In this document: positions 1-64,000 of the stretch, one piece after another | Layout of the letters: each line of letters opens with the position of its first letter | How positions within the stretch are numbered: position 1 is the stretch's first letter | Source: Eledone cirrhosa | Lineage: Eukaryota | Direction: 5' to 3' | Length of the DNA: 64,000 nucleotides | Assembly: GCA_964016885.1 (NCBI GenBank) | Contig: OZ024742.1 | Span: 312,170,001 to 312,234,000 of the forward strand | Translations under genes and position numbers: made by a program | The notes under the pieces: generated by a model | What the model was told of the DNA's origin: nothing | What the model saw: the letters and a program-made list of their open reading frames with translations, nothing else | Database searches by the model: none

Positions 1-187
1 ACCTCGGCTGGATTTGACCACAAAGGGTCGTAACTCTTTGCTGCAAAGCAGCATGGCGTCAGTCCCTCTACCGATACTGCCAATCCACCGCCCATATGTA
101 TAATATATAATATATATAATATATATTTATAATATATAATATATATAATATATATGTATAATATATAGATATATATATATATATATA

Positions 188-630
188 CTAGCAGTGCTAC
201 CCGGCATTGCATGGGATAAGGTATTTTGGAACGCGGGCTGCCAACAGACCTAATCGTGGAAAAACTGCATGCCTGGACAATTTGTAAAGAAAATAAACCG
301 AATACTCTAATGGCTGGATAATCTTTAAGATTTTCCTCGATGAAGCAGGAAAAATGAATTTTTTTTATGTGCATAATATGGCTGGAAATTTCGGGAAAAT
401 CGGCTAGATGTAACACCTCCAAAAAGCCCTGAAAAGTTTTTCACCTAATGCGGGCCCTAGGCCATAAAAAAGTTGGATTTTCTTTGATCACTATATGAAG
501 AAGACACTGACTAATACATATTTAGAATTTCAAGGAAATTGGTCTGACGTAACACCTCAAAAACCCCTAAAAACCTGAAAAAAATGCAGTTTTTCACCTA
601 ATGCTCTAACCACATTGCATGTGCCTCCAT
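188..630 (-). mobile_element. Non-autonomous Helitron, 3' part (5' end lost in the adjacent TA satellite)
   Basis: Minus strand ends cccatgcaatgccgggtagcactgCTAG|t, i.e. a GC hairpin about 8 nt before CTAG followed by T. It has an internal ~75-bp direct repeat (~385-455 vs ~527-605) containing aatttc...aaatcgg-like motifs. Confidence 0.7.
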
Positions 631-655
631 TATATATATATATAATATATATATG

Positions 656-701
<46 letters not shown>

Positions 702-711
702 TGTATAATAT

Positions 712-745
<34 letters not shown>

Positions 746-762
746 ATATATATGTATAATAT

Positions 763-794
<32 letters not shown>

Positions 795-811
795 ATATAT
801 ATGTATAATAT

Positions 812-843
<32 letters not shown>

Positions 844-1334
844 ATATATATGTATAATATATATATATATAATATATATATATATATAACATATATGTAT
901 AATATATATATATATAATATATATATAATATATATGTATAATATATATATATATACAATATATATATATACAATATATATGTATAATATATATATATATA
1001 CAATATATATGTATACAATATATATGTATAATATATATATATATACAATATATATGTATACAATATATATGTATAATATATATACAATATATATGTATAC
1101 AATATATATATATACAATATATATGTATAATATATAGATATATACAATATATATGTATAATATATATATATATAATATATATATATATACAATATATATA
1201 TATAATATATATATATATACAATATATATGTATAATATATATATATATAATATATATATATATACAATATATATATATATATAATATATATATATATATA
1301 ATATATATATATATACAATATATATGTATAATAT

Positions 1335-1368
<34 letters not shown>

Positions 1369-2174
1369 CAATATATATGTATAATATATATATATATAAT
1401 ATATATATATATAATATATATATATATATATACAATATATATGTATAATATATATATATATAATATATATATATATAATCTATATATATATATATACAAT
1501 ATATATGTATAATATATATATATATAATATATATATATATGTATAATATATATATATATATAATATACATATATATATATACAATATATATGTATAATAT
1601 ATATATATATAATATATATATATATAATATATATATATAATATATATATATAATATATATATATATATATAATATATATATATATAATATATATATATAT
1701 ATATAATATATATATATATAATATATATATATATATATACAATATATATGTATAATATATATATATATAATATATATATATATAATATATATATATAATA
1801 TATATATATAATATATGTATAATATATATATATATAATATATATATATATAATATATATGTATAATATATATATATATAATATATATATATATAATATAT
1901 ATATATAATATATATATATAATATATATATATAATATATGTATAATATATATATAATATATATATATATAATATATATATATATAATATATATATATAAT
2001 ATATATATATAATATATATATATAATATATGTATAATATATATATATATAATATATATGTATAATATATATATATATATAAGATATATATATATAATATA
2101 TATATAATATATATATAATATATATATATATATAATATATATATATATAATATATATATATATAATATATATAT

Positions 2175-2205
<31 letters not shown>

Positions 2206-2222
2206 ATATATATATATATAAT

Positions 2223-2306
<84 letters not shown>

Positions 2307-2330
2307 AATATATATATATATATATATATG

Positions 2331-2368
<38 letters not shown>

Positions 2369-2526
2369 AATATATATATATATATATGTATAATATATAT
2401 ATATATGTATAATATATATATATAATATATATGTATAATATATATATATATATATATAATATATGTATATATATATATATAATATATGTATATATATATA
2501 TATATTATATATATGTATAATATATA

Positions 2527-2557
<31 letters not shown>

Positions 2558-2558
2558 G

Positions 2559-2604
<46 letters not shown>

Positions 2605-2670
2605 TATATAATATAAATATATAATATATATAATATATATATATAATATATATATATAAAATATATATAT
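631..2670. repeat. ~2-kb compound (TA)n satellite punctuated by TAA, TGTATAA and TACAA units
   Basis: Direct reading. Source of the long YI/IY ORFs. Confidence 0.98.
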
Positions 2671-3905
2671 ATGTGTGTCTGTGTGTGTATATATATATAG
2701 AGAGAGAGTGTAAGGGAGAGGAAAAGAGTGATGAAAATATATAGGAAGATAGAAAGACAAACATAAGTTGTGAAAATACTACTAAGAACACATGATGACT
2801 AGTAGAAAATCAATAGAGTGAAGTAAAGTGATTGGTTGAACTACATTTGACAGGTAGGTATGGAGGCAAGCATTAGTTCCAAGTTAGATGACTAATGGTG
2901 AAAGGATGGAGAAGACACTGATGTTGAGCAAAGCTCCCCAAGAAAACAAACTTGTCAGATGAAAATATAATGCATATATGTGATATGGTGTATGTGTGTT
3001 GCAGGTTAAACTGTTGTTTTTTATTTTTTAATTTTTCTCTCATGCATGCTCGAGTATGTGATTGCATGTGGTGTATGTATAAGAGAGAATTTACCTTTTA
3101 ATATGAATCAATATACACAAAATGTGTGATTATGTATGTATGTATGTTTGTGATTGTTCGTGTGTGTATGTTTGTGATTATGTGTGTGATTGTGTCAGTT
3201 TATGTGTGAGAGAAAGAGAGGTGAGAAGAAAGAGAAAGTGCTTAGTATGCAAATGAGGGATGTGGGTGATTGTGTTCCCAAGAATACTAATATACATTCA
3301 TAAGTATGCATGTGTGAGTAAGGATGATTTTTATGGAATAAATATATACAATGATAAGGGCAAGTGATGTGTGCTTGTGTGAGTTTGATAATGTGAATAT
3401 GAAAATGTAAGTGTATGCAATTGGAGTGTTTGTGTTAGTGTACTTGCAGTTACATGTGCATATGTTAACTAAATCATTATCTGAAGAAAAGGCTAAAGAC
3501 AGGAAGGGAAATCCACATTGTATTTAAGTTATAAATAACAAAACAAATTTGCATATGCAAATTAAGAGATGGAAAAGTATGCAAGCAATAACAAAGAACA
3601 TGTCTCCTTTTTATTGCTTTACCCAATAAAGAGTCATATTTGAAGCTAGTAGATGAGAGCATCCTTTTGTCATCCACTGCCTTCTAATGATAGTGGTTTG
3701 TACCAAGTAACATATCTCTATAAATGCCAGTCCATTCCATTCATGTGAAATCAATTAAAAGGGGTTGAAGATTACGTTATGAAGATGATAAGATAGAATA
3801 GAGTAAGTGGTTTGTTGGTCAGTGTTATTCTATATTAGATGCAGCAAAATCTTTTTGAAACAATGACACCATATACACCCTAACTTATTTTCATTATTGT
3901 TTTGA

Positions 3906-4862
3906 TTGACTTTGCCTTTCATCCTTACGGGGTCGATAAAATAAAGTACCAGTAATGCACTGGTTAATTGCTGGCCTTGTGCCTAAAGTAGAAACAATTA
4001 TTGTTTTAATGCTTTGAAGTATAGAGTTACGGCCCTTGCCATTCTGAGTTCAAATCCCGCCAAGGTTAACTTTGCCTTTCATCCTTACGGGGTCGATAAA
4101 ATAAAGTACCAGTAATGTACTGGTTAATTGCTGGCCTTGTGCCCAACGTAGAAACAATTGTTGTTTTAATGACCACTTTTTCAATATAACTGCTTCGTAG
4201 CATAGGTTGAAAGGGATTTAAATGATTCTCTGTGACATCACCTAAAACGTGTGGCTTGTAAGAGCCTGAGAAATACCATCCCCTCAAGGTTAGCTTTGCC
4301 TTTCATCCTTATGGGGTTGATAAAATAAAGTACCAGTCACACACTGGGGTCGATTTAATCGACTTTTCCCCTCCCCTTCAAATTGCAGGCCTTGTGCCTA
4401 AAGTAGAAACAATTATTATCATTATCAACATCATACTGTTAATCGGTAGAGCGTCAGAGAAAATGCTTCATGACGCTTTATATTTTGAATTTAAATTCCA
4501 CCAAGGTCTACATTGCCTTTCATTCTTTAGAGATTGATGAAATGAAGTACCAACAAAGCACTAGGGTCATTTTAATCGAGTCTTTCCTTCTGTGTGCCTA
4601 AACTTGAAATCATTTTTATCCACCTCTTTAGGGCGATGGATTGGCAGTATTGGTAGAGCGTTGGACACCAAGCTTTGTGGCATGGAGTTATGCCCCTTTA
4701 TGTACTGAGGCCAAATCCCTCCAAGGTTAGCTTTGCCTTTCATCCTTACGGGGTCAATAAAATAAAATACCAGTAACACACTGGGGTTGATTTAATCGAC
4801 TTACATCTCCCACCCCACACACACAAATTGTTGGCCTTGTTCCTAAATCAGAAATCATTATT
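3906..4862 (+). mobile_element. Array of five same-orientation SINE family 1 copies or fragments
   Basis: Core repeated at ~3910, 4065, 4290, 4505 and 4725. Confidence 0.88.
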
Positions 4863-5195
4863 ATCAACCTCATTAGAGCAGTGTATTATCTATCTAGTAT
4901 AGTTTCTATGTTTATGTAAGAAGCAAGCACGTAACTTTACATTTCATCCTTCTAAGCATCAATAAAATATATACTAGTCAAGTACAAGACTCAGTGTATT
5001 ATCTCCCCTTCCTACTACTAAATTTGTTGCCACGTTAGAAATCATAATCATTATAAATATCATCAGTCTCCTTTTCAGGCCCCATCACTTACAATCAAGT
5101 ATGACTTAGTAATATGCACCATGCCTTTGCTCAAGCTTATAGGCGTCCATGTAGTCACGAGAAAACACAGACACCCTTTTTACACTCCTCCTCAT

Positions 5196-5411
5196 TTAAC
5201 CCTTTAGCATTTACATTACTCTATATATACTATTGTATATTTATGGTAAAGGCTTTATCTCACATAATATCCAATCTATGAGATTTTGATATTATTTATT
5301 TTGAGAACAATACCTTAATATAAGTATGAATAGCAAGTTACAGCCGGTTTGAACAGAAAGAGGTGAGAGAATTCTGGCCGGATATGGCTGGTTTAAATGC
5401 TAAAGGATTAA
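5196..5411 (+). mobile_element. TTAA-specific (piggyBac-type) MITE, family A
   Basis: TTAA|CCCTTTAGCATTTA ... TAAATGCTAAAGGA|TTAA. Confidence 0.88.
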
Positions 5412-6580
5412 AACATCCATGATACTACATTTGGAAGGAGAAAGGGCTGCACCAGCACTGGGATGGTTCTATTTTTATCAACCCTGAAAATAGTTGATAA
5501 AGTGGCAGGATTTGAACTTAGAGCACAGAGAGCCAGAACAAATATCCAACATTTTAACAACTCTTGCTAAATAGAGTCACATCATTACCATCACTTTAAC
5601 CAGCTGTAACTGGCCACTCATACTGATTTTAAGGTATTGTTCTCAAAATAAATAATATCAAAATCTCATAGATTCAATATTATATGAAATAAAGTGTTTA
5701 CTACGAAAATACAATAGTATATATGGAGTAATGTAAATGTTAAAGGGTTAAGCTTACTAATTTCATGTGTTTTATCATAGAAACTGTATACAGAAGTAAG
5801 ATTCCATTTTTTAAAGCAGAACTTTAGTTAAAAGCATAGCTTTTTGGCAAGATGTATTCATTAATGTTAATCCCATAATGTAAGGTTAAAATTAAGGGTT
5901 TTAAAGATATTTTACCAGGACTTTTTGCTATAACAGACAATACTGTTGAACAGTCAAAGTACCAGAATATTTTCTTATATTATGTTTTACTGTCTTTGTT
6001 ACTGAGAAAATAGTAGTCACTACTCAGTCACTTCAGAGTTGAATAAGAGATTAGTATTAAAAATATTTGAATTAACGAATCTTTTATTGTTGGCTTTAAT
6101 TTTGAGATGAAGCATTATGATAGTGTTTTTGATGTGTCTTGGAAAATAATAATAATCTTGCTCTTGATATCTTTCATCCCTCATCAACGATTTATGTTAC
6201 AAGAGATAAAGTAATTGATGCTAAACCAACTGAAAACGCCCAAGTATCTATGATACAAAGCTATTTTAAAAGGTCTATAATTATCAAAAATCCATCCATC
6301 ATAATTTTATGCAAGAACCTTTGTTACATTGTAACAAACACTGGCTTAAAAATGAGTACTAAATCCTTCCAAATTCTTGATTATTTTCAAAGTTATTTGA
6401 AAATCATAGGCAGTGTCTTTTATGAGAAATATAGTAATAAAAAGGTGGAATGTTAATCATAAAAGCAATCGAGGATAAATTCTAATAATTTTGAAACTTA
6501 ATAACTTTATTCACTGTTATATTGGAGTTATATGAGAGCAATTAAGAAGGGATGTGTAGAAACACTTTCTTAACTTCATT

Positions 6581-6762
6581 TTGGCAGTATCGGTAGAGGG
6601 TCGGACGCCATGCTTTGATGCATAGAGTTACGGCCCTTGCTATTCTGAGTTCAAATCCCGCCGAGGTTAACTTTGCCTTTCATCCTTACGGGGTCGATAA
6701 AATAAAGTACCAGTAATGTACTGGGTAATTTCTGGCCTTGTGCCAATAGTAGAAACAATTAT
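6581..6762 (+). mobile_element. tRNA-derived SINE family 1, young short subfamily
   Basis: A-box-like TGGCAGTATCGG, B-box GTTCAAATCC, core gcctttcatccttacggggtcgataaaataaagtaccag and an (ATT)n tail. From memory the core resembles the Meta/MESC central domain; this is unverified. Confidence 0.88.
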
Positions 6763-7115
6763 AATGATTATTTTGCTATTCCTTAAAATGGCAGTTGATG
6801 AAGAATATTTCAGGTGTTAAAATAATAGAAATTAAAGGTAGTTAAACATAATGGTGAAAAATATTTACTGAAAAACATCAGTGATAAACTATAGATTATT
6901 CTAGAGGCTTCTAATATTTTTGGAGTCAAGTGTATGGATAAATAAATACCAGCCTAAATGCAAAATGTGACAAAACCTTTTGTTTTAGCAAAACACACAC
7001 ACATATATATATATGAGCAAGACAAGGTCAGCCGACTGGACACTGCCCACAACAGGACAACCCGTCTAACCCATGCTAGCATGGAATATGTTTCGCTAAA
7101 ACAATATATGTGTGC

Positions 7116-7168
<53 letters not shown>

Positions 7169-7199
7169 TGCATATGTATATATACATATATACACACAT

Positions 7200-7454
7200 T
7201 TAACCCTTTTGATACCAAATCACCTAAAACCACTTTTGTTTTTATAATACAAAACTTTATTTTAATTATCTGAAAACTTTCTATCATAATTTTATACAAG
7301 AAGCTTTGCTAAATTATACTTCAAATACCATCTTAATAATGAGAAAGTTATTTATATTACTAAAGTTCTCCAAATTCTAGGTAATTTTGAAAATGATTTG
7401 AGAATCATAAGCAGGGTTTCTTTTTTTTTTATTAGAAATAAGGTAACAAAAGGG
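7200..7454 (+). mobile_element. TTAA-type MITE, family B (~250 bp, older)
   Basis: ttaa|CCCTTTTGATACC ... GGTAACAAAAGGG. Further copies at ~6250-6457, 24226-24472, 32048-32297, 33580-34030, 34880-35090, 43650-43791, 47655-48355(-), 48800-49157, 55700-56131(-), 58834-59070(-), 61310-61540 and 62805-63045. Confidence 0.8.
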
Positions 7455-9339
7455 CTATGTGGGTAAGAGATAAAAAAATGCCTAACATTAAAATTAAATA
7501 CACAAAAAACTTTTCTTCTCTTAAATAGTTTTTGCTTCCCAAAATCATGTTCAGTTAACCATCACTTAGTTTTTATAAGAATTTCTATCAGCTGCTGGGT
7601 CAAAATGATTTAAAATATGGTTATTTATAGTAACTATCATTGAGTGCTGCTAACAGCTGTAGACGTACAAGGGTTAAGAGCTAACTAGTTCTCACAATGG
7701 CTGATATAATAAATGATATAGAATATTTTTCAAAAGGCAGCTAAGTTGTTTAAAAGGATTTACTTTAAGAGGAGAATATTTCAGGATTTGAAAGACATTT
7801 ATACTAAATAAATAGTAAAAGAAATATGAAAAACATGATAGCATAGACTAAGATAAGAAAAACAAAAGATTGAGTGTGTTATAAAAACAAGTTCTCAGCT
7901 GTTTAAAAACAAATGAAACAATGAGACATCATTAACATTTTAGAAGGAATTTGAAATAAAATAATACATTTTATAAGTGAAAATGCAATAATATATTTTA
8001 GTAGTTTTTAGCAAGCTGCTATATATTATTAATGAAATCAGCAATCTTTAGTAAAGTGAGATATCAAAAAAAAAATGGAAGGATCATAAACCTGAGAGCA
8101 GATGTAAGACAATAAATAAAATTTAAACCAAAGCTAAAAGAAACTGTCATAAAGAAGTATAGAATAAAAAATAAAAAAACACAAAGAAAGGAGTATTTTC
8201 TGACTCACTTAAGAGAAGAATTTCTCAGCAAAAATAATGTGATTGTGACCTCATTAATATTTTATGAAACAACAATACAAAAAGGTAATGATTTCCTATA
8301 AAAATGCATTAATTATTTACACAACTTTTAATATTTAAGAAGTTAAATAAACATTGTTGTATGACATAGTCCTTGTGAGTTAGTGAGGTTAATCTTAGTT
8401 TAAATTTGTAAACAAGTTACTGAGATATTTTATAATAATTACAGATTATAAATAGTCTAGGATTTAAAACCCAAGGCTTAGGAAAAGGTCAAAGTGGAAG
8501 AAAAGGCAAGAAATCCTAGATTAATGTCAGAAAAAGTCTTGAAAATAAATGCATGACTTAGAGAGAAGTTTTAAATGTGCATTTGTGTGTTTAAAGAATG
8601 GAGAAGAATGGAAAAGAATGGAAAAGAATGACAGCTAACTCAGAGAGTAATGAATTTTAAAAAGAACATTTAAATAAAATAAAGCCAAAACATAGCAAAA
8701 AAAAAAAAATTTTTCTATATCCATAATATTGATTTGAAAAATAAAATTCAATTATCAAATTTCAAACAATTAAAAGAAACAACACAATACTAATCATTAA
8801 GCTAGTTGTCAAGATGAAAGAAAAAAAAACAAAAAACAAAAAACAAGTAAACAAATGCCATCATGTTAAGAGCTTTTTAGAGAAACAAATGAATATGGTT
8901 AAATTGTTTTAGAAAAAAATTTCTTTTTTAAATAACTTAGTTTTTTAAATTAAAAATGGAGGAAATTAAACCAACTTGAAATTAAAAGCAGTAAAAAAAA
9001 AGTTAGGCAACTTTTATGAAAGGGGTTAAACATCACAAGTTAATATATTATTATGATACTATATTATAAAATTGACAGTCGATCGACAAGATCCCAGACC
9101 TCATTCGCAACAAATGAGGTGGAGCCCGTCAAATCGGACCGAGGAAACAATGTTTCCATTGGTCTTTCCAATTGTTAATAGTATCTGTTGGTCACAACTC
9201 CAGGCAGAAGGAGCAATGTGAAATAAAGTGTCTTGCTCAAGGACATAACACATCGCCCGGTCCTGGAATCGAACTTATCTCACGATTGTGGATCCAATTC
9301 TCTAACTACTCAGCTTCACAAACATAAATATTTAATCTA

Positions 9340-9690
9340 CCATATCATCATCATCACCATTTTACATCCATTTTTCCACACTAGCATGGGTTAGACGAGT
9401 TATCCTGTTGTGAGCAATGCCAGGTGACCATGTCTTGCTCATACAGAACTGATTTGGGCTTGGTTTCTACAGCTGGATGCCCTTCCTAATGCCAACCTCA
9501 TTTACAGTGAGTACTGGGTACTTTTTGTTGTGACACCTACACGACCACTTTACAGAGTGGGCTGGGTGCTTTTTATGGTGACACCTATATGACCACTTTA
9601 CTGGGCGCTTTTTGTTGTGTTGCCATCACGACCACATTACAGTGTGGGCTGGGCGCTTTTTGCTGTGTCGTCATTACAACTACTTTACTG
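9340..9690 (-). mobile_element. Retroposon family 4 with a (TGA)n 3' tail and internal ~45-bp tandem repeats; other copies at ~7015-7095(+), 14190-14335, 34215-34400, 41720-41925, 42140-42380, 45450-45720(+) and 59540-59990
   Basis: catcatcatc...ttttccacactagcatgggttagac...tttctacagctggatgcccttcctaatgccaacc, followed by repeats of accactttacag.g.g..ctgggtgcttttt. Confidence 0.75.
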
Positions 9691-12211
9691 TGAAATAATA
9701 ATGTGTGGGAGGAAGCTGCAATAGTGGAAGACAAAGGAAGCCCTGGGCAGGAGTGGTGAGAGAAGATTTAAAAACAATGAACCTGTCAACGGAGATGACA
9801 ATGGAACGCAATAGTTGGAGACAAGTTGTGCTGCAAAAGTGGACATAAAAGGATAATGATGATGATTATGAGGAGGATATTTCCAATGCAGGATTTATTT
9901 TATTAACCCCGTAAGGATGAAAGGCAAAGTTAACCTCGGTGGGATTTGAACTTACTTCATAATAATAATATAAATGTTTCTACTTTTGACACAAGGCCAG
10001 CAATTATCCCAGTGTATTAGTGGTACTTTATTTTATCAACCCCATAAGGATGAAAGGTTTCTAATTTATGTCCAAAGCCAGCAATTGAGGTGTGTGTGTG
10101 TGAAAGGGGGTCAATCATATCAACATCAGTACATGATTGGTACAACAATTTAGTGACCGTGGAAGGATGAAAGGTAAAGTTGACTTCGGTAGAATGTTAA
10201 CAATACAAAATATATTGCTTTATCTTCTGTACCTAATCACCATCTAGTGATAACATTTTGACTTTTTCAGACTAACATTTATACACACACACACTCTCTT
10301 AAACAATATAGAGTGTGTGCCTCTTTAAAATGTGTGTGGTAAAAATATTAAGTTTTAAATCACTATAGTAAAATTGCATGAATTACGTGGTTTTCTCACT
10401 TAAAATATAGTATGAACTCATTAAAATCTGCCATAGAGAAGCTACCATACATTTTGTAATGTTTTATTGACAGGAACTATGAAAGCAAAACAATAGCAGT
10501 TAGAATGTCATAAAGACAATAAAATTTCTATTTACATTACACATTGGAGATTATTACTATCGGCAAGAAAAGTTAAGATGTCAGCGAAACATTGGAAAAT
10601 TGTAAGCTTTTAACGACACACATATATATATATAGATGAAGTTTAAATATAGTTTTACAATTATACCACTAAGTTTAAATCTATAATTTTAATGGACTTC
10701 CTTTGCCAAGACCATTCAGACACCATTATAACTGGTTCAAGAGAGTGGAAAATATGAGAAACAATTATAGTGGGTAATTGGATGAGCTTTTCAAAAGGTA
10801 CACCCATATAAATCATATTTGTATTGTTCTTTCATACACATACACACAACTATACTTCCATTCCACTACTTTTCAATCAATATCTGAACAAGTTCCATCA
10901 CTTCACAGAGTTCACACAATCTTTTCACTACAATAAAGATGATGAATCAATTCTACCTCATCATCAAACAGGAACTGAGACAACTATTAACTTATATAAT
11001 AATCATCATCAGCTATCGTCTGCTCTTAACATGTAGAATACCATGGAACGCCATCTACGTCTTTCCTATACTGACCTTATACATTTTAAGCTTGTGTACG
11101 TCTTGATATTATCTAATCACGCAATTCTTCGTTTCTCTCTTCCCCTATATTTTACTTTTATTTTTAATAATCAAACATCTTGAATTACCCTACATTAAAT
11201 CTCTAATGGAAATAGCAGACCTGTGAAAGGAAATAATGCAAAAATAACAGTAGCGTGGCGTTTTCAGTGCCTGTGGGACAAAGACACTTTTAGCGCCTCC
11301 ACCGTGATTAAGTTATGATAAACTAGAGGAAATTTTGGGCCCTTCACACTCTCACGAAAACACCTCTCGTTCACCTTTGCTATATATACTTCTGATTAAT
11401 TAACGCTAGAACCCACTAAGTAGTATAATACAGTTGTTGTCTAATCCCCTTATTGATAGGAACACTGGTCAAAGGTGCTCCATCCTTGATCATCCCATCT
11501 TTCGTCAGACAGTGTATCTAAGACTAATTTAAGGCATGGGAGTTATGAAAGATTTAGCTACTATTTCTAGCAATTCGAGTGACCATGTAAAGTCTTAATC
11601 GTTGGCATCAGTAACTATTTATACAGTAATGAACAGAGATCAGACTTGAAGTCAGAGACCGAGAAAGAACAATATTAAAAACATTATTAATCCATATATA
11701 TATATTAAATATTGGTGTTGAAAAGAAATGATGTTTTTTTACATTAAAAAATACAGGCTGAAAAAGCAAGCTATTTATTATCGATTTGATGCGATTTTTA
11801 TGGGACAAAAGTGCAAGTGAACTCATACAGCACACAGTAAAGAAACAAAATAGAATTCAGGACTCTTGAGATAATCTACGTCACTAAAAACATTTCTGCA
11901 AAAAAGGCTCTGCCCTCTTAACGACACAAAGTTATTTTACAAATTTTATTAACAGAATAAACAGTTTAAAGGTCAGTGCATGTAAGGGAGACAACTACGG
12001 TGGCTAGGAATGCTCGCTACACGAAAAAAAAAATGTTTGACAATTTTTGTTATTTTCGTATTCGGAGTTAGAATAATACGCTCATCAAATAATATCACAA
12101 GTAGAGTTTAAATGAAGCGAAAAATTGCGTATTAAAATAATAATGATGATTAATTCAGTAGAGAGACTATTGTGTACTTTTGCCATCCATATAACATGCA
12201 ACCCTCTAAAC

Positions 12212-12502
12212 CAGACACAGGCAACCTTTTTCTAAAACGGGTTTTATAGAATACTTTTCCTCATAAACCGGACTGCATAACTAAAAGAATTATTCAACAA
12301 TCATCGTATGTAATACAAAGTACACTATATAATAAACTAAGTAAACCACTAGAAAAAGAATCGAGAGAAAGGAACGAAATTGTTCAGAACAACGGTCCTG
12401 GCCTGAAGAAAACGTTAAAAACCTTAGTAAAAAGTTACGTTTATACAATCATGGCTGTATGCCATACAGAAAGGCTCATGTGCAGTAGATTGTGCATACG
12501 TG
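12212..12502. mobile_element. Decayed hAT (Charlie-like) MITE
   Basis: Perfect 8-bp TSD ctctaaac (12204-12211 and 12503-12510). Degenerate TIRs cagacacaggcaacc / gattgtgcatacgtg. Confidence 0.65.
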
Positions 12503-14079
12503 CTCTAAACGTTACTTAAAATTAAAGCAAGGTTATTTAGATTCGTGGAAAAGTAAATAATTTTATTTTTCATTGTTCGCCGTATACTAAAATAAAATTG
12601 ACGAAAAGTAAACTGTGAAACTATATTGTCATAACGCTCGAAACACATAGGACACAGTGTGAAAGTAACCCGTTCCTATGTTTTGTCAAGACTATCAAGG
12701 TCGTTATTGAAATAATTTAGGAAGAGAAAGAAACGATAATGTTGACTGAATTCAATGAAAACGTACAGCCACACTATATATCTTCTAGCATAAATAGTTG
12801 TAATATATGCTCCTGATGAGCAGATATAACACAATGTATACTTTGAAATTACATTGTCAAAAGATTAGTTCTCTTATGCATGACAACTAATAAATAATAT
12901 TTCAGTGGATCAGATATTAATCTTAACAAATATGTTAAACATTTATTCCAGCAAAGCCTCAACAACTCCATTAAACTTTGGGATTGCCAGAGAATAGGAA
13001 AAGATTTACTTGTCAAAGATATACTGAAACTATAATTGATCTCATTTTTCATTTCTAGAGCTTGTTGCTTGACTAACACTGAAAATGTTACTTTAAAATA
13101 GAAACAATCCCTAAAGTTAGTAATGAACGCTGTTTTAAAATTCTTTACTGAGACAAAAAGACAGTATGGGAAAACAGTAAGATAGTTGAATGAAAGATGC
13201 ACATTACGTCATTTATAAATAGAAAATAAAGAAAATAAGCCAATCATAAAATTGGATCAAGGAAACTGTTTCTATTTGTAATACTATCTATCAGTCACAA
13301 CACTTGGCAGAAGATTCAGGAGGTTGAATTTGAACTCAGAATACACAGGAGCAGAACAGAAGCTGCAAGGCATCTTAACAACTCAGTTAATTCACTGCCC
13401 CTGGACCGGTACTATATTTATCGATACTCGAAAGTATATAGGCAAAGTTGACCTCGGCTGGATTTCAACTCACGAGTGCAGAAAGCCAGAACAAATAGAC
13501 ACATTTAATTCAACACTCATAATATCGTTGCCAATTCACTAATCAACATAAATTTTACTTTGTAAATACAATTAATGTTTTTAGAAATTGGTATGAGTGT
13601 GTGATACACACACAATATTACCAAATTAACCTTTTTTCTACTATAACTGTTCCAATGTAAGTCCCTAATGCCATTTTCACAGACAGGAATAAAATCTAGA
13701 TGTAGTTGCTAATTAGTCAGTTATCTATTACAAGCTGCTGCTATACAGTGACATGCTTTAAAATACAAACCTGCCTGATTGCTTGCCCGCCTGCCTGCTT
13801 GGCTGTCTGTCTGTCACTTACTCAGTTTACACATCACTCAGATCCATTTCCAGCTTGGCAATCATCTCAAATATGTTGACATTTTATAACCAACAAATAT
13901 ATCTTTCTCTGAAACGTTCAAGGCCATAGGGGCTTATGAAATATGAAGTTGTGATATTAATTCTTTTCCTAAGAAGCATTAATAAACCCCAATCTGAGGC
14001 AGGGATTATACCAGGAGATGGTATTTAAAAATTAGTGTAAGTGTACATATTGAAAGGGTTGTGTAAAGTTTGTTGAATC

Positions 14080-15103
14080 AAACTCAGTACATGCCTAGTA
14101 CTTACTTTACTGAGCCCAGCAGGACTTGAACCCCAAACTTAAATACTTTAACACATTTAGTCTCATGATCTACCACTTCTGCCACACTTCGTCATCATCA
14201 TTTTACATCTGCTTTTCTCTGCTGTTATGAGTTAGGTGGGTCACCATGAACTAAATCAAGGACCATATCTAGTTCACATGTTCAATTTCTGGCATGTTTC
14301 CTATAGCTGAATACCCTTCTGTTTGCCAACCAGCCAGCCTTAGGTGTTCTGAATATATCTTATTGTAGCAGCAGCAGCAACATTACAGACATTATATCTT
14401 TGGCAGACTAAAGCGTCCACTCTATACAACCACTTTACAGAGTTTATAAATTATTGTTCATTAATAATTGTTTCTAACATAAGCACATGGCCAGTGCATT
14501 GCTGGTATTTTATTTAATCAACTACAGAAGGATGATGGGTAAAACTAACAAAGGTGAAGTTAAACTCAGAACATAAAGGGCCATGATTAAATGCTACATT
14601 CTGTCTGACATTAATGATTTTGTCAAACCATCGACCTCATTACTGTGAATGATTTCTAATCTTGGCACAAGGCCTGCAATTTGTGTGTGTGTGTGTGTGT
14701 GTGGGAGGGGGTCGATTATATTTCATTAGCACTTTATTTTATTGACCCCAGAAGGCTGAAAAGCAAAACTGACCTCAGCAGCATTTGAAAGATTGTACAG
14801 AGCGGGAACAAATGCCACAAAGCTCTAACAATCCCACCAATCAATAATAATAATTGTTTCTACTTTTGGCACAAGAAACAATAATGATAATAACAATAAT
14901 GGTTTCTTATATAGGCACAAGGCCAGCAATTTGGGGAGAGGGGGAAGTCGATTAAATCGACCCAGTGTGTGACTGGTACTTTATTTTATCGACCCCGTTA
15001 GGATGAAAGGCAAAGTTAACCTTGGCAGATTTGAACACAGAACATAAAGGGCCATAACCCTATGCTGCAAAGCATTGTCTCTGATGCTCTACCGATACTG
15101 CCC
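14080..15103 (-). mobile_element. Cluster of minus-strand SINE family 1 copies (most intact 14897-15103)
   Basis: Reverse-complement core gtactttattttatcgacccc...ggatgaaaggcaaagttaacc is repeated. Confidence 0.85.
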
Positions 15104-17351
15104 TATAATAATAATAATAACAATATTAATAATAACTATGATGATGTTGGCAATTTCTTCCACTGACACAAGGCTTTACATTTAGAAAGAGCGTCACTAT
15201 GATGCGATTATGTGACAGACACTACTACCTGAAATTTAGATGAATGCAGTTAAAATACACTAAAATACATATCCAGCTGTTCTGTATTACTTGCACTAGC
15301 AGTAAACAACCATGTATCACCAATGATTTAGTGAAATAATGACCCAGCTCCAAACCGATAGCATAACTAATGATCATGTCCTTTGTTGTTACTTCCGAGA
15401 TGACGATGACTAATTCACATACTGAAATAAAATGCCATAGCAACTTCACTTTCTCAAACAACTACCTAATCATTCTAATATCTTTCAGAATTTGAAAAAC
15501 AACAGATCAATTTTCCAGATCTTATCCCAACAATCAGTTTCTCATTTACATCATTAATTTCTAAGCCATCATAGTCATATGACGGGAGTAATTAATATTT
15601 TCCAAGCAGCTGCAACAGTAACAATATTAGTATTGGTGGTAGTAGTAGTAGTGGTGGTAGTAGTAATAGTAGTTGTGGTAACAATAGCAGTAGTAGTAGT
15701 AGTAGTAGTAGTAGTAATAGCAGCAGCAGCATTGTGATTTAGATTCCAGCTTATGATCAGTGATAAACTAACACAGCATTATACAGATCCCTAAAGCTAA
15801 AGAACTCCCTTCAATTATGATTTAACATTTACATTTGTTTGTGTAGGGATGAGAGACAGAGATGAAAAGAAATTGATTAAAACCCCATAAAAAAACCCAA
15901 CTATATTAGTGTGTGTGTGTGTGAAGACATTTACCAGGATACTATGAAGTAAGATTGTTACAGTTTAACCACAGGTACGGCTCTGATTGAGCAGATTTGT
16001 GATTCCAGCAGTGACGTTTTCATTTTTTTTTCAGACCTGGTCCATGAAAAATTGTATTATCTAATGTATCCTTCCATTTTTTTAAAGGTGAAAAAGTGTA
16101 TTTTGGTGGTGGTCGATGAGGAAATGTGTGACCATCTAAAAATGTCTGCAGTCTAGTATGACAGAAGATATGTGATAATGATGATGATTTAAAAGTTACT
16201 ATAGAAGGTAATGAGAGAAATACTACAGCATACACTGATAAGCAGAATACAGTGTAAGGTGGTAAAAGGTTGAAAAAAAAAAAATTGTGTGTATGCAGTC
16301 TAAAATAGGAACACCACATGACTGTTGTAAAAAGTGACTAAAAGTTTTTGCATTGGAATGGGTATCTGGTTGTAAAACATTGCTTCAAAAAGTACCTCAT
16401 GATCAATATGAAATCTGTTCTAGGACTCACAAGGCTAACCCTTGCTTTAGCAGCAGATCATAGCCTTAAAACACTTGTTCTAAAGAGTTATAATATTGTA
16501 GCATTCATGCTTTTGTTATAGTAGAGAAGTAGCTAAAATGAAGAGGTGTAACTAACAACTGTAATAAAGGTTTCTGGTTTAGGCACAAGGCCAACAATTC
16601 TGGGAGAAGGGAAAGTTGATTAAATCAACACAAGTGCATTACTGGTACTTTAGTTTATCAACCCCATAAAGATAAAAGACAATATGAAATCTGTCATGGG
16701 ACTTTAATAGGTAATATAGCTTTGGTGGGATTTGAAATTAGAATGTATCCTAATTAGGCTGTAACTATATGCCATGAAACATGGTGCTTGATGTCCTACC
16801 AATACTGTCAATCCACTGCCCTTACTAATAAGAGTAATAATAAAAATTTAACTAATATAGATTAACATTCACACATTTGTAATCTACTGAAGTAGTATGG
16901 ATGAATCTTGGTAGATGGAAACTGTGTGTAAGCCCATTGTTTGAATTTTACCTGCAATTTTGAAACACTAACCGAATATGGAAGCCCCTATTTAACAAAC
17001 TAGTGTTTATCACACTAAACCTTCCATCTTTTGCTTCAGGTTGTCTTCACATGAGCCATCAAAAAATTTTCTTCAAACAGGAGGAGAAACTATAACGAGG
17101 TCAATGTTACAATGACACAAGAAAAGTTTGTATGGTCAATTCAATAAAATATTCTACAACCAATATCAAACAGTACTCACCAAGGATTTGATTAGAATTT
17201 TCTTACTTTTATATACATACACTTAAATTAACTCCATGCATCCAAATTGTAAACATTAATGTGTTTTCCTTTGGACTGTAGTCATATTTCCTTTTCAAGA
17301 TACTGAATACAAAAGTGTCTTTGTAGTTTATGAGGAAAAAAAAATGTTGAT

Positions 17352-17568
17352 TTAACCCTTTAGCATTTTCATTACTCTCTATATAACATTGTATTTTCAT
17401 AGTAAAGGTTTTCTCCCAGATAATATCAAATCTATGAGATTCTGATATCATTTATTTTGAAAACAATACCTTAACATCAGTATGAGTGGCCAGTTACAGC
17501 CGGTTTGAATAGAAAGAGGTGAGATAAATTCTGGCTGGATACGGCCGGTTTAAATACTAAAGGATTAA
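17352..17568 (+). mobile_element. piggyBac-type MITE, family A
   Basis: Same TIRs, TTAA flanks and body as 5196-5411. Confidence 0.88.
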
Positions 17569-17574
17569 GAGCAT

Positions 17575-17990
17575 TTTTAATGGTTTGGCCAAAAGAGAGG
17601 GTTATGCCCATAACCTTTGTAGAACCTCAGAGATCGAAGAAACATTCCGAGTCAATAACTGCAGGGAATACATAGGGACAAGGAAAGAATCTTAGAGGGT
17701 TCATGTTCTGGGAAAGAGGAGCTGAGTGCAGTGGTTAATATAGGTCCAAAGTGGGAGGTAGGATGAACACAACAGATACAATATAGGTGACAAGAAGAAA
17801 ATAAGATGAATGAGCCAGGTGGATCTGGGTGGAGGGTGGTACAAGACCAATCAGTTCAGAAAAAAGCAGCCACTATCATTATTGTAGAATGACGAGATAT
17901 TCTTGGGCCAGAGGTTGGAGTGTGTTGGTGATGAGTTACTCCATGACAATCAGTTAGGTGGATTTACTTTGAATGCACTCCTTGTAGAAT
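17575..17990 (-). mobile_element. Decayed 3' end of a CR1/L2-group LINE (ORF2 C-terminus)
   Basis: Minus-strand peptide remnants LQPLA, FYNNDSG, SELIGLVPP, LFPRT and VFPA occur in the order typical of the post-RT region of these LINEs. Frameshifted. Confidence 0.65.
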
Positions 17991-18494
17991 GCTGACTAAT
18001 ATTGGTTTAGGAATATTTATTTTCATTATTACAAATGTATCTCATGGCTTAATTGACATTACTACTTTCGTTGTGTGATGGCAACCTCAACTAAAGAAGA
18101 TAATTTCACAGAAGAGAGAAGAACCAGTTCTTTTAGACTAATACAATAGCAGGGAAGACGTTAAAAGATGATGATTATATATATATACACATATATACAC
18201 ACACACACATATATATATACACGTACAAAAAACACATTATCATCATCATCAACATTACCATTTTACGTCTATTTTCCATATGATCTGTGATTGGTTTTCT
18301 CCAAAATCAATCAGCCATCTTCTTATTAATTAATCACTTAAGTCAGATAGCAAACATAGCAGCTAACCAATTACTGTTAGTTGCGGCAAGCTGGGATGTT
18401 AGGATGTTGGTTTAATGCCCTAACGCTGGACATTTCACACACCACCACCAATATTCCATTGTACGTTTTGATTTTATTTATATATATATATTGT

Positions 18495-18715
18495 GAAGGC
18501 ACGTGGCTTAATAATTAGAGAATTTGATTTGCAATCGTGAGGTTGTGAGTTCGATTCCCGGACCAGGCGATGCGTTATGTCCTTGAGCATGACACTTTAT
18601 TTCACATTGCTCCTTCTGCCCGGATTTGCAACCAATAGATAGTAATAGTAATTGGGAAGACCAATAGAAACATTGTTTCCTCGTTTCATCCAATTCATTA
18701 AGCGAATAAGGCCTG
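18495..18715 (+). mobile_element. tRNA-derived SINE family 2; other copies at 9074-9320(-) and 58351-58595(+), related heads at 29370-29490(-) and 29790-29905(-)
   Basis: TGGCTTAAT A-box-like motif, GTTCGATTCC B box (18549-18558), then gtccttgagca.gacactttatttcacattgctcc. Confidence 0.82.
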
Positions 18716-20467
18716 ACACACGCACATATATATATATATATATCATATACTGTTTATTCAAGGAGGTAAGTGCAATGTCCATGACTTTTTCCAGGGCCTC
18801 CAAGACTGGTGGGAAGGAAATTAGAAGATATCCTCAAACTTGAGACCTGGCCTGACTATTTGCAACAGGGTGTACTCTGTTAAAAGCACCCAAATGCCAA
18901 CAGATTAAGTCTACTAATGGAAAAGACAAGTCTCAGCTAAGAGTAATACAGTCTTTGAGGGCAACATAAAGTGACATCTTCTGATAACAGTGGTAAAAAG
19001 AAAGAAAAAAAAAATACAAAAAGAGTGGCATTTTCATTAACAGAAGACATGTGGTAGATTTTCTGTTTTTACAAAATTGCTAAATGAGATGCAGAAAAAA
19101 TGTTACAGTAAGCAGCTAGCTAACCACACCCTAGCAAGTAATCTGGGCAGTTGAGTTTGGAGATGAGTTAGACCCCAGAAGTTGCAGTTGCCAACTGAAA
19201 CATGTGGCTCACATCTAACACCCATATATATCAATTTAGTTACCACTACTGTTCCACTTTCTACCACATCTAATTCACAAAACTGAAAGCCTAAAAGGAA
19301 AACACCCAGAGACATACAATGTAAATTTTAAACTAGAGTTGGTCTTTAAGAAAACAAAATACTTGATAAAAACTAGACTTCTTTTATGAATATTTTCAAA
19401 TTTAAAACAAATTGACATTGCTATTTTTAATTAGTAACTAACACCAGCATAACCAAATATTTTAGGCTACATGTACACCACACAAACACAAACCATTTAA
19501 ACTGAATAAAAGAAGAGGAGATCTAATACTAAACCAATCCCTAGATGTCTAGATGTATGTACTATCAATTAATCTGGAGAAAAGTAGCTGTGTTTATAGC
19601 TTTTTCACAAACCACTAGACAGACTATACATACCTTGTAAAACATGGCATGAGACTAACAACCTCCAGCAAGGCTTTCACATCTTCAGTATTAATATGAA
19701 CTAAAAGATCAAAATAAGTAATTAAAATTGAAGAAAATGTTGCTAATCAGATTCTTAAAACAATTCAGTGTAATGTATAATTTAATAGAGGCAAACACAT
19801 TTTTAAGTTGTTTGTATTAAGAAAGGAGTTTGGCAGAATGTACAGTAATGGCAAGAGTCAGGAAAAGATGGATGGAGAATGCTGGTCCATAGGTCCATGG
19901 CCCCCGACCTTCAGATATGAGAATAGGATGAGAAGGTATAAAAAGAAAAAAAAATTATTCTGATATAATACTGATTTTAAACCAATTTTCCTCTGCTTAC
20001 AAATATTGCCAGTAAAATATTAATATTTGTTTTTGTATTTTCTAGTAAGTAGAATAAGTTGTATGGAACTCAGAAAAGCTTCTTTCTAGGAGGTTCTATT
20101 ATGCTGAGTACACATGGAAAGCATAGTCTACTAAAATAAAATTGAATAATCATACTTCAGTCATTCTTGTGTTTACATTGATCCCACCATCACTCACTAG
20201 CTCGAGTTATTGATGAATACTAGATGACCAAACTATCATAATTTGATTTTGATTATCTCATAGAAATGTTTTAAGTATTTGGTTCCAGATTCTGGTTTGG
20301 TGAAATGTTGATATTTCAGATATTTAAAAACAAAGAATTCACATGCGAAAGAGTTAATTGGCAGGCTTACTGATAGTCTACATCAGGTTCTGATCACACT
20401 GGCTGATATCAACTTGTAAATTATAAAACATATACATCCATGTTCACTTCATGTGTATCCAACATGT

Positions 20468-20684
20468 TTAACCCTTTAGCATTTACATTACTCTATATTT
20501 ATTATTATATTTTCATGCTAAAGGCTTTACCTCATAATTATCCCACATAATATTGAATCAATGAGATTTTGATGCTATTCATTTTGAGAACAATACCTTA
20601 ATATCTGTACGAGCGGCTGGTTTGAACAGACAGAGGTGAAAGAATTCTGACCAGATATGGCTGGTTTAAATGCTAAAGCCTTAA
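20468..20684 (+). mobile_element. piggyBac-type MITE, family A
   Basis: Same TIRs and TTAA flanks. Confidence 0.87.
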
Positions 20685-21161
20685 CACTTCAAACTAGATT
20701 TATTATAATGGGGATTGATAGATGTCGACAGAAAGAAGGACAAGAATAAAATTTTAACTAAAACAAGTTTTGTTTCCTTAAAACCATTTAAAATTATTTA
20801 ATAAAAGCTACTATGTCATGAGGAAAAATAAAAGTAAATAAATAAATAGTGAATTGCAATGAAAAAAGAAATATTAGTATGGCAATTGGTATTTTGACTG
20901 TCCTGTGTAGGAGTCTTTATCCATGTTGTAATCTGATGATGTTTCACTAGTTGTACTTCTCAGGAACTTATAACAACCCTCCTTTACTCATACATCAACT
21001 GAACATGAAGTTCAGTCACAATTTCAATTGAACATTTACAGCAGTCCATACCCTTGTTTCCACACTGTATGTGTACTGGTTCCCACCTCTTTCATTGCAT
21101 TTGGTGTACTATATATTCCTACAATACCACATTTATAGCAGTCCATACATTTTGTTATCAC

Positions 21162-21250
<89 letters not shown>

Positions 21251-21272
21251 GTGAGAGAGAGAGAGAGAGAGA

Positions 21273-21460
21273 GAAATTACTTTTACAGGACTAAAACTAT
21301 TTCATTTGTATGAAATCATCAGGACATTCCTGATGATTTCATATGAATGAAACAGTTCTTGTCATGTAGGAGTAATTTCTGATGCTTATATTCTACCAAT
21401 GTATTGATTACCCTTTTTAACTGTGGTAACCCCTCTACCTCAACACAGCTTGGGCATCTA
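21273..21460. mobile_element. Penelope-like pLTR remnant: 52-bp inverted repeat, each arm carrying a hammerhead-ribozyme core
   Basis: Arms 21273-21324 and 21328-21379 (44/52 identical, 3-nt spacer) each read CTGATGA-stem-GAAA-stem-GTA. A partial homologue lies at 39040-39160. Confidence 0.6.
21327..21372 (+). ncRNA. Degenerate minimal type-I hammerhead ribozyme motif
   Basis: UUC-CUGAUGA-U(UUC AUAU GAA)U-GAA-ACA(GUUCUUGUCA)UGU-A^GGA. All core nucleotides are present; the stems are short. Confidence 0.5.
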
Positions 21461-21655
21461 CATATATATAGATATATATACAAATACATACAGGTCTCCA
21501 CCTTTTTCGTTATATTTGCTGTACCCACTACCAATCTACTCGGAAATGCAATAAGACTTTTTAGTGATAGCTATAGGAAATTATTACAAGTCATCTGCAT
21601 ACTATCATCATTATTTCTAACTTTATCATGCCAATCATGATAATAATCATTTAGG

Positions 21656-21687
<32 letters not shown>

Positions 21688-22989
21688 ATTCTGAGCATTT
21701 CAAAATATTGTAAACTAAAATGGAAATAACTAAAAACAAAAAAAAAAAAGAAGAAAACTATGATTTTAATCAATTTAAAACAAAACATTAACTAACTGAA
21801 TTAAAATATTATAAAAAATATAGGGAACAAAAGAGAAAGAAAAACTGAATGAATTTCTTCTCCATTGCCATCTACAATCATGTCATAATTGTGCTTAAGA
21901 GAGTTCTTCTATAATATAATGAAATGCAATGGAATTCCTGAAATACACTTGGAATGTATTGGAAATATTAACATGTCTATGTAGTTAGATTAGATTTTCT
22001 AGCATACAGAAAGGAAGCATGTATTTTAGGGACAGACAATATAATTATCAAGGAATGTACCTCGAGGATATATGTGTAGGAATAAATCGAACAAAAAAAA
22101 AAAGAAAAGAAAAGAAAAGAAATATAGAATAAATGAAATGAAAATATAATAGAGATTTGAAGAATGATTGCATGCAAATATATGCAAATAATAATAATGA
22201 AAGAGAGAAAGAGAGGAGTTTGATTGGATGAGAAGAAAAAAGGTGATGTAAGAGTTGACTATCTAATAAAAAGTGCTGTACAGGAGATATCCAAATGGAA
22301 ATCTTCAGATAATCACATGCGTGCACACTGAAAATAAAGTACTCCTCAGCTTTATTTCTTGTAGTCAATCCCTCATTGCCATGCTTCTCTTATTGACTAT
22401 TTCCTTTCATAGTCACGTTTATCAACTGTATGCTGTGTATATCCAGTTCAGAATACATACACTGTATCCATGGGTGTTTGTTGTAAGAGACAACTAAAAT
22501 GTTTTTGCCAAGAAAGGCATCCAACCGTATGAAATTGTCTCAAAAAGTACACCACGAGAGGTATCAAGCTTGTAAAATGGTCCTAAAATATTGATGATGA
22601 TGAGTTTCATTTAACCCTTTCTGATATTCTACAAATAAAGCAATTCTACTGCCTACCACCACTGATTTCATTATCTACAATCCTTCTCCTCACCTCCAAA
22701 CAATACTCAATACCATAACTTATCCTCCTATATACTTATTATGGTTGGTTCAAATCAAATCTGATATTCTGATGGAAATTTTTTCTTGCCATTGTTTTAC
22801 AATACAGTAAAACATTACTAATACATTCACCACATAATTGCTATTGTTTTCATTTCAGATTCAGACTAACAGTTTATCATAAATTTGTGTTTAATTTTCA
22901 TCTGCTGGGTAATAAAATATTCCCTTTAAGAGTGATGAGGTTCAGGATAGATTTTTTTTTTCTGTAATCCATTGGTTAATTTTGAGTAG

Positions 22990-23750
22990 CATCTTCATAC
23001 TATAGAATATGTCTATAGATTTTAGTAGACACTGTGTGTAATAGACAGATGTAAATACTGTCTTTATATACAATATCTTTCAATCCTGTGTTGGGATTTC
23101 ATCAGCAACTGAGTACCCACTTTAACTGCCCTCAAAGACTACTTATAAACCACTATCACTAATAGTTTAAAGAAATTAGTTAGACCAATTTGCATATGTA
23201 ACACATTTTTGTTAGTTGATTGAATCATTTTGATTAATAAATTACTGGTGTTTTAAGTTTTTTTGTTTCAATACTATATAATGCACTCTGGAATATATCT
23301 ATAAGATTTTAGCTAACACTGGAGTAAAGAGATGTAAACTCTTTGTCTTTATATATAACATCTCTATCTATAGAAAAAGCAAGATCAGCCAAAGATATAT
23401 ATATATAAAGGCAAAATGTTTACATACCAATAGGTATGGCTAAATTCTGTAGATATATTCTGTAGTGTTGTATATAGTATTGAAACAAAACACAGTTAAT
23501 ACATTTAGCAATTGTGGGTTATAAGCAGTATCTAAGTGAACAATAAAAAAGGGTGAATAGCCACTGATAAAATCTCGATATAAGACTGATATAAAGTCAA
23601 ACTGATCCCTCTTTTTCTGTCCATAAAGATATTGTGTAAAAAGACAAAATATGTACAGCTTTTTATTTCAAGCAGTGTTGCCTAAAATCTATAGATATGC
23701 TCTGTAATACTGTATAACATTAGAACAAAACACAGTTAATACACCAGTCA
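22990..23750. repeat. Old ~750-bp imperfect foldback with internal subrepeats
   Basis: Order is A-B-A | A'-B'-A' about a centre near 23380 (e.g. tctatagattttag vs ctaaaatctataga; cttataaaccac vs gtgggttataag). Confidence 0.7.
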
Positions 23751-24013
23751 TCTTCATATAGTTTATCCAGGTCCAGCCACACTGGCAATGCTCATTCCTC
23801 ACAAGCTATATAGCCATAAGAAGATTAAAGCATTGCACTGAAAAAACTAATGTAACATAAATCATTTGTTGATTATGTTGTGCTATCAATATTGTGAAAT
23901 ATATCTTCCCATACATTGGAGCGAGATGAATTGATCCATTGAGAATTTAAACATGTTTGATGTCAAATTGTTTGAAACTGCCACTGCTTCTACATTACAT
24001 AACTGTCTTCTTT

Positions 24014-24229
24014 TTAACCCTTTAGCATTTACATTACTCTCTATATACTATTGTATTTTCACAGTAAAGGCTTTATCTCACATTATATCGAATCTATGAG
24101 ATTTTGATATTATTTATTTTGAGAACAATACCTTAAAGTCGGTATGAGCGGCCAGTTATGGTTGGTTTGAACAGAATGAGGCGAGAGAACTCTCGCCAGA
24201 TATGGCCGGTTTAAATACTAAAGGGTTAA
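24014..24229 (+). mobile_element. piggyBac-type MITE, family A, flanked by a ~71-bp direct duplication
   Basis: TIRs ccctttagcattta / taaatactaaaggg with TTAA on both sides. 23947-24017 is repeated at 24226-24297. Confidence 0.9.
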
Positions 24230-24738
24230 ACGTGTTTGATGTCAAATTGTTTGAAACTGCCACTGCTTCTACAATACATAACCGTCTTTTTTTTTAAGTG
24301 TTTATATTTATCTAAAAACTTTCCATCATAATTCTATCTAAGAACTTTTATGTTATGTTCCAAACACCAAGTTAATAATGAGAAAATTTGTTATATTACT
24401 AAATCCATTTACATTCTTGATTATTTTCAATACAGTGTATTTTTATTAGAAATATGATAACAAAAGGGTTAAGATATTTATCAAGAAGCACATTTCAAGG
24501 ATTGTGATTCGTTTCTGCCATAATAAAATCTGTGATATTTACAAGGAGTTGTTATAAAAATATTAATGTTGCTACTAATATCACTCAACAGCAATCTGTC
24601 ACATCCTCTTACAGGGTGAACTCCACCTGTTAGAAATAGCAGCCAAATTTCCTCCAAACCACACTATTGCCCTAAATAAAGGACAAACTGGATGGTTATG
24701 CCTCAAATGCCTTGGATTATAGGTCTCCTCCTTATGAG

Positions 24739-24967
24739 TTAAGCCTTTAGCATTCACATTACTCTATATATACTATAGTATTTTGGTAGTAAACACTTTA
24801 TCTTACATAATTAGCTCACATAATATCGAATCTATGAGATTTTGATGTTATTTATCTTGAGAACAATACCTTAACATCAGTATGAGTGGTCAGTTACAGC
24901 TGATTTGAATAGAAAGAGGAGAGACATTTCTGGCCAGATACGGCCGGTTTGAATGCTAAAGGGTTAA
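24739..24967 (+). mobile_element. piggyBac-type MITE, family A
   Basis: ttaa|gcctttagcattca ... tgaatgctaaaggg|ttaa. Confidence 0.87.
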
Positions 24968-26882
24968 ATACTGAAAAGTTTATTTTCGATGTAATCAAAA
25001 GTTATTTCATTTTTTCTTCAATCACTTCTCAATTTAATCAATATACTATCACTAGGTAAACGTCCATTACAGATGAAAGTTTCATAACTGAAATCTACCA
25101 TCTTCCTTCTTTTAAATCTAAGTCATTTCTAATCTGATACTACATGTTATCTCCCTAATAAAATAGTATATAGATGCAATGTGGATTGTGTATAGTTAGC
25201 AACGGTAAACTGGCTTCATGTAAGTAAACCAGCCCAGTCACTGGGGGTTCATTAAAAGAAAAAAAAAACATAATAATAAGCTCGGAATAGAAATAAAAAC
25301 ATATACACTACAAAAGACAGTTTTGTTAGGAACAGCAAGAATTTTGAGAAAAGTCGTAGAGACTTAAATTTGAAGGAAACTTTGGAACCTATGGTCATTT
25401 CTTATGACCTGCTTCCAAAGCTTAAATTTGGTTGAAGATCTGCCAGTGTTCAAGAGATGATGATAATAATAATAATAATAATAATATATGAATACAGAAT
25501 ATAGATTTCTTTTGACTAGAGCATATGGTCAATATTTTGTAAAGAAGGGGAATAAAGTCAGTTGAACTAATTCCAGTATTTTATTGACTTTGGAGGCAAA
25601 GTAAAAATCAGTGGAATTTGAGCTCAAAAACACCCAGCCCAGTGTTCTCCAGCGCTCTACATGGCTACAGAAGATTAGGTACTATAATAGTTACAGTTGT
25701 TACATTTGAAAGTCATATATCATAAATAGCAAACCAACAGATGAAAAGAAAAATGATGAATGTATTTTATAATATAAGACTAGCAGATATGTTCAGTGGT
25801 GTCACTTAATTTAAAGACAAGAGCATCTTGATGATTAAACATTAATTATTTCCATTTATTTAATCATTTATGATTAAAGCTATATATAAATAAAAATAGA
25901 ATTTTTTACTCTTTTTCCTGATACCAGTTTAAATACAACATTTTAAATAAGTCTAATGCAATTATTGATTGTGTTAACCAAGTCACAAAAATGAACGTCA
26001 ATTTAAGAACATTTAAAGCATATTCATTTGTGTTTTCAACAAAATATATCTTGTTTTTTTTTCAGGATAGGTACACTGTATCTTTGCAATGTCATAAGAG
26101 GCAATTGAAATGGTTGGCATCAGAATGAGCGGCTGGTCATGAAACATTGGTTCAAAATGTTCAGTCTAATCCATGCCAGCATGAAAAAAATCATATGTAA
26201 AATGGTGGTGATGAAGTTGATGATGATGATGATGACATCCCACAAGCCTAAACTAGATGTCCACAGCATGATGGACAGTAGTGACCGACCATTCACCTTC
26301 AACAGCTATGGCTTGAAAACTTCTTTTCAACTTATGTGGTTGAACAATTCTCAATCCTATCATTTACTCATCACAGATAATCTTATGATGATTATAATAA
26401 TATTAATAATGGTTTCTACTTTAGGCACAAGGCCAGCAATTTGAAGAGGAGGGGAAAGTCAATTAAATCAACACCAGACATTACTGGTGCTTTATTTTAC
26501 TGACCTCTGTAAGGATGAAAGTCAAAGCTAAACTTGGTAGGATTTGAACTCAGAATGTAAAGTGTCAATAATAATAATACATATGTATATTATACACAAA
26601 CTATATTTAAGTACAGCTGTATATTAACTTTTTATCTAGACTATATGTCAGTGAGTCTTATATTCCAAAAATTATGGTAATATTATCAATAATTGCATTA
26701 TGGTAATTAAGATTTTTGTTTAAACTTATGTCATTTAAAAAAGTAAAAAAATCGTTTTCATTCATGTAGTTTAAATAATAAATTACTGAATTAATAATAT
26801 GTGCGTGTATGTGTGTGGATATATGGTTGGAGGGACAAAAGAAAGATGAAAGTATTCAATACAAAAAAAAAAAACAACATAC

Positions 26883-26970
26883 TCTTCTCCAAGATCTCCA
26901 GACAGGCTGAACGGTTCATGATGTCCTTATGCAGACTAACAGCTCCAAACCATACCCTTGATACCATCAT
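26883..26970 (-). CDS. Candidate initial coding exon of a second minus-strand gene (MMVSRVWFGAVSLHKDIMNRSACLEILEK, phase-1 donor)
   Basis: Unique sequence, GC-richer than flanks. ATG in aaacATG context with an upstream in-frame stop. Ends at AGA|gtatgt. No homology recognised. Confidence 0.25.
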
Positions 26971-27676
26971 GTTTAACTGTCAGATTCATACACTCTGTGG
27001 GGAATTTTGTGCGATGTGAGACACTCAGCAGTCAAAACCAAACAATTTAACAATTCCAACTCATTCAATGACAAGAGTTTTTACTATTCTAACGACATCT
27101 AAGTCTTATGCTTTTGAGCAAGCTCAATGCAGGTACATCAGTTTTAGCAGAAAAAAATGTACAATTTTTGTTGTTTTTTTATAATATAACCCAGTTTGAA
27201 ATATGATTAAATAAACAGAAATAATTAGTCAAATCATTAATATACTCTTGTCTTTAAAGCAAGTGATGCCACTGTATAAATTTGTAGATAGTTGAGTGAC
27301 TGTGTGACTTGTTTACTGTTAATGTGAATGAGTGTACATATTGTGAACTGAATGAATAAATGAATGATTATGTGAATACGTGTATAGTTTTGATGCAATG
27401 TTTATGTATGAATATTCACTTTATTAATTGGATATATTTTTAAATGCTTATTTATAAAAGCAAATATATGAACTTAAGTGATGCATAAATCTTAACATAT
27501 AAATGAGAGGGCATGCATTACATCACCAAAATTCTTGTGACTAAATATAAAATGAAATAATTGACATTTTGTTTTTGATCAAATTATCTTGATATTTTAA
27601 AATTAGTTTACAGCCGACTTCATATTTTAGCATGGATTTGATGAATTTGAAAATACAGGCCCTTTAAAAAGATTAT

Positions 27677-27876
27677 TTAACCCTTTAGCATTTACATTAC
27701 TCTATATTTACTATTGTATTTTCAAGGTAAATACTTTATCTTACATAATATTGAATCTACGAGATGTTGATGTTATTTATTTTGAGAACAATACTTTAAC
27801 GTCAGTTTGAATGGCCAGTTACAGTAGGTTTGAGTATTCTGGCTGGATATGGCCGGTTTAAATGCTAAAGGGTTAA
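27677..27876 (+). mobile_element. piggyBac-type MITE, family A (small internal deletion)
   Basis: Perfect 14-bp TIRs and TTAA TSD. Confidence 0.88.
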
Positions 27877-30066
27877 CTGAAGGACTAAAATACTGTATAT
27901 TTTGACTTTCCTCTTTTCAGAGTCTATATATATTATAGACATGGAACAATGATAACATTGACATAATCTTTTAAAACTGTTAAAAATATTGACTAGAGCT
28001 GTTACAAATTAATGGTTATTAATTGTGCTGTCATTATTGAAAAAGTTTTGAAAAACATAGCCTTAAAACATTTAAGTTGGATCTCCCCTATATATACCAA
28101 CTACAATATTGAAAATAAATTACATGAGAATTAGTACCATGACAAGCCAGAACTAATGTTGAAAGATTCGGTGGGATTTTCTTATGCAGGCTGATATTGT
28201 AATAAAGGCATTTAGACCAAATATGGTCATAATAGAAGTATGGTGGCAGTGGTGGTGGTGGTGATGAGGTCAAAGAATGCAAGAGAATTCATTTTTTTCT
28301 TTCATACCATATAATATCCAGTGATGAATGTTGTGAAGAGAAATGGAATGAGATGTGAGATGAGTGGGTCAATTGTTGAAGAAAGATGATGAAAGTGACT
28401 GAGGTGTGAGGAATGATTGAAATGAATGTGGGAAGAAGAGGAGGAAGGAGAAAACCAATAAAGACATGGCTAAAGATGATGAAGGGGAAAATGAAAGACA
28501 GGGGTTTAGTGATAGGGGATGAAGAGGATAGGGCAAAAATCGAGAAGCTTGTCATTAGGGCCTGCAAGACTAACTCCTGTTGGTTGTGTATATAATAGTG
28601 GAGTTGAAACAGTAAAAGATAGGAATGAAAGTTATTCCTGTATCAGAGGAGAACTAGGAACAACAATAATAGTTATTCAAGTGAAACTGATATAAACACT
28701 TAAATTGATACCCAGTCTGTAGAGGAAAGGGGAAAATACAATATTCTATTCAGTATAAAAATCTTCTCAAAGTCCCCTATTGTTGGAAATGTTAGTTGTG
28801 ACTCAATTTCAGGATATAAATTCATTGACTTAACTGATGTGACAATGTTGTCACAAGAACACTGATAATAAGTACAAATTAGAAAGGACAAAGAAGTCAT
28901 GTGAACACCAACCTCTCAGTATTCCAAGTCCAAAGATATCAAAATTCTTTGGGAATTTTGTTACCCAATATCATTATATAAGATATTGAGTAGGAAATCA
29001 GATATTTGTAATGAAGGGAAAAAATTGAAGTGATGTAAAATAATTGATATCACAATACCTGATGGATGGAGTGAGACTAGAATTGGGATCAAAGAAAAGT
29101 ATCTCAAGTAACATATTGCAAATATGTGGTCAGTAAAGAAGATACATGTAATACAAATAGTTTCTAATATAATTTCTAACATTGGTACAACAAGCCCACA
29201 TATTTTTTGGTGAAGAGTGTAGTTAATTAAATTGACTTCCCACTTCCAAGATGAGAGACCCTTGAAGTCAGAGCTTACTCCAGTTAAAGTGACTGACAAT
29301 ACAAAACTTCTTACAGAATGGGACATTAGTTGATCACAATGTTAACAACCTCTAAATGTTTCTAGTACTTATTTTCATTGGAGTAGGCTGGATCAATGTG
29401 TTTAGCTCATGGACACAATGTGCCACTTGGTCCAGGAATTAAACCTCTAGCATTATGATTGTGAGCTCAACACACTGACTACTAGGCCATATAGGTACAT
29501 ACACAGTACATACTTGATTGATCCTTATTTTATCAGTACCTGAGCAGAATGAAAGGGAAAATCAATCGTTGTTAGATTTGAAATCAAAACATAAAATGAG
29601 GAATATTTCTATGAGCTAGATATGATAAAGACTTGTTGGGCCATCATCAATTTAATCAGCAGAACTGAAATTAACATGCAAGTGGCTGAGCAGTCAACAG
29701 ACACATGCACCCATAATGTAGTCCTTAGAGAGATTCAGCATGGCACAATGTGTAACAGGTACAACCCTGTTTTGTCAGCTAAGAGGACTGGAGCAATGTG
29801 AAATAAAGCTTCTTGCTCAAGGATAAAATATGCTGCTCAGTCCAGGAATGAAACTCACAACCTTACAGTCATGAGTTGAACACCTTAACCACAAGGTCAT
29901 ATACCTTCATTTATGGACTAAGGTTGGTAAATTGTATTGGCCACAATTTGATGGGTGAGAGACAAAGGAGATTCGGCAATATTTTAATACCGATCGCAGA
30001 GAGACAAAACTAAATAGTATCAATATTTAATTTGGTGCTCTATCACTTTTGGAAATCTACTTATTA

Positions 30067-30109
<43 letters not shown>

Positions 30110-30234
30110 GACCATCATAGACCATTACATGAAAACTTCACTAAAATGCTAGCTTGCTTTTAGAAAGTTATAGCAACCAAGATATGAGTTCAAAAGCATC
30201 AAACTCAATCATTAGACAAGTTGAAGAGTTGTAC

Positions 30235-30352
30235 ATATATACATACATACACACACACACATATATATATATATACACACACCCATATATATATATATAT
30301 ATACACACCCATATATATATATACACCCATATATATATATACATACACACAC

Positions 30353-30416
<64 letters not shown>

Positions 30417-30548
30417 CCATATATATATATATATATACACACACCCATATATATATATATATATACACACACCCATATATATATATATATACACACACCC
30501 ATATATATATATATATATATACACCCATATATATATATATACATACAC

Positions 30549-30582
<34 letters not shown>

Positions 30583-30736
30583 CCATATATATATATATAT
30601 ACATACACCCATATATATATATATATATATACACCCATATATATATATATACATACACCCATATATATATATACATACACCCATATATATATATATATAT
30701 ACACACCCATATATATATATATATATATATACACCC

Positions 30737-30811
<75 letters not shown>

Positions 30812-30838
30812 CATATATATATATATATATATATACAC

Positions 30839-30873
<35 letters not shown>

Positions 30874-30942
30874 AATACACACACACACATGCATATATAT
30901 ATCTATATATATATACATATACATACATACATATATATATAT
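30235..30942. repeat. Compound minisatellite [(AC)1-4 CC (AT)n]
   Basis: About 20 units of acaccc(at)n. Source of the HPYIYI ORFs. Confidence 0.95.
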
Positions 30943-32419
30943 GGAAAGCAAAAACAAGAGAAAAATATAGCTGAAAAAGGTCAATAAAGGAGTATATACT
31001 GTCATACAATACTTCCCAGATTCTCATGTAATACCAACTTGTGTGTATATGAAGCATATATCTACAGAGCAAAATTGATTATATAAACATAAATATACAT
31101 ATATACACACATATCGATGTGTATAAGCCTGTATACATATGCATGTATGTGTGACTGTATATTTATATAGATAGATAAATACGTGTGCGTATGCAATGTG
31201 TAAATAGGGAGAGAGAGAGAGAGAGAGAGATTCAATATCACTATTCTCTTTTCTCTTCAAAAGAAAGATTCAAAGAAACATATATGAAAAGAAAATGCAT
31301 TCTTCCAAGAATAGACTTGAAGATGATTTCCAAATCAGATTTTCATTTGGCATTTGCTAACATACCCAACACAAATCAGACATTAAAGGAACACACTCAC
31401 ATACACATTTGCAGCAATGTTTTCTATGTGTGTATATTCCTTGTATGTATGTATGTATGTACAAATGTGTATATATATAAGTATGGATGTATATGCACAT
31501 ATATAAAAATTGTCTTTAGACACATATACAAACTTTCAGCAAAGGGGTGGTGGCTGAACTTTTTCATGGAAGACACAACCATACAAAAGAAAAAAATACA
31601 CATAATCACAGACAAAAATAAGTTAAACATGAAATGCTTATCTATTAATAACATTCTACATCCATCAATGGGTGATTAGGTATTTTGACATTGGTCAATA
31701 GGAGGAAGTGAGAAGGTAATTGGATTATATGATGTTTCACTACACCATCCATTGCTCCCATGGGCATTAGCAAAATAACTGAAGTAAAATTGTCTGGAAT
31801 TAGCATGGCTATGAAAACAAGGGAGGTTACTCTACATCGAGAAGCCTAGTAAATGCAAAATAAGAATGAATTGTTAGATAGTATAGTTATAATTAAAGTA
31901 AAAAAATAAAAAAATAAAAAATAAAGCAAACACTGCCAAAAGGCTTTGATTGCAGAATACAAAGGGGTATAACTAAATACTGTAAGGTATTTTAAGTTAA
32001 GTATATATCAACATGTTTGTTAATCTACCAGCCTTCTTCCACAGGTATTAACCCTTTTAACCCTTTTACCTGAAACTGGTCCTGGTTCTACAATAGAAAA
32101 CTGTTTGTTTTAAAATGTTTAAATGTTTATATTTATCTACAAGCCTTCCATCATAATTTTATGTAAGAACCTTTGCTAAGTTATGTTCCAAACATCAATT
32201 TAATAATAAGAAAGTTAGTTATATTATTAAATTCCTGATTATTTTAAAAATCCTATAAGCAGTGGCTTCCATTAAAAATATGGCAATGAAGGGTTAATAT
32301 TATTAGTTTTTAAAGTTTAGCACACACTAAGAAAGTTGTAAAGAAAATAGTATAATCGACTGAAATATATTCAATACATTACTGGCTCTTATATGGGGAG
32401 CCAATGAGGAAGCTTTTAC

Positions 32420-32610
32420 GGTCACATGACCTACAAGAAATAACAGTAAAAGTCTATCACATGCACCCCCTCCGCCCTTACTGTCTTTAAAAAAAAAAAT
32501 ACTGGATAATGTAGTCAGTGACACACAAAAAGGCAGGATGGTTATGATTGGAATGCCATTTGATCATAGGTTTACTCAATCAGGGCTGACCAGGGGCTGA
32601 ATAACAACAT
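32420..32610 (+). repeat. Interspersed repeat family 5 (SINE-like, (AAC)n tail); opposite-strand fragments at ~11435-11605, 15960-16075, 33140-33200 and 55030-55110
   Basis: Shared ggaatgcc.tttgatcataggt.t.ctcaatcagggctgacc motif. Confidence 0.6.
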
Positions 32611-33717
32611 GTTACTTATTTTAGTGATGCTTAAAAGATGAAAGGCAAATTTGAACTTGGATTGTGTGGGACACACACACACACACTCTACTGTAATTTT
32701 CAATACCACTATTTATTAATATCAATCATTTCCTGTCAGAGAACACAGATAGATGGTACCTAGTTCAATATCTGGAGTGGTGAATTGGCAGAGTTGTTAG
32801 AATATTACATAGAATGCTTTGTAGTATTTGTTCCAGCTTGCTGCACATCAAGTTCAAATCCCGTCAAGATCAAATTTCCCTTTTATCTTTTTGAGGTTGA
32901 TAAAAAAAAATGTAGTCGTCCAGTACTGGAGTTGATTCTTCATCTATATCTTTTTCTCACTTGCTTTCTCTCCTCCTCTAGAAGAAATCCGCTGTGTTGA
33001 GAGTTGGAGAAGGAAGGGCTCGGCCAGATTTAAAAGGCTTAAGACATGCCCTTAACAGGACACCAGGAGTTCTCATTTTTTCTTTTTACTATTCTAAGTG
33101 AGGACTAAAAACAATGTATTAATTATGTTTTGATAATTAGATACAGGTCATCCCTAACTGAATAGATCTGTAACCAAAGATCTAGTCTTTTCCCCAAGAA
33201 AATGAGATAACCCTTTCATGATCTTATAATGAAATACACACTATTTCAATTAATTAATGAAGAATTTTGAGGGATTTGCTAGAATTATTAATTATTTCAT
33301 TACTAAGATAGCAACTTAACAATGGTTCTTATACAAAATCATATAAGATTTAGGAATCCTTTAATATGGTTAGTTTTGATTCACATAACCAGATCCACTT
33401 TTTTGGTGTATCGGTAACAAAAGGAATAATCAACAAACAACTGCCTTCAGAATTAATTTTCCTAAGAGTGTGGAACTTTACCAATCTCAGTAAAGTGAAA
33501 ATTTAAGTTTATTCTAGCAGGATTTCAAGCATGAGCTAAGACACTCTTGTCTTATTAAATAGCAAATATGAATCATTATTAAATCTGATAGCGAACCACC
33601 TGCAACTGCCACTGGCTTTACTATACAGTATTGTTTTAAAATGTTCATATTTATCTAAAAACCTTCCCTCCTAATTTTATATAAGAACCTTTGTTAGGTT
33701 ATGTTCCAAGCACCAGC

Positions 33718-33911
33718 TTAACATTTTACATCCTGTACCACATGAAACCACATATGCAAGACATTCTTCTAAGACTACATCACATTAAAAATGAAATCCT
33801 TTACTCTAATACTGAAAATGTCCACATTCTATCCACTAGTATAAACCTTTCAATTAACAAACCTGTTTTTAAATATTTTCATCCAAATCACTGTAGGATG
33901 TTAAGAGTTAA
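33718..33911. mobile_element. TTAA-flanked insertion (family C) splitting a family-B MITE
   Basis: The family-B sequence accagc-TTAA-taatg is interrupted at its TTAA, which is duplicated. The insert has imperfect TIRs (core acatcct / aggatgt). Confidence 0.6.
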
Positions 33912-35736
33912 TAATGGCAAAGCAAGTTATTTTACTAAATCCCTCCATATCATTGATTATTATTAATTTCAAAATTATGTGAAAATCATAGGCAATGTCT
34001 TTCATAAGAAATATGGTAACAAAAGCATTGAAGCATAAAATAGCCCCTCATGGTCTTACTAAATAGCAAATACCAAACATAATTAATATTCTTACTTCTA
34101 TTTGAAACAGACTGAAAATATAAACACTTAAAAGTAAGTAGGAAAAAATGTAGCAGACATTTCCAGATAATTTGGAGTAACATCTGCCAAGAAATGCAAT
34201 GAAAAACCAAACATCAGCTTCACCATCACCATTTTGCATACTTGCATGGTTTAGATGAGTCATCACGTTATGAGACAAGTCAGGTCTGGAGACCCCATCT
34301 TGTTCATACGGATTTGTATTTTGGCTTGATTTCTACAGCTGGATGCATTTCCTAACACCAACCATGCACTGGGTGGTTTTTGTTGAGTCACCATGACAAC
34401 CAAGAGATTTGAAACCATGTCCCATGAGTATATAGCCCAATACTTTATTGATTCAGCTTTATTGTTTCACTTATGCACAAAAGTAAGAATATGACTGAAA
34501 AACAATCTAAAATGAAGACATACCCCATATCCACTAACCTGAATGATCAGCTTAGTTGAGTAAAACCACATCTTAAACCACCTTCCTCTATCAGAGGAAA
34601 TCGTTAAAAGAACTAGATTGTCATTGGAAATTTGACACGACGCATACAAACACCTTCACAATTCCCAAATCGCTAGTGTTGGTGAAACCTTTACAGAGGA
34701 TGTTGTCAGAAATAAATTTACTAAAGCAGTCCCAATTACAGGCTGTATAACAATAGCATATGAGCTAATGGGTGAGCTTTCACATAGTTACATAAACTTG
34801 ACCTGTCCAATTTATCAGTGAAATCTAACTTCCATATCACTTTGAAAAAAAAAAAAAGATTTTAAGTCTCTGAATCAAAACTGTTTATTTTAAAGTGTCT
34901 GTATTTATCTAAACACCTTCTATGATGATTTTATGTGAGAACCTTTGTTAAGTTATGTTTTAAACACTAGCTTAACAAATAAAAAGTTAGTTATATTACT
35001 AAATTCTTCCAAATGCTTCATTATTTTTATAATGATTTGAACATTATAGGCAATGTCTTTTATAAGACAGTATGGTAAACAAAGATGTTATGTTAAAGTC
35101 CTAATGCAAGACACCTTGGAATACAGAATGAACACAGATAGTTAGAAACACCAATTGAATGATTCAATCAAATTAATCATCTACCTGTATGTTATGTGTC
35201 CACTGAAATGTAAATAACTACAACAACATGATCACAAACACTACAACACGGGGATGGCAACAGTTACAACACTCAAAAGACATAGTAATATAAGGCTTCC
35301 TCAAGACATGGTTGCCAGCATGGCTTTGTGATTAAGTAATTCCCTTCCTAATCATGTGGATCTGAACTTTATTTGACAGTGCATAACACCTTTAATGAGT
35401 GTCTTCCACTATACCTGTTGGTTGACCAATACTTTATAAGTAAAATATAGTAAACAGAAATTGTATATCTTTCGGTGATGATGCATATTCATGAAAAATG
35501 AAACAATGGTGAAAAACACCAATAAACCAGCACTTTCAAATAAAAATACCTTATAGTATTAGTTCTGCCCAAGTTGAACAGACAATCCCTTGTCGATTTT
35601 GCTATCATAAACACAGTGAAACAGTGATTAACCTGTTGGAAACCTGTAACCAATGGCTTGTTTCAAAATCCGATGTAAAATGGAATATGATAATAATAGA
35701 AATGAAGAGCTGAACAATAGCAAAAAACACCTGCAG

Positions 35737-35769
<33 letters not shown>

Positions 35770-36485
35770 TCAAATACAAATACACAGATATGCACACTTG
35801 GCAAGACAATAAGAATATTAATATGTATGCCAAAACAAGGACATAGAGAAAATGAATGAACAAAATAGAATATAAAATATGTATGAGTACATGCAGAGAA
35901 TTGTATATTTTCTGAAGCATAAGGGGTATATATGGTTAAAGAAGGATGGGAGGAGTAAGTGCTTAATTCAAACGGCCTTCCCCCTTCCTCCAGTATATTA
36001 TTGAAAGGATGAAATATAAAGTTGACTTGGAAAAAATATCTGAATCCAACTAAATACTGCTAGAGTATCTAGTGAAGACTTTAGTGTTTGTACTGACTAC
36101 ATTGTGGCACATATACAAATGTAGAAACACATACCATACACATCCACACTGATATATAATATATACACCAACATTGATATGTACACACACCATACGCACC
36201 CACACTGATATATACACACACCATACACACCCAAATTGATAAGTAAACGCCATACACACCATACACATTTACATTGATATGTATACACTCACAAGCACAA
36301 ATGTAGAATCCTGTACCATACACACCCACATAGATATTTGTATGCAAAAACAGAAAACAGAGCTTTTTGTTTCTTTGGTTTTTTGGGGGGTTTTAACACA
36401 GAAAAATTCATTTGGTTCCATCATTTGGTTCCATCATTTGGTTTCACTTTAGGAAATGTGAAACAGATTATATTTCTAGAATTAT

Positions 36486-36518
<33 letters not shown>

Positions 36519-36600
36519 GACTTTATAGGTATATCAATTGAAATAATAAAATAGGTTAGCTGTAATAAAGATAAATTTGAAACGATATATATATGTATGT

Positions 36601-36642
<42 letters not shown>

Positions 36643-37197
36643 ATGTATGCATATAATGGTGGTGCACCAACATGGTCACAGCCTATGTGCTGGAACAGGT
36701 AAAAGAGTAGAAATATATATATATAAATGTATGTGTGTGTATGGGTGAACAAGTGTGTGTGCATGTGCATGTGCATGTGCGTGTGTGTGTGTGTATGCGT
36801 GTGCGTGTATATATATATATATGAGATAATGAAAAAATTGCTTTCTGAAACATCTATCTTACATTAGTTAATTTACAAGGATTTATATTAGTAAAAATGT
36901 TTAAATGGCATTTAAGAAAATGAAACAGGAAAGAAGGGGGGAATGGTGAGAGAAATGAGACATTTAACAAAAGAAAAGGAAATTTTTCATTTGTTCACCC
37001 CAACCCATCACCCTTCCTTAGAATATTAAACATTACCGGGTTAACTTACAGTTGGTTTTAGGTGTATCCCTACCCAAATTTTGGCAATGGATGGGGAAAA
37101 ATAAAATAAAAATAAAAATTGTAAATAATTAATCTAAAAAAATCAAAGATTTAAATTGAGAAAAATAATTAATACTACGAATGTTAGTGCAATGTTT

Positions 37198-37228
<31 letters not shown>

Positions 37229-37783
37229 GGGTGTATATATATAAATATGGTCTTATTAAAGAGCCCCCACCTCTCCACCCCCTCAACTCACCCTGCTTTT
37301 AAATAAAACTCAGTTAAAATAATTACCAAAATGATCATGACATCAATATGTGCACAAACACACACAAACAAACATGTACACCCACGCATGCGCACACATT
37401 TCAATATCAATCATTCTTACACTAGTGTTTCATGCTTTGTAACACATCTTCAGATGTTGAACTATATATAGTAATAATATATATATATATATACATATAT
37501 AAATTAGCGATAATCGTATTTTGGCTATTGGAAATTAGCGAAAAACAACTTCCGAGATGTGTGGCAAGCGCTCCATAGAAGCTAGTGAACTAGAGCTACA
37601 ACATAAGTTAAAAGGCCAAACACACTGAGACGATGGTTAAACCATTATCCGCACAGCCATAGAAACGACCAAGTAATTTGGGTCAAACAAATCAAATATA
37701 ATTGAAAATTATACCCGGGACTCCTGGAAGGTTGGTAAAATCCAGTATTGGGTTTCTGCAACTCCTAAATCAAGTACTGTCTG

Positions 37784-37826
<43 letters not shown>

Positions 37827-37849
37827 CAAAATACTATACAAAGTGTATG

Positions 37850-37881
<32 letters not shown>

Positions 37882-38524
37882 GGGTGTTTCAAAAACATGT
37901 ATACACACTTCAATAGCATTCTAATAAATGTGTATATATTTTTTGGGGACAGCCTGTTTATATATATATACACACTACACACACATATATATATAATGTC
38001 TGTGTGTGTGTATGTATACACACACACACATAGATATCACTATATATATATAATGTTTGTGTGTGTGTAGGTGATTTAATTGCTTAGTCAGACGAGTCGT
38101 GACCTCCAAGGCTTGTAAGCATGTGGGGGAGGGGAGAGGGGGAAAGAACCAATGACTCATGCATTGCCCTCAGACCTGAGACTTGGTTCAAATGCTTGCA
38201 ACAGTGTGGTGCACTCTGTTTAAGTCAGTTGCGGGCCAGGTGCAGGTGGTGGTGTTGGTAGTGTTGAACTGGCAAGCAGATTGGGTGTTTGCTGTATGTG
38301 CATGTGTAAAGTGATACACATACATGATATGATACACATAACGTGATATACATGTAAACGAATACAACTTGGTGTATCAAATGAGAAACACCTTCGACCC
38401 TTGTAAACCCCAACCAACCATATCTCATGGGATCAATTGCAAGTTCAGCAATTATATATGGCTATTCTTTTACCATATTTATAATTATCATATTTATTCT
38501 GTGTGGTTCAATTTACTCTAACTC

Positions 38525-38638
38525 ACACATATATACATATACACACACACATATATATATATACATACATACACACACACACACATATATATATATACAT
38601 ACATACATACATACACACACACAAACACACATACATAC

Positions 38639-38669
<31 letters not shown>

Positions 38670-38804
38670 TATACATATATATATATATGTATGACAATTA
38701 TTGACACAGTGCTGGGCCCATGGTGCCATGTGACGACAAGTGCAGAGAGATCTCCAGATATTGTGAACAAAGGCACTGCACAAAGCCGTATGTATGTATG
38801 TATG

Positions 38805-38860
<56 letters not shown>

Positions 38861-38994
38861 CATACATACATACATACATACATACATACATACATACATA
38901 CACACACATATACATACATATATATATATAGGTATACTAGTAATCATTTTCTGTTACTCGAGTTTAAGAGTAACATTGATCAAGGACTGTCTCA

Positions 38995-39040
<46 letters not shown>
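38525..39040. repeat. (CA)/(TA)/(CATA)n microsatellite blocks downstream of the CXXC stop codon (likely 3' UTR)
   Basis: Direct reading. Unique islands are interleaved at 38690-38790 and 38930-38995. Confidence 0.85.
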
Positions 39041-39041
<1 letters not shown>

Positions 39042-39372
39042 TAAGTTATTTCGGGTTGAGTCGGAGGTAACCACAGTAAGTAAGGTACTCAATACATAGC
39101 AGAGTATAAAAGTTTTATGATTTCTAAAGAATGAAACAGTTCTAGTCCTGTAGAATCTCATCTATATTAAAACTTTTATATATATATATATAACACATTG
39201 AGCTTTTAACTATCTTGTTAATTCATAATAAAGTGGATCCCCCTAATTATTAATCTTAATATACACACACACCACACACACATACATATAGACACACACA
39301 TATACATATATACACGTTTAAATGGTCCCCAAATTATTAAAAAGCAAAATGATAGAAATAAACAAGTTAAGC

Positions 39373-40872
39373 CTAATCTATAGGTTCGATTTTTGGTTGT
39401 TTGAGAGCAGTATAACTAGGTTTACTGGTATACTTGGCAAGCATTTCATCAACATTAATGTGATCTTCCAATGTTACTTTGTACCCTGGTACCTGTAATT
39501 CCACAGTACCCTTGTCTCCTAAATCCTGCGTAATGCTTACCATTCCATTGAGGGTGGACTTGCCTTTATTCTTCCCACTGCTGGGTACAATAGGCAACTT
39601 TGATATATCTACCTCTATGTCTAAACCATTATAGCCACTAGCTCTGATAAAGGCATTCACCTGGAAATCGTCAATGCCGATGACGTCACACTCATGCTGT
39701 GACGACGCACATCCTCGGTTGTAGCTACTATTCAAAGTCCCTGATGTCATGTGACCACTATTGTCGCAGCCTATAGATCGAGAGCCCTGCCCAGGGAAAC
39801 AGCTGTATTTTTCACGCATTACCAATGCATCCGAGTTGAAACAGGTTGGGGTTTCACACCCACTGGGTGAACTTCCACACATTGGAGCCAGCGACCTGCT
39901 ACAAGATGGAAGCCTCTGTCTATTTTGCAAAAGATCCTGTTGGGAGCGCCGTTTCATAAATGGCATATCCTTTTGAAATGAGTTTGCACCAAAGTCTGAA
40001 GCCATTCTCTGGTGCGTGGAGGAGAGTCCATGAGTTGGCGGCGGAGGGGGAGGCCAGGATGGCGATGGCCGGAGAAGATCAGTGGGACTGGACACAACAG
40101 ATGGTCTTGCAAATGAACCAGGCATCCATGGATACCTGAACGGGTTATTACTACAGCTACCCATCTGAAATGGACTTGGTAAACTTGAGTTGGCAGCTAA
40201 ACTGCTGCTAGGGAACATATTGATTGGATAAGGTCCAGTGTGAGCACCTCCCATATATGGATTCATCCTTGATGGGATGACTGGGTCATGATGCAATGGA
40301 ATTGAGGGCGAACTACCAGTAAAAGCTCTCGAATCAAGATCTGGATGGTGGTACATGGACGAGAGCCCTTGAAAGTCATTTGAAGACGTCCCTGAAGTAG
40401 TTTGCGTTAGGCTGGTTCGGATACTAAGGTCCGTTGGTGTGGCAACGCCAAGTCCTGACTGCAAGTTCAGAGCAGACATAGAAACATTCTCCTTTGGGCT
40501 CATGCTCCGTGGTTTGCTCCTCAAGTAGACACACTTGCGGTAGACACATGTCTGCTTTAAGACATCCCTTCGCAGGCAGTAGTGACAACGGCCGCAGTTC
40601 TGCTTGATTTGACATGGACCACAAATTCCACAGCGCCGCCTCCGTTTCAATTTCACTTTTACATTGTGGTGGTCATGCTCCACTTCCCTGATAATATCCG
40701 GCCCAGTGGGGCTTAAATCACTGTCTACTTCAATAACGTACTCTTCTTCTTCTGCTCCATGGTGATGACCAGAATGGTGATGGTGACCAGCAATATGAGG
40801 GTGGACTGACTCAGACTTCATTTCCTCAGGTCGATGACCACCATGTGACATACTAAGAGGGGCCACTCCAAT
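39373..40872 (-). CDS. Terminal coding exon (499 codons + TAG) of a zf-CXXC zinc-finger protein; may be the only coding exon if translation starts at ATG 40851 (MSHGGHRPEE..., 492 aa)
   Basis: Long, non-repetitive ORF, GC-richer than its flanks. It is preceded by a pyrimidine tract and acceptor (tttttctttctgtttcag|ATT, AG at 40874-40873). It contains CGICGPCQIKQNCGRCHYC-x9-CVYRKC. The first 29 aa of the track ORF translate the intronic pyrimidine tract. ATG 40851 has A at -3. Confidence 0.93.
   Translation of the reverse strand: MGVAPLSMSHGGHRPEEMKSESVHPHIAGHHHHSGHHHGAEEEEYVIEVDSDLSPTGPDIIREVEHDHHNVKVKLKRRRRCGICGPCQIKQNCGRCHYCLRRDVLKQTCVYRKCVYLRSKPRSMSPKENVSMSALNLQSGLGVATPTDLSIRTSLTQTTSGTSSNDFQGLSSMYHHPDLDSRAFTGSSPSIPLHHDPVIPSRMNPYMGGAHTGPYPINMFPSSSLAANSSLPSPFQMGSCSNNPFRYPWMPGSFARPSVVSSPTDLLRPSPSWPPPPPPTHGLSSTHQRMASDFGANSFQKDMPFMKRRSQQDLLQNRQRLPSCSRSLAPMCGSSPSGCETPTCFNSDALVMREKYSCFPGQGSRSIGCDNSGHMTSGTLNSSYNRGCASSQHECDVIGIDDFQVNAFIRASGYNGLDIEVDISKLPIVPSSGKNKGKSTLNGMVSITQDLGDKGTVELQVPGYKVTLEDHINVDEMLAKYTSKPSYTALKQPKIEPID
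40531..40644 (-). other. zf-CXXC domain (RRRRCGICGPCQIKQNCGRCHYCLRRDVLKQTCVYRKC)
   Basis: Eight Cys in CxxCxxC-x5-CxxCxxC-x9-CxxRxC spacing, preceded by a basic run that is also NLS-like (KVKLKRRRR). Confidence 0.92.
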
Positions 40873-42944
40873 CTGAAACAGAAAGAAAAATTGAACGTTA
40901 ATAACGTCAAATAATCTACAAAATAAAATAAAAAACAAAACAAAACAAACAATAAACATACATCAATGTACAATATTTTCTACAACCTTAGCAAAATAAA
41001 GAAATAATAATTCATTTTTTTCTCCATGTTTGAAAACAAAGATGAAAATTCTATTTGGGTGGAAGAATATGATTATAGTTTGTTTAAGGAAATTTGTACA
41101 CTAAATACAATGAGCAGAACCTATTTAACTTTCTGGAGGCTGAATTTCTTTATGAATTGCTTCCTTTGATACTGTCATCATCATCATCATCATCGTTTAA
41201 CGTCTATCTTCCACGCTAGCATTATGTATTATGTATTAAAGAGAGATTACTCTATCGGCGACACAAGTTGCCCTCAGCCCCAAGAAGGTTAATTATATAT
41301 ATTAGGGAAACATAAAAGATAGTGTGTTTAAGACATAGCCTGTCTATAAATAAAATAAACATCTCTGCAGTCATAGGTGTATGGTTAAGGAGTTTGTTTT
41401 GCAGCCATGTAATTTTGAGTTTAGTCTTATTGTGTGGTACCTTGAGCAATGGACTTCTACTATATTTTCAAAGTGACCAATGTCAAGAGAGTGAAATTTG
41501 GTAGGCAGAAACTGTAGAAGTCCATTGTGTGTGTGCGCGCGCGCATCAGTGTTTGTGTCCTGTAACTTAGTGGTTTGCAAAAAAAAAAAAAAAAAAGTGC
41601 CAACTTTGAAAAATAAGTGCAAGGGCCATGAAAAACTAAAACACTATAAATCAGTGCTCCAGCATGGCCACGTCCAATGGACTAGGTCTGATAAATGAGT
41701 ATATGTTTAGTCATAAGAAAAGTCAGGTCTGGAGATCACGTCATACAGATCTATATTTTGACTTGGTTTCTACAGTTGGACATCCTTCCTAACACCAACC
41801 ATGTGTTAACTGGGTGCTTTTGTTATGTCACCAGCGCAACCACCTTACAGTGTGGACTGGGTGCTTTTTGTCATGTTACTAGCACAACCACCTTATAGGG
41901 AGGACTGGGTGCTTTTATTGTGGCACCAATATATATATATATATACATATGTACACAAATATGCATCATCAGACAATGTAAACATAGGGAAAAGACAAGC
42001 TTATCTCTGTTAACTATTATAAGAGGCTCAAATACATTTTTGGCCATTTAAACAATGAAAGACAGATAGTTATGAAAAGGTAACCAGGGTAAAGTATGAC
42101 CAACAAGAGAAAGACATGGGATGTATATATATACATCAATCATTATCACCATTTAACATCCAATTTCCCCACACTGGCATGGGTTAGACAAGTGATCCTG
42201 TTGTGAGCAATGTCAGGTCAGATGACCATGTCTTGCACATACAGAACTGATTTTTGCTTGGTTTCTACAGTTGGATGCCCGCCCTAGCGCCAACCTCATT
42301 TAAGGTGAGTACTTGGTGCTTTTTGTTGTGTCGCCTACATGACCACTTTACAGTATAGACTGGATTTTTTGTTATAACACCAATATATATATATATATAG
42401 TAGTACATCGAAATAGTAAGTGCATTGCAGCAATACAAGTCGAATTATCAATAATACGAGAAATAAATTCCTAGCAACAGAGTGGACTTTTTACAGGGAA
42501 ACACCATGAACAATATTTTGACCACATGTATGCCACGTACAACAGATAACAACAACAACAATAAATACCAAAGGGGAAAGAACAGTTTCTGACACACTAT
42601 ATATATATACAAAGACATATTATTATTATTATAATCTTGGTTTCAGTCCACTGTTGCTTTAGGTATGTTAAGGGGAAAAGATTCTATAAATGGTTTAATT
42701 TTTTTTTTTCCAACTCAACTTCACATTACCTGAAGCTGGGGTTCCATGCAGTGGCAACTGGTCTTGGAGAATCACCAAGTGAAATTCTTGCCTGAGACTG
42801 TTACCGACTACACCTTTGCTGTTTCCACCCCCTGTAAGGAAACTAAAGCAAGTTTTCCATATTAGCTAGGTATGTTGGAAATGTAAATGGCTTTTGTTGC
42901 TTTTGTTCTAGTGAATATTGCTACTACTGTTACCATTATTGATA

Positions 42945-43492
42945 ATAATTGTTTCTACTTTTGGCACAAGGCCAGCAATTACCCAGTACATTACTGGTAC
43001 TTTATTTTATCGACCCCGTAAGGATGAAAGGCAAAGTTAGCCTCGGCGGGATTTGAACGTAAAGGGACGTAACTATGCTGGTAAGCATGTCCGACGTTCT
43101 ACCGATACTGCCAAAATGATATCTAATTTTGGCACAAGGCCAGGCCAGTAATTTGTGGAAAGGGGAAAGTTGACTATATCAACCCAGTACTTAACTGGTA
43201 CTTTTATTTTATTAACCCTAGAAGGACGAAAGGCAAAGTTGACTTCAGCACGATTTGAACTTAGAACGTAGAAAATAGAACTATATACTGCAAAGCATAA
43301 GGCCAAAATTTTGGGGGATGAGAAAGTAAATTAAATCAACCCCAGTGTATTACTGGTACTTTATTCTATCAAACCTGTAAGGATGAAAGGCAAAGCTAAT
43401 CTCAGGATTTGAACTAAGAATGTAAAGGGACATAACTATATGCTGCAAAGCATGTTGTGGTGACACTATCGATATTGCCAATACACCACCCT
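42945..43492 (-). mobile_element. Three head-to-tail SINE family 1 copies
   Basis: Copies at ~42945-43093, 43120-43300 and 43300-43492. Other family-1 copies lie at 1-92, 9890-10200, 13400-13540, 16570-16822, 26410-26565, 32780-32935, 45780-45925, 47215-47430, 49645-49870 and 53600-53740. Confidence 0.87.
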
Positions 43493-44045
43493 GGAGGATT
43501 ATAACAAAAGATTCAATTGCATAGTACACCAAACTCAGAAATTATACCAAAATATACTGTAAATAAACCGATTCTCTCTATGTCTCAGCATGAACTATAC
43601 AACACACACACAAACTCATACTGTTTTAATTCACACAAACAGACATTTTTTTTTAGTTATGTTCCAAACACCAACTTAATGAGAAAGTTAGTTATATTAC
43701 TAAATCTTTTCAAATTCTCAATTATTAAAAAAAATGATTTGAAAACTATAGGCAGTGTCTTTCATTAAAAATATGGTAATGAAAGGGTTAAACCAATTAG
43801 CAAACGAAACAAATATACAAAAAAGAGTAATAAAGTCTGTAACTCTTAACACCCTGTAATCATATAGCCAAAAATATCTAAAAACAGGTTTCTTAATTTA
43901 AATGTTTATAGTATTTTTACAGGTGGACAAATTATTGTGAGTATTTACAGTAAACTGAAGTAAAGACTAATTTTTACTGTGTTGCAGTCATAGTGCTGTT
44001 TTAAAGACTGAATTTTGTTAATCATGTATAATATACCTCCTAAAC

Positions 44046-44305
44046 CAGTGGTCTCCAATCTTTCGGACCTCATGGACCACTAAATTCATAATTTTACATC
44101 CCGCAGACCACTAATATGAATTTAAAAAAAAAGATAAATATATTTGTAAAATAATGATCAGAGACCTTCCATTTTATTAATATGAAATGCACCTATTAAA
44201 TATACCAAAATTATAAATACTTATGTAATCATAAAAAAATCTTTAATGTCCAAAATTTTCTCTCAGACTACCAGTGGTCTGAGGACCAGCAGCTGGCAAC
44301 CACTG
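44046..44305. mobile_element. hAT (Charlie/Buster-like) MITE
   Basis: TIRs CAGTGGTCTCCA / TGGCAACCACTG; perfect 8-bp TSD tcctaaac. Confidence 0.9.
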
Positions 44306-45482
44306 TCCTAAACTATATTCTGTAAGTCATTCTGTTTACCTTACACTCCACGGAAATAAACAACCCTCAGATGATATGGAGTGGAAGATGTGTGTCTTAA
44401 CACCCTGTAAGTATTCATGATTTTTGATAAATTTTTCAGTTATCTTTTTACATAAGTATGTGTGTGTATCCAGTTTAGAATAGGTACACTGTATCATTGC
44501 ATGTTGTATGAAATAACTAAAAGGGCATTCTGCAGTAACATATTGCCTCATAAAGAATCCTATAATGAGTATGAAGCCTATCATGGGCCCCACAAGGCTA
44601 ACCCTGATTTAACAGGGAAAATGGCTTTAAAACACTCAATGTTGTATTTTTACATGGGTGTTCCTATCTGTTGATTGAGATTGTTAACATTATTTTGAGG
44701 ACACAATGTCACTGTTTCCTAATTAAAGTGATTATCTGACTATATCCAATGGAATTATGTTTCCACGAGAATTCAGTAGAATTTGGTCAGAAACACAAAA
44801 AAATAGCAATGAAGCATCAGGTGAAATGAATAAAAAATGTCTACTTCTTTTTCTCTCTCCCCATCTTCCTCATATTTTAGTGAGACCAGTCTTTCAAATC
44901 ATAGACAAAAAAAAAAAAAAAAAAAAAAAAAAGTAATGAATATTTTGGATGCCTGCTTTCTTGCAGCCATAGTGTTTTGACAACAGATATCAAATATTTC
45001 TAAGTTTCTAGATGATATAACACCTGGAATTAATTGGTGCTTGGTAAGAAAATAACGAATTTATAGATTATACAGAATTTACAACATACATATTACAGAA
45101 ATAAAGTAAATAGTGGATCTAATAGAAGGGAATACAAATATTTTATCTGGTTTTAAGGGAATTAGTAGGTAACAAAAAAGAAAAACATACTATATTCCAT
45201 CAAAACCTGATTTATCAAATCATAAAAAGAAAAACAACAAAAACCCCAAAACAAATATAAATTAAAAAAGGAAAGAATTTAAACCTTGAAGTAACATTTA
45301 TCAATATTTGTTTCTTTCTAGAGAAAAATATTTCTTTTTAATTTCTTCCACGTAATTCATTATTCTTTACTTCATAATGAGATATGTATCCCGGTTTTAA
45401 GAAGAGGTACACTGCATGCCATAAAATATGACTAAAAGAGTTGGTATCAGGATGGGCATCTGGCTGTAAAACTGTGTCTCAA

Positions 45483-45805
45483 AACATCATGCCTAACCTA
45501 TGTCAGCATGGAAAAGTTCATGTGAAAATTATGATGATGATGCTGTGTCTGCCATATTTTTGATAAACTATATATACATATAGATGTATGCACAATACTG
45601 TGTGTGTGTGTCAATATAGGGGGAACTGGCAGTCTTTGGAACATAAACATCACGCCTAACCCAAGCCAGCATGGAAAAGTGGATGTAAAAATAATGATGA
45701 TGCTGTGTCTGCCATATTTTCTATAAACCATATATATAATATGGATATATGTACAATTCTGTGAGTGTTAGTATAGGGGGAATTGGCAGAGTCTTTGGAA
45801 CATTA
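45483..45805. repeat. Tandem duplication of ~165 bp
   Basis: aacatca.gcctaacc...tagggggaa.tggca..gtctttggaacat occurs twice. Confidence 0.85.
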
Positions 45806-46315
45806 AATAGAATGCTTTGCAATATTTATTCTAGTGCTCTATACTCTGAGTTCAAATCCCACTAAGGTCAAATTTGCTTTCCATCCTTTCAACATTGATA
45901 AATAAAACACCATTCAAGTAGAGGAACAGTTTATTCCTCTATATATCTTAATCAATTTATCTTTCTCTCTTGCTTTCTTTTGGGGAAAATAAAAATCAAC
46001 TGTGTTTAGACCTAGAAAGGGATGATGGCTGCCACCTAGTTTAAATGTCACAATGGTGTCTCTACAACTCTATCAGGAACTCAAGGCCCATAGATGGATA
46101 TATATATAGTATGTTCAATTTTTATGTGAAGATGCGTTCATGAATGTGGCACATAAAGCAGATTCGTGTAATTCAAGTCTAATATTTCGGATAAATAAAA
46201 AAAAAAAAAATTCACACGTTATAGCACGTTATTCATGCAAAGTGAATATTTAATAATACTTCAAGATACGTTAAAGCAAATTTGCATACTTCAAGTTCAC
46301 GTAAAAAGCAAACAG

Positions 46316-46373
<58 letters not shown>

Positions 46374-47681
46374 ACAGACTGTATATATGTGTGTGTGTGT
46401 GAAAAAGTTTACTTTATCATGTGGTTCAAAGCTAGGTTCCTCCCACTGTGTAACACCTTGGGCAAGTATCTTCTACCATAGCCTTAGGGTAACCAACATC
46501 TTGTGAGAGAAATTTGTTAAATGGAAACTATATAGAAGCCTACTGTGTGTGTGTGTGGAGGGGTTTGGGGTTATAGTGCTGTTAAATCAGTTTACTAAAA
46601 AATACCTTGTGGTATTTATTATTCCTTATAAGTTATACATTTATGTCTAAGGAGAACTTAGCAATTCAACACATTGAGTTTGATAAAATAAGTACCCGAA
46701 AAAGTATTGGGATTGAAAGATTCAACTAAAAACCTTTGAAAGTGGTGTCCCAGCATACCCATAGACCAAAAGGATAAAAGCAGCTACAAAATCAAAAAAG
46801 AAAAAAAAAAGAAAGAAAGAGACAAACCAAACATAGATTGATAGATAGATTTAGATAGATAAATAGATAGATAGGCAAGAAAATAGGTTTGTTTGTGTTT
46901 TCTGCATGAAAATGAGCCAAAGAAATGTTTGTGATATGCAGGTACAGGGAACGATATTGAAGTAGTTTCCTAAAATATATTTAAAATTCTGCCCTAGCAT
47001 ATATCTATTAAGCTCATGATAAGATGGTTCCAGACTCAAATTCATAAATTGTGATGATGATGATCATTGTGGTCATTGTCATCATCATCATCATCACCAC
47101 CACAGTTTGGCTGCAGAAGTAGATAGCCACAATCTTCCTCCACAGATTTATAAAAAGTTGTGGTATTGTAGTCAGATTATTTGCTGTGAAATTAATGGAA
47201 TTCAAATTACTATGTAGAATTCGACCTCAGAACACAAAATGCCAAAATTGATAATGCGAGGCATCACATCCGATGCTCTAACAATTCCACCAATCCACTG
47301 CCTTAGAGACTAGTACTTCGTTTTACAAACCCCCAAAAAGATAAATGGCAAAGCTGACCATAACAGAATTTGAACTCAAAACGTAGAATGCTGGAACAAA
47401 TGCCACAAGATATTCTATCTGCCAATTTGCCACCCAACATGATTAGACATTTCCAATTTAGCATTTCTCTGGTGTTCCAATTTCTAATCTTAAGAGCATG
47501 TCTATGTCATCTGTCTAGGCTTAGTGCAATATTCCCATCCATCATACATAATGATTTTATAATAGAAAAAAACTTGATGGGTTTATCTTTATCTTTCAGA
47601 GGATGACAAACATATGTAACATTTCATGGGAGGGTGGATTATCATAGCATGATGTAATCCTTTTTTTTTGTTTTGTTACAA

Positions 47682-48115
47682 TCTAAACTATAATAAAGGG
47701 AGGAGTGCGGGACAGCGTCCAGAATATATTTTTTATCCCGTTTGTAAAATAAGTTGGATTACTTTGAATAAATAATGAATGAATATTACATAATTTATCT
47801 ACTAAATTTTGTTATTCTTGATTAAATATAAGTAATTTTGTCGCTTATTTTAAGATTCACTTCTTTAAAATTTTCAAATGTCAATACTTACGGTTAGCGA
47901 TCTCTTAAATAAACAGTCATATATTTCCGTCAATGGATTACATTACTGATTACATAAGACAGTGTAACGCAGTCTTCGTTCAATTTCTGTGTATATTGTC
48001 AATTACGATTTTATTTCATGTATCATATCTACATGTATATATACTTGCGTATAATATCAATATGCAGACTACACAGGCTAGCAGAAAACCACCCAATGGG
48101 TGGTTTTTCTGCTAG
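47682..48115 (+). mobile_element. Complete non-autonomous Helitron (434 bp)
   Basis: a|TCTAAACTATAATAAAG at the 5' end; ccacccaatgggtgg hairpin + tttttctgCTAG|t at the 3' end; no TSD. Removing it restores an uninterrupted family-B MITE (ttgttacaa|tatttctaatgaaaaatactgtctatgg). Confidence 0.88.
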
Positions 48116-48971
48116 TATTTCTAATGAAAAATACTGTCTATGGTTTTCAAATAATTTTGAAAATAATCTTTAAAAAAAAAAAGAGCGGGGTAAATAGAAT
48201 AACTAACTTTCTCATTATTAAGCTAGTGTTTTAAAATTATTATTACATAAAATTATGGTGGAAAGCTTTTAGATAAATATAACTACTTTAACATAAACAG
48301 TTCAATATCACAAAACCAAGGATGGTTTTAGACAGTTTGATATCAAAAGGGTTAATTATATAATTTACAATGGAGAAATGACTGTACACCTGTACTAGTA
48401 TTGTGTACAGGTGCAGAACCTAAGACAGGTATCAACTTCAATTATGAGACTACATCTATTTCCAAAAGTTTAGTTAGTGTTAAAATATTTAATGTTATGG
48501 GCATTAAGAATGGAATTAAACATAGTTAGTGAAATGATGAGAAAAAGACACAAGTTCAGTCACTGATATTTTAGTAAGATGTTTTGAACTAACCCAGCTT
48601 ATTCCAATACAAACACTTATTTAACTGCCCCTGGTTCTAGGATACAAAAACGTTTCTTTTGAAGTGTTTATCATCATCATCATTATTATTGTTTAACATC
48701 TGATTTCCCTGCTAACAAGGGTTGGGTGGGTCTACATAGACCAAGTCAGTATGAAGCAAGACTACTGACCTCCCAGACAGGTTGTGGAGTCTGCATCTCA
48801 CTTATCTATAAACCTTTCGCCATAATTGTCTGTAAGAACTTTTGTTAAGCTATGCTCCAAACATCAACTTAATAATATGAAAGTTAATTATATTGCTAAA
48901 CTGCTCTAAATTCTTGATTACTTTCAAAATTATTAGAAAATCACAGGTATTTTTTTAAAAATAGAAATATG

Positions 48972-49134
48972 CAAGCCTGGTTTAGCCATTAAGCAAAATA
49001 AGCATATGCTTATAGCATCAAGGGAAGAGACACCATTTTATTAAAATCAAATGCATTTGATATTCCAAAATTTATATATGAAGACACTAAAATCTTAAGT
49101 GCTAAGGGCCTCAAAAGGGCTTAATCCAATGCTG
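48972..49134. mobile_element. Probable hAT MITE nested in a family-B MITE
   Basis: Interrupts family B at gaaatatg. TSD gaaatatg / gaactatg; degenerate TIRs caagcctggttt / aatccaatgctg. Confidence 0.6.
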
Positions 49135-51234
49135 GAACTATGTTAACGAAAGTTTTAAATCCATGCCAAATGCAACAATGTATAATAATTAGTTTTTTTC
49201 TTTCTTTGTGAGAGAGAATTTGATCTTAGAACTCTAAAACCACAACTGCTTATCAATTTCTTTACAAGTTTACTTTTACAATGTGTGACAGCCATCAATC
49301 AAGAGAACCAGGTCAAGAACAATGGTGAATTATAAGAGAAATATATGGAGAGATGTGATAGGAACTAATCCAACATTATCCACTCAGCTATTGAAACACT
49401 TCAATCAACCATTAAAATAAGATAACTTTTTTTTTCTTTTAAAATTCAATTGAACAGTTCACATTTTCTTTTTGTTCATTGGATTTTGTCTGAACAAGAA
49501 GTTTTTCAAAGCTAAAGCTTAAAGACAATTCTATCAAATTATCAAGAGAAGAAAAAAATGCTTTAAGATCAGAAGAGATTTGATTCTACTTAATAACAGA
49601 TACCAAATCCCTTCAGATCACACAACTAAAATAATAATAATAATAATTTCTTACATTGTCACAAGGCCACAAATATGTAGAGGAGGGGTATAGTCGATTG
49701 ATTTGACCCCAGTACATAACTGGTGCTTATTTTTTTAAATCAAGATCAGAGGGATGAAAGGCTAACTTGATTTCCAGCAGGATTTGAACTCAGAACATAA
49801 AAGGACACAACCAAATACTGCAGGGCATTTGGTCTGATGCTCTACTATTTCTTTGCCACTTCATCACCCTAAATATAAACAACAACAACAATCATAATAA
49901 TAATAATAATAATAATAATGATGATAATAATAATAAGGATGATAATAATAATGAGGATGATAATAATAAGGATGATAATAAAAATTATAATAATAATCTT
50001 ATGAATTATCGAAGCACTGGGAGTTTGAAACTTGAAAATTTGAGAGTCCAGAACATAAAAAATAACTGTAATAACAGTTGATCAGTATAGATAATAGGTG
50101 AGAAAATTGGGTGAATAACCTTTGGAGATACGAAAAAGTGGATCTAGGTGCCTCTGTCCACATTTTCCCATCTTTAGCTGTATGTAATTCAGCCAATTTT
50201 CTCATCTATTATCTATAGTTGTTCGATTCTTTTACAGTTATTTTCTAAGTTTGGGACTCTCACATTTCCAAATAATAAAAATAGTAATGAAAATAATAAA
50301 CTTGTAAATTATATCCTTAAAAAATACTTTAATAGTATAAAAAAAAAAACTACAAAGAAACCAGTTAAAGGAAATATAAATATATATATATATAAAGTAA
50401 GACTTTATTAGAAGAAGAAAATGAGGATTTTAAGAGGGTAAGAGAAAGTAAAGACAGGCAAACAGGCAGACAGACAATAGCTGTATAGACATGACTGACA
50501 AAGGGATCCAGCTTTGTGCAGCTGATAATGTTAATGGATTGAGTCAAGGATTGGAACTATGACTGTCAAGAGACAAGATGACAGATTACAAATATTGTTA
50601 GCAGTATCCTTTTGTTAGCTCTGTGTAGTGTGTGTGATGTAATGTGTGTGTATGCTGTGATGTGTGAGTGTGTGTGGTATATGGTATGTGTGTATGTGTG
50701 TGTGTGGATGATGTGTGATGTGTGTGTGCATAGTGTGTATGGTATGATGTGTGTGTGATATAGTGTGATGTTTGTGTGTGTGTGTGAGTGATAGTGTGAT
50801 GGGTGTGTGTGTGGTGTAGGTGTATGTGTGTGGTGTAGGTGTATGTGTGTGGTGTGGGTGTGAGGTGTGTGGTTGGTGTATGTGTATATGCAAGCTCCTG
50901 GTCTGTCTTCCTCTTTGCACGTGTACAGAATAAAAATACTAAACGGAAAATGGCAGCAATTTCGAAGAATAATGGTGGTGGTGGTGGTGGTGGTGGTAAT
51001 GATGCAGGAGGCAGTGGTGACAACCCCGACAATGGTGGTGGTGGTGGTGGTGGTGGTGGTGATGGCAGGGGACCATGTTGGTGCTGGTTGCAGTAGTGGT
51101 CATAATGATATTACCACCACCACTGGTCTTCAAATTTATGGTGATTGCAGATTCATCATGGCAAGAATATATTCAGTCCACAGATAAGTCACCTTGCTGG
51201 TTTATAGACAAAGAACAACCATTCTAGGACAATA

Positions 51235-51382
51235 CTACCACCAACATCACCACAACCAGTGCCACCATTATCAACACCATCAGCATCAACATCACCACAA
51301 CCAATGCCACCATAATTAGAACCATCAGCACCAACATCACCACAACCAATGCCACCATTATCAACACCATCAGCACCAACTA
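51235..51382. repeat. Trinucleotide-derived minisatellite (~48-bp unit, 3 copies)
   Basis: ccaacatcaccacaaccaatgccaccattatcaacaccatcagca is repeated. Confidence 0.85.
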
Positions 51383-51495
51383 TCATAAACAACATTACCA
51401 TCACCAAGAATATTTTACTTTTACTATTCTTGCCTAACACTCAAAAACTAAGACACTAACTGACAAAGTGACTTTGACAAAAAGATCTCCCCCTT

Positions 51496-51534
<39 letters not shown>

Positions 51535-51670
51535 ATGTATCTTCACTTTAAACATAGATTTCTCCTAACTTTCTGCTGTATAATAGGAAGTAAGGAATTC
51601 ACTACAAATGAAAACAGAATAAAAAGACAAGCAAAGGAAAAATCCAAGAGATAATACATTTAAATCCAGG

Positions 51671-51684
51671 GTTGCCATGGCATT
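51671..51684. promoter_or_regulatory. RFX X-box-like GTTGCCATGGCATT
   Basis: 12/14 match to the X-box consensus, in unique sequence. Confidence 0.3.
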
Positions 51685-52030
51685 AGCAATTATCTTGGAC
51701 AAGAATTATTCTCATTACTAAAATCAATAGTTTTACAATCAAATTTTATACACATGTATGATAAACTATATTAGAATGGGAAGAGAGAGAGATAGAGGGA
51801 GAGAGAGAGGGGGAGAGTGTGTATGAAAAGGAGGGCAACATGAATGTGAGATAGTGAAAAATGGGAGATGTATCAGATAGTATATGTGCAAGTGTTTTCA
51901 TTGGTGGCTCTGCTAAATCATATGACCCAGATAAAATTCACATACAAGTATTTATTTTATCAGAGAGCTGTTCTCACTCTCAGAAGCTGACATTACAAGT
52001 AATGGGAATGCATTAATGAGAAAGAGAAAG

Positions 52031-52098
<68 letters not shown>

Positions 52099-52257
52099 AT
52101 AGGTAGGTGAACAAAAGCAAAAGAATGAAAAGTAGGAGGGGGGGGGGGGGGGGGGGTTTAAAGAAATAAAAATAAGTTAAAATAAATAACTAATAGCTGA
52201 ATCTCAAATATTTCATTTCATATGATCAAAGAATCAAAATTTATAGAAATACAATAC

Positions 52258-52292
<35 letters not shown>

Positions 52293-52786
52293 TGATGACA
52301 ATGATATGATGAGGATGATGGGCAATTTCTTATGTAGCCATGAAACTTTAATAAGGAAGAGGAGTGGAAGTAGACAAGGAGAAGGTTATAATGGTAATCA
52401 AATATTTAATTTTAACTAAAGTATCCATAGAAACAGGATGTCAAGGAACAGAAGCAAATTACCCTTCACTCTGAGAAAACATCAGACGCTCAAGAAACGT
52501 GATGTATGTGTATGTTTCTGTAGAAGTGAGCGTTAAAAATAATTACAACACCACCAACAACAACAACTGCCAATACAAATACCACCAAACTCAAGTATAT
52601 AGATAGATAGTTAGAGAAGTGAGGTTGTCCTAATTTTAGCCAAAATTGAAATCTCTTTGTAAGGTGAATTTAGAAAGTAACAATAGCTGTAAGGCTGAGT
52701 GCCAATATTTCTAACATACTATTCTATCGATTGATACAGGTGCAACAGATGGCTTTTAAAGAAATAGTAATAATAGCAACAATAAC

Positions 52787-52827
<41 letters not shown>

Positions 52828-53358
52828 TTAAGTAGCTATCAGTGAAAAGAGGCAACCAAATAATCTACAAACAGAAAATTATGCTACAAAAATAATTAAA
52901 TGACAAAAAAATATATATATTTGGAAAGAAAAAACCCCCCCAAAACACCAAAAAAATATGCATGATCATTTTTTTTAAAACACTCTAATTAATATTGATG
53001 CAACAAATAAAAAAAAAAAAATGAATAAGTAACAAAAAACGAAACATTTTAATAGAATGCAGTGTGATCAATTAACCCAACTTTAAAAGACTACTTTGAA
53101 AAGAAGGAATCATTGAAATCTAATAACATAAGATTAGGAAACTGATGGTACTAGGTTTAGTTAAAAATCAATCATAAAGAATCACTAGAATTTAAGGAAG
53201 CTAGAGGTGGGTTAAACCAGTGAGAAACAATATTGAATGGTTAATCCTTTCTTTACTATATTTCCCATGAAAGACACTGATGATGATTTTCAATTTATTT
53301 TTGAAAATAATCAAAGAAGTTGAAGAGATTTAGTAAAACTTTCTTACCATTTATTTAT

Positions 53359-53475
53359 TTAACCTTTAGTGCACTGAATTTTTTTAATGAATTGCTTCCC
53401 TTGACACAGTATTATGTATTAAAGGGAGACTACTCAATTGGCGACTTATGTCACTGACAGCGCCAAGAGGGTTAA
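53359..53475. mobile_element. Short TTAA-type MITE, family D (~115 bp); second copy at 41125-41292
   Basis: Both copies are TTAA-bounded and share atgaattgcttcc...attatgtattaaag..gag..tactc...ggcgac...cagc.ccaaga.ggttaa. Confidence 0.7.
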
Positions 53476-54086
53476 GCAATTTAAGAGTCTGTATAGAGCT
53501 AGTAAGCTACAACAGACTATGGGAAGTATCTAGTACTTCTTACAGTTGAGAAACAGGAAAAAAAAAGAAAAAAAACCTAGATGGCGGTTGGAGCAGAAAT
53601 GGAACTTTATGTTATTGACTCCAAAAGGATGAAAGGCATTACTGACCCCAGCGGGATTTGAACTCCGAGCACAAAGGGTTAGAATAAATTCCATAAGCTA
53701 TTCTATCCAATTATCTAATGAATCTGCCATTTCACCGCCCTCATATATTACAAATAATAATATATATAAATAAATATTGCATTATAATATAATAACTGTT
53801 TCAAAAACCATTTTTTTAACTCAAACATTCTCAAAGAAGACTGACCTAATATAGTGTTTTTAAATTCTAAATATTATCCAACAGTGTTAACATAAGAAGT
53901 GATAAAGGCAAGTGCATATTCATGATTGGAATAGAAAGCTGAAGAAGGAAAGTTATGCTCAGGATACTTTTAGGACTTTCTACACTTTCTACATTGGACA
54001 AACTGTATGAAGATAGTGTAATTAATGTTGAAGGTTAAAGATGAAACAGGGAAATATCAGTAGAAAAGAAATCTCCCTCAAACAAA

Positions 54087-54914
54087 TATGAGATCTGTAA
54101 AAAAAGTATCAGACTTTATTTTTTCCAGTGGGAAGTAATAATGTTAGTGTGCAAAGTGACGTAGCATGCTTGGTCTTCGGTGAACTCACTGGATGTGTCA
54201 GTCACTGTCAAGCAGTCGGCATGTGACGTGCTGTACTACTTATTCATGACATTTTCATTTCACTTGATACTATCAACAAGTCGAGTTCTCAACTACTGTG
54301 ATAACTGGAGATGAGATGTTGGTGCAGAGGTACATGCAAAGCTCAGTCATGACAATGGAAGCAATTAACATCACCAAGGCCCCAAAGGGTATGTCAGGTG
54401 TAAAGCAATGTCAAGGTGATGCAGACTGTTTCCTTTGACCAGAAAAAACCCAGTTATATAGGAGTACTGCCAGGAAGTCATCTGTTGTCTGTATTACAGT
54501 ACTGTACAAGAATCTGGATATGTGAGCTTCACAAATCTGATAGCTGCATCACAGCAATGCACAAGTTCATTTGTCACAGTTGATCCAAGGATTCTTGCCA
54601 AAGAAAGGCATTCTGCTCATTTGCCAGGCTCCTTACTCTCCAAACATGGCTTTTTCTGACTTCTGATTGTAACCAAAAATGAAGATGCCACTGAAAGGCT
54701 CCCAATTTGAGAACTGAGAGAACATCGCATGGACAGAGTTGAGAACCATTCCAGAAGAAGCATTGCACATGTGCTTCGAACAGTGGAAGGATTGCTAGGC
54801 GAAGTATGTGGAGCACAAGGGGCCTACTTTGAAAGGGTTTAACAACTGAACCCTATCAAGTATTAAATTTTCTCCCCTAGTCTAAGGTTGGATACTTTTT
54901 CAATAAACCTCATA
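54087..54914 (+). mobile_element. Decayed, internally deleted mariner (DD34D-type) transposon with pseudogenised transposase
   Basis: TA TSDs; TIRs tgagatctgtaaaaaaagtatc / gatactttttcaataaacctca. Translated remnants: LHHSNA (cf. LHHDNA, ~54544), QAPYSPNMAFSDF*L*PKMKMPLKG (cf. HPPYSPDLAPSDF, ~54625-54700) and FEQWKDC*AKYVEHKGAYFE. Confidence 0.9.
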
Positions 54915-55771
54915 TAGCCCTGGGAAGGAAGCAATGCTGTAAATATTTATATTAGACTAAGTATGAGGGAAAATTGCTGTAAAAATACAGGAGCAAAAAT
55001 TACATTTACTTGTCACTTTTTAGCAGCAGGACTGCCCTGATTGAGCAGACCTATAATCAATGGTATTCCAGCCATGATAATATATTTTCTTTTTCTTTTC
55101 CAGACACTGTAATTTGTTCAATGAACAGAAACTATTGTAGTGGTGGTAACAAGAAAGAAGACATGACCTGATAGGAAGACAACTGTTTAGAGTGTGTTAT
55201 TGAAGCTTTCTTTTGGGTTTCTCTATTTATTCATTTATTTATTTTGTTAACAGTGGTGGAATGTAGGATATGTAGGTGAATGGCTGGAACTTTGTCCCAG
55301 ATATTTGAGCAGTAGTCTGGGTGGTGAATTTGCATTTTGTATAGGATTAGCAGCTGTTCATAGACTGTTAATAATTGGTCTCTGAAAACTACTTCAGTGA
55401 TACTTTGACAGAATGAAGATTTTTCAAAGATATGGTTACTACTAGTAATTTAGAAAGCAAGGTTAAACCAATTACTCTGCTGTCTTAACCGATGGTGCCT
55501 CAATCTGACATTTTGAGATTTCTTTTTGTCAAATTTCATAGTTACTAAGATGTTATCTTCTTGATATGTCAATGACAAAATATGATGCTTTACTGAACTT
55601 GGAAACAAAAATAAGAAAAAAACAAACAATCAATACATTGCTTGTTGTCAGTAGCAGAACTCAATTGTTACTAATTATTAACAAACATCGCAGTTCTTTA
55701 TCTCCTTTATTACAATATTTCTAATGAATGATACTGACTATAATTTTCAAATAATTTTGAGAAACTTCTCT

Positions 55772-55987
55772 TTAACCCTTTAGTATTTACATTACTCTAT
55801 ATTTACTATTGTATTTTCACAGTAAAGGCTTTATCTCACATAATATCGAATCTATGAGATTTTGATACTATTTATTTAGAGAACAATACCTTAACATTAG
55901 TTTGAGTGGCCAGCTACAGCCAGTTTGAACAGAAAGAGGTGAGAGAATTCTTGCCGGATACAGCCGGTTTAAATGCTAAAGGGTAAA
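55772..55987 (+). mobile_element. piggyBac-type MITE, family A, nested in an opposite-orientation family-B copy (~55700-56131)
   Basis: Family-A TIRs and body; family-B sequence on both sides. Confidence 0.85.
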
Positions 55988-56967
55988 GTTGATGTTTGAA
56001 GCATAATATAACAAGGGTTCTTACATAAAATTATGATAGAAAGTTTTAGATAAATATCAACACTTTAAAATAAACAGCTCTGTATTGTAGAACCAGTGTG
56101 GTTTCAGGTGGTTTAGTATCAAAGGAGTTAATTATTCTATCTATTGATGCTTTGCAATCATAAGGTTCTAGTTTTAATACTACTGTGTGGTGTCTTAGAC
56201 AAGTGCCACTTTCCATAACCTTAGGTCAACCCAAGCTTTATGAGTGAAATTGGGTTGACAGAAACTGTTTGGAAGCCTGTTGTATGGACTGTACCTGTAA
56301 TTCAAAGACACACTGTGTCATGCTGAATCTCCCTGAGAATTACATTGAGAATACATGTGTAAGTGGAATTCTCAGTTCTTTGTACATTAATTTCCCAAGC
56401 AGGTTGTTCCATTGATCAAACAATAGGGACACTCATCATCAAAACTGATGAAGACCCATTCTATTCCGATAGATTCTCAGAAATGTTTATGTTTCCTTCT
56501 AGTATATACCCCCATTCTTATTTCCCTTTATGTACCTTACAACAACAAAGGCATTACCAGGTACTTCTATTGTTCTAGGGTACTACCATCAACAACAAGG
56601 CATTATCAAGTACTTCTGTTATTTCCTTAAGCAGTAAGTTTGAGAGTCGCTATCTCCAACATTTCACTTTGAGAGTTCTTTGTTTTTTCTTTTATTGTAC
56701 AGGTACATCTTCAGTTTTTCAAATGCACGTTTTAGTTTATGATAGTCTTTTGAATTGTTTCTTTTGGATCAATTTTTATGAACCAATGGATATGTAAGAA
56801 ATTTGTGTTGTTTTTGAATATGAGTTTCGTCATGGAACCTATGCATCACAGATAGCTGGAAACATCGAGGTGTTTCGCGAAGATATAAGGTATAACCAAC
56901 TACCATACAACAACGAAAACATTATCAGAAAAAATATGGAACATGAAAAGATGGTGTTGTTGTATAA

Positions 56968-57298
56968 TAGAAGTTCTCAAAGTGGGGTCTACCACTCCCC
57001 AGGGGACATTGAGAAGGTCCAGGGGGTGCTGGTGCATAAAGGAGTAGTAGAGATAATATAATAGTATATTAAATATCAAATGATACATATTATATATATA
57101 AATATAGTAAAATAAAAAATATATTTATTTATACATAGTATATATTATATTATTTATTATATTTAAATTAACGATTTTATTTATTATATATTATTTACAA
57201 TTTGCGTGTAGTCTGGAAATTGTGTTGGGGGATGCAGAGGGTATTAGGTGGCCGTGAGGGGGGGGGGGGGGGGTTAAAAAAGAGTTTGAGAACCTCTG
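56968..57298. mobile_element. hAT MITE
   Basis: TIRs tagaagttctcaaa / tttgagaacctctg; 8-bp TSD ttgtataa / ctgtataa (7/8). Confidence 0.8.
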
Positions 57299-57543
57299 CT
57301 GTATAATATTATTAGAATGTTTGTTTGGTTTGTATAGTTAGGGGATTTCAATTTTAACTTTGAACCTAGAGAATTCTTGTGAAGTATATTTGATTCTTCA
57401 AAATGTAAGATATTTAATATACTTTAAGATGTGAAGAAGAAAAGCACCAATAATGGCAAATAACAAAAACAACAACCGATAATTTACAGAAAACATTCTT
57501 TTCATCTTTGAAATTATTCTCAGACAAGCAATTATAACAATCC

Positions 57544-57623
<80 letters not shown>

Positions 57624-59316
57624 GTTGAAAATATTTTTTGATTGCAGACAAAACTCAACATTTTGTTTAAATTCTTAGTTTCAATATTAATAGCGAAATA
57701 TTGAAAACAACAATAATAATAATACCACAAGTAATAATGATGATAATTAATAATAATGATAATAATAATAATGATGGTAATAATAATAATAATAATGACA
57801 ATAATAATAGTAATGGCAATAATACATTGCTTGCGTGCTGTGTGGAAGATGGAAATGATATATTATTTCACAAAAGAATGCTAAGATTGTTAAGAAAGTG
57901 GCAATCTATGGAACGATGCCAGCCCAAACAGAATAAGCAAAGTAATCCCATTATCATCCTTTGCTGGATGGGACTGCAATACTAATAGCACATAAATTAA
58001 TTGCTAACGTTACTTTCCATTATTGCTAGTCATGGTGTAGCATTGAAAAGGAGGTGAACTTCTAAATAGCTGCTTTCTTCTTGTGTGCATACATGTGTGT
58101 GTGTATTCAGCTGAGTATATTGGTTTATGTACACACTTGTACAAACACACACATGATGTGGATTCTTATGGGTTTACATGAGAGACCATTAAAAGTTCCA
58201 TAACCATGCTTGTGGAGAAGTATGAAGAGCATATTAGGTGTGTATATGTATAAAGTAACAAACACTACAATATAAAGAGTTCTATATACATGCTTATAGA
58301 GAAGTGTGAAAAGTATATATGTATATATGTTATAAAGTAACAAATACTACACCCGTGGCTTAATGGTGAGAGAATTAGATTTGCAATTGCAAGGTTGTGA
58401 GTTCGATTCCAGGACCAGGTGATGCATTATGTCCTTGAACAAGACACTTTATTTCACATTGCTCCTCCTGTCAGGAATTGCAACCGGTAGATAGTATCAG
58501 GAATGGAAAGACTAATAGAAACTTTGTTTCCTTGAGCTAATTTGATGAGTTTCACCTTACTCAGTGAATGAGGCCTGGGATCTTGTCGATCGATTCAATC
58601 AATCGAAAAGTTCTATAACCAGGTTTGCGGAAAAGTGTGAAGAGCACATTATATGTGTAACGTAATTACTACAACATTAAATCTATATCTATACTCTAGT
58701 TTCAAACAGCTATCTAATCAAATCTTCAATGACAATAAGAGGATATGATGTACAGATTTCTACCACTACTTTAAGCCCATTGAAGAGAGCACACATTCAC
58801 TCAAACAGATTTGTTTGAGACTATAATACAGATTTAACCCTTTTGTCATCTTATTTCTAATGAATACCACTACCTATGATTTTAAAATAGATTTGGAGGA
58901 TTTAGTAATAATATAACTAACTTTCCCATTATTAAGCTGGTGTTTAGAGCATAACTTGATAAAGGTTCTAACATAAAATTATGATGGAAGGTATAAAATA
59001 AATACAAACATATTGAAATAGCTTTGTATAGTAGAAACCTGGTTAGTTTCAACGAGTTTGGCATCCAAAGAGCAAAAGGTCCAGTCACCAGTCTGACTAA
59101 GATGATGAAATGGATGTATAGTATCGAGACTAATAATATGAAGTTACATAACTACTATTGATTAGTTACTATTTCAATTTATCATGATCAATCAACCTTC
59201 TGAAACGATTGTAAAATAATGAACTGATTGAGTACTAAACTTCGCCTTTTGTTTTCATTGTTCAACATATACGCCCCCCCCCCCCCCATATATATATATA
59301 TTAGTATCGATGCATG

Positions 59317-59482
59317 TATGAATGTATGTATAGTATATTTGGCAATCTGTATGTTTAATTAAAAACATTTAGAAGACCATTCGCTAGGAGTTTTACTTAA
59401 TCTCGGCATCGCGAATAGTCTTCTAATTGTTTTAAATTAAACATACAGTATATTGTCAAATATACTATACATACATTCATAT
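59317..59482. repeat. ~70-bp-arm inverted repeat (hairpin) with a 26-nt loop
   Basis: 59317-59384 pairs with 59411-59482 with few mismatches and one 3-nt bulge. Confidence 0.9.
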
Positions 59483-60754
59483 ATATATATATATATATAT
59501 AAAATATACATACATTTATACATATACACACACACATATATCATCATCTAATATCCATTTCCCCTGCTAATAAGGTTTGGACAGTTCTTCACAGACTGAG
59601 TCTATACTGAAGTGGACCACTGACCTCCCACACAGGCTGAGGGTTCGCTTCTCATATATAGTTCCACATTCTACCAAGTCCATTTCATCATGGCACCACC
59701 ACTAGAGAGGTTGTCATGTCTTTGACACAACTGGAAGATCCTCCAAAACTTTTATTTTGCAAGCTTTCTTACAGCAGGATGGCTCTTCCTAACACCAACC
59801 ACTTTACATGTACTAGGTGCTTTTATCATGTAGTTCACCAATTCTAAGGAGGTTATCATGTCCTTAACACAACTGAAAGGTTGCTCCCAACCCTTTGGTA
59901 AGCTTTCTATGGCTGGATGCTTTTCCTATCACCAACCACTTTATAGCATGTACTGGGAGCTTTTATCATGTAGATCATCAACACTAGGGAGATTGTCATA
60001 TATATATAAGGAGAGATAGACTAAAAGATACACAGACAAATGAAATGAAGGAAAGCGAGACAGATGTAATGAGAGAGAGAGAGAGCGAGAGAGAGACAGG
60101 TAAATGGAGTGAATGAAAGACAGACAGATATGTGAAGAAAATAGCAGAAAAACAGATGGATAAAATGAAAGAGAGACCAGTAAATAAAACAAAAGAAGAA
60201 GATACAAACTGAATAAAAGATAAGAGCAGAGATGGAACGAAAGAGAGTAAGCTGGCTGGAATGAAGAAGAGATAGATGAATGGAATGAAAGAGAGAAAGA
60301 AAGACTGTGAGTTCAATGATAAAGAGCAATGTCAATGAGAGAAGTGTCTGATAGAAATATAACCAAATCAATTATCATCACACTTCACTGAGGTTAAAAG
60401 ACCAAGAAAATTTAGATTTCAACAAAAGCGAATATCTCTTAGCTCTTTCATTGGTTAATAGACAATGCCAAGAATGAGATTGCATCAGAAGAAATTCTTT
60501 CTTTCTGCTGATTTTAATCTATTTATTCATGCTATCAGCCCCTCAAAAAAAGAAGAAAAAGAAAAAAGAAAAAGAAGAAGAAGAGGAAGAAGAGTTTGAG
60601 AAAGAAATTTGAAAGATAAAACAGGAACTGTGAAATACATTCTTGACACCAGCCCACTACATGTAGACAAAAGATTGCTGTGATAAATTTTTCATTGAAA
60701 AATCACAAAGATCAGAGCTAATAGCCTTTCTTTTGAAGAGAGAAATCTATCAAT

Positions 60755-60768
60755 GTTACCATGGTTAC
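60755..60768. promoter_or_regulatory. RFX X-box-like palindrome GTTACCATGGTTAC
   Basis: 13/14 match to GTTRCCATGGYAAC, in unique sequence. Confidence 0.35.
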
Positions 60769-61614
60769 TAATCAGCACTTTGCCTACAACTAATACCTAA
60801 GTAGTAACTACCTTGTCCATCCATCCATCCATCCAACCTTCCATCCATTACTTGCCACCAACACCAACACCAACAACCACAACCAACATAGATACATTCT
60901 ACTGTCACTCTTATCTGTCCAGGTTATATCACAATATAGTTTGTTTAACACATTGGTACTTAAAATAAAAGAAAAATTATCATTCACATCTTTTCCCCTC
61001 ATACACTCTACCTACTTATATCAATTATCTTTCTTGATTGTTAAAATAAAACAGAGAACACTAACTACCCTTCCTAGCTCACCCCTTGTTTCCATCCTAC
61101 TCCACCTACTCCTCATCCTCTATCTGTTTATCCATCTCTATTTCTGAAACACAAGCACCATTATCATTAGGCAAGATTCTCAGATTTCTCTACAAACATA
61201 GAGAACAGAAAAGCCAAAAGTATATCCAGTAATTTAGAGTAATTGCAGCTGCATATTAGTCGTGAATCTTCTTCAAAACTTGAGAAATTCTTAAGAGTTG
61301 TTCATTTACATCTAACCATTTTCAGACCAAACTGTTTGAATCCAACCCTGGTTTAATGATAACAAAACTACTTGTTTTCAACTTCTTGAAACCAGCCCAT
61401 CCCAAATCGCCTGATATAAAATAGCCCATTTTAAAATTAAATCCTTCCAACATAATTTGATATAAGGACCTTTTGTTAAGTTACGTTGCAAATAATATCT
61501 TAATAATGAGATAATTAATAATTTCAGTAAATTTCCATATAAGAACTTATATAGCTTTTACCATCCACTGACAAAGTAAATGCACTATTTTCTGGCAGAA
61601 GTACTCACACTTAC

Positions 61615-61812
61615 CCTGCCACTGCAGCTAATGCATTGCACCTTGCACCTGTTGCCACAGTGTGCATTTGCAGAAATCCATATTGGGTCTGGGGCTTATG
61701 CTTAGTGCAACAGCTCCATTACAAATATACATTTGATAAGCACTCCGAGTGTTTTAATTGCATCTGCCTTCAAAACATCATTTGTTGAGTGAGAAATAGA
61801 TAGCTGCTAAGA
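61615..61812 (-). other. Candidate (probably non-coding) upstream exon
   Basis: Unique GC-richer island ending in a consensus donor CAGG|gtaagt, with a second gtgagt 6 nt further on. Possible acceptor ttttctgtag near 61813. No frame is open across its whole length. Confidence 0.25.
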
Positions 61813-62196
61813 CTACAGAAAACCGTTTCCTATCGTCTATATATATATATATATATTCATTTTGTTTTCTACAGGCAATTTTGTTTCATAAACATGTCTG
61901 TAGACTAGCAGGAAATGAGAAAAATCATTATACATTTGCATATTGCTGGAGCAACTGTTTTATTAGTTGGATATCCTTCCTAATGCCAACCACATAAATA
62001 TACTATTGAACTGGTTAGAACAGTAGTTCCTAAACTGGAATCTGCAAAAGTCTTATTGAGGGTCGGAAGTCTGCAAGCTGAGCTGAACATTTTAAAAGGC
62101 TGCAGTGTTAAATGTATAATTATTTAATGGCTGTATATGTAAATATCTACAGGTATTTACATACTTATAGGTAATACCTGTCATTATTTTAAAGAT

Positions 62197-62520
62197 GCAG
62201 GCATGGCTATGTGGTTAAGGAGTTCACTTCACAACCATGTGATTCTGTATTCAGTTTCACTGCACAGCACCTTAGGCAAGTGTCGACTACTATAGCCTTG
62301 GGTTGACCAAGGGAATTTAGTATACAGCATCTGCAGAAGTTCTTCATATGTTTGCATGTGTGTGTGTGTTCATGATTATGTTTACACCTGTCTCTATGTT
62401 TCATTCAGTAAAAAGGGACCAATAAAATAAGCACCAGATTTGAAAAACAGGTACTGGGGTTGATATGGTCAACTAATCAAGGCAGTGCCTCAGCATGATT
62501 ACATACTAATGACAAGAACC
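62197..62520 (+). mobile_element. tRNA-derived SINE family 3 (older); other copies at ~35315-35465, 41365-41695, 46400-46790 and 56150-56455
   Basis: gcaggcatggctatgtggttaag head, then accttrggcaagtgtc..ctactatagcc...ggttgaccaa. Confidence 0.72.
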
Positions 62521-62804
62521 AATAAAATAATAAGGCTGATTAAAATAAGTTTCCAAATGACTAACATCAATAAAAAAAAAAAAAAAATAATAATAAGGCT
62601 GATTAGAATAAGATTTCAAAATTTCGAAGCCATTTACAAATCAGTAGAGCTTGAAAAACATTGGGAACCACTGAGCTAGAATCTAGAGTGGGCCAGGTAG
62701 CCTGGGGTTACCATATTTATTTAAGTCAGAACAATGTCAATATGTGTAGTAGTCTTACACATTAAACTCTCAGCCACTGTATTTTATGTCTGAAAAATAT
62801 AAAG

Positions 62805-63045
62805 TTAACCCTTTTGATATCAAACTGCCTGGAACTGCTCCTGGTTCAATAATACAAATCTGTTTTCAAGTGTTTATATTCATAAAAACTGTCCATTATA
62901 ATTTTATATAAGAATTTTTGTTGCAAACAACAACTTAATAAGGAGAAAGCTTTTCATTAAATGCCTCCAAATTTGTGATTATTTTCAAAATTATTTGAAA
63001 ATTATAGGAAATATCTTATTGGAACTATGGTAACAAATAAGTTAA
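62805..63045 (+). mobile_element. TTAA-type MITE, family B
   Basis: ttaa|cccttttgatatc ... ggtaacaaataag|ttaa. Confidence 0.78.
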
Positions 63046-63355
63046 GAACTGAAATTAGTCAGCAGTGGCACCATAAATATAATTTAACATCAGCTTTTTC
63101 CTGCTGGCATCTGCGAGACTACATATACTCAGATGCCCTTCCTGGTACCAACCCTTTAGCTCCCTCTCATAACATACAGGAATATATATATATATTCCTG
63201 TATGTTTATATCCTTCTCCTATTGCCACTGGATTTCGTTGCCAGAAGATTTTCCCATCTGCATTGTAGAGGCTTCCAAACTGACTATTTTTTTTCTTTTT
63301 CCACAATGGTTCAAGCAAACCTGAACACTCTCATATATATATACATATATACATA

Positions 63356-63493
63356 CAGGGTGTCCAAAAAATGTATACACACTTTGATTACCTGTACAGG
63401 CAATATTTATTAGAACCCATGCTAGCGTGGAAAGTGGACGTTAAACGAGGATGAATGCTGTTGAAGTGTGTATACATTTTTTAGGATACCCTG
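63356..63493. mobile_element. Tc1/mariner-superfamily MITE; shorter related copy at ~37880-37957
   Basis: TA|CAGGGTGTCCAAAAAATGTATACACACTT ... AAGTGTGTATACATTTTTTAGGATACCCTG|TA. Confidence 0.85.
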
Positions 63494-63554
63494 TATGTGT
63501 GTGTGTGTGTGTGTATTCTTTTATTGGTTACAGTCATTAGACTCCTATATTTAT

Positions 63555-63588
<34 letters not shown>

Positions 63589-63594
63589 GAAATG

Positions 63595-63893
63595 ATCGGT
63601 AGAGGGTCGGACGCAATGCTTTGACGCAAGGAGTTACGGCCCTTTCCATTCTGAGTTCAAATCCCACCGAGGTTAACTTTGCCTTTCATCCTTACGGGGT
63701 CGATAAAATAAAGTACCAGTAATGTACTGGGTAATTGCTGGCCTTGTGCCAAAAGTAGAAACAATTATTATCATTGTTTCAAATCCCGCTGGGGTTAACT
63801 TTGCCTTTCATCCTTACGGGGTCGATAAAATAAAGTACCAGTAATACACTGAGATAATTGATGGCCTTGTGCCAAATGTAGAAACAATTATTA
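63595..63893 (+). mobile_element. SINE family 1 copy plus a tandem second body restarting at the B box
   Basis: 63595-63775 is near-identical to 6588-6762. The second unit 63777-63893 begins at ttcaaatcccg. Confidence 0.9.
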
Positions 63894-64000
63894 TCATTGT
63901 TAAACTAATATATATATATACATACACACACACACACAATTATATACTATATACTCACATAGTCACATAGTTATAGTGATTATTTCATTTCATTTGTGCT

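Follow-up and report, generated by a model that had tools for sequence, protein, structure and literature searches.

CXXC4/IDAX and CXXC5 are short proteins that carry their CXXC finger at the C-terminus. CXXC5 is 322 residues long (PMC7136269). Their fingers, like those of TET1 and TET3, are described as type 3, with a short loop and an HQ dipeptide, whereas type-1 fingers have a long loop containing KFGG and the dipeptide KQ or RQ; the base-reading tripeptide (X-K/R-Q or S-H-Q) is blocked by methylation (Long et al., 2013; PMC3685328). Spiralian TET proteins are reported to have no CXXC finger, and demethylation in spiralians may consequently be untargeted (Guynes et al., 2024; PMC11292947).

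The locus described here lies in a 64,000-nucleotide stretch of Eledone cirrhosa DNA (contig OZ024742.1, positions 312,170,001 to 312,234,000; 'the window'). It is the single copy of an unnamed family present in octopods, bivalves, gastropods and a chiton. The protein resembles CXXC4/IDAX and CXXC5 in being non-catalytic and in having one short-loop finger (9-residue loop, no KFGG) followed by an L..KP tail. Unlike them, it has its finger near the N-terminus with 385 residues after it, reads LKQ instead of HQ, has an additional C-terminal domain and is not adjacent to TET (the IDAX gene lies beside TET); the named members of the family are molluscs. The finger aligns without gaps to the fingers of TET1, TET3 and invertebrate TET (53% identity to the TET1 finger), but the protein lacks a dioxygenase domain, is encoded at a separate locus and has no similarity to TET outside the finger. 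With type-1 fingers (CFP1, KDM2, MLL, DNMT1) it shares a K/R-Q tip following a hydrophobic residue [L-K-Q, compared with I-R-Q in CFP1 (PMC3685328)], but not the KFGG loop, nor the PHD, SET, JmjC, F-box, BAH or methylase domains of those proteins.

Gene structure and transcription

The main coding exon lies on the minus strand, between an acceptor (ttcag/ATT at 40872) and a TAG stop at 39373, with an open frame of 499 codons, or 492 counted from the first methionine (Table 1). Its product is 97% identical to Octopus bimaculoides LOC106871426. Among the exon substitutions in the rows listed, which leave out 261 further rows, 33 of 37 are at third codon positions, and the contigs show splicing at the GT-AG ends of the exon; both mark it as real and not a chance reading frame. 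The initial annotation had allowed that the locus might not be expressed; judged by the spliced joints in contigs, from sequencing runs that are only guessed to be RNA, it is transcribed. The locus is single-copy in the genome assembly (G000) with three queries (the whole protein, a C-terminal fragment and a two-finger relative), and the gene spans at least 188 kb.

The upstream exons contribute just 15 (exon A) and 21 (exon B) residues; in exon A, E. cirrhosa departs in sequence from the proteins in the databases. The X22 contig, identical to the window, continues past 40872 into exon A and has only 417 bases beyond that acceptor; the contigs cannot show a start. Octopod isoforms in the databases leave the main exon after residue 350, 404 or 420, each at an in-frame GT, and end in an 18-residue exon. 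This tail exon occurs once in the assembly, at G000:C3:312104877, some 105 kb downstream and with an AG acceptor. Contigs of runs X5 and X10 read through the internal donors, which fits the long form, but RNA that had not been spliced, or DNA, could also explain them. By using these donors, octopods can leave the C-terminal domain out of the product.

Table 1. Coordinates of the gene and protein features (window positions unless stated otherwise; residues numbered along the main exon).
Feature	Position	Strand	Description	Support or conservation
Main coding exon	39373..40872	-	499 codons + stop; holds finger, linker and C-terminal domain	Spliced contigs X1, X10 and X22 end at 40872
Upstream exon B, coding part	49655..49717	-	21 aa, then GT donor	X1 contig: 49656-49801 joined to 40872
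Upstream exon A	G000:C3:312293354-312293310 (outside window)	-	15 aa, 82 kb upstream	Reached via X22 contig end
His-rich tract	40756..40800	-	aa 25-39	Alignment: octopod rows only
Acidic motif EEEEYVIEVD	40723..40752	-	aa 41-50; second half of an N-terminal motif common to bivalve-type members	Mean identity 0.38 to 17 relatives
zf-CXXC finger and basic flanks	40501..40653	-	aa 74-124; Cys1-Cys8 = 40632-40531; 9-residue loop without KFGG, LKQ tip	Mean identity 0.75 to 17 relatives
Pro/Ser-rich linker	39700..40500	-	aa 125-391; low pLDDT in model	Mean identity 0.19 (17 relatives)
PTDLS, presumed CtBP-type	40423..40437	-	aa 146-150	Position not conserved outside octopods
C-terminal domain part 1	39610..39699	-	aa 392-421; three predicted beta-strands	Mean identity 0.55 (17 relatives)
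C-terminal domain part 2	39376..39564	-	aa 437-499; predicted strands and helix, final stretch diverged in octopus	Mean identity 0.46 over aa 437-482
Internal in-frame GT donor 1	39821..39822	-	After aa 350; removes entire C-terminal domain	Isoform proteins P0004, P0005, P0023, P0024; X6 and X9 contigs end at 39823
Internal in-frame GT donor 2	39659..39660	-	After aa 404; joins 18-aa tail exon	X1 loose end at 39661 matches tail exon; P0027-P0029, P0032
Internal in-frame GT donor 3	39611..39612	-	After aa 420	Argonauta gene model only (P0025); no contig support in this genome

Layout of the protein

The features that the initial annotation had read in the N-terminal part and middle of the protein are all present: a His tract (11 His in residues 1-40), an acidic patch, one zf-CXXC finger, a long linker of which 31% is Pro and Ser, and, as estimated, 385 residues counted exactly from the last finger Cys. 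The finger (PF02008; 29.7 bits against a cut-off of 26.5) is the sole Pfam match at E ≤ 1, in agreement with the earlier description of a standalone protein that has no catalytic domain and matches no canonical family architecture. Its eight Cys fit the pattern CxxCxxC-x5-CxxCxxC-loop-Cx4C. We take the PTDLS sequence in the linker to be a CtBP-type motif. The full-length structure model has a pLDDT of 42.7 and is unusable.

The CXXC finger

All 31 distinct family fingers keep the eight Cys and KQ, the group having been selected by that signature, and in all of them the loop has 9 residues and lacks the long KFGG insertion of type 1. The finger therefore has one feature of each type: the KQ/RQ dipeptide of type 1, within an LKQ tip, and the truncated loop of type 3, whose HQ dipeptide is absent. 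The three best PDB matches of the family profile, all aligned gaplessly, are the fingers of CXXC5 (E 6.8e-7), TET1 and xtTet3, and among the PDB matches there is no solved example of a short loop together with LKQ. Identity to HQ fingers averages 52% over the Cys1-Cys8 core. Short-loop KQ/RQ fingers also occur outside the family (25 among 129 distinct fingers), one of them on an unnamed TET (P0331) and two on C2H2 proteins (P0247, P0269).

A tree of the fingers (48 columns) places the family outside the branch of TET and CXXC4/5 fingers with a support of only 81, and 66 of its 126 inner branches are open. In AU tests, which left out 5 long-branch or degenerate rows of the 129, monophyly of the family gives p 0.70 and a grouping of the family with CXXC4/5 gives p 0.29. 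Orthology to CXXC4/5, which the initial annotation had raised, fails on architecture and linkage, whereas the finger tree cannot reject it. The likeliest source of the family finger, at about even chances in our view, is the type-3 finger missing from spiralian TET, with the gene having since become independent. Since short-loop fingers are also found in non-TET proteins such as the C2H2 proteins P0247 and P0269, a non-TET origin is possible.

Several other fingers in the set are unusual. A clade of short-loop fingers (P0133, P0270, P0272, P0307, P0313 and P0317; support 100), one of them on a TET, has a VNAI tip in which the Gln is lost, and DNA reading may be altered in these fingers. P0282 combines a PHD, three CXXC fingers and a CENP-B/DDE transposase, while P0247 and P0269 pair a short-loop CXXC with C2H2 fingers.

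The C-terminal domain

The initial annotation had described a hydrophobic block of about 90 residues before the stop. The last 90 residues are not hydrophobic (GRAVY -0.46) and belong to an acidic two-part domain of about 108 residues with a core net charge of -9 in octopus. Two conserved blocks are separated by 15-144 variable residues, and four columns are invariant (D17, N31, I35 and G71). The domain is predicted to be beta-rich: its AlphaFold model has beta-strands and one helix with good local confidence, but the model as a whole is weak (pLDDT 68.7, pTM 0.30) and not compact. The conserved Asp residues could be catalytic or metal-binding. An internal repeat between the two halves, or between a half and the N-terminal motif, was considered and is not supported.

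No profile match to the domain was found in Pfam or PDB, and no usable one in the ESM Atlas. With the non-compact model, Foldseek gave 0 of 343 matches at E ≤ 0.001 (best E 1.2) and a VIA fold search gave 7 of 48,161 chains at Z ≥ 2 and none at Z ≥ 5 (best Z 2.4); because the model is not compact, the absence of a fold match is not evidence of a new fold.

Range of the family

The first protein search gave 20 matches among 6217 candidates, and all five named ones are molluscs. A HMMER scan of 1.84 billion representatives gave 127 matches; a profile search with 19 family members gave 19 matches among 7998 scored candidates, none of them new. Of the stored proteins, 110 carry the finger signature, and 35 of these are non-redundant. 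Among the 35 representatives, 26 have both halves of the C-terminal domain, one has a single half and eight have none. There are 17-133 residues ahead of the finger in members and, in 34 of the 35 representatives, 373-1206 after it. Full-length relatives share start and end in the alignment, and Pfam finds zf-CXXC alone in the long members scanned. A divergent member of 424 residues (P0238) has both finger and domain.

Organism names rest on 28 proteins, most of the distant matches carrying none. The named members come from octopods (three Octopus species and Argonauta), bivalves (Tegillarca, Saccostrea, Crassostrea, four scallops, Pinctada and five Mytilus), gastropods (four Haliotis, Lottia, Patella with two copies, and Elysia) and a chiton (Liolophura); no annelid or brachiopod was found among the 28. 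The lineage restriction proposed in the initial annotation is borne out, but the lineage is wider than octopus: it takes in Mollusca and perhaps extends further into Spiralia. The finger signature, without the C-terminal domain, is also present in Dicyema japonicum (P0234), which points either to an origin in Spiralia or to a transfer from its host.

The gene is duplicated in Tegillarca (P0007/P0033, models KUTeg_023634 and _023638 of identical length) and in Patella (P0229/P0344, two sequences). A further protein, filed under O. sinensis (P0223; LOC115228573, on a 485-kb scaffold), has two fingers and groups with the finger of Dicyema (support 82). Its only counterpart in the G000 assembly is the family locus, and P0223 may be dicyemid parasite DNA within the O. 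sinensis assembly.

In the databases, family members are labelled Methylcytosine dioxygenase TET1, TET3-like, MLL1 or mucin. No title or abstract opening seen in the literature describes the family, and supplements, de Mendoza (2019) or Gerdol (2021) may list its proteins; in the available text of a cephalopod survey (PMC9476566) the term CXXC does not occur. The family is apparently an undescribed variant of the standalone CXXC readers, with members already in public databases, where they are uncharacterised or mislabelled. The labels TET1, TET3-like and MLL1 could inflate counts in surveys of methylation genes in molluscs.

Relation to TET and other CXXC loci

In the G000 assembly the catalytic exons of TET are at C3:245.17 Mb (plus strand) and the family gene is at C3:312.21 Mb (minus strand), 67 Mb apart. 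A CXXC search gave nothing near TET at E ≤ 10, and with the TET1 finger as query the family locus alone was matched; such searches could miss an intron-split finger. Outside the finger, there is no similarity to octopus TET (hhalign probability 0.2%), and no Tet_JBP catalytic domain was found in the protein or gene. In all 13 other species compared (O. vulgaris, Argonauta, Pecten, Pinctada, three Mytilus, two Haliotis, Patella, Saccostrea echinata, Mizuhopecten and Ylistrum), the family gene and TET are on sequences of different length, assuming that both records come from one assembly; in ten of the 13 pairs the sequences exceed 35 Mb. The initial annotation had asked whether the exon might be a TET 5' isoform or acquire a catalytic domain from upstream exons. 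A TET isoform is ruled out by the distant locus and by upstream exons that add so few residues, and an IDAX-like neighbour of TET by the separation here and in the 13 other species.

None of 29 named mollusc TET proteins, some of them partial models, has a finger, in agreement with the report on spiralian TETs (PMC11292947), while 7 other rows among the 120 listed do carry one; P0331, with its short-loop KQ finger, is an unnamed TET. The distribution is complementary: these 29 named mollusc TETs are fingerless, and the family finger is the only short-loop finger found in the E. cirrhosa assembly. Four further CXXC loci are present there (L006, L007, L009 and L010/L011), of which three show KFGG and one is cut by an exon end before the loop. 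By their motifs, they are probably KDM2, DNMT1, MLL and CFP1. The last exon of octopus TET (L003:25-1995) contains PLDLS, presumably also a CtBP-type motif, inside a low-complexity insert.

Proposed function

The protein is probably non-catalytic and reads unmethylated CpG, with its C-terminal domain serving as an adaptor. Judging from its residues, the finger would be held by two zinc ions and likely binds unmethylated CpG DNA, the L-K-Q tripeptide entering the major groove, in which it would collide with a 5-methyl group; strictness for CpG may be relaxed by the short loop, for which TET3 is a precedent. The linker probably serves as a flexible tether, and the acidic C-terminal domain probably recruits a second protein or pairs with one. 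The whole would then be a reader and adaptor at unmethylated promoters, although the weak domain model and the lack of a fold match leave this adaptor role as something we infer. Confident strands in a non-compact model weakly suggest that the domain folds only with a partner or with a second copy of itself. In the short isoforms of octopods the finger is retained and the domain is gone; these forms would sit on the same sites as non-recruiting competitors. The window has CpG observed/expected ratios of 0.18-0.48 per 8 kb and the upstream stretches (L021-L040) have ratios of 0.20-0.69, with GpC near 1, which fits a methylated genome and gene-body methylation.

Three other readings of the locus are compatible with this reader role. 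Molluscs, or perhaps spiralians, might have evolved an IDAX of their own, in which a finger left TET, changed chromosome, gained the C-terminal domain and now acts in trans, binding the fingerless TET and targeting it to unmethylated DNA or controlling its level, with octopods switching the domain by splicing within the exon. The complementary distribution of the family finger and the fingerless TETs, including those reported from spiralians (PMC11292947), and the precedent of TET2 and IDAX (PMC3685328; PMC8286816) speak for such a history; yet the gene does not adjoin TET in any species compared, resembles it nowhere outside the finger, has an LKQ tip in place of HQ and has no named annelid or brachiopod member although the TETs of those groups are reportedly fingerless too, and we consider it unlikely. 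Coupling to a co-repressor, as proposed in the initial annotation, would have the reader silence CpG-rich promoters through CtBP or Groucho. Besides PTDLS in octopus, PxDLS-like motifs occur in Patella and in an unnamed member of gastropod type, while one unnamed member of bivalve type has an eh1-like motif. Strict PxDLS occurs in 3 of 35 representatives against 0.3 expected, a pattern defined after seeing the data, but the looser PxDL[ST] is likewise present in 3 of 35, where shuffled sequences would give 1.7, the motif positions differ, 32 of the 35 have none, and CXXC5 itself had no intrinsic repressor activity in a Gal4 assay (PMC7136269). The proposed coupling is thus not upheld, and we regard it as rather improbable. 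Scans for further motifs found WRPW, HP1, SUMO, LxCxE and Dvl at or below chance, and LxxLL (11 against 5.0 expected) and PPxY (16 against 8.2 expected) above it.

The domain might instead fold back onto the finger and damp its binding to DNA, to be released by splicing in octopods. The charges would suit this, with 16 K/R against 1 D/E in the finger region and a domain core of net charge -5 to -15 in 44 of 44 rows, as would the three internal donors that remove the domain; the conserved pattern of beta-strands and Gly/Pro turns, however, exceeds what a charge sink would need, and autoinhibition seems to us a long shot. It is scarcely credible that the open frame is an artefact or the 5' part of a canonical CXXC gene such as TET or MLL. 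The database labels (Methylcytosine dioxygenase TET1, TET3-like, MLL1) would favour it, but the exon ends in a stop of its own, the tail exon is short, little is added upstream, TET and the four other CXXC loci are elsewhere in the assembly, and full-length relatives share start and end.

The family offers a concrete candidate answer to what became of the TET-type finger, or to what reads unmethylated DNA in its stead, and the argument for untargeted demethylation can thereby be put to the test in oyster, mussel or octopus. A conserved domain without known relatives and a finger that pairs a short loop with a KQ tip are further additions.

Other features of the window

Long open reading frames at 557-2809, 30145-31078 and 42942-43400 of the window, where there are simple repeats (positions 1001-2000 are AT-rich, GC 0.04) and, near 43000, a very abundant interspersed repeat, are probably not genes. 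In the upstream stretches (L021-L040), several long open reading frames resemble, as judged by eye, LINE and transposase proteins.
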